Origin: a phage
Direction: 5' to 3' (one strand)
NCBI GenBank assembly: GCA_008273105.1
Contig: GCA_008273105.1_4080.1
Length of the DNA: 64,000 bases
A program made the position numbers and the translations under genes. Of the stretch, positions 1-64,000 are shown in pieces. The notes beneath the pieces were generated by a model that did no database searches, had not been told where the DNA came from, and worked only from the letters and a program-made list of their open reading frames with translations. How positions within the stretch are numbered: position 1 is the stretch's first letter; the number at the start of each line of letters is the position of its first letter.

Positions 1-211
1 TGTCACAGGCTTTTTGTAGTTTATCTACAATTTCTTTTTGGTCTTCACCAGATTTAATCTTATCAACAATATCAATAAGACATTTGGTAATATCCTTAAG
101 AACATCAACTGCTACAACATCGGATTCAACTTCAACTGAAAAACTTTCGTCTTCATCTCTTCCGGTAATTTCGTCTAACGCTTCAACTAGTTCACGATAA
201 TTATATTGCAT
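1..211 (-). CDS. hypothetical acidic protein, N-terminal part only (ORF runs off window start)
   Basis: ATG at 209-211 with GGAGA upstream; frame stays open to position 1. Confidence 0.4.
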   Translation of the reverse strand, partial: MQYNYRELVEALDEITGRDEDESFSVEVESDVVAVDVLKDITKCLIDIVDKIKSGEDQKEIVDKLQKACD

Positions 212-212
212 A

Positions 213-1193
213 TTATTTGTCTCCTAAAAATTTCTTGTATTTTTCTTGGAGACTTTCAAAAATATCTTCTACTTCTTCATCAGAATCATCTTCCAAGTCA
301 ATGTTACCTTCAGGTGAATCATCTTCTTCACTTTCATTAACATTTAGTGGGTTATCTCCTAATGCAGTGCCTGGGAATTTTGGTTCAAATTTATGAACAC
401 GATTTTCGTTCCCTTCATTATCATAATACTCAGGTTCTGGACGATTGTCAAGATCTTCATCTACAACACGTCTCCAATAAAATTGATTGCCTTTTGCAAT
501 TACAACAAAATGGTCACCTTCAACACCATTAGTCTTTAGTTGACCATCACGAACGGCATCAGCTTCTGTTTCATATGGACCATAATCAGTACTGTTAGAT
601 GGTTCTTCATCTTCAGAGATACTTAGATCTGGTAGAAATTGGGTATCTTTCATTTCTTTATCGGTAGCAGGATTACCCTCTACTGAAAAATCTTCGTCTT
701 CTTCTTCGTTAATACCAGCAAGAGATAGCATACGACTAAAATCGAATTCTTCTTCAATAATTTCTTCTTCTTCCTCATCGTCTTCTTCAACTGATTCTAG
801 TTGAGGTTGACCACTAAGGTCAAGAGAAAAATCTTCTTCACCTTCTACACCTGGTTCTGAAAATTCAGCATCCATACTAACTTCATCTGTGTCAGCACCA
901 AAATCACCAACATCAGCGGAAAGATCATCAACTGCCGCTGCTAGTGGGTCTTCAACTGAAGTTTCAATTCCACCAATTTCTTCTTCAGCACCAATAGAAT
1001 CGAGATCTAGTGGAGCAATAGGTGGAAGAGATGGAGTCATAGACCCCATAGATGGTACTGGAGCGGCAACTACTGGGTCTTGACGTTCAGCTTGACCAGC
1101 AAGAGCTAACATACGTGATAGAGTTTCCAAATCATCAGATTCTAAACCTGCGATATCGATTTTAACTTGTGCTTCATTAATTTTTTTAGCCAT
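213..1193 (-). CDS. hyper-acidic protein (D/E-rich), possible scaffold or internal virion protein
   Basis: 326-aa ORF, long EEDDEEEEE runs, co-oriented in tail/late block. Confidence 0.55.
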   Translation of the reverse strand: MAKKINEAQVKIDIAGLESDDLETLSRMLALAGQAERQDPVVAAPVPSMGSMTPSLPPIAPLDLDSIGAEEEIGGIETSVEDPLAAAVDDLSADVGDFGADTDEVSMDAEFSEPGVEGEEDFSLDLSGQPQLESVEEDDEEEEEIIEEEFDFSRMLSLAGINEEEDEDFSVEGNPATDKEMKDTQFLPDLSISEDEEPSNSTDYGPYETEADAVRDGQLKTNGVEGDHFVVIAKGNQFYWRRVVDEDLDNRPEPEYYDNEGNENRVHKFEPKFPGTALGDNPLNVNESEEDDSPEGNIDLEDDSDEEVEDIFESLQEKYKKFLGDK

Positions 1194-1215
1194 TTTAAAT
1201 AAATCCTTTTAGTTA

Positions 1216-2733
1216 TCAATCATTATTATTTAATGATTTTAAAATTTGCACTGTTTCATCCTTTTTACCTGAAAGTAAAATGTCAGCAGCAAGTAGAGAA
1301 ACCTCATCACCACGAGTTAGTAGTACTGTGATTTTTTTAGCATAAGGTGACTCTTTAATTTTAGAAGCTAATGATTGTACATCATCACCAGCAATTGTTT
1401 CAGATTTAGTTTCTGGTTCAGAAACTTCGTCTGGTTTTTGTTCAGATTCTGGTTCTTTCTTAGGTTCTTCTTTTGATTGAATTTGCTCAGTACCAGAGTC
1501 TACTTCAGGTGTTTCATCACTTTTAACTTCTTTATCTTGTTCATATTTGGCAAGTAATTTAGCAGCAGTTGCTTTTGGTATAAACTTACCATCAGCACTA
1601 ATGAATCTGTCACCACCAACATACGAATATTCTTTGCCTTGTTTGGATTTAACTTTTGTACCGATTTTCATAGCACCGGAATTGTTATGACGGAAAATAT
1701 CACGCTGTGCTGCTCGTTCAACACTTTTAGAAGCACTTGTGTTAAGTTGCTTTTTACTTTCGATATCATACCACAAGTTATTTTTCTTAGCGTATGTTTT
1801 TCCTTTAGAAGAAGTCATTCTATAACCGTCAGGAACAGTAATGCTTTCAAATTCTTCAATTTCTTCATCTGCTTCATTAATTGATTCTTTAGTTGCAAAT
1901 ACTGGCTGTTTAGCAGGGTGTGAAGCTTTATGTGGCTTTTCACCTGAACCAAAACGTTGCTCACTATGTTCTTGTTCACCCGTTAATGTAGGAAAATCAC
2001 TTGGGTTATTCTTAACAAATTGCTGATATGCATTAATAATTGCATGTGCATTTTGTTCTGGAATTACTACATTACCATCATTATCACAAAATTCTTTACC
2101 ATTCCACTCACAACGTGTATTGCCTTGAACTAAGGTTGATTTGATTGGAATTAGTTTATTTTTAGAAGCTAACTGACGAGCAATACGCATACCTTCATCT
2201 GATAGTTTACGGGTCATTGCTGGATCAACTGCTCGTCCTGATTTCATATCAACAAAACGGTGATTCTTTGGCACAAATTTAAAACCACTTACTTCCATAC
2301 CTGCTGGAATTGATATATCATCAGCATATGGTGGAAGAATGTAAAATTTTAATGCATTCCATTCTTTTTGTAGTGTTTCTTTAGAAACATTATATACTCG
2401 ATGATCATCTGCCATTAATTCAGTGATGAATTCACTTTCAGTTAATAGAATTCCATCTTTTGAATTGAAACGGTTTTCACCAATAAATGTACACTCTTTA
2501 CCTTCAACAATATATTTGTTACCAATCTTATATTCATTTGAAGCTAGATTGTGCTCGACAATCTGTTGTCGAGCACTTGCGTACATGGATGGGTATTTTC
2601 TAGGGTCTACCATTAACATATTATTGTCATTGAACCAGAATCCTTCAAGAAATACATATTTTGCACCAGTATGTGACGTATATACATATCCATTAGGAAC
2701 TGTGGTAGTTTCAGTACTGAAAAAATTATCCAT
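1216..2733 (-). CDS. hypothetical protein with internal tandem duplication
   Basis: 505-aa ORF; two copies of VP(N/D)GY...SxxGxxY and (Y/M)KIGxK...G(K/E)E modules; K/E-rich C-terminal region. Confidence 0.55.
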   Translation of the reverse strand: MDNFFSTETTTVPNGYVYTSHTGAKYVFLEGFWFNDNNMLMVDPRKYPSMYASARQQIVEHNLASNEYKIGNKYIVEGKECTFIGENRFNSKDGILLTESEFITELMADDHRVYNVSKETLQKEWNALKFYILPPYADDISIPAGMEVSGFKFVPKNHRFVDMKSGRAVDPAMTRKLSDEGMRIARQLASKNKLIPIKSTLVQGNTRCEWNGKEFCDNDGNVVIPEQNAHAIINAYQQFVKNNPSDFPTLTGEQEHSEQRFGSGEKPHKASHPAKQPVFATKESINEADEEIEEFESITVPDGYRMTSSKGKTYAKKNNLWYDIESKKQLNTSASKSVERAAQRDIFRHNNSGAMKIGTKVKSKQGKEYSYVGGDRFISADGKFIPKATAAKLLAKYEQDKEVKSDETPEVDSGTEQIQSKEEPKKEPESEQKPDEVSEPETKSETIAGDDVQSLASKIKESPYAKKITVLLTRGDEVSLLAADILLSGKKDETVQILKSLNNND

Positions 2734-2746
2734 GTGTTGATTCTCC

Positions 2747-3289
2747 TTAAGAAAGCATACGTAACAGTTGGTCGCGTTGCTCTGGACTTAATTTTTGTAG
2801 AGCATCAGGGATACTGGAACCTTGTGCTTTTGGTTGTTCTTGTTGTGCTGGTTGCTCAGTTGAGGTCGATTGTGATGGTTGTGATTCTGAACTTTCTTCG
2901 CCACCTTGTTGGTCACGGTAGTCATTCATTATATCACGAGCAGCATTTAATAGAGCAGTACCTACATCTTTTGGTGTAAAAGAACGACGAGGATTGTTCC
3001 CTAAATGTTTAATATCAAGATTGTTACCTTTAAAAAACTGTGCCACATCAGCGTAAGGTACTGATGGTTGAGCTTTACCATATTTACGTCCAACATAACG
3101 TTTAAACTCTGCCCATAAGCGGTTGGCTTCAGCACCAACTTCTTGTGCACCTTGTTCAATCTGTCCACTACCAAAAAAGCCTTTTACTTTTCCTTTTGCA
3201 CTATCAACTGCACTTTGTGAACGACTATAAGGACGAGCTTCATTTAACTCATTGTCTTCATAATCTAACATTTCATTAAGTATACTCAT
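2747..3289 (-). CDS. hypothetical protein
   Basis: 180-aa ORF in co-oriented array. Confidence 0.5.
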   Translation of the reverse strand: MSILNEMLDYEDNELNEARPYSRSQSAVDSAKGKVKGFFGSGQIEQGAQEVGAEANRLWAEFKRYVGRKYGKAQPSVPYADVAQFFKGNNLDIKHLGNNPRRSFTPKDVGTALLNAARDIMNDYRDQQGGEESSESQPSQSTSTEQPAQQEQPKAQGSSIPDALQKLSPEQRDQLLRMLS

Positions 3290-3292
3290 GTG

Positions 3293-3829
3293 TTAATCCT
3301 TTTTACCAAAACCAGCACTCATATATTGAGAGTATTTATTGTCTTTTTTCGATGCTTCAATTGCATCATCAACGGCAGTGTTTGCACGTTGTTGTCCAGC
3401 TAAGTCATAACTGTCTTCTGGTTTACCAAAATCCACTCCAATAACTGGTTCATCAACATCATCAAAATCGATATCATCTTCCAAATCAGTCATTTCAATT
3501 TGACGAGGTTCATCTTTACTACGAACACGAATCAATGCTTCTGTCATGCTTAGTAAATTGCCAATTTCATACATTAGTACATTTGATTGAACACCACGAT
3601 GACATTTAAAGTCAAACATCCAAATTTCACCACAATCTAATTCATAGAAATCTAATGGTTTTTCCATAAAAATTGTTTTCTTTAGTGCTCCAATTTCAAA
3701 CGCATCATAGCGATCCATTAGTCGCTGTGTTACTTTACTAAGTTGCTCAGGTGTTGGTTCAACTGCAAACTTAACTCGGTATTCATAAACTGGTTTCTTT
3801 TCAGTTAGGATTTGTTGTAATCTATTCAT
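3293..3829 (-). CDS. hypothetical protein
   Basis: 178-aa ORF in co-oriented array. Confidence 0.5.
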   Translation of the reverse strand: MNRLQQILTEKKPVYEYRVKFAVEPTPEQLSKVTQRLMDRYDAFEIGALKKTIFMEKPLDFYELDCGEIWMFDFKCHRGVQSNVLMYEIGNLLSMTEALIRVRSKDEPRQIEMTDLEDDIDFDDVDEPVIGVDFGKPEDSYDLAGQQRANTAVDDAIEASKKDNKYSQYMSAGFGKKD

Positions 3830-3856
3830 TTTAATAACTCCATAAGGTCGTTTAAG

Positions 3857-5964
<2,108 letters not shown>

Positions 5965-5975
5965 TCATTATCTCC

Positions 5976-6752
5976 TTAAAATCCTACACTACCAAAAACA
6001 CGATCAATGATATCTAAACCTTGATTGACATTTTCAGGTAAAAGTGAATTAATTCTGGTACTATACATTTCTTCAATATTATCAAATTGTATACAATTAT
6101 CTGGTTTGATAGTAACTACCATTTCAACTGGAGAACTTGAGCTATAATCTAATGAATCGTATGATATGTTTTGAATAACACATCCGGTTAAAACAAAGTA
6201 TTCCATAACACCAGCACTGTTATATGAAGAACCACCAATAAATTGATCTACTGCATTTACTAAGCCAGAATTATTTGTTGCAGCAGTTGCAGCATCTACT
6301 AGAGTATCTCTTCCTAGATTTCCTAGTGTATCATCTGAGTTACGTCCACTCAACATCTGTATAACCAAACCAAATTTATAAGAACCATAATCTTGGTCAT
6401 TTCTGGAAGTTATTCTACGTTGAAAGTCAAGTTGTTTTTGTAATTGTCGTGATAATGCTTTTGCTGATGCATTACCAACTGAATCACGGATAGATATTGT
6501 AATTGGTTCCCAATCATGACTACCTATATAGGAAGTATTAGTAGTAAATTGATATAGTTTATGAGTACTAAATGTTACAGTAGGTCTATCAATTTTATCA
6601 ACATCTAATGCGATGTGATCACGTTCATCTATATCAGTACCGAAATTATACACAATAACACGAAACTTGTATTTTGCTTTCGGTTGTAGCATTGAACGAT
6701 TACGCCCCGATGGTAAAGGAACGCCATATTTATTAATCATGTTATTTGCCAT
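5976..6752 (-). CDS. putative tail tube protein (paralog 2)
   Basis: Paralog of 6847-7533 (shared GVPL...QPKAKYKFRVI...RDSVGNASAKAL motifs); position after sheath gene. Confidence 0.55.
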   Translation of the reverse strand: MANNMINKYGVPLPSGRNRSMLQPKAKYKFRVIVYNFGTDIDERDHIALDVDKIDRPTVTFSTHKLYQFTTNTSYIGSHDWEPITISIRDSVGNASAKALSRQLQKQLDFQRRITSRNDQDYGSYKFGLVIQMLSGRNSDDTLGNLGRDTLVDAATAATNNSGLVNAVDQFIGGSSYNSAGVMEYFVLTGCVIQNISYDSLDYSSSSPVEMVVTIKPDNCIQFDNIEEMYSTRINSLLPENVNQGLDIIDRVFGSVGF

Positions 6753-6796
6753 AGCAACCTCTTTTTATTTTATAAGGCATTATACTTTATTTAGCA

Positions 6797-6825
6797 TAAA
6801 AAAAGCCCCGAATAGATTCGAGGCT
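6797..6825 (-). terminator. rho-independent terminator between tube paralogs
   Basis: Minus-sense 10-bp stem AGCCTCGAAT/ATTCGGGGCT (one mismatch) followed by T8. Confidence 0.55.
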
Positions 6826-6846
6826 ATATATTAAGTTTAAATAAAA

Positions 6847-7533
6847 TTAATTTTCGTAGAAGTTACTATCTGGTAGAGTAGTACTACTAATATTAGTTTG
6901 TGCACCAGAAATAGAGGTAGCAGTTGATGGATTACCGAAGCCACTAACTTCATCACCGAACGCTTCGCCATTTGGACCCAATTTAGCACAACCATCTGGT
7001 TGAACAGTCATTGAAATAACTTGTGCTTCACTTGAGGAATAATCCCAATCACCAAAGTTGCTGGATTCAATAAAGCAACCTTGACATACCCAAGTACTCA
7101 ATGTTCCTTCAAACAAGTTTGTTGTATTTTCACTATTAGAACCATCAAGCTCTTGAATCCACATTTCAAATTTAAATTGTGAATCTGTCATGCGAGATTC
7201 TTGACTGTAGTAGTTGAATTCTTTACGCATTTGGTTGTATAGTGCTTTAGCAGAAGCATTACCTACTGAGTCACGGAAAGCAACATCAATTGTATCCCAA
7301 GTGTACTTACCTTTATAGTGTGCAGAACTGTTGTAACTATGAACAGTAACATTTTCATGTGATACAGATACTGCCCCAACTGTATTGGTGTCTAGTGTAA
7401 TCATATTACCATCATCATTAGTACCAAAACCAAAGAAAATAACACGAAATTTGTATTTTGCTTTTGGTTGTTTCATAGAGATACGACCACCGCCAGCGAG
7501 CGGTACGCCATATCGATCAAGCATTGTAGCCAT
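6847..7533 (-). CDS. putative tail tube protein (paralog 1)
   Basis: 228-aa ORF directly downstream of tail sheath gene; paralog of 5976-6752. Confidence 0.55.
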   Translation of the reverse strand: MATMLDRYGVPLAGGGRISMKQPKAKYKFRVIFFGFGTNDDGNMITLDTNTVGAVSVSHENVTVHSYNSSAHYKGKYTWDTIDVAFRDSVGNASAKALYNQMRKEFNYYSQESRMTDSQFKFEMWIQELDGSNSENTTNLFEGTLSTWVCQGCFIESSNFGDWDYSSSEAQVISMTVQPDGCAKLGPNGEAFGDEVSGFGNPSTATSISGAQTNISSTTLPDSNFYEN

Positions 7534-7723
7534 TTATATTCTCCTATTATGGAATGACATCTTTATATTATTTATCTATCTGGAAGTATATTTTTAATTA
7601 ACTAAAGTGTCATCAACAGGGAACCAATTAATATTAACACAATATAAGTATCTTTTTCGTTTAGTGTGGTCAATATAGTTTACTGATATAGACCATTTTC
7701 CATTTGTGTATACTTCGTATTTT

Positions 7724-7849
7724 TCAATTATACCGACAATCTTCCAAATTTTTTAAAAATATATTTAGTATGTGTACTGATTCCAACTGAGTTAAAACTA
7801 TTTTACTGACATCTTGTATTGTTTTTTTTAGTATTTCTTCCATATCCAT
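7724..7849 (-). CDS. small hypothetical protein (41 aa)
   Basis: ATG preceded by AAAGGAA 4 nt upstream; below track size cutoff. Confidence 0.35.
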   Translation of the reverse strand: MDMEEILKKTIQDVSKIVLTQLESVHILNIFLKNLEDCRYN

Positions 7850-7894
7850 AATGTTCCTTTATAACATCAATATAAAGGTATTTAATTTTAATCA

Positions 7895-7920
7895 ATAAAA
7901 AAGGGAACCAAAAGGTTCCC
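7895..7920 (-). terminator. rho-independent terminator after tail sheath gene
   Basis: Stem GGGAACC/GGTTCCC with 4-nt loop, followed on minus strand by T6. Confidence 0.7.
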
Positions 7921-7928
7921 TTAGTGTT

Positions 7929-10592
7929 TTATTGAGTTTTCTCGATACGGATTGGTACGTAAATGAAGTTAATACTCTTAGTTGGTTGAATTGCAATATC
8001 CATCCAAAGTTCATTACGGTCAATACGCTCTGCGGTGTTGTTACTTTCATCACAAACCACTGCGAAGTTATAAAGACCCTGTTGTTGAACAATTTCAGCC
8101 AAGAAGCTATTAACTACACCACTAAATTCCTGACGAGTACTTGGAGTATTCAAACGGAATAGGAATGGTTCGGAAATAATTTCTAGTTGACGACGAATAT
8201 AAACAACTAAACGAGCAACGTTAACACGACTTAGTGCAGAAGTTTGATTAGCAGATAGAGTTTTATCTCCATAAACAAGCAAACCACGGTTAGGACGCAT
8301 TGCAATTGGGTTAATGTTGTTAGTATACATAACGTCACGTTGACCTTGGTTGTATACTACTGGTTGATATTCACCTTCGCTGTTGATAAAACCAGTACTT
8401 GCAGCGTTTGTTACAACACCACGAGTTGTACCAGCAGGTGGATACCATACATAACTAACACTATCACTGTATGCATATGTACGCATTGCAATAGTACTAC
8501 CAGGAACTGCAACTTCTTCACCATCAACGTTAGTACTTAGACACCAACCCATATACTGAGCAGCATAATCATAAGCAGTTGTACGACCAACTGAACCGTT
8601 ACTTGGTGCATTGTTAGCATTAGTAGCCCATTGTTGTACAGCACTACCGTTTCCGGTTGGATTCAAACGTGCTGGAACGTCAGTAACAATAAATGCAGTT
8701 TCTTTACGATCAGTGTTTAAAGTTACACATTCATCAAGTGTTTCAACGTAACCAGGTACACAAATTAGGTTAAAATCAATAAATTCAGAACGAATGTCAT
8801 CATTACCAATAATAACAGCAGCTAGTGCTTCAACTACTAGTTGACGTTGTGCAGCACGACCAAATAGGCCAGCACCATCAAGACTTACACCACTAACAAC
8901 TTCCCATTGACCATTAACCATTTTCTTAACAACACCTTCAGTGTTACCTAGGTCAACTGCAAGCATACCATTTTGATACAATGCCGCCGCAGGAACTTGG
9001 CTTGGGAAATTAAAGTCTTGGAAAATCATACCATTTAGTGTACTTTGGTCAGTACTGTCAAGTTTAACCCATTCACCATCAACGTTGCGATAGAAATCAT
9101 AACCATCAATGCCTTGAGACAAAGGACAAACCCAAATTAAACGGTCAGCCGCTGGTTCATCAACTTGTACATATTTGTTTTCTTCTTGTACTAGATCCCA
9201 ATCATCATTAGCAACATCAGCAACATACATAGTTACAGTTAAATTATCGGAGTTCCCGAAATCATACCAGAGAGTTCCTTCTTTTGCTACACTACGTGGT
9301 ACTGAATAACTAACACGGAAGTTATTAACGTTAATTAGAGAGTAGTTGTTACTATCTACAGTTAGTTTTTGTAGTTCAGATTCAGCAAAAATATCATCAC
9401 CACTTTGTGTGATTTTGAAACTGTAACCTTTTGTATTGGAAACAACTAAACCACCATTAGTTTCACGTTTAAATTTAAAACCATCGTTAATAATTTCAGC
9501 ATTTGCATTTAGATTATTGATGATAGTTTGGGTATTAATAACACCGCCTTGTGGAACTGCTAGTACTTTAACTGATTTATTCAAATAAACAAAAGTCATA
9601 TAGCTATCAGCACCTGCTTGTTCAATAATAGTTTCACCAAGTGGCAAAGCAGGAGCACTAATTGTTGTTAGTTTTGCACTTTGAATATAGAAAGAGAAAC
9701 TCTTACTATCTTCATCAAAACGAGATGCGATATAACTATTGTTTAGTACACCACTTTTCGCTTCAATTTCTTGGAATGAATTACCAGTATATGCTGGTAC
9801 AATATTCCAAACTTGAGTTAGGGATGCATAACGTTTAATAACAAAACGAGTACCAAAATAGTTTGAACCATTTTGGGTGTAACCATCACGAATCCAAATG
9901 TTACCTTTTTCTACAGTTGAGCCAACTGGAACTTTGTTAATTGGTGATAGGTAAGTTTCCATTTGCACTAGCCCAGAAGCAGAACGTTTATACATTAGCA
10001 TCTGACCATTGCTTGGTTTGTAACGTAGAACTAAATCATCAACATTTAAACCTACTAGACTTACATCTTCAACTTCTTCAGCACTTACAATAGTTACTGG
10101 CTTAAGTTGCCAATCATAAAAACTGCTTGGACTATCTTTCTTCGCTACATACGCTTCTACTTGTGATTGTGCGGTATCAAACCACAAAGTACCATTGGAT
10201 ACTGGGCCAGTTGGTGCTTCAGCACTTGGTGCTAGTTGTGCTAGATCGATATCAGCACGAATTACATATGCACGGTTAGTAATGCCTAGATAAGAATATA
10301 CTGCATGTAGGCCATATTCGTTTAGTTCATCACCTTGAACAACAGAACCGTTATTCATTTGAAAAATTGGTGTACCATAGGTATCAAGTGAGCTTTTTTG
10401 TGATGTTAGAAGCTGTAGTTTTCCAGCGTTTGCTTTAGTAGTTCCCGCAGCAATTGCACTGCTTCCTGGGACAAGTTTGTCTTCAGCAGTAGCGATTACA
10501 AATAGTGGTACAGTGCCAGGAGCAGCAGCGGTACTCATACTTTCATCAGTTACTGAAATGGAAACGCCAGGTGAGAGTAGATCTCCTGCCAT
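7929..10592 (-). CDS. tail sheath protein
   Basis: 887 aa; conserved sheath C-terminal domain (LVYGDKTL...RVNVARLVVYIRRQLE...); GGAGGA RBS. Confidence 0.85.
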   Translation of the reverse strand: MAGDLLSPGVSISVTDESMSTAAAPGTVPLFVIATAEDKLVPGSSAIAAGTTKANAGKLQLLTSQKSSLDTYGTPIFQMNNGSVVQGDELNEYGLHAVYSYLGITNRAYVIRADIDLAQLAPSAEAPTGPVSNGTLWFDTAQSQVEAYVAKKDSPSSFYDWQLKPVTIVSAEEVEDVSLVGLNVDDLVLRYKPSNGQMLMYKRSASGLVQMETYLSPINKVPVGSTVEKGNIWIRDGYTQNGSNYFGTRFVIKRYASLTQVWNIVPAYTGNSFQEIEAKSGVLNNSYIASRFDEDSKSFSFYIQSAKLTTISAPALPLGETIIEQAGADSYMTFVYLNKSVKVLAVPQGGVINTQTIINNLNANAEIINDGFKFKRETNGGLVVSNTKGYSFKITQSGDDIFAESELQKLTVDSNNYSLINVNNFRVSYSVPRSVAKEGTLWYDFGNSDNLTVTMYVADVANDDWDLVQEENKYVQVDEPAADRLIWVCPLSQGIDGYDFYRNVDGEWVKLDSTDQSTLNGMIFQDFNFPSQVPAAALYQNGMLAVDLGNTEGVVKKMVNGQWEVVSGVSLDGAGLFGRAAQRQLVVEALAAVIIGNDDIRSEFIDFNLICVPGYVETLDECVTLNTDRKETAFIVTDVPARLNPTGNGSAVQQWATNANNAPSNGSVGRTTAYDYAAQYMGWCLSTNVDGEEVAVPGSTIAMRTYAYSDSVSYVWYPPAGTTRGVVTNAASTGFINSEGEYQPVVYNQGQRDVMYTNNINPIAMRPNRGLLVYGDKTLSANQTSALSRVNVARLVVYIRRQLEIISEPFLFRLNTPSTRQEFSGVVNSFLAEIVQQQGLYNFAVVCDESNNTAERIDRNELWMDIAIQPTKSINFIYVPIRIEKTQ

Positions 10593-10686
10593 ATTAAATC
10601 CTCCAAAAATAATTGGTTATTCGAAATATATTCGTATAGTCTTATTTATTGAAGGATTTAATTGTCCAGTCCTTATTGTTTATAAT

Positions 10687-11313
10687 TTATGTATTAGAAT
10701 AAATAATGTCCATTGCTTTTTTATGTAAATCATCAATAGTACTGTTATTCTGTACAATTATATCAGGATTGTTTATTCCAATCCAAGCCCACTCAGATTC
10801 GTGTACTGATTCAAGTTCAACTGGTTTAATATTAATATCCCCTTTATTATAAGAGGCAGCCAAACCATACCAATGTGGTAGAACACGTTGAACTTCAATA
10901 ATAGTCCCATTATTCGATCTAATCATTTTTAATTCATTTGGAAAACGGCAATCAGTGATGATGATATTTCCATCTATGTCTTGCATTGATTTTTCTAAAC
11001 TGAATACCCAAATATCATTATGAAAATACTTACGCAAAATATTAGTACCATAATTCTGCAATACCCATCGAGGGGATACATCATTACGACCTAACTTATC
11101 ACACCAGTACTGATCCGGTTCTTCACGAATCTTACGACTTTCCTTAGTTGACCCCTCAAGCATTTCACGGTCCCATCCAAAGATGGCAGCAACTGAATCT
11201 TTTAGATTGGTTGCGAATGACATTCGTGTGTAACCATTATTAATAAAAGATTCACCAAATGTATCTTTACCACTTCCAATAGTTCCGTTAATTGCAATTA
11301 TTTGTCTTCCCAT
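10687..11313 (-). CDS. deoxynucleoside monophosphate kinase (T4 gp1-like)
   Basis: P-loop GTIGSGKDT; blocks resembling T4 gp1 as recalled (LQNYGTNIL, IITDCRFPNE...GTIIEVQRV). Confidence 0.7.
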   Translation of the reverse strand: MGRQIIAINGTIGSGKDTFGESFINNGYTRMSFATNLKDSVAAIFGWDREMLEGSTKESRKIREEPDQYWCDKLGRNDVSPRWVLQNYGTNILRKYFHNDIWVFSLEKSMQDIDGNIIITDCRFPNELKMIRSNNGTIIEVQRVLPHWYGLAASYNKGDINIKPVELESVHESEWAWIGINNPDIIVQNNSTIDDLHKKAMDIIYSNT

Positions 11314-11331
11314 TATACTACTCCATGTATT

Positions 11332-11601
11332 TTATATAATTTCTATTAAATCCTTTCCTACTAAACTTTCAAGTAATCCAAGAATTGACTCATTACCATA
11401 ATATATAGAAACATAAGTAATAAAAAATGTTTCCCCATCATCATCACGATATATACTCGCCCATGCATTTATTCGATCTCTACCGATAACATCAATGATT
11501 GAATCTTTGATAAATTTCCAGTACTTTTCAGTTGATTCGTAATCAAGCGTTGGTCTACCACAACGATATCTGTTATACGTTACATTTATGTTATTATTCA
11601 T
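11332..11601 (-). CDS. hypothetical protein
   Basis: 89-aa ORF; TATAAT-like box and AAAGGAAC RBS upstream. Confidence 0.5.
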   Translation of the reverse strand: MNNNINVTYNRYRCGRPTLDYESTEKYWKFIKDSIIDVIGRDRINAWASIYRDDDGETFFITYVSIYYGNESILGLLESLVGKDLIEII

Positions 11602-11645
11602 GACAAGTTCCTTTAGATTAATATTATCATTATATCACATAATAT

Positions 11646-11674
11646 GAAAAAGACTCCATATAGGAGTCCTTTTA
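11646..11674 (-). terminator. rho-independent terminator
   Basis: Stem GACTCC/GGAGTC, 5-nt loop, flanking A- and T-tracts. Confidence 0.5.
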
Positions 11675-11676
11675 AT

Positions 11677-12483
11677 TTAGCCAATAATCATACCGAGTGG
11701 TTCAGCACCATCTTGATAACGTTTCAAACGCTCTTTAAGCTGTTCTTGAAGCTGTAAACCTTCATTGCGTAAGGTATCACCATCCATAGAAAACGTTCCC
11801 TGTGGTCCAGGAAGCGATGCGAATTTAGCACGGTTACGACCCAACATTATCATTGCTTCGGATAAAGCCCAATCACGCAACCAAGGATAACTTTGCTGCC
11901 TTTGGAACAACAATGGTTCAGGAATATTATGATACACGTGTAATAGTACTTCTTCAGTACCTCGAATATCACGATCTATAATTAATTTTTTGGTCATTGG
12001 GTTAAATTGAAATATAATATCACGACCAAACATACGACCTACCAGTTCTTGGAACTGAAAACTAAAATCATATGTAGTTAGATCATATCCACCAGCATTT
12101 CGTGCTGAAGTCAATAAGTAAGTGTTGGTGAATGCTAGAGAAAACGGGTCTACTGAGTTCCCACTACCAGAACTTAAGTAACCATTACCATAACGATAAA
12201 TCTTTTTAACAATTTCAACTTCAGTTGGTAGCATATATACAGATTGTGAATCATAAAATTTCATATTTAAAAATGCTTCTTCTTTAGAAGCAGAACTCCA
12301 CGCTCTGTAATTCGATACCGCATTATCAATTGCAATTTCTAATTGACCATCAGTAATTTCTACCTCAACGGCCCCAGCACCCAACATTTGAGTGATAACA
12401 TCTTTCAGTTTTTCACGATGGTCAAAGTTAGGAGCATCAGGGTTTCCACCCATATAATCGTAAGACATAAAAAAGCACCTCAT
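11677..12483 (-). CDS. putative virion structural protein
   Basis: 268-aa ORF; true start probably Met6 (MSYDYMGG, GAGGTG SD upstream). Confidence 0.5.
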   Translation of the reverse strand: MRCFFMSYDYMGGNPDAPNFDHREKLKDVITQMLGAGAVEVEITDGQLEIAIDNAVSNYRAWSSASKEEAFLNMKFYDSQSVYMLPTEVEIVKKIYRYGNGYLSSGSGNSVDPFSLAFTNTYLLTSARNAGGYDLTTYDFSFQFQELVGRMFGRDIIFQFNPMTKKLIIDRDIRGTEEVLLHVYHNIPEPLLFQRQQSYPWLRDWALSEAMIMLGRNRAKFASLPGPQGTFSMDGDTLRNEGLQLQEQLKERLKRYQDGAEPLGMIIG

Positions 12484-12518
12484 TAATGTTTATATACATT
12501 ATTTAGAGGTGCTAATAG

Positions 12519-12737
12519 TTATTTTGAATTATACAAGCAGTACAGGTATACCAATGGAGTAAAATGTTCGGAATCTATTATATATATTAACTGAGTAACA
12601 TATATTCCATATAGATCTCGTGATTTATCTCTGTACATTAACAATGATTTATTTAAGTAAGGATCAACCCAGTACTTAATATCATTGTACTTCAACGTGT
12701 TGTTACGGTAACCTGATAGTTTTGAATTTTTATTCAA
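12519..12737 (-). CDS. hypothetical protein
   Basis: 72-aa ORF filling an otherwise non-coding gap. Confidence 0.35.
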   Translation of the reverse strand: MNKNSKLSGYRNNTLKYNDIKYWVDPYLNKSLLMYRDKSRDLYGIYVTQLIYIIDSEHFTPLVYLYCLYNSK

Positions 12738-13107
12738 TTTTCTTACAATTACTCAGTAAGTGAATGATATCATCAGCAGTGAATGGTCCCAATACCAGAA
12801 CTTCTTCACCATTTCCGAAAATGCTCAATGGCACTGATTGTTGACCAGCTAGATATTCAATTTGTTCCAGTTCGAAAATGTCATCAGCAGCATATACTAC
12901 CTGCTCCATTTCATTATCTTTAATCCATGACTGCCAATGTTCTTTAAACTTCTTAGCTTCGTATTCTTGAACATAGTTAGGTGATTCAGGGTTGTATTGA
13001 TGTAACATAGTCATCCCAGCCATTACTAATTCTTTAGGGGATGGTGTAGAATCTTTCAGTACTACGATAGCTTGGATAGTTTTTACTTTAACGTCATTAG
13101 CAGCCAT
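12730..13107 (-). CDS. hypothetical protein
   Basis: 125-aa ORF. Confidence 0.5.
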   Translation of the reverse strand: MAANDVKVKTIQAIVVLKDSTPSPKELVMAGMTMLHQYNPESPNYVQEYEAKKFKEHWQSWIKDNEMEQVVYAADDIFELEQIEYLAGQQSVPLSIFGNGEEVLVLGPFTADDIIHLLSNCKKIE

Positions 13108-13119
13108 TATATACCTCTA

Positions 13120-13437
13120 TTATAGAATGATTTTATTCTCAGGAACGAAAACTTTTGGAGTGTTTTCGATTGCTTTAATAGCATCAACATAAGCATCAAC
13201 TAATGCAGGGTTTGCATCACTAACACTAATAATGTTGGATTTATAAAAAATAACATTTTTCTCCATACTAACAAACTCTAGATAATCACGAAGAATGATT
13301 TCACCATTTTCGTCAGTCCCTAGTTGTGCTGGGTAGTTAACTACAACAGCTTCAGCAGAATCGGTTTGAAGAACTGCTAGTACTGGGCCAATGTTATTGA
13401 TGTTTAGTAGTTTAACGGTCATAGTCATTTTTGTCAA
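13120..13437 (-). CDS. hypothetical protein
   Basis: 105-aa ORF. Confidence 0.5.
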   Translation of the reverse strand: MTKMTMTVKLLNINNIGPVLAVLQTDSAEAVVVNYPAQLGTDENGEIILRDYLEFVSMEKNVIFYKSNIISVSDANPALVDAYVDAIKAIENTPKVFVPENKIIL

Positions 13438-13447
13438 GTCCTTTTGT

Positions 13448-13924
13448 TTATTTTAGAATGTATAAGTGTTTTTCTGCATTGACCAGTCGGTGATCAATGA
13501 TTTCTTTGATAACGTTCCAGTTACCGCCGCCCAAATCGGCTCCAATTTTCGGGAAGTGTACATGAACATCTCGATCAACTTTACAAAAATAATTTAGATG
13601 TTTGAACACATCGTCGATTGCATCATAACTGACATATTTAGCACCGTCATTACCGTACATTTTTTGGGTAATACAGTTTGCAATAATCAAATTATCGTTA
13701 ATTGCTGAATATGCAATTTGTCCAATTCTAAGAAATCCCATTTCCTTTTCATATGCTTTATAATCATCATATGCCATTGGGTAACGATTTCTTAGCTCTT
13801 TTGCAAAACCTGAACCCATTTTACCCTGTGCGTTACAACCATGAGCAATTATATGTATTGCTGTTTTATCATCTGTTACAGTACTGAATAATTCAAACAG
13901 ATTACCTCGGTGTTCATGAATCAT
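13448..13924 (-). CDS. macrodomain protein, TARG1/OARD1-like (ADP-ribose processing)
   Basis: IIAHGCNAQGKMGSGFAKELRNRYP and FPKIGADLGGGNWNVI match recalled OARD1 blocks (ISHCISEDCRMGAGIA..., MPRIGCGLDRLQWENV). Confidence 0.65.
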   Translation of the reverse strand: MIHEHRGNLFELFSTVTDDKTAIHIIAHGCNAQGKMGSGFAKELRNRYPMAYDDYKAYEKEMGFLRIGQIAYSAINDNLIIANCITQKMYGNDGAKYVSYDAIDDVFKHLNYFCKVDRDVHVHFPKIGADLGGGNWNVIKEIIDHRLVNAEKHLYILK

Positions 13925-13934
13925 TATATTCTCC

Positions 13935-13966
13935 GAAAAGAAAGGACTCTGTGGTCAGAGTCCTTA
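13935..13966 (-). terminator. rho-independent terminator
   Basis: 9-bp stem AGGACTCTG/CAGAGTCCT, 4-nt loop, T-rich tail on minus strand. Confidence 0.6.
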
Positions 13967-13973
13967 TTTTAAA

Positions 13974-14231
13974 TTATTCTTCTTCACCGAAACGTATTTT
14001 CTTTAATTCTTTTCGATGCTTTCTAGCTATTGTACTTTTGTGAAGTCTATTACTGCGTTTTGTGTCTTTTGTAATGTACCATGAATCTTCTGGTGCATCA
14101 TAATCACAAAATCCATCTTCCGTAATTGTTCCTAAAAATGCAGATTTTTTAGGAATATTAGTTTGAGCTTTAGCCTGAAATTGACCTTTTGCTAATTGTT
14201 CACGAAAACTGAGCATAATAGTATCTCCCAA
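13974..14231 (-). CDS. hypothetical protein (basic C-terminus)
   Basis: 85-aa ORF. Confidence 0.45.
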   Translation of the reverse strand: MGDTIMLSFREQLAKGQFQAKAQTNIPKKSAFLGTITEDGFCDYDAPEDSWYITKDTKRSNRLHKSTIARKHRKELKKIRFGEEE

Positions 14232-14262
14232 ATTGTTAAGAAGAACTTTTTGTTCTTCACAT

Positions 14263-14514
14263 TTATTTAGGGTTGCCAGAAACCTTCACATGTTTGATAA
14301 ATGCCAAAATATCATCTTTACTAAAAGATTTTACAATAAATTCGACAGCGGAATCATACTGTTCTTGTTTAGATAGATATTCTTTCATCTTGTTAATTTT
14401 AATCTGGGCTTTTTCTTTAGCTATTGAAATATCAGGAATTTTGAACTCTACTCCCAACGTATCAGCTAGTTGTTTTGCACGAGATGATACTTTTTCAATA
14501 TCCATTAGTTCCAA
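14263..14514 (-). CDS. hypothetical protein
   Basis: 83-aa ORF. Confidence 0.45.
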   Translation of the reverse strand: MELMDIEKVSSRAKQLADTLGVEFKIPDISIAKEKAQIKINKMKEYLSKQEQYDSAVEFIVKSFSKDDILAFIKHVKVSGNPK

Positions 14515-14753
14515 CGACCTTCTTTAAGACCTTCAATAAACCCAGTACAACCACCTGGTACATAAATGTCATTTACGAAAATTTGAGGAACTTGACGAAC
14601 TGGTTCACCACAAATTTCAGACAGTTTTGAACCATCGATACCTTCAGCAACAATATCTACAAACTCCATTTCAAATTTATTTTGTTCACATACAGCTTTT
14701 GCAGTGTCGCAAAATTTACAACCAGTCTTGCGACCATAAATTTTAACTTTCAT
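14505..14753 (-). CDS. nrdC: glutaredoxin/thioredoxin (T4 NrdC-like)
   Basis: MKVKIYGRKTGCKFCDTAK: CxxC redox motif in NrdC-like context; ~82 aa. Confidence 0.75.
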   Translation of the reverse strand: MKVKIYGRKTGCKFCDTAKAVCEQNKFEMEFVDIVAEGIDGSKLSEICGEPVRQVPQIFVNDIYVPGGCTGFIEGLKEGRWN

Positions 14754-14754
14754 G

Positions 14755-15156
14755 TTATTTCCTTCTATTTCTTTGAAAAGCTTTAACAGCTTTAATAATA
14801 CTGTTACACATTCGTTCAGTCAAATACTTTTGACATTCTCGTACATCAATGTACATGAACTTATCCAATTCTGGATGACTCTTACCATATCTATTAGTGT
14901 AAGTACTTTTACAAACTAATTCATCTGGTATTGGTTTGTCTTTGGCAGTATAAAAGAAAAGTACTAACCTTTTTCCCTTTCTATAGGATACATCACCAAG
15001 AAACAGAAGATCATCTTCATCGATTTCGTATCCTGTCTCTTCGAAACATTCACGTACAGCAGCTTCTTTGAAAGTTTCATTACCCTCAGCTTTCCCTTTA
15101 GGTAAATCCCAATGATTCTGTCCGTGTTGTATGTCCGATAAGTATCTGACCATCAC
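14755..15156 (-). CDS. Nudix hydrolase
   Basis: Canonical Nudix box GKAEGNETFKEAAVRECFEETGY. Confidence 0.8.
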   Translation of the reverse strand: MMVRYLSDIQHGQNHWDLPKGKAEGNETFKEAAVRECFEETGYEIDEDDLLFLGDVSYRKGKRLVLFFYTAKDKPIPDELVCKSTYTNRYGKSHPELDKFMYIDVRECQKYLTERMCNSIIKAVKAFQRNRRK

Positions 15157-15264
15157 GATAAAATATTATACCACAACTATAACGCATATCTTATCTCTTT
15201 GTCATCAATCGATGTTCAGATACTAATAATTATATCAGTTATTGGTTTTTTGTCCCACTATTTT

Positions 15265-16377
15265 TTAGAACATTTGTTTGATTGCTTCATAACGAAGTTC
15301 ACAAACAAAATCACGAATTTCTGACGTTTCAAGTTCACCATCTTTGACCATTTGCTGAATATCAGGCAATTCAACATCAGTATAACGATCATAAACTTTA
15401 ATAATTAGATCTTCAAGTTCTAAATCAATTTCTTTTCGCAAAATGAAGTATTCCAAAACTTTATAAAGGAATTCTTCACCTCCGTTATTTTTAATATTCA
15501 TATCCAATAAAATATTACCCATTTCAATAGGGGTCTTTTTACGGAATGTTTTGATATCATCACGGAAACGTTTGATATAATTACTAAATTTAACATACTT
15601 AACTGGAACTTTAATAGCACCGTTAAGTACTGAATCATTATTTACTTCTTCATTTTCAAGAAGAATAGACCACAGAAAATATGGTTTATATACATCCGTA
15701 CAGTTCTCTGCAATATAATCAATAAGGTCTAAATTCTTTTTGGTCAAAGATGTATTAAACACCTTTTCGTAATAACCAAATTTACTTAGCGTCTTAAGGA
15801 ACTTTGCAGGCTTTTCTTCGGAAAATGCTTTTTCGAATTCCACAAAAACACGGTCAGGAACAAGATGATTTAGCTCACCACTATTGACCATTCCAATAGC
15901 TAGTTCCTCAGTGCTTTCATGGATAGTAAAGTCTGAATAACGAGTAGCAAATCGAGCAAGACGTAACACACGTAATGGATCTTCTTTAAAATGGTCAGAA
16001 ACATGACGTAGTACCTTGTTCTTGATATCAGCTTTACCACCGTATGGATCAATGTGAATTTGTAGTACTGGATCATACGAAATTGCATTTATTGTTAGGT
16101 CACGGCGATACAAATCTTGTTCGAGTGTTACGCCTTTTGTATCCACTTCAAAGCCACCATATCCAGTACCAGTTTTACGCTCAGTACGGGCTAATGCGTG
16201 TTCATTACCTTCTGGACTTAGATATACAGGGAAATCCTTACCTACTTGCTTATAGCCAATACTTTGCAAGTACTTAATATCAGATTCAGTTGCTCCGACA
16301 ATGACATAATCTTTGTCTTTTGCACGAAGACCCATTAAACGGTCACGGACGTAGCCACCAACCAAATACTTTTTCAT
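15265..16377 (-). CDS. cca: tRNA nucleotidyltransferase (CCA-adding enzyme), head/neck domain only
   Basis: MKKYLVGGYVRDRLMGL...DKDYVIVG...ALARTERK...RRDLTINA...EDPLRVLRLARF closely matches class II CCA enzymes; shorter than E. coli Cca. Confidence 0.85.
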   Translation of the reverse strand: MKKYLVGGYVRDRLMGLRAKDKDYVIVGATESDIKYLQSIGYKQVGKDFPVYLSPEGNEHALARTERKTGTGYGGFEVDTKGVTLEQDLYRRDLTINAISYDPVLQIHIDPYGGKADIKNKVLRHVSDHFKEDPLRVLRLARFATRYSDFTIHESTEELAIGMVNSGELNHLVPDRVFVEFEKAFSEEKPAKFLKTLSKFGYYEKVFNTSLTKKNLDLIDYIAENCTDVYKPYFLWSILLENEEVNNDSVLNGAIKVPVKYVKFSNYIKRFRDDIKTFRKKTPIEMGNILLDMNIKNNGGEEFLYKVLEYFILRKEIDLELEDLIIKVYDRYTDVELPDIQQMVKDGELETSEIRDFVCELRYEAIKQMF

Positions 16378-16512
16378 ATTATTCCCCCATCAACCAATCA
16401 CGCAAACGTTCCCATAAGCCTTTGGGCTTATATTCTGGGTATTCATATTCATCAGTGCCTTGCTCGGAAACACCCCAATCTTCTTCTAACATAGCAATCA
16501 TAATGCCTCCAA

Positions 16513-16935
16513 TTAAATTAATCTGTCACGTAGACGGTCGTAATATTTTTCGTGTATAGCTAGTATACACTGATATGCAGAATAGTCAATGCCAAATGTA
16601 TCATCAATGAACATGTACTGATCAAGTGCTTCTGGCCCATTATCATCAACTGGTAATGTCCCTTCTTTTTTTGATAGGGTGTGCCACATCAACTCACTTT
16701 CAATATGGTGAGTTGCGTATGTCAATTCAATCTTACTTTTTCTTAGTAAAATTAACAATTCATCATTGTCGTCGAGTGCATTACGAAATTTAATACGAAC
16801 AGTACCCTGAAAATTATTAGTGTACATAACACGATGTTGATTATATGTAACTAAACCACGTCTTTCAGTACTGATTTCGTGTTCAGCAAAGTACTTTAAC
16901 GTTTCATTAAATTTTGGAATTTTAGTAACGTCCAA
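16513..16935 (-). CDS. hypothetical protein (paralog pair A)
   Basis: 140 aa; shares (Q/Y)xFIDDTFGIDxxxYQ motif with 16922-17338. Confidence 0.5.
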   Translation of the reverse strand: MDVTKIPKFNETLKYFAEHEISTERRGLVTYNQHRVMYTNNFQGTVRIKFRNALDDNDELLILLRKSKIELTYATHHIESELMWHTLSKKEGTLPVDDNGPEALDQYMFIDDTFGIDYSAYQCILAIHEKYYDRLRDRLI

Positions 16936-17338
16936 TCACATAATCCTCATAAAGTTTGTATACCCTCATTATACTCTGATATGTATCAAAGTCAATGCCA
17001 AAGGTATCATCAATGAACTGATATTGCAAAAACTCTTCCTCTGTAGCAGCAATAGGAAGAGTCCCGTTTCGTTGTTCTGTTGATTGAACATCCTCAATAT
17101 ACATCAACACTATACTTTCATCCAGATTTATATCTATCATAAAAACATCTTCACTATAAAATATGTTATATGTACGGATGAAGAGATTTCCTGTTCTATC
17201 ATAACTTGACACGTGTGTTTCATAATACATTTTATCTAAACTAAAGAACAAACCTGTACTATCTGGCTTTTTAGTATTTTTTAATTTAATTTCGATAGCA
17301 TCAATCATAGGTTTAATATCAAACTTTTTCATAGACAA
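16922..17338 (-). CDS. hypothetical protein (paralog pair B)
   Basis: 138 aa; paralog of 16513-16935. Confidence 0.5.
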   Translation of the reverse strand: MSMKKFDIKPMIDAIEIKLKNTKKPDSTGLFFSLDKMYYETHVSSYDRTGNLFIRTYNIFYSEDVFMIDINLDESIVLMYIEDVQSTEQRNGTLPIAATEEEFLQYQFIDDTFGIDFDTYQSIMRVYKLYEDYVIGRY

Positions 17339-17514
17339 ATCACATACTTATTACTATGTGGATCGTAACAATATGAATCATTTACCTTAATACCAGGCTT
17401 AAGTTCAATAGTTGTTCCTGTTTCTGTACTGGGTTCTGCATCACAATAAATCATCACACCAACCCCGACTAGTAAGGATATGATACATATAACTATACAT
17501 ATTGTATATTCCAT
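17329..17514 (-). CDS. small membrane protein
   Basis: 61 aa, N-terminal hydrophobic helix. Confidence 0.4.
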   Translation of the reverse strand: MEYTICIVICIISLLVGVGVMIYCDAEPSTETGTTIELKPGIKVNDSYCYDPHSNKYVICL

Positions 17515-17527
17515 AAATTTATCTCCA

Positions 17528-17923
17528 TTATAAAAAGTAATTATACAGTTTATTGTACAATATAAAAAGGTCTTTCACATTATCATAAGTAATATCAGAT
17601 ACATCATGAATTAATGATAACTGAAAAAATGAAGCTTCGTCTATTTCTGCTGGAATTATAACATCACCATCGTCTTCGTCCATTTTATTGGTGTAGTATT
17701 TTATGTGATCTACATTCAACTCAATAGAGAACGCAATGTTGGTTTTTGTATAATCTTCAATTAATCCAATATATTGAGATTTTTCATTAATAAAAAATCC
17801 AATCCCAACACAACGGTTATCTGGATATGGATAGTACCATCTATTAATAACTAGGTGTTCAGGTAAGTCCATATCATGTGTTGATATTAGAGATTTTACA
17901 ATTTCCATCCAGGAATAATTCAT
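17528..17923 (-). CDS. hypothetical protein
   Basis: 131-aa ORF. Confidence 0.5.
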   Translation of the reverse strand: MNYSWMEIVKSLISTHDMDLPEHLVINRWYYPYPDNRCVGIGFFINEKSQYIGLIEDYTKTNIAFSIELNVDHIKYYTNKMDEDDGDVIIPAEIDEASFFQLSLIHDVSDITYDNVKDLFILYNKLYNYFL

Positions 17924-17976
17924 AATTAAAACTCCATAAGAAAAGGGACAGAATTAATCTGTCCCTTTAGTATATA

Positions 17977-18309
17977 TTACTCTTCGTTTTCTGTCAAATC
18001 ATCAAGAACTGGGTGTTCTGGATGGTTTCGGCGGTGTAATTTAATGCTTTTGTCTTTACTGAATACAGTTTCCATCTTATCAAAAGATTCAACAATTGCT
18101 TTATACAAATCAGCATCATCAGCAGTTACTGATTTACTACCAGCAGTTAAAGTTACAGCATATTGAGTTTTATGCTCTTTCTTAACATGAACACCAATGT
18201 CTAGTACTGAAGAAGTACGGTACTTATCCAGACTTTTTGCTTCATTGTAAATAGCATCTTGGATTGCTGGAGTGATATCAACGTTGCCTTGAATATTTAG
18301 ATTTAGCAT
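17977..18309 (-). CDS. hpf: ribosome hibernation promoting factor / RaiA-family protein (short form)
   Basis: MLNLNIQGNVDITPAIQDAIYNEAKSLDKY...LYKAI aligns with recalled RaiA/HPF N-terminal signature (NITSKQMEITPAIRQHV...). Confidence 0.8.
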   Translation of the reverse strand: MLNLNIQGNVDITPAIQDAIYNEAKSLDKYRTSSVLDIGVHVKKEHKTQYAVTLTAGSKSVTADDADLYKAIVESFDKMETVFSKDKSIKLHRRNHPEHPVLDDLTENEE

Positions 18310-18325
18310 ACTTCACCTTCCTTTT

Positions 18326-19252
18326 TTAGAGTGAACTTAACAACAAATCTGCTCGGTTTGTAACTTGACGATACCATAAGGAATTCATAATTTCTTTTTT
18401 AAATTTCTTAGGGTTATCATTTTTCACACTTTTCCAAAGTTTATTAAACGTTGCTAATTTATCAACACCCATTGTATAGGACATTTCATAAAGAATACGT
18501 TGTTGTTCTTTGGTCAGATTTACTGCTTCTTTTTTCTGCATCAATAATAAAAAGTCATTATATGTTCTTTTCATATCTTGCATTAAAAGTTTATTGGCTT
18601 GAGCTTTGGTAATACCGTTTCTGTACTTAATCGCATCAGATTCTTTTCTACCCAAATAATGCCCATAACCTATTGTATAATTACCTTTCATGTCCTTGTA
18701 GGGATGAAATTTAGAATTGTGGAAAGGAACTCCGACTTTCCCACCAAGTAAACGGCGTTTGTTCTTGGACTGAAATTCAATTGAACCTTCAGCTTCTTTG
18801 ATGTGATTGACAATTTCTGGATCATTATAATCAAACAGTACAGTCACATCTGGTAACAATACGTTCTTCAAATCCTCTTTTGTTGGGATAAAGATACCCT
18901 GAGAAGTATGAAGAGTAGCATTTAAATTGATATTTTTCAACAAAATAACATACTCTTCAAGTTGTACATTTTTAGGTTTAAACTTTTTAGCAATAGAATA
19001 ATAACTATCACCAGGTTGAACCGTATAATGCTTCTCGCCGCGTGGAACATCCTTTGATATTTCTACCTTTGGTAATTCCTGCTTTTGAATTTGCGTAACT
19101 TGTGGTTTTAAATTGTGTACCTGACTTTCGTCCGATGATGATACACGATCATTTTGAGAAAAACCATAAAATCCAATCGCAGCGACAAGTACTGTGCAAA
19201 CTAGAACACCATAAGTAGTCTTAGTTTTCAGTGCTTTTTTCGCTTGTTTCAA
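18326..19252 (-). CDS. T4-type lysozyme with N-terminal signal anchor and LysM domain
   Basis: YKDMKGNYTIGYGHYLG and WYRQVTNRA match T4 lysozyme; LysM-like YTVQPGDSYYSIAKKF; likely TTG start at 19252 behind AAAGGAGG. Confidence 0.75.
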   Translation of the reverse strand: MKQAKKALKTKTTYGVLVCTVLVAAIGFYGFSQNDRVSSSDESQVHNLKPQVTQIQKQELPKVEISKDVPRGEKHYTVQPGDSYYSIAKKFKPKNVQLEEYVILLKNINLNATLHTSQGIFIPTKEDLKNVLLPDVTVLFDYNDPEIVNHIKEAEGSIEFQSKNKRRLLGGKVGVPFHNSKFHPYKDMKGNYTIGYGHYLGRKESDAIKYRNGITKAQANKLLMQDMKRTYNDFLLLMQKKEAVNLTKEQQRILYEMSYTMGVDKLATFNKLWKSVKNDNPKKFKKEIMNSLWYRQVTNRADLLLSSL

Positions 19253-19420
19253 AACGCCTCCTTTGTTGATTGTTAAGATGGGCAATCACAAAGATGGCAA
19301 AGAGGCCATTTGCAAAAGCCTCATCGGACTTTCTACAGTACAAAAACGTTCTTTTCAAATGTTTAAGTAGTATAGCATATTTTTATTTTATTACAAGACA
19401 TATTTACTGTAAAAACCACA

Positions 19421-19831
19421 TTAATCGTAGTAAGTTCTACCTACAGTGATGTGATATTTAAAGTACTTGGTTGGTAGTCCTAGTTCATTTCTAATATGTG
19501 TGATGAAATCATCTTCAAATTCAATGATAAAGAATGAACCTGGATTCTTTTTATCTTTTACTATCTCAATACAAGGATTGAACTTTATCTTTACTTTCAT
19601 TCCATCGTACTTTTTCCAGTACTCTGGATTTGGTGGCACTTCACCACGAACGATACTGACATGTGCTCCCCATTGTGGGTCTTTAATATCAATATGTAAG
19701 TCAGTTCTGATGAAGTACTGGTAGTATCGAACCAACTGTAATGGAAGTTGTAGTACTAACCAGAAGTCCTTCTTCTTTTTCATAGTGCCACGATCTGGAT
19801 CATACACCAGAGTTCCTTCCATTTCAATCAT
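19421..19831 (-). CDS. hypothetical protein
   Basis: 136-aa ORF; sigma70-like TTTACA-17-TAAAAT just downstream. Confidence 0.5.
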   Translation of the reverse strand: MIEMEGTLVYDPDRGTMKKKKDFWLVLQLPLQLVRYYQYFIRTDLHIDIKDPQWGAHVSIVRGEVPPNPEYWKKYDGMKVKIKFNPCIEIVKDKKNPGSFFIIEFEDDFITHIRNELGLPTKYFKYHITVGRTYYD

Positions 19832-19838
19832 ATGTTAC

Positions 19839-20042
19839 CTATAAAATTACATATATGTTTTTATTTTCAATACGAACATATGTTTCCAAAACATCTTTCG
19901 GAATTTTATTACTTGTTTTGAACCATGTAGTATTCTCTACTAAAACAAAAGTTTCACCTTCAGTTTCACCAAATGTACTTAGTGCATAAATGAAGTAATT
20001 GGGTGATGCACTACAATATATATCAGCATTAATTTCAATCAT
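19839..20042 (-). CDS. hypothetical protein
   Basis: 67-aa ORF. Confidence 0.4.
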   Translation of the reverse strand: MIEINADIYCSASPNYFIYALSTFGETEGETFVLVENTTWFKTSNKIPKDVLETYVRIENKNIYVIL

Positions 20043-20045
20043 ATT

Positions 20046-20177
20046 TTACACCACAATAAAGCTTAATACAACGAGTGTAATAAACACACCCACAATGGCA
20101 GTCATTTCTGGATTTGCATCATATGTGTAGCGTATGCATTTTAGAAAATCTTTACCAAATTTCTTTAGTCCATTCAT
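20046..20177 (-). CDS. small membrane protein (43 aa)
   Basis: ATG with AAGGAA RBS; C-terminal hydrophobic helix; below track cutoff. Confidence 0.45.
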   Translation of the reverse strand: MNGLKKFGKDFLKCIRYTYDANPEMTAIVGVFITLVVLSFIVV

Positions 20178-20188
20178 ATATTTTCCTT

Positions 20189-20545
20189 TTATTTCTTGTG
20201 TAAAGGTTCATCACTTTCATAATAAATTGTATCATTATTTCGCTCTATAGTAAAGCTCTTTTGACACAACTCTTCAGCTAAACCCTTTGCATAGTTTAAT
20301 ACATCTCGGTTGAGATATACTTCTTCTTTTGGAAAGCGTGGGTACTGAATAATACGAGCACACATCCCACTTTCAAGACCACCAGTGTAGATATATTCAC
20401 AGGGAATTAATTGTACACAAAAGCCATGCTTAAACGCAAATTTTCTTGTGTATTCTCTTGCTGTTTGAATATCACCAGCAATATGGATATTCCAGTACTG
20501 TGTCTCCACTGTACCTTTATCGATGTATTTCATACTCATCTCCAA
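20189..20545 (-). CDS. hypothetical protein
   Basis: 118-aa ORF; start may be Met5. Confidence 0.5.
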   Translation of the reverse strand: MEMSMKYIDKGTVETQYWNIHIAGDIQTAREYTRKFAFKHGFCVQLIPCEYIYTGGLESGMCARIIQYPRFPKEEVYLNRDVLNYAKGLAEELCQKSFTIERNNDTIYYESDEPLHKK

Positions 20546-20562
20546 TTATAGCACTAAAAATC

Positions 20563-20952
20563 TCACTTTCCCAACTCTTCTATGATTCTTTTTATTGAAT
20601 CATGGTTTTCCAGACATAAAGTACTGTAATTTCTGCCAGTTTTTTCATTGAGGTCGTCGATTTCAATCATAAGATATCCATATGTAATATCTTGAACCCT
20701 ACTTCGTTTTACCCTTGAGTACAGTCTGATGGGTACAGATACACGAGTATTCAAAAAGAATTCTGATAAATCATAACGATATACCAGGTATTCATTCTTG
20801 TAACGTTTACGACTGTACGATTCTAAACACTGTGGAAAACGTCTATCAAACATACTACTTCTTAGTTGAAGTATGATTGGATCTAACTTATGTGAGTAAT
20901 ATTTTTTGATTATTTTATCAAATCTTTTTACGTGTCGTTTACGCCATCTCAT
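20563..20952 (-). CDS. hypothetical basic protein
   Basis: 129-aa ORF. Confidence 0.5.
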   Translation of the reverse strand: MRWRKRHVKRFDKIIKKYYSHKLDPIILQLRSSMFDRRFPQCLESYSRKRYKNEYLVYRYDLSEFFLNTRVSVPIRLYSRVKRSRVQDITYGYLMIEIDDLNEKTGRNYSTLCLENHDSIKRIIEELGK

Positions 20953-21446
20953 GTTCTAACTCCTTTCAATAATACAATAGGAAAATACTGTGTATCTGTA
21001 TCAGAAATACTATTACAGTACTCAATTATTTCTTGATGGAGTGTGTTTATATAAATGCTAGGATATGGAATTGGTGTTTGTATTAGTCCAGAACTATAAA
21101 CACAATCAGTTCTTTGACAATCAATATAGTGTGTTGTTGGTATACCTTTACCACGTTCCTCAACTACAATTGAGTACGAGTCAGCAATAAAAATGAACGC
21201 ATTGTTAATTGATACATATTGTAGGGAATACACATCATCATGAACTTCAATCAAAGGACCATCAAAATACATCAATACCGAACGGCGATAACCTAACACA
21301 TCACTCATTGCATCGAACTGTTCTTGTGATGAAAGATAACAAAAACACGTATCACGACATACGTCAATAAAACGCTTAAATGTTTCTGTTTCTATAAGCA
21401 TATAATTTTCCTTAAAAAAGACCCCACATAGTGAGGTCAAATACAT
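20949..21446 (-). CDS. hypothetical protein
   Basis: 165-aa ORF; ATGA overlap with downstream gene. Confidence 0.5.
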   Translation of the reverse strand: MYLTSLCGVFFKENYMLIETETFKRFIDVCRDTCFCYLSSQEQFDAMSDVLGYRRSVLMYFDGPLIEVHDDVYSLQYVSINNAFIFIADSYSIVVEERGKGIPTTHYIDCQRTDCVYSSGLIQTPIPYPSIYINTLHQEIIEYCNSISDTDTQYFPIVLLKGVRT

Positions 21447-21671
21447 TTAATCGTTATCATCATCCAATGCGTCACGGTAAACATAATAAACATGTGCACC
21501 TAGCAGAGCAATAAGTACAATAAAGATTAACCAGAATGGTACAAAATGCAGTACTAGAGAAAACGCCAGTACTGTAATAACCATTACAACTGAACTGAAA
21601 ATAAGACTTACTGCTTTTTCAAATCCAGATAGTAATTTTTTAAAGATTTTTTTCATAAATGAATCAACCAT
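21447..21671 (-). CDS. small two-helix membrane protein
   Basis: 74 aa, two hydrophobic segments, acidic C-terminus. Confidence 0.45.
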   Translation of the reverse strand: MVDSFMKKIFKKLLSGFEKAVSLIFSSVVMVITVLAFSLVLHFVPFWLIFIVLIALLGAHVYYVYRDALDDDND

Positions 21672-22014
21672 TTTTAATCCTCAAGAAAGTATGCTTACAT
21701 TTTAGTTTATTACCATAGAATGAAATAGGAACATTAAACATTTCAATCTTATCTTCTTTCAACAAACGTAGAATATCAGGATCGTTTTTTGTTTGAATGC
21801 AATGAAGACCATTAACCTGAATTTCTAAACCTTTCTTTAGATATTCATAAATTTTTTGACGACGCATCCCACCATAACTATCATTATGTACCACATCACG
21901 TAATTCTTTATATTCTTGCTTCAATGCTCGGTCTACAAGTGTTCCATCTTTCTTCCTGATCTCTGCAATACATTTATATTGATTTGAACCTCTAAGAGCC
22001 ATGTTGTACCTCAT
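21664..22014 (-). CDS. hypothetical protein
   Basis: 116-aa ORF. Confidence 0.5.
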   Translation of the reverse strand: MRYNMALRGSNQYKCIAEIRKKDGTLVDRALKQEYKELRDVVHNDSYGGMRRQKIYEYLKKGLEIQVNGLHCIQTKNDPDILRLLKEDKIEMFNVPISFYGNKLKCKHTFLRIKNG

Positions 22015-22471
22015 TAGGGTATTTTTTCATCAATTCGTGTAAACGCTGAATCTCTTGTTCTTTTTTTCTATCACTCTCGTATTTTCGAGAAAGTTTCTTT
22101 TTTGTATTTGCTTCTTCTAATCTAATATCAGTACAGAATTTGTCATTTTTAAAAAAATTGATACGCAATGCATCGAAAACAGACTTGAAATCGTTTCCTA
22201 ATTCTTTAGACGTGTCAGTATGATTATGAAAATACATATTATTTGTCATATTTACATGTTCAATTACTGCACCATTGTGCGTTACGATAAACATTATATC
22301 TCCATACTGTTCACGTGGTTCTGTACGATACAGATATATATGTTGACGTAAATAATCTTTTAATTCATGTTCAATGCCACTTTGTTCATAACTTTGATAT
22401 ACTAAAACCTCACCATCAGTTGAACTGTTGTCAGATTCATATGGTTCGCGGATAATTATAAGATTATACAT
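21992..22471 (-). CDS. hypothetical protein
   Basis: 159-aa ORF. Confidence 0.5.
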   Translation of the reverse strand: MYNLIIIREPYESDNSSTDGEVLVYQSYEQSGIEHELKDYLRQHIYLYRTEPREQYGDIMFIVTHNGAVIEHVNMTNNMYFHNHTDTSKELGNDFKSVFDALRINFFKNDKFCTDIRLEEANTKKKLSRKYESDRKKEQEIQRLHELMKKYPNEVQHGS

Positions 22472-22479
22472 ATTACTCC

Positions 22480-22761
22480 TTATACCGGAGATACGGTACT
22501 CAACATTAGTAAAGCTGTATTTTCATCAATTTCATGATAGTTGTCGCATACAAGTGTTTCCAACAAATCAGGATGATAATAATAATGTTCATAATCAGTA
22601 TCATTAGGAATATGATGATATACAAATACAATATCAAAAACATCATCATCATTTTCACTCTTGAAACGCTTTAATTCATCGACACTTTCAACAAAGCCAT
22701 ATTCTTCAAAAGCAGTTGTACCATCTGGTAGTTTCATCCATGCACTTGCAACAATTTTCAT
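22480..22761 (-). CDS. hypothetical protein
   Basis: 93-aa ORF. Confidence 0.45.
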   Translation of the reverse strand: MKIVASAWMKLPDGTTAFEEYGFVESVDELKRFKSENDDDVFDIVFVYHHIPNDTDYEHYYYHPDLLETLVCDNYHEIDENTALLMLSTVSPV

Positions 22762-22778
22762 AAATTTGTGAATCCTTA

Positions 22779-23363
22779 TTATTTTGTAATGTTTAGTTTA
22801 GAAACGAAGTATTCTTTGGCTTCTTCATATGTCATTGAAGTATACATAGGATTCCATTTATCGTCAAGATCAGTAAGTACTTTAACTTCCATTACATCTT
22901 CTGGTGTATAGAATTGCCATGTATTGTGATCTGGCTCATAGTTAGGGTCCAGTACAAAAACCGTACCATCCTGACCATAAACTTCTCCATCCTCTAATAG
23001 CTCACGGAAGAAATCTTCTCCAGTAGTTGGGTCTTCGTATGCATTATAAAAACGAAAAACTACATTCTCAACATCAGTTCGGGTAGTACCATCTTCTTCA
23101 TCATATTCTACCAAACGGTCCTGATGAAATACTAGGTCAATAGCACCAATGCGAGGTTTATTATGTGGAGTTTTGATTTCTTGCTGGGAATTATAATCAA
23201 TACGTTCAGTACTGATGAATACTCCGCTAGGGGTAATTTCAATACCAGACACATTTTCTGGTGAATAATAAGCGTCACACATGTCATCAATGTGCATGTG
23301 CTCATGATACACTTCCATTTCAGGATTCTGCAACAACAGTGCTGCTAAGTCTTTTGCTTTCAA
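22779..23363 (-). CDS. hypothetical protein (dispersed paralog 1)
   Basis: Starts MKAKDLAALLLQNPEMEVYH; paralog of 24099-24716. Confidence 0.55.
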   Translation of the reverse strand: MKAKDLAALLLQNPEMEVYHEHMHIDDMCDAYYSPENVSGIEITPSGVFISTERIDYNSQQEIKTPHNKPRIGAIDLVFHQDRLVEYDEEDGTTRTDVENVVFRFYNAYEDPTTGEDFFRELLEDGEVYGQDGTVFVLDPNYEPDHNTWQFYTPEDVMEVKVLTDLDDKWNPMYTSMTYEEAKEYFVSKLNITK

Positions 23364-23752
23364 TCTTCAATCTCCATAGAATTATCATCATCATAATCAT
23401 CACTGGTGTACTTAGTTTTTACCTCAATACCATTCTCATGTAGATATGTGATAAAACCATTACCATAAACGAATTGATTATAATATGTATTTTCTTCTAC
23501 ATGTGCATCATAATCATCTTCATAATATGTGGGTATTGTAACATCATGACCTACACTTTGCAAGTACTGGAACAATTCTTTCAGTACTACTTCGATATCA
23601 CCTTCTTCTGTACCATAACAATAAGCAGGTTCACCGTGAGTGAATTTGAAACCTTTACAGGAAACTGTATAAATGTCACTCATTTGTATACCACAATCAT
23701 CACATTCATGTATAGAACAATGCTGGTGGAATTTAATCTTTTTGATTTGCAT
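23360..23752 (-). CDS. hypothetical Cys-rich protein
   Basis: 130-aa ORF; HQHCSIHECDDCG cluster. Confidence 0.5.
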   Translation of the reverse strand: MQIKKIKFHQHCSIHECDDCGIQMSDIYTVSCKGFKFTHGEPAYCYGTEEGDIEVVLKELFQYLQSVGHDVTIPTYYEDDYDAHVEENTYYNQFVYGNGFITYLHENGIEVKTKYTSDDYDDDNSMEIED

Positions 23753-24092
23753 TTAGAAAATCCTGTAAAGATGTAGTAGACATTGGACTATCAGCACCAT
23801 CATACCACAGTGATGTATATGGCTGAACTGAACTAATATCAATACAGAATCCTTCACGCTCACATTTTCGAGCGAATTCTTCAGTAGTTAGTTTGTTACC
23901 AAAAGAAATCTCAAATTCATAACTAGACATATCAATATCAGTACTGTAAATCAATGCACCATCATATGTAATATGGAGTTTAGAATCTGCGTCAAAAAGA
24001 CGATCTGAAATAGCTTCATAATCATCTTCAGGAACTGCTTCAATAAGACGTGCCATTAGTCCAGATGTTACGCGGTAATCACTCATGTTCAA
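23733..24092 (-). CDS. hypothetical protein
   Basis: 119-aa ORF. Confidence 0.5.
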   Translation of the reverse strand: MNMSDYRVTSGLMARLIEAVPEDDYEAISDRLFDADSKLHITYDGALIYSTDIDMSSYEFEISFGNKLTTEEFARKCEREGFCIDISSVQPYTSLWYDGADSPMSTTSLQDFLNANQKD

Positions 24093-24098
24093 CCTCTT

Positions 24099-24716
24099 TT
24101 ATTTTTTAATTTTATCAATCATAGAAGGTGATACTTTTACATTGAATTCAGAATCAGGAAAATCTTTAGAAAATGAATCAATTTGTTCTTGTGAAAGTTC
24201 TTCTTTTTGTGGAAATAACATTTTAACTAAATTTTTACCACATTCAATTGCTTCATCATACGACATAGTTTCCCATGTTCCATGCCAAGTATTAGGTTCA
24301 TATTCTGTCAGTACAGAAATGAAATCAATATCATCGGGTGTATACCAAACAGCATTTTGATTCCCTGATGGTGCTGATTGATTTTTACCTAATAAAACAA
24401 TTGGCTTTTCATAAGGAATGTTAAATATCAACCCAGATTCTAAGTTAAGAACAGTTTGAATAGATGAACCCTCCAATTTTGGAGTAATAGTACCATCCTT
24501 AAAGAAAATTTGTACATGACCCAAGAGCGGGGTTTCGTATGGTGTAAGTACATTTTCAGAAACTGATGTGGGTTTTACCGTTGTGAAAATGCCAGATGGG
24601 GTGACCATTAATTTATTATCAAAATTCTGATAATGCAAGTCACTCTCTGCATCATAATGATAAATTTCTAGATTTGGTTGAGATAGTAGTAATTTTGCTA
24701 AATCATGAGATTTCAT
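24099..24716 (-). CDS. hypothetical protein (dispersed paralog 2)
   Basis: Start set at MKSHDLAKLLLSQPNLEIYH (GGAGAAATAAA RBS), matching N-terminus of 22779-23363. Confidence 0.55.
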   Translation of the reverse strand: MKSHDLAKLLLSQPNLEIYHYDAESDLHYQNFDNKLMVTPSGIFTTVKPTSVSENVLTPYETPLLGHVQIFFKDGTITPKLEGSSIQTVLNLESGLIFNIPYEKPIVLLGKNQSAPSGNQNAVWYTPDDIDFISVLTEYEPNTWHGTWETMSYDEAIECGKNLVKMLFPQKEELSQEQIDSFSKDFPDSEFNVKVSPSMIDKIKK

Positions 24717-24726
24717 TTTATTTCTC

Positions 24727-24757
24727 CAAAAGAAAAGGAGAGTCACAATGACTCTCC
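24727..24757 (-). terminator. rho-independent terminator
   Basis: 8-bp stem GGAGAGTC/GACTCTCC, 5-nt loop, TTTTCTTTT tail on minus strand. Confidence 0.6.
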
Positions 24758-24764
24758 ATATATT

Positions 24765-25205
24765 TTATTGTAAAACTTTAAGTTTGTAAAGTGTTCCTTC
24801 AACAAAACTCATAATATCTTCTAATGTGTTTACACTGCCGTAATCACCTGATTCTTCAAGCATATCATGAATTGCTCTACATTGCTCAACATATTCTTCA
24901 AGAATTGGTACACAATCTTCAATTGGTGTAAAACGGTAACTATTACCAGTTCCAACTTGTAAAGCACCACGATTATTCATGATACCTTCAACAAATGCGT
25001 CTACATATTCTGGTAATTCTTTATATAGTTCATCTAATTGTAAATGCTTTGTATAAAAATGACATTGTAAGTGCCAGTTATGTGCAGCAGAACTTAAAAA
25101 CAAACTATTTTCAATAAAAGTTAATAGTACTTCATCATATGAATTATCTTCTTCAGTACTTCCGATAAAGTCCATTACGTGTCGTAAATCATTAATATCT
25201 TCCAT
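24765..25205 (-). CDS. hypothetical protein
   Basis: 146-aa ORF. Confidence 0.5.
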   Translation of the reverse strand: MEDINDLRHVMDFIGSTEEDNSYDEVLLTFIENSLFLSSAAHNWHLQCHFYTKHLQLDELYKELPEYVDAFVEGIMNNRGALQVGTGNSYRFTPIEDCVPILEEYVEQCRAIHDMLEESGDYGSVNTLEDIMSFVEGTLYKLKVLQ

Positions 25206-25237
25206 AATATCTCTCCTTAGAGTTATTCTCTTATTAT

Positions 25238-25666
25238 TTAGTTAATAATAAAGGTAATTTCAGGATTCATTTCAGAAACTGCATTGCGTTTACTTCTATC
25301 CCATAGTATTCTGTTATTATACAAAGAAGAATCACATACTACAAGTAAGCAATTTCTTAATCTACTTACAGTACTTTGATTATTTAAATCAGTTTCTGAA
25401 ATAAAAAATACATTTTCAGGAACTACTAAAGGAATAGATTTATCAAAAAACAAAACTACAATAGGTCTTGTTGTATGAACTGATTTAACGAAATCCAAAA
25501 TACTATTATAAAAATTAGTTTCTTTAGTAATTACTGACGGATCTTTAATTCTTTTCAAATATTGCTGTGGTAATTGATGTTCGTCTTTTATCTGAAACTC
25601 AAAATATTCTTTGAATAACATTTGTGTTAATTCGGATTTATCGGATATTTTCGTTGTGTTACTCAT
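25238..25666 (-). CDS. hypothetical protein
   Basis: 142-aa ORF. Confidence 0.5.
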   Translation of the reverse strand: MSNTTKISDKSELTQMLFKEYFEFQIKDEHQLPQQYLKRIKDPSVITKETNFYNSILDFVKSVHTTRPIVVLFFDKSIPLVVPENVFFISETDLNNQSTVSRLRNCLLVVCDSSLYNNRILWDRSKRNAVSEMNPEITFIIN

Positions 25667-25868
25667 TCACTTCGTTCTCTCGTAACTCAAGAAGTCACTG
25701 CGTTTACTTCGTAAACTAGTTCCTTCTGAAAATGATAATGTACTTTAAAAACTTGACGGGATTTGTTGAGGACTATTACATCCCCCCGCAGGGGAATGAA
25801 GGTAATAAAAAAGAGACAATTAAGTCTCTCTTGACGATGATGGCATCGGATATTATCGAATTGCGAAT

Positions 25869-25898
25869 TTCTCAAATTTTGGACGGATCTTTCTTGTA
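25869..25898. repeat. 30-nt motif copy 1 (TTCTCAAATTTTGGACGGATCTTTCTTGTA)
   Basis: Direct repeat of 26021-26050; embedded in 13-bp hairpin 25870-25912 with CTTTCTTGTA in the loop. Confidence 0.7.
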
Positions 25899-26020
25899 CC
25901 AAAATTTAGAGAGCGAAAGCGGGTTGCTCGGTTTCTCTCTATCGCAGTCATATGCAACGGTCGCTGGTCTTTTCATCAACAGCACTCAGTACTAACTCTA
26001 TTCGATCAAAGTAGTACTTG

Positions 26021-26050
26021 TTCTCAAATTTTGGACGCAACTTTCTTGTA
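26021..26050. repeat. 30-nt motif copy 2 (TTCTCAAATTTTGGACGCAACTTTCTTGTA)
   Basis: 28/30 identical to copy 1; different 8-bp stem (GGACGCAA/TTGCGTCC, 26033-26062) again places CTTTCTTGTA in the loop. Confidence 0.7.
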
Positions 26051-26356
26051 AAAATTGCGTCCGCTATCCTTGAACTCCCTTAGCAAATCTGGTAAGGTGC
26101 GAACCTTATACATCTATCTAGGAACTCTCTGTATGCTTATCGGAGTTCTTTATACAGCCGTGTCGCCGTGATTCGTGGTCTTACATCGTGTTTGTTTGAA
26201 TGCCAGTACTCTAACAGGTTTCTTCTGCTGTTCGCTACAACGGTAAAGCTCATCTATCCTTTACATTTTCAAGAGAAGTAGGTTCTCAGTGTCCATTTTT
26301 CAATGTCCGTTGTCATTTTCTATATACATTATATCATTGGAACATATAATGTCCCA

Positions 26357-26755
26357 TTACATGTATACTTTTTTTAAATCCTTAGAACAACGATCAAAAA
26401 TTGTGTTTATGAATTCAACATCTTCGATAATATTCGAATCGTTAGCAACATTTTCATTTCTTGTCGTGTTCCTATATGTGTGTTCAGGATGATTGTATAC
26501 CACCTTGACTACATTATTTAGGTCTATAAAATTTGACGTTTTTTGCGTATATGAAGCCTGAAGCTTGATGAGTTTACCATCATTCTCAAGATTGGTTTTA
26601 TGAATTAGTTCTTCAATACCAGTTAAATGGCTATAGCTATCTTTTTCTTTTACAAAAGTAATAGTAACAAGAACTGCTTTCTCATCTCCCATATCGGAAA
26701 TGTTTTTTACAGCACTGATAATTTCTAAGTTTGAAAAATCTAATTCTTTAAGCAT
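26357..26755 (-). CDS. hypothetical protein
   Basis: ORF 26357-26833 trimmed to Met27, which abuts the upstream stop (TAAAATG coupling). Confidence 0.45.
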   Translation of the reverse strand: MLKELDFSNLEIISAVKNISDMGDEKAVLVTITFVKEKDSYSHLTGIEELIHKTNLENDGKLIKLQASYTQKTSNFIDLNNVVKVVYNHPEHTYRNTTRNENVANDSNIIEDVEFINTIFDRCSKDLKKVYM

Positions 26756-26756
26756 T

Positions 26757-27113
26757 TTACAAATATTTCCACAAAGTTCGATAAGTGATAATTTCTTCTC
26801 TGGTAACAGAAACTTCATTGCACTTAACACCATCAGTTTCAGTACTGAATGGTTGTACTGGTCTATCTTCTGTTAAACCTCGTTCATAAGTACAATGATA
26901 AAACTTATTTGTGCTCATGTCAAGAAATACGAGATCAAATTCTTCAGTCCACCTTCTGTGCCCTTTGCTTTCATTGCAGATGATTTTATATTTTACATCT
27001 GGTTTAAAAGTTTCAGTACTGTCATCCCATGCACCATAGTCAGTATATTCATCATTTTCATCTAACTCTGCTAGATGCCACATTAATTGTGGTAAAAAGA
27101 TTTTAGATTTCAT
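26757..27113 (-). CDS. hypothetical protein
   Basis: 118-aa ORF with GGAGAAAATAA RBS. Confidence 0.5.
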   Translation of the reverse strand: MKSKIFLPQLMWHLAELDENDEYTDYGAWDDSTETFKPDVKYKIICNESKGHRRWTEEFDLVFLDMSTNKFYHCTYERGLTEDRPVQPFSTETDGVKCNEVSVTREEIITYRTLWKYL

Positions 27114-27123
27114 TTATTTTCTC

Positions 27124-27153
27124 CAAAAAAAAAGACTTGAATACTCAAGTCCC
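27124..27153 (-). terminator. rho-independent terminator
   Basis: Stem GACTTGA/TCAAGTC, 4-nt loop, T9 on minus strand. Confidence 0.6.
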
Positions 27154-27165
27154 TATAATATCATA

Positions 27166-27777
27166 TCAATCATGTTTATTCAATTTCTTCTGTTCTTTTT
27201 TCAAAGCTTTCATATGACGACCAAACTCTCGAACATGCCATAGATGATCGGTTTCCCATAATTCTTGACGTAACCTACGTTCTTCTAGTAGTTTCGACTT
27301 GTCAATGTTATTTTTCTTTTTTTGTACATTAAAGAAATTATTCATATGTTCTTGGAGAAGATTACGACCTTTAACTTTCTCAAGAAACTCATCAACTGTT
27401 TCAGTTTTATTCGAACGTAGTTGATTACATCTGGAGCACATAGTATTAAAGTTTGACTCTAAATCAGGTCCACCCTTAGATGCCAGATGATTATGGTCAA
27501 CTGTCATTAAAACTTCATAAAGACCACATACAGCATATACATTTAAATGTGGTTTACCATATACTGGATCAGAACATAATGAACGTTCAATGCGTACTTC
27601 AGTAGCTTCAATCCCACATGCCACGCATTTTGGATTCTTAACAAAAGTAAGAACTTTTTGTGGGAAATATCGAAAAGTAATACCATTTAAAGTGTAGCGT
27701 TTCATCTTAGTACTTCGTTGATTTAATTCGTCAAGAAGTGATAATTTTGTCGTATAGTAAACATGATATTTGTTCAT
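27166..27777 (-). CDS. HNH endonuclease
   Basis: CVACG...DHNHLASKGG...N...CSRCNQLRSN HNH/Zn-finger motif; start at MNKYHVYY with AAGGAA RBS. Confidence 0.7.
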   Translation of the reverse strand: MNKYHVYYTTKLSLLDELNQRSTKMKRYTLNGITFRYFPQKVLTFVKNPKCVACGIEATEVRIERSLCSDPVYGKPHLNVYAVCGLYEVLMTVDHNHLASKGGPDLESNFNTMCSRCNQLRSNKTETVDEFLEKVKGRNLLQEHMNNFFNVQKKKNNIDKSKLLEERRLRQELWETDHLWHVREFGRHMKALKKEQKKLNKHD

Positions 27778-27778
27778 T

Positions 27779-28087
27779 TTATTCCTTGATATTGATTTTA
27801 ATATCTTTACCTTGTAAATCACGAATAGTTTTAATCAATGCGTCGTGTTTTAAAGCACATTCATTGTAGACTGCATCCCAACGAGTAAGTACTTTAAGAA
27901 TTTCTGCACCATCATAACCTTTAAAACCATTTTTGTCAATCATAATTTTTTGTGGTAGAGGTGTATCATCATCACATCTTTCTAACAGAATTTCTTGTTT
28001 AATTGGTGCGGGGGATTGTAGTTTTACTTGCTCGGCACACCCACTTATAATTAAAAAAGAAATCATTGGAACTAATAATTTTTTCAT
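27779..28087 (-). CDS. o-spanin-like outer-membrane lipoprotein
   Basis: MKKLLVPMISFLIISGC signal peptide with lipobox; immediately follows i-spanin-like gene. Confidence 0.6.
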   Translation of the reverse strand: MKKLLVPMISFLIISGCAEQVKLQSPAPIKQEILLERCDDDTPLPQKIMIDKNGFKGYDGAEILKVLTRWDAVYNECALKHDALIKTIRDLQGKDIKINIKE

Positions 28088-28458
28088 TTGAATTTATTCC
28101 TCGCTGCTTGAGAATTTTGTTTTAGTTCATTCAGTACTTTTACACCATCTTCATCTAAACATACATTCTTATAAACTTCACGTTCTACAATAAAAGGAAC
28201 CTTTGTTTCAATAACTTTAGCATTATCTTCCATGATTTTTTTAGTTTCAATGTAATTTTTTGCATTTTCTTGTTGCATTTTATCCAAGGCGGTATCAACT
28301 TTTTTAGCTATTTGTTGCTCTATGCTTTGTTGATATCCACTGTAATAAGTATTAGCTTCCCAACCAGCATAAGCTGAACCGCCAATTAATAATACAAAAG
28401 AAATTGGTTTCCAAAATGGAATAAGAATTTTTGAAACAATTATTTCTAACATACTCAT
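28084..28458 (-). CDS. i-spanin-like inner-membrane protein
   Basis: N-terminal TM helix followed by coiled-coil periplasmic region; ATGA overlap with lipoprotein gene. Confidence 0.6.
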   Translation of the reverse strand: MSMLEIIVSKILIPFWKPISFVLLIGGSAYAGWEANTYYSGYQQSIEQQIAKKVDTALDKMQQENAKNYIETKKIMEDNAKVIETKVPFIVEREVYKNVCLDEDGVKVLNELKQNSQAARNKFK

Positions 28459-28494
28459 AATAATATCTCCTATAGTTGATGATATTATTTAGAG

Positions 28495-28508
28495 TATACA
28501 ATTGTATA
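28495..28508. promoter_or_regulatory. 14-bp perfect palindrome TATACAATTGTATA upstream of spanin genes
   Basis: Dyad-symmetric site ~35 nt upstream of i-spanin start. Confidence 0.3.
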
Positions 28509-28511
28509 GTT

Positions 28512-28931
28512 TTACAACATTTTTTGAATATGTTCTACTAGTTCATACAGCTTCGTTTCATTATTCTCGAACTTTTCATCAACTTCAACATTGAATTTTT
28601 CTTCTAGTTCCATGACCATTTCAATCCAATCAAGCCAATCAAAATTGAATTTTTCTTCGACTTCCAATTTAGTAAGATTGAAGTTCGCTGATACCTCATT
28701 CTCTGATGTATCACAGTAACGAGTAGTGATGAATTTGACAATTTCTTTTTCAACATCGTTTAATTCACGAGTTTGATATTCGGGCTGAAGATACCACCAT
28801 TCTCCCTTATTAATAGATTCCAATTCTTGTTTGATTTCATGCATTACTTTATAACGGTCAGTACTTTTATCAATAGAATTTACTTCTTGGTTCAATACAT
28901 GTAGTGCATTTTTAATACGTTCATTTAACAT
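28512..28931 (-). CDS. hypothetical acidic protein with ACP-like helix motif
   Basis: DWLDWIEMVMELEEKFNVEV resembles ACP helix II (DSLDTVELVMALEEEF) but Ser is replaced by Trp. Confidence 0.45.
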   Translation of the reverse strand: MLNERIKNALHVLNQEVNSIDKSTDRYKVMHEIKQELESINKGEWWYLQPEYQTRELNDVEKEIVKFITTRYCDTSENEVSANFNLTKLEVEEKFNFDWLDWIEMVMELEEKFNVEVDEKFENNETKLYELVEHIQKML

Positions 28932-28943
28932 TTTATCACCTTA

Positions 28944-28973
28944 TAAAAAAGAGAACTCCATATGAAGTTCTCT
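28944..28973 (-). terminator. rho-independent terminator after 929-aa gene
   Basis: 8-bp stem AGAGAACT/AGTTCTCT, 8-nt loop, T6 on minus strand. Confidence 0.6.
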
Positions 28974-29004
28974 GATTATACATAATTACTTTTTCTATGT
29001 CAAG

Positions 29005-31794
29005 TTATAAATCACGGAAACGATTTGGTGTGTTTAAGCGGTACATTGAGTATAATCCCAATCCACGCATAATCTCACCTGCCCAGAAACCAAAAAACAT
29101 ACCATTATCAGTACCTTCTCTAACTGCTGGACTCCATGAACCATTCATTGGTGAACCTGGATTTACAATAACATAATTCTTTTGAAGTTCGAGAACTAAG
29201 TTATCAGCGAGTGTTGTTAGACCTTCTATTTTACATCCAGCCAATCCAGCAGCACAAGCCCCAGCTAACCACAACCCACACATATGACCTGTAAAGTCCC
29301 AATCTGGACCTTCAACTGTGCCATCTTTATTGAAGATTGTTGGTGAACGACCATCATTATCTTTTTGAAATTGAATTAAAAAGTGAATCCAATTCTCACA
29401 AAATTCAACAAGATCTGCTGGTGGTTCAATTCCTCTCTCTGCGAGTTCTTGCCATGCTCTGGCAGCCCCAAAGAACGCACGTGGTTCATACCCACTCCAT
29501 GCTTGATCACCCCAATGTAGCATAGTAAATGTATCTGGTTCACCATATTTTAAGTTATCCCAGCGGTTCCAAACATATGCTTGTGCACACGGACCAACAG
29601 TACCGAATTGTTGAGTAAACCATGTTTGGGAATCTTTCATAAAGCTTAACATGTTTCCTAAGCGTGTGTTATCTACTGGCTGGTCTTTAAAACAATATAT
29701 CACAGGATATTGATAACCTGGATACGGTAAACCACGCCATCCTGAATACTGGTTCGCATACGGGTCAGTGATGTTAGAAAATGGTATTGTTCCTGGTGTG
29801 TAATGCAATGAGTTTAACAAATAATCTTTGATTACACAATCCCCTAACTGTGCAGTATATGGTGATTCACCTGCAATTGTTATTGAAAATGTCATAGTAT
29901 AGTCATCACCGTCAGCATCCGTGTATAATTCTGGAATGTCATTAATACAATACCAATCAATTATTGCAGCAACACCATCTACTGGGGTTGTATCAGGTAA
30001 AATAGTAATATCTTCTAGTTCACTATAAACTGGTGCATCTGGTCTTGGGTCAGAACTTGGATGATTTGGCTGATACCCAGATAAACGTAATGTATCGGGA
30101 CTTAGTGTGATTGTAGTCCATTCCCCGTGTGTTGCAGGAATCATCCACCACCATCTCCAACCATTATCATCTACAATTCTTATATTGTAATCATCTTCAT
30201 ATGAACGATAGGTAAAAGATTTAACTTCAGACTTATTTGTTGCTAATAGCCAAAATCCAATAACAGCACCATCATCTTCACCACAAACTAACTGATTAAT
30301 GGTATCGCGGCGTGTAACTAATATATCAGTACTATATATCATTTCGGACGTAGCTGCACCATAAGGAACAACAATTCTACTATCAGCAATTATATAAGGG
30401 GAACCATCTGCTTTCTTTTCTCTAACAAATGCACTTAAAGGTGTTAATGAATGTGTGATATTTTGGTCTTTACTTTCCGGTAAGCCACAACGATAACGAA
30501 CAACATCATGGTCATTTTTTGTTTTTGACAATTCCAGTACTGGTTTAAATGATAACGGCTTACCATCATCACATACACCACCATAGTCTACAAGTAATTT
30601 AGAATCAGCATTGACCCTGAACCAAATAGCTTGTTGTTCCATTGTACTTTGTGCACTTTGGTCTTGCCTGATAGTAATATATCCTAGAGAATTTCTACCA
30701 AACTTAGCAATAGCATCACTTGGATAAAAATATTCATAGGAAATACCATCAGTGAATGGTGTGGTTACAATTGTACTTTGTCTGAAAAATTTATCTCTGG
30801 AGTCAATATCACCATAAGCATAACACGTTAGTAGTGAACATTTCCAACCCAAATAATGTTTTCTTTCTTTTGTTATTTTATATAACAAATAAGAAGCATC
30901 ACTAAACCACAATTCTGCATCTGATGCGTTATCCGCAAATTCCAAATCAATTGGAACATGAAGTGGGCGGTTGTGTTGCATTTCATTTCGTTGAATTATC
31001 ACACCACCATATTCTACTGGTTGACGATTTGCAAAATTTAATTTATATACACCATTAATTGTTGTATTCTTTAATTGAACAGTTCCTTTTTCAGATTCGT
31101 CAAAACCTTCTGCTAAAATATTACCATCCCAGTCGATTTTTCTACCCATGAAATCGATAATCCAGTCAACATCATATTGTTCACCTGGTGTATCCCAATC
31201 AACACTACCATCTGGTAATAATGCTTTTACTGACGCATTTATTTGGTTCCATGCTAAAGCACCTTTGAATGCAAATGTTACTTTATCCAAGAACTGACCA
31301 TAATAAGGTGCACCATGTGGTATTTTACATTGTCCATTTGTAAATGTAAATTCTACACCCTTGAAACCACCATGTGTAGGCCATCCATCATCAGCTAAAG
31401 GCCAGTTAGCCAATATAGGTTCTTTGGCATTAACTATCCAGTTACATTGTAGTGGTGTAGGTGGATCTGGTAATTCACGTCCAGCATAAAAGTACTGATG
31501 ATATGCGTCCCAGTACCACTTTGCCTTATCTAAAAACATTGGATCATTTGTTGCCAGATACGCATAAATGTATCCTAAAATTAATAGACTTTGACCTTCT
31601 GTTGTCCCGTCACCGTTTGGTTGACCTTCCATTGCAGAATAGTTAATAAAATGACGGTTGTTCGCCAAAACACCCTGATTATTCACCACATAATGTTGTA
31701 CTGTTGGGTCTATTGTATCACCAGTATTTCTTTCAATAAATTTGTGATGCCCATAAAGAAGTTGTACAATATTATCAATATTATTGTTTAACAT
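29005..31794 (-). CDS. large hypothetical protein (929 aa), possibly virion-associated with glycoside-hydrolase-like region
   Basis: Long Trp/Tyr/Gly-rich ORF; call is weak, from composition only. Confidence 0.55.
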   Translation of the reverse strand: MLNNNIDNIVQLLYGHHKFIERNTGDTIDPTVQHYVVNNQGVLANNRHFINYSAMEGQPNGDGTTEGQSLLILGYIYAYLATNDPMFLDKAKWYWDAYHQYFYAGRELPDPPTPLQCNWIVNAKEPILANWPLADDGWPTHGGFKGVEFTFTNGQCKIPHGAPYYGQFLDKVTFAFKGALAWNQINASVKALLPDGSVDWDTPGEQYDVDWIIDFMGRKIDWDGNILAEGFDESEKGTVQLKNTTINGVYKLNFANRQPVEYGGVIIQRNEMQHNRPLHVPIDLEFADNASDAELWFSDASYLLYKITKERKHYLGWKCSLLTCYAYGDIDSRDKFFRQSTIVTTPFTDGISYEYFYPSDAIAKFGRNSLGYITIRQDQSAQSTMEQQAIWFRVNADSKLLVDYGGVCDDGKPLSFKPVLELSKTKNDHDVVRYRCGLPESKDQNITHSLTPLSAFVREKKADGSPYIIADSRIVVPYGAATSEMIYSTDILVTRRDTINQLVCGEDDGAVIGFWLLATNKSEVKSFTYRSYEDDYNIRIVDDNGWRWWWMIPATHGEWTTITLSPDTLRLSGYQPNHPSSDPRPDAPVYSELEDITILPDTTPVDGVAAIIDWYCINDIPELYTDADGDDYTMTFSITIAGESPYTAQLGDCVIKDYLLNSLHYTPGTIPFSNITDPYANQYSGWRGLPYPGYQYPVIYCFKDQPVDNTRLGNMLSFMKDSQTWFTQQFGTVGPCAQAYVWNRWDNLKYGEPDTFTMLHWGDQAWSGYEPRAFFGAARAWQELAERGIEPPADLVEFCENWIHFLIQFQKDNDGRSPTIFNKDGTVEGPDWDFTGHMCGLWLAGACAAGLAGCKIEGLTTLADNLVLELQKNYVIVNPGSPMNGSWSPAVREGTDNGMFFGFWAGEIMRGLGLYSMYRLNTPNRFRDL

Positions 31795-31795
31795 A

Positions 31796-32332
31796 TCATA
31801 CTCCTGCTCTAATTAATGCACCGTACCATGTAACTCCTTTATCATATGTTTCTAATGAAATAATATCTTTTTCACCAATTTCATAAGAAAGAACAACTGG
31901 TCTGTTATATGACCATTTAACATTAGAACCCCAATTAACTAGGTTTGAACCTGTTTGTTGTGTTAATAGGATGGTAATTGAATAAACTTCAGTAGGAGCC
32001 GCACCAATCGAAATAGTAGTATTTCTATCAGATAAATTAATATTAAAAACAGCATTGCCCGACAGTGGATTAATTAAAATATTATTAGAACTTAATACAT
32101 TATATAACTTATTACTTGCACTATCATATAATGTTACCCATTCTGTTTCATGATTCTCGTTAGTAGCTTTAGCTTTTATCTTAACATTATTTTCAGAATC
32201 AGTCATTCCAGTCCATCCAGATATAATAAAAGAACTGTTTTTATTAGTTCCGAATGATGCAATCACAGAATCACTAAGAGAACTATCTTCACCATCAATA
32301 GATCCGAGTACTGACAATGTTAAAACCATCAT
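31796..32332 (-). CDS. hypothetical protein
   Basis: 178-aa ORF; 38-nt overlap with upstream ORF in +1 frame. Confidence 0.5.
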   Translation of the reverse strand: MMVLTLSVLGSIDGEDSSLSDSVIASFGTNKNSSFIISGWTGMTDSENNVKIKAKATNENHETEWVTLYDSASNKLYNVLSSNNILINPLSGNAVFNINLSDRNTTISIGAAPTEVYSITILLTQQTGSNLVNWGSNVKWSYNRPVVLSYEIGEKDIISLETYDKGVTWYGALIRAGV

Positions 32333-32486
32333 TTTTAATGTCTACACCAGTTGCACCTGAAAAATTATTTTGAAATTTAATAACTCCGGTAGTGTGGATA
32401 TCTGTGAAAATTTGTTGTGCCATACTTAATCCTTGTGTTAATTTATATTGAGTATTTATTGAGTGTAATGGCATTTTTAGTACCAT
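32295..32486 (-). CDS. small hypothetical protein (possibly N-terminal part of 31796-32332 via frameshift)
   Basis: 63-aa ORF, weak RBS. Confidence 0.3.
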   Translation of the reverse strand: MVLKMPLHSINTQYKLTQGLSMAQQIFTDIHTTGVIKFQNNFSGATGVDIKNDGFNIVSTRIY

Positions 32487-32500
32487 TACACTTGTATATG

Positions 32501-34771
32501 TTACTTATACCATTGCATTTCTCTAATATCAATGATAATTTTTGATGCTAACTTGATGTTTGGTTTTTTAGGAAGTACTGATTTCTTATATAGAACATCA
32601 CGAATGTATTGTACTTTATCATCGAAATATTCTAAGACTTCTTCATACTTCCATTTACCATTACGAATATCCATCAACATTTGTGCATCTGGTCGTTTAA
32701 CTTGAATAATTCCACTTTGTAATGCTTCTTCTGCACTATTCAAAAGTCGGATTGTGTGCATAGCATGTTTACAGTTTCCATGTAATGCAGTTTTACCATT
32801 TCTACGAGTAACCAGTGTACCGTTCGGAACTGAAAAACAAACAGTTCTGTAGTTAGTTACTGGAATTTTTTCAAGATTTTGTTTCATGTTTATTTTTTCT
32901 GATTTAGGTTTCATATTGATATGAACTTGATACATTTCAATATAACCAAAATTAGTTTCGTTTGTGTATGGTCCCCATTTCGATGTTTCATAACCGCACA
33001 GTAATGCTAGTTTTTGAACATCATCAGCTAATAATGAATTAGCAGTATAATATACATATGTGTCATCATGATTGACCAAATTACGTTTTGTACCATCACC
33101 TTGCAACAAACCTTTTAGCAGAAAATCCATTTTTCGTTTTGTTAAATCAAATGCCCAATTTGGAATTCTTTTATTATATGATCCATGCCCACAATCATTA
33201 TATAATGCTTCAGCCACTTCACGTGGAAATACAAATCTTGATTCATCATTTGATTGGTAATCTTTTCTTTCGTTAATGTATTCCTGAAATATCATTTGTC
33301 CAGATTGTTTGTATTTTGATAAAGCACAACGCATACCAGGACTGGCTTTTGATTGTGAAATGTATAATGATTTTACTTTTCCATCTCTAAAACTTATACT
33401 ACCATCTGAAAGAAACCATCCCATCAGTTGAAGATAAACTTTGATATCCATATAGTCAATTGGGCTTTTTTTATCTTTATATTCCTTTGTTATTGGAGAT
33501 AATGTATTCAAAATTTTATAAGTTTCTTTTAATTGTGCTGCTTCAACAAATTGCCATTCTGACATATCTTTTTGCTGATTACGTGCATAATTCTTAACAT
33601 ACATTCTGTGATTTGCAGTCACTAACGTATCTTGGTGATGACCAGTGAAATGGTAAAGATTTCCATTGTATAAATTATCAAAACGTTCTGTGTATTTTTG
33701 ATACTCTATTTTGTGATTTTTATCAAAAGTCGCTAATAGATCTTTATCAGTGATGTCGTCAAATAATTTCCAACCATCTTTAGTTAAGAATTCAGTATCA
33801 AAACTATAACAGTCGTATCCGTGTTGTGATTCTAAAATAGCACGTTTGGCATTACGATTTTCTTTCCATTTATGATAACTTTTCCTATTCTCACTATTTT
33901 CCTGATATTCTTTTTCGTTAAATTTGACAATTAGTTCTGGTTTAGTTTTCAACTCTTCAGTACTACGCTCTTTAGAAAAATAACGCAATGATCCATCACC
34001 GTTGATAGTGCTTTCATTCGGATTTTTAATAATCGCAAAAATGTTTTCTCCGTAATGAATTAGTTCATAACCATTATTAAAATTCAATAAATTGAAATCA
34101 CGATCAAGAATTTTTTCAGTAGTGTAGTTATGCACTAATCTTACAAAATGATATTGCTTTAATGGATTTTTCGAAACTAACTGCAATGACGTATCACGCA
34201 TATATTTTTCAAAATCAATCTTTTTAGCATTAAATGGATGTAAGTTGGATGTATCTAAACGTTCAACAAGATACTGTGGGAATGAATCATACATCCACGC
34301 AAGAACCTCATCGACAGGGTGTTCTTCTAAAATCTCATTTAATCGTTTTTCAGCAATACGCTCTTTATCCATCCAACCGTGATGATTTGTCATACGCTTA
34401 ATCTGATTATATGCATATCCAGTGTATGAAAATGCAATCTTGGAACTAAGAAGTTTTTGGTTAAATGAACGAAGATAGTCATAAATCTCAGTACTTTCTA
34501 CAATGTGTTCTGGATCGACCCATAGTGATTCCAATATATTAGGGTTGGCTTCAGTGTATAATTTTAAATACTGATTTAACTCATAGAATTTAGTATCTTC
34601 TTCATTTTTATCAGCTACTTCTTTGACCTTATAGAATGGCGTAAGAATAAATTCTTTATTAGCAAGAAAAATACCACGATAATCAGTATCACTTTCAGGT
34701 GTACTGGTTCCGTAGGCTTGTGACCCAGCCAAGTGTTTCACTATTGTTTGTTCAACATATTGGTTATTCAT
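32501..34771 (-). CDS. Pol-beta-superfamily nucleotidyltransferase interrupted by an intein
   Basis: N-terminal HLAGSQAYGTSTPESDTDYRGIF (GS...SDxD NTase motif); in-frame ~346-aa intein; C-extein CKHAMHTIRLL... Confidence 0.7.
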   Translation of the reverse strand: MNNQYVEQTIVKHLAGSQAYGTSTPESDTDYRGIFLANKEFILTPFYKVKEVADKNEEDTKFYELNQYLKLYTEANPNILESLWVDPEHIVESTEIYDYLRSFNQKLLSSKIAFSYTGYAYNQIKRMTNHHGWMDKERIAEKRLNEILEEHPVDEVLAWMYDSFPQYLVERLDTSNLHPFNAKKIDFEKYMRDTSLQLVSKNPLKQYHFVRLVHNYTTEKILDRDFNLLNFNNGYELIHYGENIFAIIKNPNESTINGDGSLRYFSKERSTEELKTKPELIVKFNEKEYQENSENRKSYHKWKENRNAKRAILESQHGYDCYSFDTEFLTKDGWKLFDDITDKDLLATFDKNHKIEYQKYTERFDNLYNGNLYHFTGHHQDTLVTANHRMYVKNYARNQQKDMSEWQFVEAAQLKETYKILNTLSPITKEYKDKKSPIDYMDIKVYLQLMGWFLSDGSISFRDGKVKSLYISQSKASPGMRCALSKYKQSGQMIFQEYINERKDYQSNDESRFVFPREVAEALYNDCGHGSYNKRIPNWAFDLTKRKMDFLLKGLLQGDGTKRNLVNHDDTYVYYTANSLLADDVQKLALLCGYETSKWGPYTNETNFGYIEMYQVHINMKPKSEKINMKQNLEKIPVTNYRTVCFSVPNGTLVTRRNGKTALHGNCKHAMHTIRLLNSAEEALQSGIIQVKRPDAQMLMDIRNGKWKYEEVLEYFDDKVQYIRDVLYKKSVLPKKPNIKLASKIIIDIREMQWYK
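32774..33811 (-). mobile_element. intein with LAGLIDADG homing endonuclease domain
   Basis: Block A CYSFDTEFLTKDGWK; LAGLIDADG-like LMGWFLSDGSISF and LLKGLLQGDGT; C-terminal ...ALHGN then Cys+1; boundaries approximate. Confidence 0.75.
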
Positions 34772-35169
34772 AGATAAATTGTTAACTCCTTTAAGAAACC
34801 GTTATAATAACGATTAAAGTCATGTTCTAATGTTTTATAATCATCAAAACTAAAACCTAAATTGATAATTGTATCTTCTTGAAAGAAAGTTTCTTCATTC
34901 ATACATTCAATTGGTTCGTAATTAATTCCACCTTTAAAAACTTTTGTAAAAAATATTCCATCATTATTAATTTCAACATACATAAAATTATTTTCTGGGT
35001 CACGAGGGCAGACGATATTCAGTGAACTATTTCCACTCGTGTTGTACTCATAAGAAATTATATCAAAAGAATCAATACCATAACACTTAGATTTTTCTTT
35101 ATCACCAAATACTTTTCTATCTGTACTCATATTGCGTATAGTGCTGTAGATATCATCAACTGTAGTCAT
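34768..35169 (-). CDS. hypothetical protein
   Basis: 133-aa ORF. Confidence 0.5.
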   Translation of the reverse strand: MTTVDDIYSTIRNMSTDRKVFGDKEKSKCYGIDSFDIISYEYNTSGNSSLNIVCPRDPENNFMYVEINNDGIFFTKVFKGGINYEPIECMNEETFFQEDTIINLGFSFDDYKTLEHDFNRYYNGFLKELTIYL

Positions 35170-35171
35170 CG

Positions 35172-35681
35172 TTAACCACCATACTTTGACTTGTATGTTT
35201 CAAGTGATAAAGAAATACGATTTTGCTTTTTAATTCTTTCATCAATATCCTTTGAATTCTTCACACTTCGGTATACGTCAGCTAGTAAATTATAATCTTC
35301 TTTATTTGAGCTATGCTGTGCCCAACCTATCTCTGTTTTAATACGAACATTTGCTTTATTTGACGAGTAAAAGAAACTGAATCCATTGGACCCATCAAAA
35401 ATATCAAAAGTATCTACCCAATCACCATAAGGAAAGCTCATTGGAACTGACTCATGGTCTATTGTGATATCCGATAAATTTTTTGAACAGTACTTCGCAA
35501 AGTGATAAACGATTGGATCACATTTTGATAATTCGTATTTGTATTCAATGATAGTTTTTCTATTAGCATCATTGATAGCATATTCTTTTATCAATGGACT
35601 TTTTTTGATGATAAGAGTCCATAGAAACGATTCTAATCCTGTTTCATCAACTTTTTGTTTCTTTTTGAAAAATGAAATCAT
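35172..35681 (-). CDS. hypothetical protein, tandem paralog family member 3
   Basis: Shares KSxxLK...TDxDR(K/R)...KYxLSK and W...FxG motifs with the two upstream genes. Confidence 0.55.
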   Translation of the reverse strand: MISFFKKKQKVDETGLESFLWTLIIKKSPLIKEYAINDANRKTIIEYKYELSKCDPIVYHFAKYCSKNLSDITIDHESVPMSFPYGDWVDTFDIFDGSNGFSFFYSSNKANVRIKTEIGWAQHSSNKEDYNLLADVYRSVKNSKDIDERIKKQNRISLSLETYKSKYGG

Positions 35682-36199
35682 TTATATAAACCCTTAATTT
35701 TCTGTCTATTATGTATATCATTTTGCTGGATTTTCAATTTAGTAAGGTTGTTTCTTACACCTTCAACACCACGCATTATTTGTAACATAATTAGTGATTC
35801 GTCATATGTTAGGACATTGCTATTATTATCGATATATACTTTCACTCCACTTTCAAGATAATCATTTTCTTTGGAGTTAAAGTTTCTAATAACAAACTTA
35901 ACGCCATTTGATGCATCACTGAAAACATATCGTTCCGCACCGTAGAATGTTTTTCCACGAAATAAACCGCCGTCTTCCCACTTCCAACGACTAGATTCAT
36001 AATCATTAACGTAATCAATGATTAAAGAAAGTAAAGGGTGTTTGCTCAATTTATATTTTGCATCTAACAGGATACGTCTATCATTATCTGTGGTGATAAT
36101 ATCCTTTAGTGAGTAGCTTTTAGATATAATTTTAAAGATAATTTCATGCCAAATTAAAGTACTGTTTTGTTTTCCAACTGATCCAAAAAACATATCCAT
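35678..36199 (-). CDS. hypothetical protein, tandem paralog family member 2
   Basis: Paralog of 35172-35681 and 36206-36772. Confidence 0.55.
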   Translation of the reverse strand: MDMFFGSVGKQNSTLIWHEIIFKIISKSYSLKDIITTDNDRRILLDAKYKLSKHPLLSLIIDYVNDYESSRWKWEDGGLFRGKTFYGAERYVFSDASNGVKFVIRNFNSKENDYLESGVKVYIDNNSNVLTYDESLIMLQIMRGVEGVRNNLTKLKIQQNDIHNRQKIKGLYK

Positions 36200-36205
36200 T
36201 CCTCA

Positions 36206-36772
36206 TTAGTATAAATCAGTAATGTCTTTGTATGCATTAATCTGTTTTTGTTGTAATGAAAGTTCATTGAGTTTAGTTACCATCTTATCTACACCAACAC
36301 GTGTATAGAAAATAATTAATGAATCTAAATTGCCTAGAGTAATTCTTGAACTGTAAGTTGAAAGTTTTCTTGCATAAACATAAATTTCTTCTTCACTTGG
36401 TAAACGTTTCTCAATCTGCAAGATTTCCTCACCATTCGGCTCATAATCGATTTCAAATTCAACTCCCATCACTGTGTCTTGAATGCGATCTGTATATGAA
36501 CCACCGTAAAAATACTCTCTTGGTTTGGCTCTCCAACGAGGACTAAATGGGTCAGATGCGTATTCTTTTACAAATTTGTAAAAGGACATTTTACTGAGCA
36601 TATACTTCATCTCAATTAGTGCTTTGCGGTCATCATCAGTTTTAAACTCTGCTTTGAGCGATGGACTTTTACACAGTAACTTAACTAAATTGTTGTACAT
36701 CTTTAATGTACGTTGTTCTTTCATTTCTTTGATTTTGTGACGTTTTGGTGGCGGTAATAAAGATTTGACCAT
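36206..36772 (-). CDS. hypothetical protein, tandem paralog family member 1
   Basis: Paralog; AGGAGG RBS; first gene after fibre-gene terminator. Confidence 0.55.
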   Translation of the reverse strand: MVKSLLPPPKRHKIKEMKEQRTLKMYNNLVKLLCKSPSLKAEFKTDDDRKALIEMKYMLSKMSFYKFVKEYASDPFSPRWRAKPREYFYGGSYTDRIQDTVMGVEFEIDYEPNGEEILQIEKRLPSEEEIYVYARKLSTYSSRITLGNLDSLIIFYTRVGVDKMVTKLNELSLQQKQINAYKDITDLY

Positions 36773-36805
36773 AATTTCCTCCTATTTTTATTCAATTATA
36801 CACAT

Positions 36806-36835
36806 AAAAGAAAAGCCCGTCAATAGACGAGCTTT
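36806..36835 (-). terminator. rho-independent terminator after fibre gene
   Basis: Stem GCTCGTC/GACGGGC (one mismatch), 4-nt loop, TTTTCTTTT tail. Confidence 0.55.
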
Positions 36836-36839
36836 AAAT

Positions 36840-39569
36840 TTATTTCCAACGTGTACCTGGACCTGATGGTACACCAGTACTGGCAGGTATCGCTGAACCA
36901 CGTTTCGTTGTACTTGGACGATATGTCAAAAAACGAGTTACTTTTTCTGTATCAATTGAAGTTATTCCTGAAGTTCCAGTAACTATCTTACCAATGTAAG
37001 TGCTAGTTAAAGATTCATCAATTGTTTCAGTACTAATAACATATGACGCTTTCTTAGTATTCCTGTTCATTTGTATATACAAATAGAACGTAGTATTAGC
37101 TGGATTACTTTTTACAGTACTTAAATCAACACTTTGTATAGGTAGTCTGTCGAAAATTCCACCTAAAAACACCGGAACTTCACGTGTAAAGTACACTGAG
37201 AATCCTTGTGCAACGTCTTGTGATACTACCACAATCTTTTCTTTAACGCTACCATTTCCACTAATTAAACCATCCATTTCAGCAGATGTTGTACCAAAAA
37301 CGCTGAATACAGATTTGGTTTGATAGTCAGAATCTTGAAAATTGTAATATCCAAAACCAACACCAGGAATAACACCATGTTGATATGCTGCACCAAGTTG
37401 GATGTAACTAGATGATAAAAAACGATTTGATGTTATGACACCATCTACTGTTTTAGCTATCATCATCTTAAATTGTGCATTACCTGGTTGTGAAAATTGA
37501 TGAACGGCATCAACACCAATGTAACCAAATCCTGAATATTTTGCAACAGTTAGACCAGTACAACGTTTCATATATGCTTCAGTAATAATTCCTGTAACAG
37601 AACTCAGTGTTTCATATCTAGTACTCACCAATGTAGCTGAAGTTATGTTAGTTCCAGATAATACAACATCAACTTCGGCATAGATTGCATAACCTTGGTT
37701 ATTGTTAAGATTATATGCTGAAACTACTGCGATGGATTTAGAAAAAGTATTATCAGGTACATAATATAATACAATTTGTCCAGATAGTGTACCAACAATG
37801 CCAGAGTTTCCTATATTAGCAAAAATATCTTGTTTTAATGATTCTAATACCGTTGGTTCTATTGTATATGTTTCATCAAATTCTAAAGTATCTGGATTTA
37901 ATAATCCACCACTTGTTTTATATACACCTTCAATGAATGATGTTCCATAGCATCTAACACTACCATCGGTATCAACAAGAGAAATCATAGCAGTGTATGT
38001 AAAATCATCGCCTATTTGTTTACGATTAGATTGTGGTGCAAAACCATTTAATGTAGTATTATTTTGAACTGAGTTATATTGATATGTTGGTTGTGAACCT
38101 ATTTCAGAAAAAACAGTATTATTATAATTATATGTTACATCATCATACGTACCAGAACATGCTAATAATATTTTTCTATTATCGATGAAACGTACACCTA
38201 AAAGGTTTGCACCAACAGCACTACCAAAAACTGGTAAAACGTTTGCATTTATAACGTTACTTGCGGTTCTAGTACTGGCAACCCATGAATCAAACGGTGT
38301 ACCACTAACCTTATATCGTTGTAGACCATAAAATTCAGTTGAACTCCATCTAAATTTAGATGCAAATACCAAACCATCTTTAGTTTGACATAAACCACCT
38401 GCGTTTCCTAATACACCAGCAGCAGTTGTCCCTGTGAAGTTGACCATATTAATTTCAAATGGGTTAGAAACTTGAAATCCATTATTATATGAAACAGTTG
38501 CAGGTGCACGAGCACTACCATCTAGTGACATAGATTTTGAGTTTATATTATAAACAAAACTTATTCCAGTACCATAAACTGTTGAAATATACAAAGGTGT
38601 AACCATTCGATGTGTTGGATATAAAGTTACACGTATTTTTGATAAATCAGGACTAACGTTGGCTTGAATGTTAAAGTCTGTATAGTCTGAAAATTCTACA
38701 CGTGATACTGGTGATGTAACTTCGAATAATGAATCCGAGCTAGTACCAACACTATATAATTTATCGAACACTCTTATGTTATTAGATGCAGAATAACTTG
38801 TGTTTCGAACAGTTTGACCTGATAACCCAGTAACTTTTGTTAATGATGCCATTGAGCTTGCTTTCACATCACTTAGCTCTACTGTATAAATTGAAAGTGC
38901 TAATCCTAAATTAGAAACACTTTTATCTTTACACCAAATATAAACCTTTGTCCCAACAATATGTGTATATATTGGCATATCATTACCAAAAGAAGTACTT
39001 GGCACTTTAGCATGAATATGTGATATTTCGTTAAATGTGCCATTGGTTATAGTAAAAATATAATTATCTTCAGTACTTAAACATCCAAGCATCTCATAAC
39101 CATTAGAGCCAATAAAATACTTAATATTTTCAGTACTACTCATAATTGAAGGTTTATACATTGAATTGGTTGAAATAACACTTTCTTGTGAAATCATAGT
39201 TATATTTCGGAGATCTCGTATAAATGAATAATAAAAACCTTTAGTACTACCATTGGTTCCGCTACGCAGAACAACGGCGGTTCCATCATCTTCAATAATT
39301 GTTGGCTGAACTACTTGGTCACTTGACATAGGTGTAGCACCTTCATACGATCCACTTACGTTTAATGGTAAGTAATCCATTTCTCCTACACGTGATATAG
39401 GCAACATATCTAAAATACTTTGAACTTCTGAACGCTTATATATTGGATATTGAACAATTCCAGTATTGGCATTCGGTGAGGTTCCATTAAAAGTACGCAT
39501 AGCGTACCTTTGTCCAATTGCCAAGTTCCCAAGGATCTCGGCACTTCCTATAATTCGTTTTGATGACAT
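36840..39569 (-). CDS. putative tail fibre / receptor-binding protein (paralog A)
   Basis: ~910 aa from MSSKRIIG (AAGGAAAATAAAG RBS); N-terminal LRSGTNGS and C-terminal GTSGIT...TYRPS...GxPSxxGT modules shared with 40185-42881. Confidence 0.6.
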   Translation of the reverse strand: MSSKRIIGSAEILGNLAIGQRYAMRTFNGTSPNANTGIVQYPIYKRSEVQSILDMLPISRVGEMDYLPLNVSGSYEGATPMSSDQVVQPTIIEDDGTAVVLRSGTNGSTKGFYYSFIRDLRNITMISQESVISTNSMYKPSIMSSTENIKYFIGSNGYEMLGCLSTEDNYIFTITNGTFNEISHIHAKVPSTSFGNDMPIYTHIVGTKVYIWCKDKSVSNLGLALSIYTVELSDVKASSMASLTKVTGLSGQTVRNTSYSASNNIRVFDKLYSVGTSSDSLFEVTSPVSRVEFSDYTDFNIQANVSPDLSKIRVTLYPTHRMVTPLYISTVYGTGISFVYNINSKSMSLDGSARAPATVSYNNGFQVSNPFEINMVNFTGTTAAGVLGNAGGLCQTKDGLVFASKFRWSSTEFYGLQRYKVSGTPFDSWVASTRTASNVINANVLPVFGSAVGANLLGVRFIDNRKILLACSGTYDDVTYNYNNTVFSEIGSQPTYQYNSVQNNTTLNGFAPQSNRKQIGDDFTYTAMISLVDTDGSVRCYGTSFIEGVYKTSGGLLNPDTLEFDETYTIEPTVLESLKQDIFANIGNSGIVGTLSGQIVLYYVPDNTFSKSIAVVSAYNLNNNQGYAIYAEVDVVLSGTNITSATLVSTRYETLSSVTGIITEAYMKRCTGLTVAKYSGFGYIGVDAVHQFSQPGNAQFKMMIAKTVDGVITSNRFLSSSYIQLGAAYQHGVIPGVGFGYYNFQDSDYQTKSVFSVFGTTSAEMDGLISGNGSVKEKIVVVSQDVAQGFSVYFTREVPVFLGGIFDRLPIQSVDLSTVKSNPANTTFYLYIQMNRNTKKASYVISTETIDESLTSTYIGKIVTGTSGITSIDTEKVTRFLTYRPSTTKRGSAIPASTGVPSGPGTRWK

Positions 39570-39585
39570 CTTTATTTTCCTTAAT

Positions 39586-40173
39586 TTACCAACCAATTGT
39601 ACCAGTTTCTGATGGTTTTCCAGTACTGACTGGGAATGAAGAACCTTTTTGTGTAACACTAGGTCTATATGTACTAAATCTGGATACTTTATTAATGTTT
39701 ATATTTGTAATACCACTTGTACCAACGGTCAGTGTTCCAATAAACATTATAATTTCAGATTCTTGTATTTGTGTTGGTGATATTTTATAAATTGGTTCAC
39801 CGAGAACTAACGTTGCATATACGTATTGTGTTTGTGTTCCAGATGAAACAGTTGAAGCAAAAATAGAAACTGCTGGAAATTTATAAAGATAACCACCAAT
39901 AAATGATGGTATCTGTCTATTAAATGTAAGACTATAGCCTGATGAAGTAATATTTAGACTAGCGTCATCATACAATTCTCCGTATTGTGTAAGTGGTAAT
40001 CCATTGACAATAAAGTTAACTTCATCTTTGGTAATAGAGGGGAATGTACATTCCCCATTTGAATTTGTTGGGTAATAAGTCATATTATTACCTAATACAC
40101 CAAGACCAGTACTTTTACCCTGAACTGTAACTTGTTGCATTGCCTTAAGGTCTGCTCTTATTTTATATGCCAT
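39586..40173 (-). CDS. putative short fibre-like protein sharing C-terminal module (paralog B)
   Basis: 195 aa; C-terminus VGTSGITNININKVSRFSTYRPS...GKPSETGTIGW matches both large neighbours. Confidence 0.55.
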   Translation of the reverse strand: MAYKIRADLKAMQQVTVQGKSTGLGVLGNNMTYYPTNSNGECTFPSITKDEVNFIVNGLPLTQYGELYDDASLNITSSGYSLTFNRQIPSFIGGYLYKFPAVSIFASTVSSGTQTQYVYATLVLGEPIYKISPTQIQESEIIMFIGTLTVGTSGITNININKVSRFSTYRPSVTQKGSSFPVSTGKPSETGTIGW

Positions 40174-40184
40174 TATGTAATCCT

Positions 40185-42881
40185 TTACCAGTTTATGGTT
40201 CCTGTTTGTGATGGTAGACCGTAGCTAACTGGGAACGATGAACCTGCTGATTCAAGTGAAGCACCAAATATATCTAAACGGGAACGTTTTTGTATATTAA
40301 TTGTTTCGATTTGAATTGCATTAGTTTGAATTGTACCTATCCAAAAAATATTATATGCAGTTGTTCCTGTTTCAGAAATAACATCAGTAGTTATGTAATA
40401 GTTTGCCAATCCTTGTTCCAATTTAACATATACATAAAATGTTGTATTTGCTGGATTAGACTTAATAGTTCTCAAATCAATATTTGAAACTGGTAGTGAA
40501 AATGACTTACCTGAAAGAATAACTGGTGTTTCCTCTGTAAAATATACAATAAACCCTTGAGCAACGTCCTGGGATACTACGTTAATTGGGCTACCTTGTG
40601 CAGTCCAGTTATTATAGTCGGCAATCGTTGTTCCATATTTTTTGAATGTCATTTTATTTGAGTAATCCATTGGTTCAAAAATTCCAAAACCAATACCAGG
40701 TAATGCTGCTGGTTGACTTCCTTGTTCATAACTGGCATGAGATCCAGTAATTATAAAACTTGTAAATTGTGCAGTTGATTTAGTTACATATGCTCTAAAT
40801 TGATGAGTTGCAGTATTACCTATTGTTGGATGTGATAATGGGTCAGAACCACCAATGAAGTAGAATGAACCACCATCATATATTGTCAAACCAACAGAAG
40901 AAGATGCAATCGAACCATTCCCAGTTGGTGTAAAGTTATCACCATACGTATTCTCAAGTACTAAACGCTTAAATGTAATAGATGTAATATTACCAACTCT
41001 AGTATTGACATTAACTTCAGCAATTCTAATATAGTTTCTATAATCATTAGTAATTGTACTCAACATAACAAAAGCTGGAATGTCTGTTTGTTGTGGAACA
41101 AATAGTGTCATATCACGGTATGCTTGTGCTGATAAATTCCAATCACTTAGAACTTTGGCATATTCAGTATTTCTAAAATTGTCCAGTACTGATTGTGTAA
41201 CGCTTATAATTCCTGTGCCATTTAAGTTTTTATCATAGGATAATGATTGTGAATAACGTTGCCCAACCATAAAAATACCACCATTGGTTGTGACAGTTGA
41301 CCCAGAAATACTACTAATAAAAATTCTATTATTTGCATTATCATCAACATTAGCACGTTCAACTGTAGGTTCATAACCTTGTATTGTTCCTAAAGATAAT
41401 GATTTAAATGTAAAATTAGGAGTACTTTTATGAACTGCATATGATGGTCTAAATCCACCACTACCTGATGCACGTGAATATTGTTTAGTACTGTTATCTG
41501 GTAGTAATTCTACACCATTAATAAATGAACCAACCGCTGAACCAAAAGACGGGCGAACTATACCACCTTTGAAGTCAGTAGAAAGTACAGCACGGACATT
41601 CAGCATACTATAAACTATTTGAATAGGAAACTTAGCTTTTTGCATAAGTAATGGTTCTGCTAAGTTTGGACATGCAGTACAAAATGCTTCACCTGAATTT
41701 AAATAAAAATATGAACTATAAATGTTTCTTGCATTTGCATGGTTATACAATGGATCGTTATTTAAAACGTTACCAGTAGGAACTAATGCCGAACCAGTAT
41801 TAGTTATAACTAATGGTGCTTGATATGAACCAATATCGTTACCCGCATCTAATGTACATTGTTTAGTACTCATATTGAACACAAAACTGTAACTATGCTG
41901 TGGACGTGTATTATATGTTGCCATTGTAAACCAAGCATCCCCGTTCATTCTAAAGCGGAAATTCTGCGTTCCTGGCTGCTGTGCAACATATAAATCAATT
42001 GATGTCATGTAAATCCCAATACCACGTAGATTTTGTGGAACATACACATAAGGTTTATCAGCAATATTTGTTGATGTTACCTGATTAGTAATAACCATAT
42101 TATTTTGTGCAGAATATGTCGTGTTATAAAATGTTTTAGTAGTCCATCCAGTAATTCGAGTTGCAGTATAAGTACCATTGCTTATATTATAAACAACTTT
42201 AACAACAACTAATTGTAGTTGGTTATTTTCATTAAGTACGTTAAAAACATATATAGAACCATCTTCTGCCATCATAGCATATTCAATACCACCTTCAGGT
42301 GATATATCTGCTTGGTTAACGAAAAAACCAGTATGCAATTTATCATCTAATGTACCATTGGTAATTGATATGAACAAACCATTAGTACTGTTAGAAGTAT
42401 CAATATATCTACCGAGTAAAATATTTGGATCAGTATTATATAAACCAATCGCAACTCTATTTGAACCAAAAAACCCAGGCTTGTATTGACGACTAGTGTT
42501 AATTGTACGGCTCATGTCATCAACTGATAATGCGTTAGCCAAATATGAATAAAATAATCCCTCAACACTACCGTTTGTCCCACTACGTAAAAGTACTAGT
42601 GTACCATCGTTTTCTAATAAAATTTTATTTCTACGTTGTGACTGGTTTTCTGATGCACCATTGAAATCCCCAGAAACACCCGCAGGTAGATAGTTTTGTG
42701 AACCATAATGGGAGATTGGCATCATACTTACTATATCTAGTACTTCATCTCTGGAATAAGTATCTAATTCCAAGTTACCGTTGGAATCAAAAACTTGTTC
42801 ATTTATTCCTTGAATTGTTCTTTTACCATTAACTGTCACATTATGTGTGACATCTAAGCCACCATATATTTTCTTTGACAT
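40185..42881 (-). CDS. putative tail fibre / receptor-binding protein (paralog C)
   Basis: 898 aa; shared N- and C-terminal modules with 36840-39569; late-promoter-like motif upstream. Confidence 0.6.
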   Translation of the reverse strand: MSKKIYGGLDVTHNVTVNGKRTIQGINEQVFDSNGNLELDTYSRDEVLDIVSMMPISHYGSQNYLPAGVSGDFNGASENQSQRRNKILLENDGTLVLLRSGTNGSVEGLFYSYLANALSVDDMSRTINTSRQYKPGFFGSNRVAIGLYNTDPNILLGRYIDTSNSTNGLFISITNGTLDDKLHTGFFVNQADISPEGGIEYAMMAEDGSIYVFNVLNENNQLQLVVVKVVYNISNGTYTATRITGWTTKTFYNTTYSAQNNMVITNQVTSTNIADKPYVYVPQNLRGIGIYMTSIDLYVAQQPGTQNFRFRMNGDAWFTMATYNTRPQHSYSFVFNMSTKQCTLDAGNDIGSYQAPLVITNTGSALVPTGNVLNNDPLYNHANARNIYSSYFYLNSGEAFCTACPNLAEPLLMQKAKFPIQIVYSMLNVRAVLSTDFKGGIVRPSFGSAVGSFINGVELLPDNSTKQYSRASGSGGFRPSYAVHKSTPNFTFKSLSLGTIQGYEPTVERANVDDNANNRIFISSISGSTVTTNGGIFMVGQRYSQSLSYDKNLNGTGIISVTQSVLDNFRNTEYAKVLSDWNLSAQAYRDMTLFVPQQTDIPAFVMLSTITNDYRNYIRIAEVNVNTRVGNITSITFKRLVLENTYGDNFTPTGNGSIASSSVGLTIYDGGSFYFIGGSDPLSHPTIGNTATHQFRAYVTKSTAQFTSFIITGSHASYEQGSQPAALPGIGFGIFEPMDYSNKMTFKKYGTTIADYNNWTAQGSPINVVSQDVAQGFIVYFTEETPVILSGKSFSLPVSNIDLRTIKSNPANTTFYVYVKLEQGLANYYITTDVISETGTTAYNIFWIGTIQTNAIQIETINIQKRSRLDIFGASLESAGSSFPVSYGLPSQTGTINW

Positions 42882-42915
42882 TATATATCCCTTATAAATT
42901 AGATATTAGTTAATG

Positions 42916-42923
42916 TATTTATA
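42916..42923 (-). promoter_or_regulatory. T4-type late promoter-like motif (TATAAATA on minus strand)
   Basis: Exact TATAAATA ~40 nt upstream of fibre gene start, just after the nrdG terminator. Confidence 0.4.
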
Positions 42924-42930
42924 TACATAA

Positions 42931-42953
42931 TAAAAAAGCACCCAACGGGTGCT
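42931..42953 (-). terminator. rho-independent terminator after nrdG
   Basis: Stem GCACCC/GGGTGC, 3-nt loop, T6 on minus strand. Confidence 0.65.
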
Positions 42954-42957
42954 TATG

Positions 42958-43428
42958 CTAAAAATCTTTATTTTTATATAGTATTCTTTGATTATTTGAA
43001 CCACGGAAAGGTAATTTTAAATTCTTTTCGGACTCAATAAACTTACCATCAACTAATACATCTAAGTACTGAAGTATATCTTTAGCATGATTTTTCATAA
43101 TCTCATCTAAAGTATACCCACTCCAGCACCAAATAGTTTTACTAGGATAAGTTTCTTTAACTACTTTGCATAGATTTAAAACTTCATCTATATTCTTTTT
43201 CATTAATGGATCGCCGCCTAGAAGTGACAAACCACTAACATATGGTTTTTTTAGTTCCTGTAGTATAATCTCAACTGTTTCAGTACTGAACAATTGACCA
43301 CTTCTGTAATCCCATGCTTCTTCATTGAAGCAACCATCACATCCGTGCGAACACCCACTAACAAATAAAGAGCAGCGAACGCCCTCTCCATTTACTAAAT
43401 CATCCTTGATTATCGTCTGGTAATTCAT
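42958..43428 (-). CDS. nrdG: anaerobic ribonucleotide reductase activating protein
   Basis: NGEGVRCSLFVSGCSHGCDGCFN radical-SAM Cys cluster typical of NrdG; adjacent to nrdD. Confidence 0.85.
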   Translation of the reverse strand: MNYQTIIKDDLVNGEGVRCSLFVSGCSHGCDGCFNEEAWDYRSGQLFSTETVEIILQELKKPYVSGLSLLGGDPLMKKNIDEVLNLCKVVKETYPSKTIWCWSGYTLDEIMKNHAKDILQYLDVLVDGKFIESEKNLKLPFRGSNNQRILYKNKDF

Positions 43429-43732
43429 CTAATATTGCACTCACTATTTCGACAAGAACATCGCCGTGACATGATTTTGGTTTACAGAAACAACCAAGGC
43501 GTTTCCCTGCGAGTTCAAGTAATTCATCAATCTTAACTTCTCCACAAGAAATACGTTCAATAATGTATTCTCTGAATTTTTCAATTGATTCTTCTCTTGT
43601 ACTAACAATGAACTCGGCTTTGGTTTGTTTATCTTTAATATGGGTAAATGGGTTTCCCCATTTAGACCCACGTCCAATATACACATCATACGGTTCTTTG
43701 TATTTGTTAACCACAATTGGCTTTAAATCCAT
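43400..43732 (-). CDS. conserved phage protein, DUF4326-like (name recalled, unverified)
   Basis: DVYIGRGSKWGNPF...CFCKPKSCHGDVL motif. Confidence 0.5.
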   Translation of the reverse strand: MDLKPIVVNKYKEPYDVYIGRGSKWGNPFTHIKDKQTKAEFIVSTREESIEKFREYIIERISCGEVKIDELLELAGKRLGCFCKPKSCHGDVLVEIVSAILDELPDDNQG

Positions 43733-43740
43733 AATTTACC

Positions 43741-45609
43741 TTATTTGTGCTGAATACGCTCGCAACACTCTTGTTGCTTGCCTTTATTGAAGCCACGCGA
43801 AGAAGGATTACCCAAGTACCCAGAAACACGACGAATCACTGAGATTGTCTTCTCATTACGATTATCACATACAGGACAGTGGAAACCATGTTTATCGACA
43901 CTGAACTCACCCTGGAAGCCACATTCATAACAATGGTCAACTGGTTGGTTAATACCAAAATATGGTATCTTAGTGTACGCATAGTTAACTAATGTTTCAA
44001 GTGCTTGAATGTTGTTTGCTAAGTTTGGAGATTCAACATAACTGATGTTTCCACCGTTACTTAGGTAAGCAAACCCTTCTTCATAACTCCATTTATCAAA
44101 TGGAGAACTTTCTACCCATACTGGTTGATGGAAGGAATTTGTGATGTAATCACGTTTTAGTACTGAAGGATATTTTGCTTCAATGCAACGTGCAAATTTA
44201 TAACAAAGTGACTCTGCTGGCGTTCCATATAGACTAAAAGCTATATTACTCTCTTTTTTGAACTCATCGCATTTTACTTTCATATAATTCAGTACTGACA
44301 TACAAAACTCCTTACTGATAGAACCAGTGAGGATTTCTGAACATTCAACAAGTCCAACATAACCAATACTAATACTAGCATAACCATTGTAAAATAGCTT
44401 GTCAATGGTTTCTTCTGCACCTAAACGTGCTAATGCACCTTCCATGAACAAAATTGGATTTTGCTTTGCTTTAGTGCCTTTTAAACGCTCTACGCGGTTC
44501 ATCTGAGCACGATATGCAATATTCATATGCTCGTCTATCTTATCAAAAAACTCTCCGTCAGAAGTACTCTCAAGAGCAATTAGAGGTAAATTGATAGAAA
44601 CCACACCTAAATTGAAACGACCGTTGTATTGTTCATTTCCATTTGAATCTTCCCATTTTCCTAAGAATGAACGACAGCCCATCGGTGTTACAGCAGTACT
44701 ACTACTTCCAGTCACTTTGTGATTTAATGGTACTGAAACAAAGTCAGGGTAGATTCGTTTTGATGCACAACGCATAGCTAACTGTTTAAGGTCATAATTA
44801 CTATCGTTGGTATTCATGTTTATACCATCTTGTAAAAAGAAAATTACTTTAGGAAACACTGGAGTAATCTTATCTTTACCTAAACCATTCTCATGGACTT
44901 TTAAGTACTGTTCAGTGATTAATTTGCCAAATTTAGAAGTGTTAAGACCTAAACTAAGAGAAATAAATGCAGCTTGACCATTAGTACTAATCATTGAATT
45001 AGTTTGGTAAAGTAATGTTTGGCAGCCATCATACACTTCTTTACGTAGTTCTTCTTCAATGAATTCATCACTTAGATTATATTTCTTTTGTTTTTCTAAC
45101 AGCTTATCCCATGACTTTTGAACGTAAGGTTCTAATCCGACATCAATGTGAGCCAAAGATTGACCACCATACTGGGAACTGGCAACAGCTTGGACAATTT
45201 GTGTCAGTACTGTGCAAGCTACACTGAAACTTTTTGGTTCTTCAATTTTAGCACAACCAATAGTGAAGCCGTTTTTAAGCATATCAGGATAGTTAACCAA
45301 GCAACAATTGGTCAATGGGCTAATATAGTAATCTAAATCATGAATATGACCATATCCATCATTATGCCATTGCATTAACTCGGTGGGAATAACATCTTGT
45401 GAATAATGCTTAGATAGAATACCTGCTAGTAAATCTCTATGTGTATTGACGCATTTTGCATCTTTATTAGCGTTTTCATTAGTAAGATCAGTATTACTCT
45501 GATTTAGGAAATTTGTTACATCGGTATATAATTTATCTAATTGCATTGTACATTCCTTGTATTTTGAAATCATCTGGGGGTGAAGATATTTAATATCACC
45601 AGACAACAT
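43741..45609 (-). CDS. nrdD: anaerobic ribonucleoside-triphosphate reductase (class III), large subunit
   Basis: 622 aa; C-terminal glycyl-radical motif RRVSGYLG; four-Cys site CYECG...CPVCD. Confidence 0.9.
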   Translation of the reverse strand: MLSGDIKYLHPQMISKYKECTMQLDKLYTDVTNFLNQSNTDLTNENANKDAKCVNTHRDLLAGILSKHYSQDVIPTELMQWHNDGYGHIHDLDYYISPLTNCCLVNYPDMLKNGFTIGCAKIEEPKSFSVACTVLTQIVQAVASSQYGGQSLAHIDVGLEPYVQKSWDKLLEKQKKYNLSDEFIEEELRKEVYDGCQTLLYQTNSMISTNGQAAFISLSLGLNTSKFGKLITEQYLKVHENGLGKDKITPVFPKVIFFLQDGINMNTNDSNYDLKQLAMRCASKRIYPDFVSVPLNHKVTGSSSTAVTPMGCRSFLGKWEDSNGNEQYNGRFNLGVVSINLPLIALESTSDGEFFDKIDEHMNIAYRAQMNRVERLKGTKAKQNPILFMEGALARLGAEETIDKLFYNGYASISIGYVGLVECSEILTGSISKEFCMSVLNYMKVKCDEFKKESNIAFSLYGTPAESLCYKFARCIEAKYPSVLKRDYITNSFHQPVWVESSPFDKWSYEEGFAYLSNGGNISYVESPNLANNIQALETLVNYAYTKIPYFGINQPVDHCYECGFQGEFSVDKHGFHCPVCDNRNEKTISVIRRVSGYLGNPSSRGFNKGKQQECCERIQHK

Positions 45610-45682
45610 TATAGCGTCAGAACAGGTTATTTCTCTTGACCTATATCAAGGAAAAGTCACATTGCTTTTTATTTGCACAAAT

Positions 45683-45710
45683 AGAAAAAGCACCACAAGG
45701 GTGCTTTTAA
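45683..45710 (-). terminator. hairpin terminator upstream of nrdD
   Basis: Stem AAAAGCACC/GGTGCTTTT, 5-nt loop, U-rich tail on minus strand. Confidence 0.5.
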
Positions 45711-45823
45711 AGTACTGCTAATATAACAACTGCCCAAATTAGCAGTAATACATTGGTTGGTGCGGAAAAAAGCATATATGCAGCAAGTGCACTGCAACCT
45801 ATGACAAGTTTAGCTAGTCTCAT
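45707..45823 (-). CDS. small hydrophobic peptide (38 aa)
   Basis: ATG then hydrophobic stretch; below track cutoff. Confidence 0.25.
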   Translation of the reverse strand: MRLAKLVIGCSALAAYMLFSAPTNVLLLIWAVVILAVL

Positions 45824-46046
45824 CTGGACTCCATGTAATAGTTACTGTGAACGTCCCTTCTTGAAAACCAAACTCATCTTGTGGGATTTGTTCAGCTAAT
45901 GGGTTAAATCTTGAATCGAAGGCTTCATGCACATCTCTCTGAATATCATAGAGACTTTCACCATCGTATTCTTTTTTAAAGATTTCATTCTGCATTGATA
46001 CGTAACGACCCTCGTATTCTGTCTGGATAGCCATCAAATAGTTCAA
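45810..46046 (-). CDS. hypothetical protein (possible frameshifted continuation of upstream ORF)
   Basis: 78-aa ORF overlapping 45985-46395 by 62 nt. Confidence 0.4.
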   Translation of the reverse strand: MNYLMAIQTEYEGRYVSMQNEIFKKEYDGESLYDIQRDVHEAFDSRFNPLAEQIPQDEFGFQEGTFTVTITWSPDETS

Positions 46047-46395
46047 TAAGTTGGTTTAACGCATAAGAACTGAAGAATGGATTATTCTTTGCAATTTCTA
46101 TTCGTTTTTCAATATCCATTAATATAATCTCTGGTCTACTGAAATTACCTTTACGTCTATATGTTAGTAAACGCTCTTTGTGTCCGTTGAACTGAAATTC
46201 AAAATATGTTGATGATGTATAATCACTTCCATCAGGAATCGGAATTGAGAAATCAACATTGTACTTATAACCAAATGCAAAAAAATAACCACCATCTTCG
46301 AACGGTATAGTTGTATCATTTAGGTGGAAATCTATTTCATCTCCTAATATATCAAATATCTTGGTACTTAGAGACATAAAATCATCGGCTAACAT
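45985..46395 (-). CDS. hypothetical protein
   Basis: 136-aa ORF. Confidence 0.45.
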   Translation of the reverse strand: MLADDFMSLSTKIFDILGDEIDFHLNDTTIPFEDGGYFFAFGYKYNVDFSIPIPDGSDYTSSTYFEFQFNGHKERLLTYRRKGNFSRPEIILMDIEKRIEIAKNNPFFSSYALNQLIELFDGYPDRIRGSLRINAE

Positions 46396-46403
46396 TTTTT
46401 ACC

Positions 46404-46622
46404 TTATTTTATAACTCGACAGTAGTACTGAATAATGTAAGGAAATAATGGATTATTCACGTATGTAGCGAAATTAGCTATTGTAACTTTTTTATAGTAC
46501 GAATTATGAATTGTTATAAGAGTGTGGGGATCTATTGATTCTCTATTAGAGAGTTCAACATAACGCCCACACTTCATATAAGCCTTACCATAATAATCGT
46601 AAATTATGTCATATTTTTCCAT
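46404..46622 (-). CDS. hypothetical protein
   Basis: 72-aa ORF. Confidence 0.45.
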   Translation of the reverse strand: MEKYDIIYDYYGKAYMKCGRYVELSNRESIDPHTLITIHNSYYKKVTIANFATYVNNPLFPYIIQYYCRVIK

Positions 46623-46982
46623 TTATTCTGGATCTTTGTTTTTATCAACTGTGTTGTTTTTATTCAAATCAATTTGTAAAGCCATTGCAGCTTCAGCATT
46701 TTCTTCATGTGTGCCATTGAATTTATACCCATTCTTAATGAGATTCACTGTGTAGTACTTATTGTAAAGAAATGCCCACACGACCATTGCAATTGTACCC
46801 ACAATCCAAAATGACACTGCGTTGAGGATGAAGTAAATTACAAATGCACCGATGAACGTAATAAAGTCACCACGAAACAATGCAGGGAACGGTCCAAAGA
46901 ATAATGTTGTCCATGAGAATCCAAAGAAACCATCTTTGCGTTGTCCTACATTTTCATTTTTTAAAGAAATAGTTTTAGCCAT
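46623..46982 (-). CDS. membrane protein
   Basis: 119 aa, two hydrophobic helices. Confidence 0.5.
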   Translation of the reverse strand: MAKTISLKNENVGQRKDGFFGFSWTTLFFGPFPALFRGDFITFIGAFVIYFILNAVSFWIVGTIAMVVWAFLYNKYYTVNLIKNGYKFNGTHEENAEAAMALQIDLNKNNTVDKNKDPE

Positions 46983-46991
46983 TTTAATCTC

Positions 46992-47216
46992 CTACTTATT
47001 ATTTGGGTTTGGTATACAGTACACATATACTAGATTACTAAAGTGTTCAGTACTGGAATATTTTGCTAACTCAGTAATGTGAAAGTTCTTGTCATAAAAC
47101 CTTCCACTATTGAATGTTGTTATTTGGCAACAATGTATAGGTCTGAAAATATAATAATAAAATATATCATTTTCAACTACAACAGTATGGTTTGTATAAC
47201 GCTCGATTTTCTTCAT
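46992..47216 (-). CDS. hypothetical protein
   Basis: 74-aa ORF. Confidence 0.4.
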   Translation of the reverse strand: MKKIERYTNHTVVVENDIFYYYIFRPIHCCQITTFNSGRFYDKNFHITELAKYSSTEHFSNLVYVYCIPNPNNK

Positions 47217-47581
47217 GTGTGGATAATTTCCTTAACCCCGTATTCCATAATTGCTAATGTGCAAATTTCACATGGTTTAGCAGGTACAGGAATACCATCT
47301 TTACTTATCCGTGCAATCAGTAAAGTATGAACATCAGCACGTGCAGCTAATAAGCAAGAAATTTCAGCATGGAGAAATTCACCTTGTGGACGTCCAGCAC
47401 GAATTGCAAAACCTTTCTGTACTGGATGTGTCTGTGTATAAGAATTTGTGCGTGTTGCCAGTACTCGACCTTTTTTATCCAGTGCACGAGCAATCACACG
47501 ATACCGCTTGTAGTTCCCTACTTGCTCAATGGGTGGCATCCGGCGTAATTCTTCAACAAGTTTCTCCAATTTACTATTCAT
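47213..47581 (-). CDS. small cytidine-deaminase-fold zinc-dependent deaminase
   Basis: HAE(ISCL) ... PCEIC zinc-binding motifs in a 122-aa protein. Confidence 0.6.
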   Translation of the reverse strand: MNSKLEKLVEELRRMPPIEQVGNYKRYRVIARALDKKGRVLATRTNSYTQTHPVQKGFAIRAGRPQGEFLHAEISCLLAARADVHTLLIARISKDGIPVPAKPCEICTLAIMEYGVKEIIHT

Positions 47582-48204
47582 AAGTCTAAGTCTATACCCT
47601 TTTCAAGTGATTTTTCTAGAACCCAAAGTTTACATTCTTCACTCTCCAAATGTATCTTTGCCTCTTGCTGTTCTTCTATTGTACAAGACTTTATGAATGC
47701 ACGCAAGGCTTGGATTGTATTTTTTAAATTTTTTATGTCATCGATGATTTTTTCTTTGGTTTCTTCATCGATTACACATGAACTCCAACTGTGTCGTTCC
47801 TCCCAAACTGTTTTAGCGGGATTATATATTGATTGTGATGCATTGAATGAATGTATTTTATGAAATTTATCATCTGCTTCCTGTTGGGTATAATCCCCAT
47901 ATGTGTTCAGAACATTTTTGTATAATTCATCAATGGCCTCTTCATACGTATCACCACCACAATCCAATTGATAATCATGTGCTTGTACCCATTCGTCGTC
48001 TTGCTCAATATACATTGGTGAAAGAAATTCTACCCAAAATTGAGTCTTTGTATTCAATGCTTTGAAATCTTCAATTCGATTTGTCATTGGACACACATCA
48101 TGAGGTTCTATATCAATCCTAGCTGGAACCATATCTTTGTTTATGAATTTAGGATGACCCAAAATCCACCAGTACTTTTCCGATGTAGTCATAGTAATCT
48201 CCAA
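47578..48204 (-). CDS. hypothetical protein
   Basis: 208-aa ORF. Confidence 0.5.
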   Translation of the reverse strand: MEITMTTSEKYWWILGHPKFINKDMVPARIDIEPHDVCPMTNRIEDFKALNTKTQFWVEFLSPMYIEQDDEWVQAHDYQLDCGGDTYEEAIDELYKNVLNTYGDYTQQEADDKFHKIHSFNASQSIYNPAKTVWEERHSWSSCVIDEETKEKIIDDIKNLKNTIQALRAFIKSCTIEEQQEAKIHLESEECKLWVLEKSLEKGIDLDL

Positions 48205-48238
48205 TTAAAAAGTACTGCACACGATGGCAGTACTGATG

Positions 48239-48598
48239 TTAAACGTAACGTTTCTTTTTATAATCATACCCTACTGCTTTGTAAAAGTCAAACAAAGAAG
48301 CATGTTCAAATGTAGGTAATAGATCATATGGGTGCTGATAGTTCGCAATACCAACAATAGCCATCATTGATTCAGCAGTTCTTACGTTCTCACTATCCCA
48401 TTCATCTAAACGCCAAAGTGAGCAAAGTACCTCTCGTTCATGTTGCTTACCCAGAAAGAATCCAGCTTCACGGTCACGAAATGCACCTACACTGACAGTA
48501 CTTTTGTACCAGTCTTTTTCACCATATAATGGCATACGGATAATATGTTTTTCTTTAGCTTCTCCAAAGCGATGAAGAAATGCTACATAATCACTCAT
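48239..48598 (-). CDS. hypothetical protein
   Basis: 119-aa ORF. Confidence 0.5.
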   Translation of the reverse strand: MSDYVAFLHRFGEAKEKHIIRMPLYGEKDWYKSTVSVGAFRDREAGFFLGKQHEREVLCSLWRLDEWDSENVRTAESMMAIVGIANYQHPYDLLPTFEHASLFDFYKAVGYDYKKKRYV

Positions 48599-48765
48599 AA
48601 TTTATAACCCATTACAGGTTTGGTATGATCCGGTTCGTAAGACTTTTCAGTACTGAACCCTCTGAAATTTCCACGTCCTGGATTTGGACAAGCCATCCCT
48701 TGTATTGAATGCTTACCCTTATCTTTGCCACAATTTTTACATTTGTAGCCAATTACTTCTTTCAT
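48595..48765 (-). CDS. small Cys-rich protein (56 aa), possible zinc ribbon
   Basis: YKCKNCGKDKGKHSIQGMACP; ATGA overlap with downstream gene; below track cutoff. Confidence 0.35.
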   Translation of the reverse strand: MKEVIGYKCKNCGKDKGKHSIQGMACPNPGRGNFRGFSTEKSYEPDHTKPVMGYKL

Positions 48766-48992
48766 TGTGCATCCTTCGGAACAGTATTAAGACGTTTGCG
48801 ATTCACAATCTTCCTGCACATGAGGTTAAGATCTTGCCCATGACGCATAGTATGACATGCGTATAGTGTTCCTTGATGATTTAGTTTTGTTAAACCTTGA
48901 CGGATGATTTCAGCATCCATCTCATCAACTTTAGGAGCACATCCACTCAGAAATACAATAGAAGAAATAATAAAAATATATAATAATTTCAT
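48762..48992 (-). CDS. small lipoprotein
   Basis: MKLLYIFIISSIVFLSGC signal peptide with lipobox. Confidence 0.5.
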   Translation of the reverse strand: MKLLYIFIISSIVFLSGCAPKVDEMDAEIIRQGLTKLNHQGTLYACHTMRHGQDLNLMCRKIVNRKRLNTVPKDAQ

Positions 48993-48995
48993 AAT

Positions 48996-49175
48996 TTAAT
49001 CACCTATACATAAGTACTCGATTGATGGTTTACCATTAACTAACACAATTCCAGTGTGAGTTAATACACAGTTGTCGGGAGCTTCTTCAAATACTGATAC
49101 GTAAATGTATGAACCATTACTAACTGAACAAGATAATACCATAAGAACTGCGATTAGTACAAGTAAAAATTTCAT
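48996..49175 (-). CDS. small putative lipoprotein (59 aa)
   Basis: MKFLLVLIAVLMVLSC signal peptide with lipobox-like VLSC; below track cutoff. Confidence 0.4.
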   Translation of the reverse strand: MKFLLVLIAVLMVLSCSVSNGSYIYVSVFEEAPDNCVLTHTGIVLVNGKPSIEYLCIGD

Positions 49176-49181
49176 ATGAAC

Positions 49182-49829
49182 CTACTTTTTTGATTTATGT
49201 AATGCAATTTGTACTCGCGTAATGAACTCACGCTCTACTTCATCTGAATTAACACCATCGTATTGTGTTTTGAATAGTTCCATAGCTTTGATAGCCATTT
49301 GCACTGAAATTTCAGTAATACTTTCAGTATTGGTAGTCTCAAATACATTTCTGATGGATAGTTCACCATCATCAGCATGTTCTTGTTGAACCGTGTTGTT
49401 TTGTTCATCAATGTAACGTAAAGCTTTGTACTCTGCTTTTGTTAGATTTTCATACCAACGTGGGTGGTGGAACAAATCATGCATTGTAACTTTTGCTGCT
49501 TCCATGAGAAGTAATAGCTCTTCATTTCTGCGAATATGTTTTTCTTCACCTTTATGATTTTTGTAAGTATATGCACAACGCATAATGGCTAATCGAACTT
49601 CACCTGCTTTGGTGATAGTGTATGAATGTATTGCATTATCATAATCACTTTCCCATTTCTGACCAGCATATTCGTACCAAAGTTCATTAGTTTCCCATTT
49701 AATGAAATCAAATTCTAACAAACTGTCAATCAACTTAGCCAAATTACCACTGTACTCACGGCTAATGATATTGAAACCACCATTGTACTTTGCAAGGTAC
49801 AGAATCTTTTCTTGAGTTACATTTTTCAT
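49182..49829 (-). CDS. hypothetical protein
   Basis: 215-aa ORF. Confidence 0.5.
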   Translation of the reverse strand: MKNVTQEKILYLAKYNGGFNIISREYSGNLAKLIDSLLEFDFIKWETNELWYEYAGQKWESDYDNAIHSYTITKAGEVRLAIMRCAYTYKNHKGEEKHIRRNEELLLLMEAAKVTMHDLFHHPRWYENLTKAEYKALRYIDEQNNTVQQEHADDGELSIRNVFETTNTESITEISVQMAIKAMELFKTQYDGVNSDEVEREFITRVQIALHKSKK

Positions 49830-50167
49830 TACATGTAATCCTTGATGTATTTTAGCAGTTTAGATTTCTCTTCGGTACTTAATGATTTCTTGTTCATTAA
49901 GTGTTTCATTTCTTGACGTTCAATTTCTTCACATCTTTTAGATTCAGCTTCAATTCGTGTATTATATTCTTCGTCAGTTTCTTCTCTGGTCCAAATTACA
50001 TTGTATCCATGAAAACCGCCGTAACCACTGTCTGGTGAAAGACTAATGTGACCGTTATATTCAGCACGATACTTATTAAGAGTGTCAATAAAGGTATCAA
50101 TGCCACACGGTTCAATTTCAATATAACCAATCACTACAGTAACGTCAATTTTGTTCATAAAGTTCAC
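49829..50167 (-). CDS. hypothetical protein
   Basis: 112-aa ORF. Confidence 0.5.
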   Translation of the reverse strand: MNFMNKIDVTVVIGYIEIEPCGIDTFIDTLNKYRAEYNGHISLSPDSGYGGFHGYNVIWTREETDEEYNTRIEAESKRCEEIERQEMKHLMNKKSLSTEEKSKLLKYIKDYM

Positions 50168-50185
50168 CTATAAAATTAGGGAGCA

Positions 50186-50743
50186 TTAGCTCCCTTTGTA
50201 TTGATGTTTACGTTTAGTACTGTATTTCCAGCCAGTACTATGTCTTGTTCTGATATCGTCCCAATACGATGGTAATGAACGCATCTTACGTCTTCCACGT
50301 ATATCAGGTTCCCCCTCATCCTTCAGTACTGCACAAGCCATACGACGCTCTTGTTGTGTCTTAGGACGCTTGTATCGGGAGTGGTTATGTTTGTACATAT
50401 ACGAACGCTTATGTCGCCATTCCGTATCACGAGCTTTACGTTTATGTTCCCAGTACTCATTATAGAGTATCATGTATTCACCCATAAGTAAATCAGGAGA
50501 TACAAGTAATCCTTTTTCAGTACAAAGATAATAACCCACAAACTTTTCTGGAAACATTTCGTAATAGAAACGGTTCTTCCAAAATGTTTCACGATTCTTT
50601 TTGTTGAATTCAGCTAAATCGAATTTCATCTTACTGTGGAAACGGTCTATACCGTCATGTTCCGCAATGTACTCTAACAGATTATCAATAATCTCAACTT
50701 TACCAGAATCGTGATACAACGTAAATGTTTGGTCAAAAAACAT
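50186..50743 (-). CDS. hypothetical protein with highly basic C-terminal tail
   Basis: 185 aa; R/K-rich C-terminal 60 aa. Confidence 0.5.
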   Translation of the reverse strand: MFFDQTFTLYHDSGKVEIIDNLLEYIAEHDGIDRFHSKMKFDLAEFNKKNRETFWKNRFYYEMFPEKFVGYYLCTEKGLLVSPDLLMGEYMILYNEYWEHKRKARDTEWRHKRSYMYKHNHSRYKRPKTQQERRMACAVLKDEGEPDIRGRRKMRSLPSYWDDIRTRHSTGWKYSTKRKHQYKGS

Positions 50744-50837
50744 ATGAAATCTCCTTTAAGTTAAAATAACCTAATGGAAAGTCATTCTTCCTTTAATACA
50801 TGTTCTCATGATTTGTTCCTTTTGTCAAGATATAGAT

Positions 50838-50866
50838 ATAAAAAATCCCTGCCAACAGACAGGGAC
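50838..50866 (-). terminator. rho-independent terminator
   Basis: Stem TCCCTG/CAGGGA, 8-nt loop, T-tract on minus strand. Confidence 0.5.
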
Positions 50867-50969
50867 GAAAAACTGAAATAACACATGGAGTTCTTTTTAA
50901 TTTAATAAAAAGTATTATTATTCTTATAAAAGTATTTATTAAGAACTCCACAATATGTCTTCAAATGAA

Positions 50970-51158
50970 TCAAAAACCTTTCTGAGCTACTAGTTCACGG
51001 TACTGTGCACGAGTTAGTACACCTTGTTTGCGTAGAGCTTGAAGACCGGATAGGGTTTCACTCTTACGTTGTTCGTACATACGTTGTTCTTTAGATTGAA
51101 TAACTTTCTCTTTCTTAACTTTTGCTACTGGTTCTTTTTTCTTAGGTTGTTTAGCCAT
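50970..51158 (-). CDS. small basic protein
   Basis: 62 aa, Lys-rich N-terminus. Confidence 0.45.
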   Translation of the reverse strand: MAKQPKKKEPVAKVKKEKVIQSKEQRMYEQRKSETLSGLQALRKQGVLTRAQYRELVAQKGF

Positions 51159-51226
51159 TTTATATCTCCTTCTGTATTATGATAACAACATTATATCATG
51201 TATGGGACATAATGTCCCATACAATA

Positions 51227-52666
51227 TTACATATTTTCTTCAGCAAATTCTGCAAGTGGTGAACGAACAACACCTTCTAGTTCGATGACACGACAACCTG
51301 CCCAATCTTTAAACTTCTCAGTTACATATGTCAAACCACTGTTAACAGGACTAATAAACTTACTGTCAATCTGACTCAAGTTACCCATAATTACTACTTT
51401 ACAGTTTAATCCTGCTCGTGTCAAGATTGTTTTAGCTTGTGCAGGTGTAATGTTTTGGAATTCATCAACTACTAGAATAGTGTTGGTGAATGAACGTCCA
51501 CGTACAAAGTTTAGTGCTTTAAATTGAATAACATTACGTTTCATAATCTCTTCAATACTACCTTGAGGGTTAGCATCATCTTTATGAAGAAACTCTAACG
51601 CGTCAATTGCGGCTCCACAGAATGGAATCACTTTTTCTGCTTCTGAACCTGGCAAGAAACCAATATCTTCAAACTGTGAGTCTTGAGTTTTAGAGAAGAT
51701 GATTCGGTCGTATTTACGTTTTTCCAGTACTAATTCTAATGCAGTAGCAATCGTAATTAGTGTTTTACCAGTACCAGCAGAACCTAGCAGTACTGTTAGA
51801 TGTACATCAGGATCGAGAATACTGTTGATGGCGAGTGCTTGTTGGATATTCTTTGCTTTAATATCCCATACTTTAGCACGTAAAGCTACTGATTGTCCAA
51901 TATCTTGGAATACCAAAATATCTTCTGGTGTTAGTGTTCCATCATCTTCCTCAATTGCTGATTGACCTTCGTACACAAATAATACGTCTGCATCATCATA
52001 TAGATAATCACCGATGCATAGATTTTGTGGAAGCAAATGTTCAATCAAGCTTTTAGAAATGTAATGATACAAACGACGACCAACTTGTTCGGATTGAATA
52101 TTAGTATTGGTTAAGTTGCTATATACTTCCCAAAAATTAATTTCCAAATGGTGTTGACCAATGTGAATCAAATCACTATCACCAATAACAATATCATGGC
52201 GATAATCTTGTACCTCGACACCATAACTTAGTGCTTTGATACGCATGTTGATATCACGAGTTACCAGTACTGATTCTGTTGCTAAAGCTACCAGAATGAT
52301 TTTATCATCAGGTACTGTGCTTTTGAGAAGGGTTTGAACTTTCTCTTCTGAACCTTTAGTACGAATTAGTGCTTCAGCTTCTTCGTTTGTAATAACAAAC
52401 AATTTGCTATCAGGATTCATATTGGTATGAACATCAGCAATATTAACACCAGTACTACTAATCTCATCATGTGATGCATCTGCAATAATTGCTTCAATGT
52501 TACGAATAGCAACACGAGCATCGCGTGAAACATCTACATTACGACTCTTAATTGAATCCAATTCTTCCAGTACTGTAAATGGTAGAATGATTGCAGCACC
52601 ATCAAAAGCAATAGATGCATTAGGGTCAGATAGTAGTACGTTTGTGTCAATTGTATATTTTTTCAT
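51227..52666 (-). CDS. phoH: PhoH-like ATPase with N-terminal PIN domain (YlaK-type)
   Basis: Walker A LLGSAGTGKT in PhoH-like C-terminal half; N-terminal PIN-like acidic residues. Confidence 0.8.
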   Translation of the reverse strand: MKKYTIDTNVLLSDPNASIAFDGAAIILPFTVLEELDSIKSRNVDVSRDARVAIRNIEAIIADASHDEISSTGVNIADVHTNMNPDSKLFVITNEEAEALIRTKGSEEKVQTLLKSTVPDDKIILVALATESVLVTRDINMRIKALSYGVEVQDYRHDIVIGDSDLIHIGQHHLEINFWEVYSNLTNTNIQSEQVGRRLYHYISKSLIEHLLPQNLCIGDYLYDDADVLFVYEGQSAIEEDDGTLTPEDILVFQDIGQSVALRAKVWDIKAKNIQQALAINSILDPDVHLTVLLGSAGTGKTLITIATALELVLEKRKYDRIIFSKTQDSQFEDIGFLPGSEAEKVIPFCGAAIDALEFLHKDDANPQGSIEEIMKRNVIQFKALNFVRGRSFTNTILVVDEFQNITPAQAKTILTRAGLNCKVVIMGNLSQIDSKFISPVNSGLTYVTEKFKDWAGCRVIELEGVVRSPLAEFAEENM

Positions 52667-52726
52667 AAAACATCCTTGAGTTATGAGTACATCCTTGTAC
52701 TCGACTAATGTTATTGACTCGGATTA

Positions 52727-53029
52727 TTACATATTTGGTTCGTATTCAACATAGCAACGTGAACCTCGAACCTTTTCTTCCCAGCACTCCTGGTAAACAA
52801 GTTGACCAATTGAAACTGGTTCTCTTGATAGTCCATTACGTACTTCACCACTTTGGGTTTTATACATAAATGAACATTTGGACTCGCTACATTGTCCTAA
52901 ACTAACAACTTCTGCGGTATTGTAGTGAATGTTGGTACGCTTAGTGTTCTCGTGATACTGTCCGAACCAAAGAACTCCTGCACCTAACAGAACAGTACAA
53001 ATAAGACTTTTGATGTGTGTTTGAATCAT
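52727..53029 (-). CDS. small secreted/membrane Cys-containing protein
   Basis: 100 aa, N-terminal hydrophobic signal-like segment. Confidence 0.5.
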   Translation of the reverse strand: MIQTHIKSLICTVLLGAGVLWFGQYHENTKRTNIHYNTAEVVSLGQCSESKCSFMYKTQSGEVRNGLSREPVSIGQLVYQECWEEKVRGSRCYVEYEPNM

Positions 53030-53346
53030 AATGAGTTAAATCCATTGTTTAAGTATGTTTCAATATTAATTTTACCAACAGGATTACTACTGTGAACAAA
53101 GTACTCAAACGGTTCTTTAATATTATTATCAAACATATAATCAATAAGAAACTTAGCAAAAGAATATCCAGTCTTTTCGTCTTCGCTCACATCACCCAAG
53201 TCATGGTCGAATGATACAAATGCTGGAATTCCATTTTCAATAACATATTCACATGCACTTTTAAAGTCACGACATACCACCATATCTTGGTTTGGATAAT
53301 ATAGATTTGCATCACGAATATCATCCAAAAACATTGAGTAAGACAT
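53026..53346 (-). CDS. hypothetical protein
   Basis: 106-aa ORF. Confidence 0.5.
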   Translation of the reverse strand: MSYSMFLDDIRDANLYYPNQDMVVCRDFKSACEYVIENGIPAFVSFDHDLGDVSEDEKTGYSFAKFLIDYMFDNNIKEPFEYFVHSSNPVGKINIETYLNNGFNSL

Positions 53347-53355
53347 GTTAAACTC

Positions 53356-53907
53356 CTATAGATAACTAATTAGTAAGTTTTCTTTTTGAACCAGATACTC
53401 CAATTCTTGTTTTGCTGTACCGATGAAGTTCTGTGTCATAAGATTATTATATCCCGCTTCTCGATTTTGTCCCTTAGAATAACGCGAAATATGACATAAA
53501 TTTACACCAGCAACTTCTGCACTTGCATGTTTAGCATTAGTGTATCCATCTCTAATGTGTTTCAACTCGTCATAGGTTACTTCATAGCTAAAACTGTGAC
53601 TGTTTGCACCTGGGTAAATTTCAAAAGTTTTGAGTGGTCGAAGATGGGAAACAAAAATATTGTAATCCATTTCTTCTTGAACTTCACGACGCAACGCATC
53701 TTCTAGTGAGATATCAGTACTTTCTACGGTTCCACCACATCCACCAAGAAGACCATCCCATCGTAATTGCAGTAATACTAAATTTACTTCTGGTATATCA
53801 TTCAACTCATAGTTTTTGTAAGGGTTGCATTTTCTTGCAAAGAAATAACAAAATACAAAATTTGCACGTGTGCCATATTCACCAAAGGGAACTTCTTTAA
53901 CACTCAT
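53356..53907 (-). CDS. Nudix-like hydrolase (non-canonical spacing)
   Basis: GGCGGTVE...DALRREVQEE: REVxEE core present but the following Gly is absent and spacing is longer. Confidence 0.45.
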   Translation of the reverse strand: MSVKEVPFGEYGTRANFVFCYFFARKCNPYKNYELNDIPEVNLVLLQLRWDGLLGGCGGTVESTDISLEDALRREVQEEMDYNIFVSHLRPLKTFEIYPGANSHSFSYEVTYDELKHIRDGYTNAKHASAEVAGVNLCHISRYSKGQNREAGYNNLMTQNFIGTAKQELEYLVQKENLLISYL

Positions 53908-54662
53908 TTCATACGTTCCTTAATTATAGTCTCTAGATGCGGTATTGCTTTGGTTGCTGGCTTGATAACTTTTTCATTAAACAAAAAATCATTATCATTT
54001 TTACGAATGTTAACATTAACACTATAACATGGTAATGCTGCTGCTAATCTCGACCATACCAGTACTGTATCGCTACTACCAATTACAATAACTGTATCAT
54101 TTTCATTAAGAGATTTCAACACATTATTTCGTTCTTCGTAAATTGGTAAGCGAATACCATCAACATAACGATGATATTCTCCAATCATTACTACATTTGG
54201 TTTGGCAAAAACATCATGTTTTGGTATGTATGGTTCGTATCCGCAGTTAATAACATTATAATCATCAGAATTGATACTATAATTTTCAATAACTTCACAC
54301 AAGTTTCCATGAAGTTTAAGCTCATGACCACCAATACGAGTATAAAGATCGTCCATGTTAGAAGTCATATGAAGGAAGCAATCACCATATTGATCTTCTA
54401 ACGATTTTATAAAATAATGCATTGCATTTGGTTCGCATTGTCCCAATTTTACACGTAATGTATTATAGAAAGAATGAACAACATGATATTTTGTAGTTAA
54501 ACTAGCAATGTTACATACATCATTAATTTTAAATGTATCCCACAAACCATCATCAAATCGAAAAGGTTCCATACCACTTTCAACAGAAAGTCCTGCACCT
54601 GATATAATCAGTAATCGCTTTTTACCTTCATTGCTTATAAATTTTTCTGATATCATATTCAA
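53904..54662 (-). CDS. SIR2-family (sirtuin-like) NAD-dependent protein
   Basis: ISGAGLSVESGMEPFR, TSNMDDLY...LHG (catalytic His), KPNVVMIGE, VIGSSDTV match recalled CobB/Sir2 blocks. Confidence 0.75.
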   Translation of the reverse strand: MNMISEKFISNEGKKRLLIISGAGLSVESGMEPFRFDDGLWDTFKINDVCNIASLTTKYHVVHSFYNTLRVKLGQCEPNAMHYFIKSLEDQYGDCFLHMTSNMDDLYTRIGGHELKLHGNLCEVIENYSINSDDYNVINCGYEPYIPKHDVFAKPNVVMIGEYHRYVDGIRLPIYEERNNVLKSLNENDTVIVIGSSDTVLVWSRLAAALPCYSVNVNIRKNDNDFLFNEKVIKPATKAIPHLETIIKERMK

Positions 54663-54665
54663 TCC

Positions 54666-54860
54666 TTATAAAAAAACAATTAAATATATTGATAATAACA
54701 GAATGATTCCAATATGATAGGCATACATAAAATTATTATCTTTGTGATAACCATTGGATTTCAAGTCCCTATATAAGCATTTAGCATTGTTATAAATTAC
54801 AACAATAGAAAAAACTATAAAAAAACTCAAAACCCATTCATAAATTGTGTATGCCATCAT
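54666..54860 (-). CDS. small membrane protein
   Basis: 64 aa, two hydrophobic helices. Confidence 0.4.
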   Translation of the reverse strand: MMAYTIYEWVLSFFIVFSIVVIYNNAKCLYRDLKSNGYHKDNNFMYAYHIGIILLLSIYLIVFL

Positions 54861-54887
54861 CTATTCTCTCTTATAATATTAGTACTT

Positions 54888-55481
54888 TTAATATTTTAAA
54901 ACATCAAACTCTTCGCTTACGCTTGTTACATTATCACTAACAATTTTAAAAATTGATTTGATACGTTCGTGTAGTGGTTTTTTAGATTCGTTCTCAACTT
55001 CAATATATGCTTGCATTGCTGCAATTGCATGATATGTCCCACTACCTACTGCGGTAATTCTTGTTTTAGGTTGTAGTACTGAAAAGTCTTCTTGAACTTC
55101 ATAGATTGTATGATTGTGGAGAATGATAAATTGTCCACCACCTACATCTTGTGATGCATCTCGTGCACCCCATTCTTCTTTAAACATTTGACGAATGATT
55201 GGAATAACTTTAAGAACCAAATATTGTGAAAATGTTTGACTAGCATCTTGTTCAGGTAAATTAAGGTTATAATTTAACAACTGACCCATACGAAATGATG
55301 TAGTATAACCCAATGCCATTACTTCTTTAGTTCTAGTTAGTCCATCATCATGTAACTTGATAAATTCTTTCTCGAATACCTTTGGCTCAGTTTGAACAGT
55401 TTTTGTAAATCCATTGCTTCCTAACTTATCCCCAGCAATAAAAGAACTTACTCCGTCAGTGTGTGCAATAATACAGGTCAT
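54888..55481 (-). CDS. HslV/proteasome-like Ntn hydrolase
   Basis: From internal Met: MTCIIAHTDGVSSFIAGD... and V(L)QP...ITAVGSGTYHAIAAMQA align with recalled HslV; GGAG RBS and ATGA overlap support start at 55481. Confidence 0.6.
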   Translation of the reverse strand: MTCIIAHTDGVSSFIAGDKLGSNGFTKTVQTEPKVFEKEFIKLHDDGLTRTKEVMALGYTTSFRMGQLLNYNLNLPEQDASQTFSQYLVLKVIPIIRQMFKEEWGARDASQDVGGGQFIILHNHTIYEVQEDFSVLQPKTRITAVGSGTYHAIAAMQAYIEVENESKKPLHERIKSIFKIVSDNVTSVSEEFDVLKY

Positions 55482-55738
55482 AAAATAGCTCCAATTGCAA
55501 ATAATGTTGTGTATAAGATATAAATTAGTGCTCCTAACAACATTAGGCACACCAAGTATGAAGTTGATAGTACATAATAAATTATTGCTTCGAATTTTGA
55601 ATTGAACTTCATTGTAGTTGGATCAATAAAGCCATTACGATAATCTTTGTAAATGAAAACTGTTAGAAAAATAACTGTAGCATACATTACTACAGTAGCA
55701 TAAAAAATAATAGATGTCAAGTTTTGGATGTTTGTCAT
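55478..55738 (-). CDS. small multi-helix membrane protein
   Basis: 86 aa, three hydrophobic segments. Confidence 0.45.
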   Translation of the reverse strand: MTNIQNLTSIIFYATVVMYATVIFLTVFIYKDYRNGFIDPTTMKFNSKFEAIIYYVLSTSYLVCLMLLGALIYILYTTLFAIGAIL

Positions 55739-55808
55739 AGTTATATAATCTCAATATAATTAATAACAAAGGAAGTACATCATAATCATCCTGTTATTTT
55801 AATTATTT

Positions 55809-56417
55809 TTATTGTTTGACTGAACCGTAAAAAACCAGTTCTGGTTTTGTTAATATTACAACATCTTCACCACGAGAACGACTAACTCTAAATAGAACTT
55901 CTGGTGGGATTCCATTTGCTGCATATAGTGAAAAAAGGAAACCTACCTTTGTTGCCATTTCTTCGGTAAAAGTTGATAGCTGTCTTACAGACACAAATGA
56001 ATTATCACCATCAGTAACATTACTTTTAATCGAAATGTTATGAAGACCCAGTACTGAGCGATTTGTCATATATCGCTTTTCGGGAGATACACTAAAGAAT
56101 ACCACAGTACATGCTGAATTGCAATACCTAGAAACAATTAAATTTATCCCATTGTCTCTAACAAAGTTTGCCATTCGAATACCTGCATCAAAATCACCAC
56201 CAGGAGATGTAATTGTGATGGTATCATAGTGTTCTTTATCATACAACTCTATCATTCTCTTGAGTGACCCATCTGTAATATCTGATATGAAATATACATT
56301 TCGGGTTTCAGGATTATACTTTATCACATTTTTACTTTCAATACCAGCACTGGCTGGAAAATTTATTAACAATAGAAACATCGCTGCTTGTATCACTTCA
56401 AGCCATAGTCTTTTCAT
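55809..56417 (-). CDS. secreted ClpP/crotonase-fold serine-protease-like protein
   Basis: Signal peptide MKRLWLEVIQAAMFLLLINFPASA; ITSPGGDFDAGIRM, NSAC and LGLHN align with ClpP active-site blocks; GAGGA RBS before Met6. Confidence 0.55.
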   Translation of the reverse strand: MKRLWLEVIQAAMFLLLINFPASAGIESKNVIKYNPETRNVYFISDITDGSLKRMIELYDKEHYDTITITSPGGDFDAGIRMANFVRDNGINLIVSRYCNSACTVVFFSVSPEKRYMTNRSVLGLHNISIKSNVTDGDNSFVSVRQLSTFTEEMATKVGFLFSLYAANGIPPEVLFRVSRSRGEDVVILTKPELVFYGSVKQ

Positions 56418-56432
56418 ATAACAAGTCCTCAA

Positions 56433-56642
56433 TTTTGTTTAGGAAGATATAAATAATATAGTACTTAAACACTTAAGTCAAACTTTTTCTGTACTTAACT
56501 CAAATTTTTAAAAATAAAACTTAAGGTGTACAGTTTATAACAGATCATATCATACCACTGATGTTTTGTCAACTAGTTCATGGTGCATCTGATGTAAAAA
56601 ACAAATATATTTCATACTTATATTTAAAAAAGGAAATAAAAT
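56433..56642. promoter_or_regulatory. divergent AT-rich intergenic region, including plus-strand TATAAATA at 56448-56455
   Basis: 210-bp gap between divergently oriented genes; AGGAA RBS before plus-strand ATG. Confidence 0.4.
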
Positions 56643-57020
56643 ATGAAAGCTATCGCAGCACAAGGTAAACTACCATTCAATATCGGCGGGTTTTGTGTAA
56701 CCGCAGCTAATATAAACGGTGAATTGAAATATAACTTGAACATCTTTAATCAACGTTCTAGTTGTGTTTACGATCTCATTGATACTGATTTTAATGTTTA
56801 TCGTTTTGTAACTATCACTAGTTATGATAAAGATAAAATTAGATTAGATGCATCTAAAACAGCATTGGAAATTGCACCAACTCTAGCCAAAAACACTTTT
56901 TGTATTAAGATTGACGATAGTGCATTTGCCGAATCATTCCAGTTTCATAAAATTAAATTGAGTACTGGTGCGATGAAATATCACCCTTGGGATTTGTATT
57001 ATTGTAACCTCCCTGGTTAA
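56643..57020 (+). CDS. hypothetical protein; lone plus-strand gene (moron-like)
   Basis: 125-aa ORF with AGGAA RBS, own upstream region, ends at bidirectional terminator. Confidence 0.6.
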   Translation: MKAIAAQGKLPFNIGGFCVTAANINGELKYNLNIFNQRSSCVYDLIDTDFNVYRFVTITSYDKDKIRLDASKTALEIAPTLAKNTFCIKIDDSAFAESFQFHKIKLSTGAMKYHPWDLYYCNLPG

Positions 57021-57021
57021 C

Positions 57022-57050
57022 AAAAAAGGAGCCATACGGCTCCTTTTTTT
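57022..57050. terminator. bidirectional rho-independent terminator
   Basis: A6-GGAGCC-ATAC-GGCTCC-T7 between convergent genes. Confidence 0.8.
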
Positions 57051-57306
57051 ATTCTACAGTATTAAGCTTCTGACAAATCATATCAGCTTCTACTCGGTCT
57101 TTATAATAAATGGTAAATCCAAATCTACTTGTTACCCTTTTCTCACTACGGTGTATACAGTTTACAATATAGTACTTATTATTTTGTGCAGAAAAACGAA
57201 CTTCATAATTTCGAAAAGAAGTATTAGGTTCATCCATAGCAACTATATATAACATAAAAATGAAAAACACTGTTATTAGAAAAGCAATAATAATTATTAC
57301 TGTCAT
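57049..57306 (-). CDS. small membrane protein
   Basis: 85 aa, N-terminal TM helix. Confidence 0.45.
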   Translation of the reverse strand: MTVIIIIAFLITVFFIFMLYIVAMDEPNTSFRNYEVRFSAQNNKYYIVNCIHRSEKRVTSRFGFTIYYKDRVEADMICQKLNTVE

Positions 57307-57782
57307 TTATCAAGACCCTTATCATAAATGCAATTAACAATAATTCCAGCATCTTCCAGTACTTTAATAGCTTCTGGTGGTGTACGAGGATAATTTTTGA
57401 GATAAATTACACGTGAAATCCCACTACCTGCGATCAACTTAGAACAAGTATAACATGGTTGTAGTGTTGTGTAAAGAGTAGCACCTTGACGTTCAGTAGG
57501 AGAACTATAGAGTAAAGCGTTCATTTCAGCATGGATTTCATGAATATTACTCCACTCATGATGTTCATGCTTTGCTTCATCACTAACCCAGTCTTGAAAA
57601 CACCCATCATTGACTAAGTGTTGATTCACGTCACAACAATTTGGTTGTTTTGATGGAGTACCATTGTAACCAGTACTCAATACTCGGTTATTTTTAACAA
57701 TAACACAACCAACTTTTTGTGAAATACATTTACTTTCCTCAGCAACTACTTCTGCTATCTTCAACCAAGTCGTATGTTTCAT
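57303..57782 (-). CDS. cd: dCMP deaminase (T4 Cd-like)
   Basis: MKHTTWLKIAEVVAEESKC..., HAEMNAL, PCYTCSKLI zinc motifs; start at Met5 behind GGAG. Confidence 0.8.
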   Translation of the reverse strand: MKHTTWLKIAEVVAEESKCISQKVGCVIVKNNRVLSTGYNGTPSKQPNCCDVNQHLVNDGCFQDWVSDEAKHEHHEWSNIHEIHAEMNALLYSSPTERQGATLYTTLQPCYTCSKLIAGSGISRVIYLKNYPRTPPEAIKVLEDAGIIVNCIYDKGLDK

Positions 57783-58263
57783 TATAAGCTCCAATACTTA
57801 ACAATGCGTTTTTACACAAATCATGAATTTTCATAACTCGAATATAGTTTAACACATCTGTTTCATTAATTTCAAATGGTTTATCTGCATATGTGGACCA
57901 CGTTTGATTTAATTCAATAACAAATGTAATTTTATCTGTATCCATAATATTATCACAAAATCTACGAAAATCTTGCTCTTCATCGGAAAGTCTGAAATTT
58001 AAATCATTTTTTAAACCATTAACTGTGAAGCAAATACCAGTACTGTAACCGATGCAAATATCTTCAATATCATATAATCCATAAATTAATTTAGAGATAA
58101 ACGTGCTATATTTGTTTCTATGATAATAGTTTAATATTTCTTGTTTAATATTAATTTCAATATCAGTAGTTTTTTGTAATGTAAGTTTAATTAATTCTAA
58201 TGTCTTGATTATGTTATCTAACCAGATATTAGTATCATCTATACTTAGGTGTGTGTATTTCAT
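57739..58263 (-). CDS. hypothetical protein
   Basis: 174-aa ORF. Confidence 0.5.
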   Translation of the reverse strand: MKYTHLSIDDTNIWLDNIIKTLELIKLTLQKTTDIEINIKQEILNYYHRNKYSTFISKLIYGLYDIEDICIGYSTGICFTVNGLKNDLNFRLSDEEQDFRRFCDNIMDTDKITFVIELNQTWSTYADKPFEINETDVLNYIRVMKIHDLCKNALLSIGAYNETYDLVEDSRSSC

Positions 58264-58789
58264 TATGTCCCTCTAGATTCCAATCATCAACGAGTTTAGA
58301 ACAAACTTCCATATGATTATAGTACTTTTCATCCAATACATACGGTTTATTATGATATTGTCGTACATCAGTGAATATATCATAATTTCTATATATGAAT
58401 GACATATTTTTATGCATTAATTCTATAGTTTTCCAAATTTTCTCAATATCATATAGAATTGTTTCTAATGACAAACCTGTTAACTTGGAAATTCTTTCAA
58501 CTTTAAACCCTGATAACATCATAGTACTGTTGTGTTTAGTTAAGTAACTATATCCAATAGAACTATGTATTAACTCAATACTATCAGTGTATGTGATTGT
58601 TTTTAGAAATGATTTTATATTTCTATTAAACCAATACCACTTTTTGTTTTTATTATAACAACTATACCATTTCTTCAATATATCAATTGCTTCAGAATTA
58701 ATTTTTAAAGCAAATTCATCAATTAAAAACATATGATGGTAAAAAATATCACTTTGTTCTTCAGTTAAATTATATTGCTGCATATTCAC
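58235..58789 (-). CDS. hypothetical protein
   Basis: 184-aa ORF. Confidence 0.5.
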   Translation of the reverse strand: MNMQQYNLTEEQSDIFYHHMFLIDEFALKINSEAIDILKKWYSCYNKNKKWYWFNRNIKSFLKTITYTDSIELIHSSIGYSYLTKHNSTMMLSGFKVERISKLTGLSLETILYDIEKIWKTIELMHKNMSFIYRNYDIFTDVRQYHNKPYVLDEKYYNHMEVCSKLVDDWNLEGHNEIHTPKYR

Positions 58790-58909
58790 CTACCCTAGTA
58801 ACAATGATTCCTTGGGTATTTAGCTCATATAGATCAAAATATGATCAATGGAAAATTGATATACAGCAATAAAAATAGGAATCCCATGATAGGATTCCTT
58901 TTCACAATA

Positions 58910-59356
58910 TTATTTTTGATATGGGGTGTACTGATATTTTTCACAATCAGCGACAGTTAGAACACCTTCATCATAACCATATTGAAGTACAAGGTCAAAT
59001 GCTTTATCAACCATAGCAACAACATCTTTATAACGAACAATCTTATGAGATTGATTCTCAACTGCTTTCATAATCCCCATTAGCAACCAGCGACCTTCAT
59101 CGGTGTGTAATTTAGCAAAGCGTGGACGCTTTGTCGCTGCCATAATATCAGTCCATTCAGCTTTAAAAATGTGTGGACGTTTTGGAATATCATATAGTGT
59201 AGTAGGGAAAGTTACATTATTTTTCTTCATTGCTTCTGCTTGTGCTGCACGATAGCCCTGACGATATAATGGATGCTGCATTTTTAGCTGTTCAGCACTT
59301 AGAACTACTTTTGCTTTGTATGCGTCATAACCATCTTTATATTGTGCATTGGACAT
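58910..59356 (-). CDS. hypothetical protein
   Basis: 148-aa ORF. Confidence 0.5.
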   Translation of the reverse strand: MSNAQYKDGYDAYKAKVVLSAEQLKMQHPLYRQGYRAAQAEAMKKNNVTFPTTLYDIPKRPHIFKAEWTDIMAATKRPRFAKLHTDEGRWLLMGIMKAVENQSHKIVRYKDVVAMVDKAFDLVLQYGYDEGVLTVADCEKYQYTPYQK

Positions 59357-59357
59357 A

Positions 59358-59648
59358 TTATTCTTTTACCTCATCAGTTTGAATGTATTTTTTGTCAGAG
59401 AATGTACCGTGTTCTTTACGCACAGCTTCTGCATGTTGAACCGCATCAACTGGATTAATGTTCTTTTTAATTAGTACTTCCTTCATTAATTCAAGTACAA
59501 TTGCAAAACCATTCAGCACACGCTCAGATTCATCTACATTTTTTAATTCAAGTGCTACTGCACTAATTTGATCGAACGCAACATTAATAAAATCGGAATC
59601 TTCTAATACATTTGCTACTTCCGTATTATTACGTACTAGTACTTTCAT
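59358..59648 (-). CDS. hypothetical protein
   Basis: Start moved to Met10 (MKVLVRNN) behind GGAGA. Confidence 0.5.
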   Translation of the reverse strand: MKVLVRNNTEVANVLEDSDFINVAFDQISAVALELKNVDESERVLNGFAIVLELMKEVLIKKNINPVDAVQHAEAVRKEHGTFSDKKYIQTDEVKE

Positions 59649-59696
59649 ATAATCTCCACAAAGATGATGCCCCATATTGAGGCATCACAATCTATC

Positions 59697-60392
59697 TTAC
59701 ACCCACTCTTCTACACCGCCGCGACGCTTAACTAAGTACTTACCTTCTTCGTTACGTGGTCCAAGAATAATACCATCAATGAAACCATGTTCACCATATT
59801 CAAGTGCTTCTTCTGCATTTAACCACAAATCGCGGTCAGCATCTTTTAGTAATTGTTCATGTGATACACCTACAGCTTCTGCAATTTCTTTGGTCAACAA
59901 TGTATTCAGTGCATCAGAATGTTGTAGGGAAATCTTCTGGTCTGTAATTAGACCTTGTGTACCAGAACTTACTTGGTGACACATGAAGTATGAGCGTTTA
60001 CCACCTAAACGGAAACCTTTAGTCCCAATAACAGATTGTGTATAGCAACCCATTGATGCTGCATAACCCATAACTACAGTGCGAATTGGGGAAATACAAG
60101 ACTTAGCAACATCTGCAATACCCAAACCTGCGTGTACTGAACCACCCGGTGAACTAATGTAGAATGTAATAGGGGAATCACCTTGTGAGTCTAACCATAC
60201 CAATTGTTGTTTGATGATATGTGCCATTTGATCATTGAAATCAGTATCAAGGAAAATGATACGGTCTTGCATCATACGAGATGCTAGATCATATGTACGT
60301 TCTGAACCATTAACTTTCTCAACTACGTAAGGAATAGAAATGTTACGTACTTCGCCATTAGCATAACCACCAAACATGAATTGTTCAACCAT
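59697..60392 (-). CDS. clpP: ATP-dependent Clp protease proteolytic subunit homolog
   Basis: ISSPGGSVHAG, GYAASMG (Ser), MCHQV (His), DRD (Asp): catalytic triad appears intact. Confidence 0.8.
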   Translation of the reverse strand: MVEQFMFGGYANGEVRNISIPYVVEKVNGSERTYDLASRMMQDRIIFLDTDFNDQMAHIIKQQLVWLDSQGDSPITFYISSPGGSVHAGLGIADVAKSCISPIRTVVMGYAASMGCYTQSVIGTKGFRLGGKRSYFMCHQVSSGTQGLITDQKISLQHSDALNTLLTKEIAEAVGVSHEQLLKDADRDLWLNAEEALEYGEHGFIDGIILGPRNEEGKYLVKRRGGVEEWV

Positions 60393-60456
60393 TGTTAATT
60401 TCCTCTATTATTTCGTTGTAGTGAGTATTATATCACTAAGATTTAAAATGTCCAAA

Positions 60457-60861
60457 CTATTTTACTGGAATATTTGAAAAGAAATCAGTCATCCAATACG
60501 CCGTTTCTTTGTTGAATAATACTGGATCAAACTTAAGTAACTCAACATGACTTGTATCATACACGCTTGTATCGGTAATGTCAAACAAAGTTTTAGTACT
60601 GAATAGTGGATTACTCACTAGAAAGTAGTAATCAGCAGTAGTGCTAATGTCATCATAAAACACACCGTCATACCATCCATCATCATATACATAAACAGAA
60701 TCGTCATGAAGATAGTAAACTTCTATATGTAAACTCAAGTTCTTCATGGTTTCAATCATTTTTGCCGTATGAGGATTTAACTTATTGACATTTTCAAACA
60801 CATAAGAGTGTTTTTTATTCATATCAACAAATGAAAATATTCGTACTGAACGTATATTCAT
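60457..60861 (-). CDS. hypothetical protein
   Basis: Start moved to Met13 (MNIRSV) behind GGAG. Confidence 0.5.
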   Translation of the reverse strand: MNIRSVRIFSFVDMNKKHSYVFENVNKLNPHTAKMIETMKNLSLHIEVYYLHDDSVYVYDDGWYDGVFYDDISTTADYYFLVSNPLFSTKTLFDITDTSVYDTSHVELLKFDPVLFNKETAYWMTDFFSNIPVK

Positions 60862-60862
60862 A

Positions 60863-61246
60863 TTACTCCAAATAAACAAGTGAATTAATGAAATCATATT
60901 TCAATTTATCATCAACATAATTCAAATCAACTTTAATCATCGGAGCATGGGAACGTATAGACAGTGTTTCCATAAAGTACTGATTAAGTTTGTATGTATG
61001 GAAAAGATGAATATCTCGTTTCAATACCACCATTACTTCCCCGAACAGATCACAGAGTTCAACTTCAGTGTTAGTTGGGTCAAACCCATAACGATTCTTT
61101 AATGTACGTGGTTCTTTATTTCGATAATAATGCACAGCTTTATTACTATTCACTAACAAGTGATGATATGCATTACTATAAACTGAGCAAATAACTCGGC
61201 TTGGATAATTGGTATATTCTGGTAGTTCAAAATAAATTAATGACAC
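60863..61246 (-). CDS. hypothetical protein
   Basis: 127-aa ORF. Confidence 0.5.
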   Translation of the reverse strand: MSLIYFELPEYTNYPSRVICSVYSNAYHHLLVNSNKAVHYYRNKEPRTLKNRYGFDPTNTEVELCDLFGEVMVVLKRDIHLFHTYKLNQYFMETLSIRSHAPMIKVDLNYVDDKLKYDFINSLVYLE

Positions 61247-61258
61247 AATATCCTCTCA

Positions 61259-62050
61259 TTAAATTTCAAATACAAATTTAGGATTGTAATCAAAATTCTC
61301 ACAAGCTCCACTGTATGATTCATAGCCTCGTGGATTACAAATGATACGTGTCTTACCAATGTGGTAGTCAAAACTACTATGAACATGACCATGAATCCAA
61401 ACATCAGCACCCAAATCTTCAATGTACTGATCCATATCGGAACAGTAACAACCATTCAGTGAATCATTTTTATATTTTGGTGAAACACTTTGATAACTTG
61501 GTGCGTGATGGGTAACCACGATTACCTTGAAATCATTATCATGCATAAAGCGAACTGTGTCAATAGAATTTTTGATAAATTGTTTATCTTTGTGATGCAT
61601 AAACTCAGTATCATCTGGTGTCAGTTTCTTACGCCAAGGCTCTGATGTTGTTCCATGACGGATATGTTTGTAATCGTTCATCTTCAGACGAGCATCAAAC
61701 TTCGTCAAAGAATTACCTTTATCGAAGTCTGTCCACAGAGTACTACCAACAAGCAGTACTCCATCCAGCCATACAAATTTGTTTTGCAAAAAGATGAAAT
61801 TAGGAATCTCATCTTGCATATCGGACAGTACTTTATGCGTTTTGTGGATATTGGAACCATAATATTCATGATTGCCAGGAACCAGTACTACATTCTTAAA
61901 CTGCTTACATAGTGATTCTATACCAGTACGGTAACGACTGCGTTTAACTTCATCGAAGTCCCCAGCAATAATCAGTACTGTATCACTGTAATCACCACTA
62001 TGGAGGTAATCAGTACCACCGTGTACGTCAGACGTTACAACAAATTTCAT
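61259..62050 (-). CDS. calcineurin-like metallophosphoesterase
   Basis: SDVHGG, AGDFDE, GNHE, GHVH metal-binding motifs. Confidence 0.7.
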   Translation of the reverse strand: MKFVVTSDVHGGTDYLHSGDYSDTVLIIAGDFDEVKRSRYRTGIESLCKQFKNVVLVPGNHEYYGSNIHKTHKVLSDMQDEIPNFIFLQNKFVWLDGVLLVGSTLWTDFDKGNSLTKFDARLKMNDYKHIRHGTTSEPWRKKLTPDDTEFMHHKDKQFIKNSIDTVRFMHDNDFKVIVVTHHAPSYQSVSPKYKNDSLNGCYCSDMDQYIEDLGADVWIHGHVHSSFDYHIGKTRIICNPRGYESYSGACENFDYNPKFVFEI

Positions 62051-62069
62051 AATTACCTCCTATAAGTGT

Positions 62070-63488
62070 TTAGCCAAGTGATTCAATGATACTGTTTGAG
62101 AACACCTCAACAGCACTATCACGAATTTCTAAAATACGAGTATAGTCGTCACAAGTGTTTTTGTCAAATCTAAATTCAATAAACACTGGTAAGAACAGTG
62201 ATGGCTCACCAGTACGCTTGTCGAATACAATGTCATTACACTCAACTGTAACCACTTTACCAATAAGTTCTTGCATTCTTTCCCAAATGGTTTTAAATGT
62301 CCATTCAGCATCTTTCTCTTTGATACCAGTACCCACATTAACTTTCAATGAACCACAAGCACTTTCCAGTTGTAAAGAACCTAGGCTTCCTTTACGTTTA
62401 CCTTCACCTTCATTGAAACCAACAATACGCAAGTCTAGTTGCATTTTCAATTTCATTTTCAACTGCTTCGGAGAAGTGTGAGATTTCCAGATACCATCTT
62501 CACATTTCAGTACTGAACCCTCTTCACCTTCGTTCATTAGTTCACTATTGTACTCAAATGCTTCTTTGATGTTTAGAACTTTACGGAATCCAACCATACG
62601 AACAAAATCACTATTGAGTTCGTTAATTGCATCTACTAAGATCTCGCGACGTTCTTTACGTTTTACATCCCATACACCTTCACAAAATGCATCATATGGA
62701 ACAACATCCCATAGAACGAATACAGTACGCATTGCTTCATTCTGACTGATGCTATCTTTACCAGCTTTCTGAATTATACCGTTGCCAGTAGTGCGTGGGA
62801 GAATGGTTTCCCCATCATTGTCCAGTACTACACCTTCCCCCATAAAGACCACACCACTACTAAAACGTTCATCTTTACTTTGGATGATGTGAGCAAGACC
62901 TGCCATCTCACCATCACGACAACCCAGGAAGTCGTATAGTTTACCATTACGGGATGTAGAAGTTAATGAACCATTAATAACAACGTGGTTCAAGTACTGA
63001 CCATCCATTTTCACTTCTGATATAGCGTAACCATAATCTTTGAAGTTGATGTTCTTTGCAGTCTTTTTGTCAATCAAAGAACAACGCATATATGGTTCGT
63101 CTTTAATAAAGCCTTTACCAAATACATCATTGCAGTTCTTTTCTTGAATACCACAATCAAGGTTTTTAGTAAGCATTTTACGGAGAACTTCCTGATCATC
63201 TTCAGATACAGAACCCAGTACTGAAGCAATGAAATCACGCCCCGCATTTCCTGTCACATCACGCTTGTAAATGCATTCTAGCTTATCAATTGCTTCATCT
63301 AACGTCATATGTTGATATACGTCATCAGCGGCAGGGAGCTTCTTATAGCCACTAACGATAGAAGGGTCTAGAGTATATTTCAGTACTTTTTGTAAAGTTA
63401 CATTATCTTTATTTTGTTCAAGAATAGCTTTTTTGCCTAGTGTACTGCTAGTATTTTTAATGCTTTCAAGAATTGCTAAAATGCTCAT
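62070..63488 (-). CDS. ATP-dependent DNA ligase (T4 gp30-like)
   Basis: N-terminus matches T4 ligase as recalled (…GKKAILEQNKDN…); KMDG motif I, EGSVLK motif V, LFLPVFIEFRFDK motif VI. Confidence 0.85.
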   Translation of the reverse strand: MSILAILESIKNTSSTLGKKAILEQNKDNVTLQKVLKYTLDPSIVSGYKKLPAADDVYQHMTLDEAIDKLECIYKRDVTGNAGRDFIASVLGSVSEDDQEVLRKMLTKNLDCGIQEKNCNDVFGKGFIKDEPYMRCSLIDKKTAKNINFKDYGYAISEVKMDGQYLNHVVINGSLTSTSRNGKLYDFLGCRDGEMAGLAHIIQSKDERFSSGVVFMGEGVVLDNDGETILPRTTGNGIIQKAGKDSISQNEAMRTVFVLWDVVPYDAFCEGVWDVKRKERREILVDAINELNSDFVRMVGFRKVLNIKEAFEYNSELMNEGEEGSVLKCEDGIWKSHTSPKQLKMKLKMQLDLRIVGFNEGEGKRKGSLGSLQLESACGSLKVNVGTGIKEKDAEWTFKTIWERMQELIGKVVTVECNDIVFDKRTGEPSLFLPVFIEFRFDKNTCDDYTRILEIRDSAVEVFSNSIIESLG

Positions 63489-63499
63489 TGTATATTCCT

Positions 63500-64000
63500 T
63501 TATAGATAATACTTTCCAATATAAAGTGGATTACTAATTGATAGTTGAACGTGACACGGCTTATCTTGGTAGTAACGAGAACTTGATGTTTTGCGTTCAT
63601 TTGGTGGGAAGAATGGGGAACGATAGCCATTCCATGTACTAAATGATGAGTGTTCATTAATATCAACATCCATTACCATAATCCCATTATCATCAATTTG
63701 AACTGGATATGCACTAAAGCGTTCAAATTTATCATTATAATGGATATTATAATCTCCACTACGCCCATAATAACTACGCGTTGTATTATTACTTACACCA
63801 AAAAATACGCGATATGTTTGTTCATTATCTTTAGTCATAAATGGTACGTTCTCGTTGAAACGTCCATTATTCATAAGATCATCAACATTTATTTCTTCAT
63901 ATTTAATTTTTAGGTCTTTTGCTTTAAATGATTTATTGTGTACCAGTACTGGAATGTTAGATTCACCTAATGGGTTATGTCTGTTTGTTCTATAGCTTTG
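63500..64000 (-). CDS. hypothetical protein, C-terminal part (ORF open to window end)
   Basis: Frame of 63500-63874 stays open in-frame through 64000, so the true start is probably beyond the window. Confidence 0.45.
   Translation of the reverse strand, partial: QSYRTNRHNPLGESNIPVLVHNKSFKAKDLKIKYEEINVDDLMNNGRFNENVPFMTKDNEQTYRVFFGVSNNTTRSYYGRSGDYNIHYNDKFERFSAYPVQIDDNGIMVMDVDINEHSSFSTWNGYRSPFFPPNERKTSSSRYYQDKPCHVQLSISNPLYIGKYYL

Follow-up and report, generated by a model that had tools for sequence, protein, structure and literature searches.

The window, i.e., the whole stretch of 64,000 nt analyzed here, comes from a giant E. coli phage and shares 99.7% identity with the published Asteriusvirus jumbo phages PBECO4, 121Q, and G17, in which the Sir2 and Nudix genes discussed below are annotated alike. 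The pairing of these two genes, which is annotated in >30 GenBank genomes, had been proposed from the letters alone to make up a unit at positions 53356-54662. Both open reading frames (ORFs) are confirmed on the minus strand at these coordinates, and they belong to a block of five small genes, listed here together with two less certain features:

54666..54860, minus strand: hydrophobic 64-aa ORF, a doubtful gene, directly upstream of Sir2
53904..54656, minus strand: sirtuin (Sir2), assigned to the zinc-less phage clade; 250 aa; Pfam SIR2
53356..53907, minus strand: NUDT16-family Nudix hydrolase; 183 aa; Pfam Nudt16-like
53026..53346, minus strand: cREC (cyclic-phosphate-processing receiver-like) domain protein; 106 aa; Pfam cREC_REC
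52727..53029, minus strand: small membrane-anchored protein; 100 aa; PHROG 14661
51227..52666, minus strand: PIN + PhoH (PhoH2-type) RNA helicase/nuclease; 479 aa; Pfam PIN_4 + PhoH
50845..50866, minus strand: terminator-like hairpin with a T-run; the transcription unit may have its 3' end here; consensus scan

The first four genes of the block are chained by overlapping or near-abutting start and stop codons. Sir2 ends and Nudix begins within a shared ATGA (junction ...CGT ATG AAA TGA GTG...), as the sequence-only reading had stated; the cREC gene starts 9 nt past the Nudix stop codon, with a GGAG Shine-Dalgarno sequence overlapping that stop; and the start of the membrane-protein gene again forms an ATGA overlap with the cREC stop. 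A 60-nt gap separates the membrane-protein gene from the PIN-PhoH2 gene downstream. The 9-nt spacing, like the ATGA overlap, is a sign of coupled translation of Sir2, Nudix, and cREC, and the overlap suggests that Sir2 and Nudix are also co-transcribed. The proposed coupling of these two genes stands, but the unit had been drawn too narrowly, missing the cREC, membrane-protein, and PIN-PhoH2 genes.

The promoter and terminator scan of the region gave site counts no higher than those in shuffled controls, so the hairpin at 50845..50866 is only suggestive and the operon boundaries are without real support. A second terminator-like site lies at 55674-55696, upstream of the gene for an HslV-like protein. 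The stop codon of the 64-aa ORF falls within the Sir2 ribosome-binding region; this ORF had no family match in profile searches, shows 51% identity to phage TH47 over 49 aa only, and is listed as a "membrane protein" in some records and unannotated in PBECO4. No tRNA genes were found within the window. In comparison with phage TH47, the dN/dS values are 0.034 for Sir2, 0.13 for Nudix, 0.10 for cREC, 0.13 for the membrane protein, and 0.066 for PIN-PhoH2, and the Sir2 and Nudix genes are under strong purifying selection by this measure. The gene pair is real, conserved, and ordinary, and it has already been annotated and discussed in the literature.

The coordinates previously proposed for Sir2, 53904-54662, hold for the ORF counted from its first TTG; however, the likelier start is the ATG at 54656, which has an AAGGA Shine-Dalgarno sequence 6 nt upstream, is used in the PBECO4 RefSeq record, and yields a protein of 250 aa. 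This protein matches the Pfam SIR2 profile (PF02146; E=3.7e-20, 73.1 bits with a cutoff of 24) over positions 1-178 of 180, as well as PHROG 2162, "Sir2" (E=2e-77), and among proteins of solved structure it is closest to E. coli CobB (E ~1e-22). Its AlphaFold2 model (pLDDT 91.7) retrieves only sirtuins among the top 50 Foldseek matches, with CobB structures in the lead (TM 0.77-0.86). The catalytic His that had been claimed for it is H116 (ATG numbering; LKLHGN), which aligns with the catalytic His of CobB and is invariant in 27/27 and 79/79 homologues. The NAD-binding residues G20-A21-G22, S27-G28, F32-R33, N100, and D102 are all present and conserved in the same 27 + 79 homologues, with Ser99 replacing Gln in the TQNxD motif; the FGE-type loop is there, too, and Y64 and R68 are invariant in the homologue alignments. 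With its catalytic and NAD-binding residues intact and invariant, the phage sirtuin is expected to split NAD+ and generate a derivative of ADP-ribose.

Class III/U sirtuins are deacylases by default, which favors an ordinary CobB-like NAD+-dependent lysine deacylase that would reset the host or phage acyl-proteome, with the Nudix and cREC proteins destroying O-acyl-ADP-ribose or ADP-ribose. The best sequence and fold matches, which are to the CobB, Sir2Af, and SIRT5 deacylases, agree with this explanation, as do the catalytic His, the N100/D102 pair, the FGE-type loop, and the invariant Y64 and R68. We nevertheless consider it unlikely. In comparisons with the CobB deacylase equivalogs NF001755 and NF040867, the phage protein scores 93 and 85 bits, far below the respective cutoffs of 318 and 320; the zinc-binding Cys residues are lost and the G-x-V-x-P peptide-binding segment is replaced; the recurrent genomic neighbors are enzymes of RNA ends rather than protein-modifying ones; and a cyclic-phosphate esterase would have no obvious role with O-acyl-ADP-ribose. 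The scores and the missing zinc-binding Cys residues also rule out an orthologue of CobB.

As for the zinc-binding module, CobB has all four Cys residues, whereas the window Sir2 has two nonconserved ones; 14 of the 27 close homologues have none and the remainder 1-2, and 70 of the 79 viral homologues have 0-2. The motifs V47-C48-N49-I50, G139-Y140, and W201 (an invariant Trp after the GSS motif), common to the sirtuins of RaK2, BF, KVP40, T5-like phages, rV5, and phAPEC8, place the protein in the phage zinc-less sirtuin clade, the "distinct clade" of PMC9503650. It also has the linkage described for that clade, with cREC, Nudix, and PIN-PhoH genes downstream, apart from the 2H protein of the published configuration, which is absent here.

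The substrate side is remodeled in this clade. Although the phage protein shares with CobB and SIRT5 the Rossmann fold, the NAD+ motifs, and the catalytic His, its identity to CobB is only ~28-33%. The conserved C48 occupies the position of CobB A76, one of the sites mutated in engineered acyl-selectivity variants of CobB (according to PDB titles), and a segment with the invariant W201 takes the place of G-x-V-x-P. Of the Y-x-x-R pair with which the class III desuccinylase-type sirtuins SIRT5 and CobB bind an anionic acyl group, Tyr is retained (Y64, corresponding to CobB Y92), but the Arg (CobB R95) is replaced by Leu67, with R68 as the next residue. This Leu is typical of the Rak2-like subgroup, and Arg is kept at position 67 in the sirtuins of T5-, rV5-, and KVP40-type phages (60/79). 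Another Rak2-specific feature is a 6-residue insertion just after the FGE-type loop. All these arguments on the pocket rest on alignments.

A defense-type SIR2 NADase (ThsA, DSR1/2, SIR2-HerA, or SIR2-pAgo) is ruled out: none of the PADLOC models of SIR2 defense effectors matched the window protein at E<=0.01, and the flanking genes scanned included no HerA, TIR, pAgo, or SLOG partners that could serve as a sensor.

The Nudix protein had been recognized by its REVQEE core and labeled a putative ADP-ribose pyrophosphatase. Its best Pfam match is Nudt16-like (PF22327; E=8.1e-19, 68.6 bits with a cutoff of 27), with NUDIX itself at E=4.9e-7; among solved structures, it is related to human NUDT16 and Xenopus X29 (E ~3e-12). 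In Foldseek searches with the predicted model (pLDDT 93), the top 39 matches are all to NUDT16, X29, or TIRR (E 2e-14 to 4e-11), and the next Nudix family follows at E=2e-7. Profile searches and structure prediction, two of the checks named in the sequence-only reading, uphold the SIR2 and the Nudix assignments alike. The REVQEE core (R74-E75-V76-Q77-E78-E79) aligns without gaps to RELREE (R75-E80) in the catalytic helix of human NUDT16. Residues R49, E75, E78, E79, and E131, equivalent to human R50, E76, E79, E80, and E136, vary little or not at all across 150 representatives, and the equivalent of human D52 is likewise conserved. The base-contacting, hypoxanthine-reading Gln170 of animal NUDT16 corresponds to Glu168 in the phage protein. 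A phage-specific specificity switch at this position is ruled out because Glu is the family norm, with Glu in 110 and Gln in 8 of the 126 aligned representatives among the best 150 listed (24 are gapped). The phage protein shares the family, the fold (TM ~0.75-0.8), and the gapless Nudix helix with human NUDT16 and X29, but only ~24-27% identity, and its own linkage or fusion is to cREC. The label of an ADP-ribose pyrophosphatase is reasonable, given that the NUDT16 family hydrolyzes ADP-ribose conjugates (PMC6582358) and that solved NUDT16 complexes with ADP-ribose exist (PDB 5W6X, among the Foldseek matches); ADP-ribose binding by NUDT16 would also suit the deacylase explanation.

Human NUDT16 and Xenopus X29 also have other substrates, being known for U8 snoRNA decapping and for hydrolysis of IDP along with ADP-ribose conjugates. 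Animal NUDT16 decaps RNA and hydrolyzes (d)IDP (PDB 2XSQ, with IMP), in line with the view that the genes of the block are independent early genes in inherited synteny, with the Nudix protein as a sanitizer of the IDP/ITP pool or an RNA 5'-end decapper, perhaps feeding the PIN-PhoH2 RNase and unrelated to the sirtuin. The fusions within the Nudt16-like family, one with a Ham1/ITPase domain and two with HD_4 domains, fit this view, as does the lack of any fusion with Sir2 among the 17 longest of the 150 best representatives. We regard it as quite improbable, since the apparent translational coupling, the persistence of the gene order through insertions (see below), and the Nudix-cREC fusion, which ties the Nudix protein at least to cyclic-phosphate chemistry, all speak against it.

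The next protein of the block matches Pfam cREC_REC (PF20274; E=1.5e-22, 80.5 bits with a cutoff of 27), and its acidic residues D8, D9, D47, and D49 show no variation across the alignment. The activity of cREC has only been predicted (PMC9503650). Nudix and cREC form a single polypeptide in Serratia phage BF, GAP32, CBB, and other phages, and this fusion suggests a shared pathway. The small membrane protein (PHROG 14661, "membrane protein"; E=4e-44) has an N-terminal hydrophobic segment and 4 Cys residues, and the same position in phage BF and PBECO4 is taken by a gene annotated as encoding a membrane protein. The PIN-PhoH2 protein matches Pfam PIN_4 (E=7e-20) and PhoH (E=7e-44) and scores 152 bits with NCBIfam PhoH2, under the equivalog cutoff; it closes the block in every Rak2-like locus whose contig reaches that part.

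The Sir2-Nudix-cREC-PhoH2 block is found in all Rak2-like jumbo phages examined, often with fused Nudix and cREC, and the window proteins of the Sir2/Nudix/cREC block are 44-47% identical to those of phage BF. An independent scan of 80 viral loci centered on the zinc-less sirtuin found 15 Rak2-like loci with Sir2-Nudt16-cREC-PhoH2, ~11 with a co-directional cassette of variable gene order that comprises a phosphoesterase, Rnl1 RNA ligase, cREC, polynucleotide kinase, and Sir2, and 24 T5-like loci where the gene after Sir2 encodes the "RNA repair" phosphatase HAD_SAK_2 (checked with Pfam). The order Sir2...Nudt16...cREC...PhoH2 outlasts insertions (e.g., loci L013 and L016-L019). However, the adjacency of Sir2 and Nudt16 is limited to this one phage lineage and may be mere inherited gene order, which is what independent genes would predict: each of the two mostly occurs without the other, ~900 of the 975 Sir2-bearing phage records lack a Nudt16-like gene, and none of the 66 non-Rak2 cREC loci has Sir2 within 6 kb.

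Genes for an NMNAT-Nudix protein (NatV) and NAMPT stand immediately upstream of the block in all other Rak2-like loci, and in nearly all of these phages, the block is also preceded by a 2H protein above the Pfam threshold for Acb1 (anti-CBASS). Two unrelated viral contigs (L162 and L168) have NAMPT directly upstream of the sirtuin, and a fusion with a cytidylyltransferase-like (NMNAT-type) domain is seen in one Nudt16-like representative. NatV and NAMPT make up the validated NARP2 counter-defense pair, as summarized in PMC13464706. These observations are compatible with an island of counter-defense and NAD+ economy, in which Nudix and cREC would degrade NAD+-derived immune signals or recycle ADP-ribose from host NADases (to AMP and ribose phosphate for NAD+ resynthesis) and the sirtuin would modify or consume a host factor or signal. 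However, no NAMPT, NatV, or Acb1-like genes were found in Asteriusvirus (in the window, the PBECO4 annotation at 1-226 kb, and, by HMM scans, the rest of the genome in a sister phage), and the window phage thus lacks the NARP2-type NAMPT + NMNAT combination. In these scans, single-sequence Rnl1 and PNK HMMs missed PBECO4 gp129 and gp125, so that only the NAMPT/NatV negative is trustworthy. Asteriusvirus has HslV-like and ClpP-like peptidases where its relatives have NAMPT/NatV upstream: the adjacent NAD+ salvage genes are lost, and the block persists under purifying selection. Besides, an NAD+ consumer would be an odd partner for NAD+ restoration, and the sirtuin has no sequence relationship to the defense SIR2 NADases of PADLOC; we therefore hold the island to be a rather improbable explanation. 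The suggestion that the pair manipulates NAD+/ADP-ribose pools or (de)modifies proteins is not specifically favored by the context, given the null PADLOC result, the low CobB scores, the absence of zinc-binding Cys residues, and the RNA-end cassettes found with this sirtuin elsewhere.

The pairing is not new: beyond the GenBank annotation, its neighborhood has been published with a functional prediction. Iyer, Burroughs, Anantharaman, and Aravind (Viruses 2022, section 3.7.3; PMC9503650) described a sirtuin-centered "RNA repair" neighborhood of jumbo phages, with Serratia phage BF as the prototype, for which they predicted a Tpt1-like function in repairing RNA. No experimental test of this prediction was found in the literature, nor any biochemical or genetic data on phage sirtuins of the zinc-less clade, cREC, or a Nudix protein of the window type. 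In contrast to the BF neighborhood, Asteriusvirus has no 2H (Acb1-like) protein, has no NAMPT/NatV upstream, and encodes Nudix and cREC as separate, unfused genes; membership of the Nudix protein in the NUDT16 family was not remarked upon in that paper. Our context counts modestly reinforce its idea of sirtuins that act on nucleic-acid phosphates.

Following Iyer et al., and with all substrates and reaction steps inferred, we tentatively favor a single NAD+-dependent "transfer and clean-up" module made up of Sir2, the NUDT16-like Nudix, and cREC, with a probable link to RNA repair. The more specific proposal that the zinc-less sirtuin is no deacylase but a Tpt1-like RNA 2'-phosphotransferase or an RNA-phosphate ADP-ribosyltransferase appears somewhat unlikely. 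In such a module, the sirtuin would use NAD+ on a phosphate of damaged RNA, in the manner of the unrelated Tpt1/KptA. The cREC protein would open cyclic phosphates of the RNA end, of a by-product of the transfer, or of both; the 2'-phosphate remaining once the cyclic-phosphate end is opened would attack C1'' of NAD+, with departure of nicotinamide; and the ribose 2''-OH, activated by His116, would then attack the phosphate. The NUDT16-like enzyme would cut the pyrophosphate bond of ADP-ribose, yielding AMP and ribose phosphate, or, alternatively, trim stalled RNA-phospho-ADP-ribose adducts. Sirtuins work by attack on C1'' followed by attack by O2'', and these two mechanistic steps are common to them and Tpt1. 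For Tpt1, this sequence of attack on C1'' and then by O2'' is given in PMC6182162 and PMC7075268.

Several further observations argue for such a module. The sirtuin has kept its catalytic and NAD-binding residues while its substrate side is altered, and in the 80-locus scan it stands beside RNA-end enzymes. Nudix-cREC fusions occur, and human NUDT16 takes ADP-ribose off RNA phosphate ends made by the Tpt1 homologue TRPT1 (PMC6582358). The phage encodes a T4-type polynucleotide kinase and an Rnl1-type ligase (PBECO4 gp125 and gp129), as well as, within the window, a CCA-adding enzyme and an RlaP-like nucleotidyltransferase. Selection has kept the block in Asteriusvirus despite the loss of NAD+ salvage. 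Finally, of the 98 phage records with KptA homologues, none among those listed comes from a Sir2-bearing lineage, and KptA phages and Sir2 phages look disjoint among the records listed.

On the other hand, the closest characterized enzymes by sequence and fold are protein deacylases (CobB and SIRT5), the single-lineage Sir2-Nudt16 adjacency and the 0/66 count of cREC loci count against an RNA-repair module, and so does Leu67 in place of the anion-binding Arg in the Rak2-like subgroup. The kinase and ligase are not adjacent to the block, lying 16-18 kb away, and the T4-type Pnkp/Rnl1 pathway leaves no 2'-phosphate. The "RNA repair" labels of HAD_SAK and cREC come from an earlier contextual prediction by the same laboratory and are not independent evidence. 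The flanks of KptA in three phages had no recognizable domains, and with such uninformative neighbors, displacement of KptA by Sir2 at an equivalent position could not be demonstrated.

The window itself adds nothing to the public annotations and the comparative study of 2022; the value of the block is that of a well-defined and easily clonable test case. Sirtuins of the zinc-less clade are found in ~975 sequenced phages, including T5-like, rV5-like, KVP40-like, and Rak2-like jumbo phages, and some of these phages are candidates for therapy. If the RNA-repair reading were true, it would give sirtuins a new type of substrate and phages a second route, with a fold unrelated to that of Tpt1, for undoing the damage from host RNA-cleaving defenses. 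An RNA-phosphate sirtuin would be the first enzyme of the sirtuin fold with nucleic-acid phosphates as its substrates; it would extend sirtuin catalysis to a new activity and bring the first assigned function for cREC. Were the deacylase or the NAD-economy explanation true, the block would be one more instance of host metabolism being rewired by a large phage.

Two known systems bear comparison with an RNA-repair module of this kind. Like the phage sirtuin, Tpt1/KptA occurs in large RNA-repairing phages, but its ADP-ribosyltransferase fold (PTS_2-RNA) is unrelated to the Rossmann fold of sirtuins, and the phage Sir2 is at most a predicted analogue, not a homologue. In SirTM-Macro operons, a sirtuin is likewise paired with an enzyme able to dismantle ADP-ribose adducts. 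There, an ADP-ribosylating sirtuin is accompanied by a macrodomain eraser, whereas no macrodomain is found next to the phage sirtuin; the sole Macro-like ORF in the window (13451-13924; 16 bits with a cutoff of 22) lies 40 kb off. While the SirTM-Macro eraser removes the whole ADP-ribose, the phage Nudix partner is predicted to cut the pyrophosphate bond.

The SIR2-like gene and its Nudix-like neighbor, which the sequence-only reading had placed at 53356-54662 with an ATGA overlap, belong to a five-gene block in a stretch where every gene is on the minus strand. The block and its upstream flank are as follows.

51227-52666, minus strand, PIN + PhoH protein of the PhoH2 RNA helicase/nuclease type, 479 aa
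52727-53029, minus strand, membrane-anchored protein with 4 Cys, 100 aa; its start overlaps the cREC stop (ATGA)
53026-53346, minus strand, cREC protein, 106 aa (Pfam cREC_REC, E=1.5e-22)
53356-53907, minus strand, Nudt16-like Nudix, 183 aa (Pfam Nudt16-like, E=8.1e-19)
53904-54656, minus strand, sirtuin (Sir2), 250 aa; the ORF from the first TTG extends to 54662
upstream of the sirtuin gene, a doubtful hydrophobic ORF of 64 aa
54888-55481, minus strand, HslV-like peptidase (PHROG 1040; HslV models match only weakly)
55809-56432, minus strand, ClpP/NfeD-like protease (weak Pfam hits)

The earlier observation was confirmed in every particular, including the overlap of the sirtuin stop with the Nudix start, which is seen in the sequence. 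The pair is real, was correctly described, and is already known. A megablast search with positions 53000-55000 matched 33 phage records, 18 of them at an identity of at least 99%; the latter include Escherichia phages G17, Sharanji, phAPEC6, PBECO4, SP27, and 121Q and are jumbo myoviruses of the genus Asteriusvirus with genomes of ~350 kb. Public records annotate the sirtuin gene as “Sir2 (NAD-dependent deacetylase)” or “cobB” and its partner as “nudix hydrolase”; the respective PHROGs families are phrog_2162 (E=2e-77) and phrog_9999 (E=1e-90). Iyer, Burroughs, Anantharaman, and Aravind (Viruses 2022, PMC9503650) have published a description and interpretation of exactly this sirtuin neighborhood, in which they proposed that the sirtuin, like KptA/Tpt1, removes RNA 2'-phosphates and that its partners resolve cyclic phosphates or degrade ADP-ribose cyclic phosphate.

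The annotated sirtuin start, ATG 54656, has an AAGGA Shine-Dalgarno sequence 6 nt upstream. Pfam SIR2 covers the protein end to end (E=3.7e-20), and its best solved relatives are Escherichia coli CobB, Archaeoglobus Sir2, and SIRT5. A confident AlphaFold2 model built from 27 homologues (pLDDT 91.7) superposes best on CobB, with TM scores of 0.77 (query normalized) and 0.86 (target normalized). The sirtuin blocks noticed by eye, catalytic His included, are all there: G20-A21-G22, S27-G28, F32-R33, N100, D102, and H116 are fully or almost fully conserved among 27 close and 79 viral homologues. A defence-type SIR2 NADase was ruled out by the lack of a PADLOC match for this protein, and a CobB orthologue by scores of 85-93 bits versus cut-offs of 318-320.

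The four zinc-binding cysteines are missing across the whole phage clade, with 0-2 Cys in the zinc segment in 70 of 79 viral homologues compared to 4 in CobB. A V-C-N-I signature replaces the V-A-T-P of CobB. C48 is aligned with CobB A76, a residue changed in the engineered CobB acyl-selectivity variants that rank first in the fold search. The clade also has a conserved G-Y in the small domain and an invariant Trp201 at the place of the G-x-V-x-P peptide-binding strand of classical sirtuins. Sirtuins of the T5, rV5, and KVP40 types retain the Y-x-x-R pair of SIRT5 and CobB (the Arg is present in 60/79), and the Rak2-like subgroup has Y64...L67-R68 at this position. By these alignments, the cofactor side is intact and the substrate side remodeled. 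In Klebsiella phage RaK2 (locus L005, 4264-5001), GNG stands in place of GAG in the sirtuin, and the F-R and G-L-W residues of its cofactor-binding loop are missing; N100, D102, and H116 are retained, and the protein may differ in NAD+ binding. The metagenomic contig IMGVR_UViG_2030936005_000022 (L028, L038, and L121) carries Sir2 as two overlapping ORFs, reflecting either a frameshifted pseudogene or a misassembly.

The next gene, read earlier as having a Nudix-like core, exceeds the Pfam thresholds for both Nudt16-like and generic NUDIX. Its alignment with human NUDT16 and Xenopus X29 (E ~3e-12) has no gaps in the Nudix helix, GGTVESTDISLEDALRREVQEE, and R49, E75, E78, E79, and E131 match R50, E76, E79, E80, and E136 of human NUDT16 and are essentially invariant in 150 family representatives. 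For its structural model (pLDDT 93), Foldseek places 1-39 are held solely by NUDT16, X29, and TIRR, the next Nudix family being weaker by several orders of magnitude. The family has few members (476 representatives at E<=1e-3 out of 1.84 billion), and these occur in fusions with Ham1/ITPase, HD_4, and cytidylyltransferase-like domains (representatives P0086, P0090, P0138, and P0173). The Ham1/ITPase and HD fusions, and the absence of a Sir2 fusion among the 17 longest of the 150 best representatives, speak for functionally independent genes, with the Nudix acting on IDP/ITP or RNA 5' ends, a possibility that we regard as improbable.

Downstream of the Nudix, cREC, the membrane protein, and PIN-PhoH2 had not been seen in the sequence-only reading. 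The cREC gene, whose product has what Pfam calls a “cyclic-phosphate processing receiver domain,” starts 9 nt past the Nudix stop, which its GGAG overlaps. PIN-PhoH2 begins 60 nt past the membrane protein gene, which lies between cREC and PhoH2 also in PBECO4 and Serratia phage BF. In a comparison with phage TH47 (78% nucleotide identity), dN/dS values are 0.03-0.13 for the five genes, and the sirtuin and Nudix are under strong purifying selection. Hairpins resembling terminators, at 55674-55696 and 50845-50866, would delimit a single transcription unit; however, site counts in the consensus scans were not above chance, so that it is from gene spacing that we infer probable co-transcription.

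We scanned every fetched locus with small HMMs made from verified proteins. By tblastn, the Nudix is found in 75 phage records; the matches listed come from Rak2-like jumbo phages (345-385 kb) or pieces of their genomes (Asteriusvirus, RaK2/K64-1, BF, fHe-Yen9-04, GAP32, CBB, Munch, and XbC2), except for a handful of weak Aeromonas phage matches at ~28% identity. The order Sir2, Nudt16-like, cREC, PIN/PhoH2 was seen in 15/15 distinct IMG/VR loci with the Nudix, and a Pfam check showed Nudix and cREC as a single polypeptide in the BF, GAP32, and CBB types. Apart from Asteriusvirus, all Rak2-like lineages have NatV (NMNAT-Nudix) and NAMPT ahead of the block and, the RaK2 type excepted, also a 2H protein; this place is taken in Asteriusvirus by the HslV-like and ClpP/NfeD-like genes, which suggests a lineage-specific replacement. 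The 2H gene, labeled “2H / RNA ligase,” lies just upstream of Sir2 (3507-3953 in the BF locus L004, with equivalents in L016-L027). Its product exceeds the Pfam threshold for the anti-CBASS protein Acb1 (56 bits versus 27), and therefore the neighbors of the block in relatives may be counter-defence rather than RNA-repair genes. Although these adjoining genes suggest a role of the block in counter-defence or NAD+ economy, NatV, NAMPT, and 2H/Acb1-like genes of Asteriusvirus were not found in the window, in the PBECO4 annotation at 1-226 kb, or, by HMM scans, in the rest of a sister genome; we consider such a role quite unlikely.

The sirtuin itself occurs in 975 records from Rak2-like, T5-like, rV5-like, phAPEC8-like, and KVP40-like phages. 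In a sirtuin-centered scan of 80 IMG/VR loci, the Rak2-like block accounted for 15, and 24 T5-like loci had Sir2 followed by HAD_SAK_2 (“Swiss-army-knife RNA repair” phosphatase; Pfam check). About 11 carried co-directional genes for a calcineurin-type phosphoesterase, Rnl1-type RNA ligase, cREC, polynucleotide kinase, and Sir2 in several arrangements, and 27 had nothing recognized by the HMMs used. Two unrelated contigs outside the Rak2-like group (L162 and L168; 120 kb and 44 kb) had NAMPT directly upstream of a clade sirtuin, one of them also with NatV; this is a second, independent link of NAD+ salvage with a phage sirtuin. In 66 non-Rak2 viral loci centered on cREC, no sirtuin lay within 6 kb. 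By these counts, the Sir2-Nudt16 pairing is specific to one lineage, whereas links between the sirtuin clade and RNA-end enzymes are seen repeatedly, in at least 3 lineages.

We tentatively favor, as possible but far from assured, a reading of ADP-ribose transfer and clean-up with RNA phosphate as the preferred candidate acceptor. It is based on a sirtuin predicted to cleave NAD+, a NUDT16-type pyrophosphatase, and cREC, all of them intact and encoded by conserved genes that overlap or lie close together and are under selection, on the repeated presence of the sirtuin clade in RNA end-healing and sealing cassettes, and on the Nudix-cREC fusions. In the steps that we infer, the sirtuin would transfer ADP-ribose to an RNA 2'-phosphate and His116 would promote O2'' attack, chemically parallel to known sirtuin and Tpt1 pathways; cREC would open cyclic phosphates, and the Nudix would split the ADP-ribose pyrophosphate. 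Human NUDT16 takes the ADP-ribose signal off RNA phosphate ends modified by PARP10 or TRPT1, the human Tpt1 (PMC6582358). cREC, named in the 2021 jumbo-phage survey of Iyer et al. (PMC7824862), is experimentally uncharacterized according to these authors, and literature searches found no biochemical or genetic study of this phage sirtuin clade, cREC, or a phage NUDT16-like enzyme. Further genes in the window with a relation to NAD or RNA are the following.

13451-13924, minus strand, Macro-like ORF, below the Pfam threshold
14758-15153, minus strand, second small Nudix
15268-16377, minus strand, CCA-adding tRNA nucleotidyltransferase
33809-34771, minus strand, RlaP-like “RNA repair pathway” nucleotidyltransferase, aligning over 321/410 residues of its PBECO4 counterpart

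The CCA-adding and RlaP-like genes, the T4-type kinase and Rnl1 ligase of the phage, located 16-18 kb from the block, and the distribution of KptA (homologues in 98 phage records, among those listed only in lineages without this sirtuin) weakly support RNA repair. Against transfer and clean-up, the ligase and kinase are not adjacent to the block, the T4-type pathway requires no 2'-phosphate removal, the anion-binding Arg is missing in the Rak2-like subgroup, the Sir2-Nudix adjacency may be inherited synteny, and HAD_SAK and cREC owe their “RNA repair” labels to predictions from gene context. The nearest characterized enzymes are also deacylases; a simple role in protein deacylation, with the partners clearing the O-acyl-ADP-ribose formed, seems to us somewhat unlikely.

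Elsewhere, the WGR-domain protein gp086 of PBECO4, encoded in the region corresponding to ~48-49 kb of the window, has no counterpart there by tblastn, reflecting an indel or replacement. Outside the window, PBECO4 carries at 157841-170100 ten tandem paralogues annotated as “regulator of chromosome condensation” (RCC1-like), on the strand opposite to their surroundings.

Follow-up and report, generated by a model that had tools for sequence, protein, structure and literature searches.

The gene and its distribution

The 64,000-nucleotide stretch of phage DNA analysed here (GCA_008273105.1; hereafter, the window) contains on its minus strand an open reading frame of 202 codons plus a stop, which would encode the precursor of an exported peptidase with a ClpP fold. 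The ORF listing and the sequence place its ATG at 56417 and its stop codon at 55809-55811, and the coordinates given in the original prediction, 55809..56417, are exact. A ribosome-binding site, GAGGA, can be read 8 nt upstream of this ATG (56426..56430, minus strand). An alternative start, a TTG at 56432, lies within the ribosome-binding site itself, and thus, the ATG at 56417 is the better start.

The region surrounding the gene shows 100% identity to its counterpart in Escherichia phage vB_EcoM_CRJP21 and over 99% identity to those in PBECO4, phAPEC6, slurp01, SP27, and others. These phages belong to Asteriusvirus, RaK2-like jumbo myoviruses of ~350 kb. The 202-residue protein, which is gp097 in PBECO4, gp346c in phAPEC6, and phrog_26024 among the PHROGs, occurs with 100% identity in the genomes of about 20 Asteriusvirus jumbo phages. 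Identity is 92% for phage 121Q, 52-67% for other Asteriusvirus-like coliphages, 33-42% for phages A4 and EJP2, and ~37% for the Klebsiella phages RaK2 and K64-1 and the Xanthomonas phage XaC1; orthologues in more distant jumbo phages span 25-67%. In RaK2/K64-1, XaC1, and metagenomic jumbo phages, orthologues with 25-40% identity share the gene order. A locus search of IMG/VR with the alignment of close orthologues recovered phage 121Q alone. The match to phrog_26024 (E 3.6e-119) pairs residues 1-202 with profile positions 1-202, and the label of that profile, 'protease', is an annotation rather than a tested function. The GC content of the gene (34.6%) matches that of the window (33.7%), and therefore the gene is not a recent import.

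GenBank labels for the gene range from hypothetical protein and protease to ClpP/crotonase-like domain protein, head maturation protease, and Clp proteolytic subunit, and the naming is inconsistent across records OQ708376.1, OQ718158.1, PV654397.1, and PQ471515.1. The vB_EcoM_CRJP21 record calls it a 'nudix hydrolase', a name that looks shifted from a neighbouring gene. Three of the labels in use, 'head maturation protease', 'ATP-dependent Clp protease subunit', and 'nudix hydrolase', appear to be wrong for this gene and are correctable.

Gene neighbourhood and candidate promoters

The ClpP-like gene is the first of a leftward block, in which it is followed by an 86-aa membrane ORF and then by genes for an HslV-like peptidase, a Sir2 protein, a Nudix protein, and PhoH. 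Its position is conserved in PBECO4, K64-1, XaC1, and a 70-kb metagenomic contig: on one side is a divergently transcribed virion protein gene next to that of dCMP deaminase, and on the other are NAD, Sir2, and Nudix genes. The gene order of the 70-kb jumbo-phage contig matches that of the window: its upstream side reads ligase, metallophosphoesterase, ClpP, dCMP deaminase, and a divergent Big_2 protein, and the ClpP-like gene there is followed by NMNAT, NAMPT, Sir2, Nudix, and PhoH. On a second jumbo-phage contig, which carries another of the best matches to the protein, Sir2, PhoH, and dCMP deaminase genes are nearby.

Within the window, the downstream Sir2-like and Nudix genes occupy 53356-54662 (minus strand). 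In K64-1, XaC1, EJP2, and metagenomic relatives (loci L002, L003, and L007), genes for NMNAT(-Nudix) and nicotinamide phosphoribosyltransferase separate the ClpP-like gene from Sir2, whereas PBECO4-type phages have the membrane ORF and the HslV-like gene in this position. The NMNAT, nicotinamide phosphoribosyltransferase, Sir2, and Nudix genes look like a phage NAD+ salvage module.

Two more protease-like genes had been proposed in the window, and profile searches bear both of them out. ClpP (59697-60392, minus strand) is full-length, has the Ser/His/Asp motifs, and scores 141 bits with Pfam; with TIGR00493 it scores 151.6 bits, below the equivalog cut-off of 308.6. In the PBECO4 RefSeq record this ClpP is named 'head maturation protease', though phAPEC6 has a separate prohead protease, gp227c, of the T4 gp21 type. 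The HslV-like gene (54888-55481, minus strand) matches phrog_1040 (E 5.6e-25). Starting from the ATG at 55481, its protein begins M-T-C-I-I-A, so that loss of the Met would expose an N-terminal Thr like that of proteasome subunits of the Ntn-hydrolase type; a longer, GTG-started version of the ORF (55550) probably does not represent the real start. The TGA of the 86-aa ORF (55478-55738, minus strand), which encodes several hydrophobic segments, overlaps the HslV-like ATG at 55481 in an ATGA, suggesting translational coupling of the small membrane protein with the HslV-like peptidase. This ORF, for which there is no PHROG match, is missing from the annotation of the PBECO4 RefSeq record but present in that of phage A4. 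A pairing of the ClpP-like gene with the 86-aa ORF, in analogy to NfeD and stomatin, was considered and rejected: neither the K64-1 nor the XaC1 locus contains the ORF, which is instead coupled to the HslV-like gene.

The divergent intergenic region upstream of the ClpP-like gene is 225 bp. The gene on its other side (56643-57020, plus strand) encodes a 125-aa protein, phrog_33171, which is the phAPEC6 virion protein gp347; the equivalent position in K64-1, in XaC1, and in a metagenomic relative is occupied by a larger gene on the opposite strand, for a 'major tail protein' or a Big_2-domain protein. Two candidate sigma-70-like promoters can be read on the minus strand ahead of the ClpP-like gene. 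One, TTGACT-17-TATTAT (56453..56481), matches 10 of 12 consensus positions and lies 36 nt upstream of the ATG; the other, TTGACA-17-(TG)TATGAT (56544..56572), matches 11 of 12 and has an extended -10 TG. Both are suggestive only. A promoter consensus scan gave no excess of sites over shuffled AT-rich sequence, and consequently, it is only suggested that host RNA polymerase transcribes the gene early or midway through infection. Our literature search found no transcriptome for the Asteriusvirus group.

The ClpP fold and the predicted catalytic residues

Sequence similarity of the protein to curated protease families is real but below threshold. The Pfam model CLP_protease (PF00574) matches residues 59-129 only, with 17.5 bits (E 0.004) against a cut-off of 20.2; the NCBIfam ClpP models give 15-25 bits against cut-offs of 228-251, with PRK12553 matching at E 1.3e-5; and NfeD1b_N gives 13.5 bits against a cut-off of 40. 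Peptidase_S49 is not listed in the Pfam scan at E<=1, and TIGR00706 is not among the NCBIfam matches listed for the protein. A single-sequence search of the PDB returned only noise (alcohol dehydrogenase and GFP-like proteins, E >= 0.04). The best match in a profile search of the PDB is ClpP (E 0.007), indicating that no member of the family has a solved structure. Structure comparison, which used a predicted monomer model, does find the ClpP alpha/beta fold in the 202-aa protein. At the level of the predicted model, then, the ClpP fold that had been proposed is confirmed, and a long helix at residues 144-167 of the AlphaFold model resembles the ClpP handle.

The original prediction had described ClpP-like SPGG, Ser, and His blocks, and each of these is present and invariant in 23 homologues down to 25% identity. 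S71-P72-G73-G74 (56196..56207, minus strand), in which S71, G73, and G74 are invariant in 23/23 sequences, aligns with the SPGG of ClpP (MEROPS S14, PF00574) and is the predicted oxyanion-hole loop. The predicted nucleophile, Ser101 (codon at 56115-56117), is the center of C99-N-S101-A-C103 (56109..56123, minus strand), and in both the hhalign and the hmmsearch alignments it falls on the nucleophile of ClpP (A-A-S-M-G). In the same alignments, His126 (56040..56042, minus strand), the predicted general base, falls on the catalytic His, and like the Asn127 that follows, it is invariant in 23/23. The complete set of invariant residues is S71, G73, G74, C99, S101, C103, H126, N127, Y165, G169, and P171. 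From this conservation, we infer that catalysis would be carried out by Ser101 and His126.

The third member of the triad, as judged from the alignment, is degenerate. Asp185 (55863..55865, minus strand) adjoins the position of the ClpP triad Asp, which hhalign pairs with V186, one residue away. Because column 185 varies among the 23 sequences (D10 N7 E2 S2 K1 T1), the protein would have either a Ser-His dyad or a degenerate triad. The near-triad position is often Asn, and Asn is also present at the triad Asp position of ClpP1 of Listeria monocytogenes (LmClpP1), a Ser-His-Asn variant (PDB 4jcq). Thus, the proposal of a serine protease stands as far as Ser and His are concerned, both of which are conserved, and does not extend to the ClpP Asp. 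Given that the Asp is not conserved, the activity of the protein may be low or may depend on a partner.

The lack of a conserved Asp would also fit a ClpP/crotonase-fold protein that is catalytically dead or not proteolytic, serving as a binding protein, a decoy, or a small-molecule enzyme, and no reports of activity for the family were found in the literature. We consider such a protein quite improbable. Ser101, His126, and the SxGG loop are invariant down to ~25% identity, and the pattern that they form recurs in 141 of 148 distant representatives (see below), suggesting that the active site is under selection. In addition, CoA-dependent chemistry is, to our knowledge, implausible for an exported protein.

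There is no invariant Lys in the 23-sequence alignment, which excludes a Ser-Lys dyad of the SppA/NfeD type. SppA (MEROPS S49) is a larger, membrane-anchored enzyme with such a dyad, whereas the phage protein has an invariant His and no conserved Lys. NfeD/STOPP (Pyrococcus 1510-N, PDB 2deo/3bpp) has a Ser-Lys dyad, multiple transmembrane segments, a C-terminal OB domain, and a stomatin operon partner. None of these features is seen in the phage protein, with its 202 residues and single N-terminal hydrophobic segment, and there is no SPFH/stomatin gene among the annotated neighbours in PBECO4, K64-1, or XaC1. The protein also differs from ClpP proper: it is below the Pfam gathering threshold, the Asp is not conserved, and export is predicted. 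Where ClpP has an N-terminal segment for gating and ATPase docking, the phage protein has a signal peptide instead. Its fold and chemistry are familiar, and the alignments indicate that it would work like a ClpP-clan serine peptidase, as a member of an uncurated secreted SxGG-CxSxC-H family.

A feature that the original prediction did not mention is the invariant Cys pair around the nucleophile. C99 and C103 are the only two cysteines of the protein. In the AlphaFold model they are placed at the end of a strand (residues 92-100) and the start of a helix (residues 102-109), respectively. ClpP has A-A-S-M-G here, and a Cys pair flanking the Ser is atypical for ClpP. A C99-C103 disulfide across the nucleophile turn would be reasonable for an exported protein. 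In the literature searched, we found no description of the Cys-bracketed nucleophile, the export signal, or the phage setting.

The predicted N-terminal export signal

Codons 1-24 (56346..56417, minus strand) encode a predicted Sec signal peptide, MKRLWLEVIQAAMFLLLINFPASA, as judged from a heuristic scan, conservation, and the AlphaFold model. The N-terminus reads MKR-LWLEVIQAAMFLLLINF-PASA/G, where the slash marks the predicted cut. It consists of a positive n-region, an uncharged hydrophobic core of 13 residues, and an A-S-A site, in which Ala occupies -3 and -1; Pro precedes it at -4, and Gly follows it at +1. Cleavage by signal peptidase I is predicted and would most likely occur between Ala24 and Gly25. 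The call was made with a crude, hand-written rule (n/h/c regions plus A-x-A), along with conservation. By this rule, 8 of the 95 ATG-ORFs of >=80 aa in the window pass, and the ClpP-like protein has the highest score. The second-highest score in the window belongs to a 102-aa ORF (27779-28087, minus strand) that starts MKKLLVPMISFLIISGC/A, a lipoprotein-type signal with a lipobox-like ISGC.

Other properties of the N-terminus agree with this assignment. It contains the sole strongly hydrophobic 19-residue stretch of the 202-aa protein, and among the eight closest orthologues, F20, P21, A22, and A24 do not vary. An independent textbook signal, MKLLKYIVTVFIFTLSISSANA/G, which ends SSANA/G, is seen in the distant orthologue of XaC1. 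In the AlphaFold model, residues 2-23 form a separate, confident long helix, followed by a low-confidence linker to the domain and a short beta hairpin after the signal peptide. Tat export and lipoprotein sorting were rejected for this protein, as it has neither a twin-arginine motif nor a lipobox Cys. The proposed cleavable-looking signal peptide is thus upheld by its n/h/c features and PASA/G site, by the top heuristic score, and by its recurrence in orthologues and in ~89% of the wider family. We infer from these properties that the protein would be exported and cleaved, and because it has a secretion signal, it probably works in the host periplasm.

An uncleaved N-terminal helix would give a different protein, a type II peptidase anchored in the inner membrane with its ClpP-fold domain in the periplasm. 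Such an enzyme would do SppA/NfeD-like work at the membrane surface, with signal-peptide remnants and membrane proteins as possible substrates. The confident helix of residues 2-23 is consistent with an anchor. Within this helix, E7 and Q10 are conserved among the enterobacterial-phage orthologues, a conservation that exceeds what is usual for a disposable signal peptide, and the K64-1/RaK2 orthologue, which starts MFIVLKEFLYNTLIAFSLIFPSHD (..LIFPSHD..), has no A-x-A or other small-x-small cleavage site. Given these last two features, some orthologues may indeed stay membrane-anchored. However, the Asteriusvirus protein has a textbook P-A-S-A/G that is invariant in close orthologues, its uncharged core has only 13 residues, fewer than a stable transmembrane helix would usually have, ordinary cleavable signals are found in many distant relatives, and the Lys of an SppA/NfeD-type dyad is not conserved. 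An anchored peptidase is therefore unlikely, though well within what might be entertained. Whether the N-terminus is cleaved or anchored, the catalytic domain, given the predicted topology, would face the periplasm.

Virions and capsid maturation

Some of the GenBank labels imply that the protein is a cytoplasmic ClpP paralogue or a head maturation protease, whose hydrophobic N-terminus would be incidental, and a role in maturation was among those originally proposed. The ClpP-related phage prohead proteases (NF045542 and phrog_94) are likewise phage-encoded proteins with a ClpP fold, and there are weak matches to NF045542 (Clp_rel_HeadMat, E 3.8e-4) and to phrog_94 and phrog_1684 (E ~0.07). 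However, the scores are far under the cut-offs; for NF045542, 20.5 bits compare with a cut-off of 120. The ClpP-like gene is also outside the head-gene module: it is located among genes for nucleotide and NAD metabolism and not near those for capsid and portal.

Virion proteomics also argues against this role. Mass spectrometry of phAPEC6 virions identified 62 proteins, and gp346c, which is identical to the 202-aa protein, is absent from them (PMC7247149). Its neighbour, gp347, was found with 75% coverage (PMC7247149). The phAPEC6 prohead protease, gp227c, is of the T4 gp21 type, is encoded next to the capsid gene, was detected in the virions, and is listed among the head proteins together with gp225c, the major head protein, and gp226c, the scaffolding protein (PMC7247149). 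This phage group uses a T4 gp21-type prohead protease. For particles of the related phage CBB, only the ordinary ClpP and a 'major tail protein' are reported from this neighbourhood, and the ClpP orthologue, CBB_104, is represented by one peptide (PMC5259590).

Because gp346c is absent from virions and gp227c is a separate prohead protease, a role for the ClpP-like protein in capsid maturation is unlikely, and this part of the original prediction can be set aside. In addition, a bona fide ClpP is already present at 59697-60392, the signal-peptide feature is common to the family, and ClpP does not typically carry a conserved Cys pair. All in all, we regard a cytoplasmic paralogue or head maturation protease as very improbable. 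A comparative survey of jumbo phages mentions ordinary ClpP and no other ClpP-like protein.

A wider secreted family

Word-indexed homologue searches gave 13-43 proteins, and the wider family became visible only by an exhaustive HMMER search, which covered 1.84 billion cluster representatives. This search returned 1,889 proteins at E<=1e-3, 48 of them at E<=1e-10. The best ~15 matches are full-length, at 186-225 aa. The others are mostly 230-290 aa; they align only to query residues ~12-130, and their C-terminal half is different and longer. A ClpP-like C-terminal half is kept in the phage subfamily (186-225 aa) but not in the bacterial secreted proteins. The latter, SxGG-CxS(S/A)C-H proteins of ~230-290 aa such as WP_219172905.1 of Ferrimonas balearica, resemble the phage subfamily in the signal peptide, the motifs, and the first half of the domain.

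The motifs are nearly constant. Among the 148 family representatives examined, the best 148 of the 1,889, C-x-S-x-C is present in 147, and the whole S-x-G-G ... C-x-S-x-C ... H pattern is present in 141. The phage protein fits the spacing of this signature, ~24 residues from S-x-G-G to C-x-S-x-C and ~22 from there to the His. A hydrophobic segment is present at the N-terminus of 124 of the 139 single-domain representatives, compared to 21 of 95 ORFs in the window. By these features, C-x-S-x-C would define a family that comprises at least 1,889 sequence clusters, consisting mostly of bacterial proteins with a predicted signal peptide.

The family is uncurated. In a Pfam and NCBIfam scan of 11 members (the phage protein and ten relatives), none scored above a curated cut-off. 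Cluster look-up returned almost only unnamed metagenomic proteins, and those members that do have a name are called 'hypothetical protein' or 'ClpP class serine protease'. Neither the phage protein nor any of four bacterial relatives matched a defence system in PADLOC. In the literature, we found neither a characterised member of the secreted CxSxC family nor an experiment on any of its members, and nothing on the ClpP-like gene itself.

Three bacterial members (P0031, P0053, and P0104) have two tandem SxGG-CxSxC domains in a single polypeptide of 470-580 aa. E. coli SppA also has a tandem-domain architecture, and by this analogy, the tandem domains hint at ring-type assemblies. Another relative, P0172 (222 aa), is encoded on a metagenomic contig of 66 kb, where its gene follows a DegP/HtrA-like Trypsin-PDZ-PDZ gene (L010 4465-6669) after 15 nt. 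Its placement fits a context of periplasmic proteolysis, as a single case; the neighbourhoods of other bacterial relatives (Rhizobium and marine contigs) are mostly uninformative.

Proposed activity in the periplasm

The reading that we favour, and consider reasonably probable, is that the gene encodes an ATP-independent periplasmic peptidase with a ClpP fold, which is exported by Sec, cleaved after Ala24, folded, and able to hydrolyse its substrates by means of Ser101 and His126. The host Sec system would export the precursor, and signal peptidase I would cut after Ala24, leaving a ~20-kDa protein that is soluble in the periplasm and has the complete ClpP fold. In the oxidising periplasm, a C99-C103 disulfide would possibly brace the nucleophile turn. 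The Ser101-His126 pair, together with a ClpP-type oxyanion hole made up of the backbone of Gly73 and Ala102, would then hydrolyse peptide bonds in peptides, unfolded proteins, or particular envelope proteins. ClpP docks with a Clp AAA+ unfoldase in the cytoplasm, whereas the periplasm, where the phage protein is predicted to reside, has neither an AAA+ partner nor ATP. For this reason, its action is expected to be independent of ATP.

The peptidase may be made early or midway through infection, a timing proposed because its gene heads a leftward block behind sigma-70-like promoters, and it would then alter host envelope or periplasmic proteins. Among the phage proteins known to act in the envelope are lysis proteins, spanins, and exclusion proteins. 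Candidate targets are host proteins of the envelope or periplasm, with exclusion of secondary phages, receptor turnover, or conditioning of the envelope as the possible outcome. Both timing and target are conjectured from gene order and predicted location, and the roles that had been proposed at the outset, envelope remodelling and superinfection exclusion, are guesses.

A more specific version, which we consider unlikely, is that the protein is the first phage-encoded periplasmic protease: a disulfide-stapled, ATP-independent, ClpP-like ring that is made early and cuts specific host envelope proteins, either to block superinfection or to condition the envelope. A phage-encoded soluble periplasmic protease was not found in the literature searched. 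If this ring exists, its envelope targets could include receptors, porins, lipoprotein tethers, and periplasmic quality-control or defence factors, and the envelope would be conditioned during the long cycle of a jumbo phage. It would also provide a first function for the secreted CxSxC ClpP-like proteins of bacteria, a family with no fewer than 1,889 sequence clusters.

For the favoured reading of an exported and active peptidase, the consequence would be that jumbo phages of the PBECO4/RaK2 type edit the periplasmic or envelope proteome of their host by proteolysis. Periplasmic proteolysis of this kind would bear on superinfection exclusion, receptor turnover, and the timing of lysis in phages that are under development for therapy. 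The phage protein would also offer an experimental entry to a large secreted family in which a ClpP fold carries a Cys-bracketed serine.
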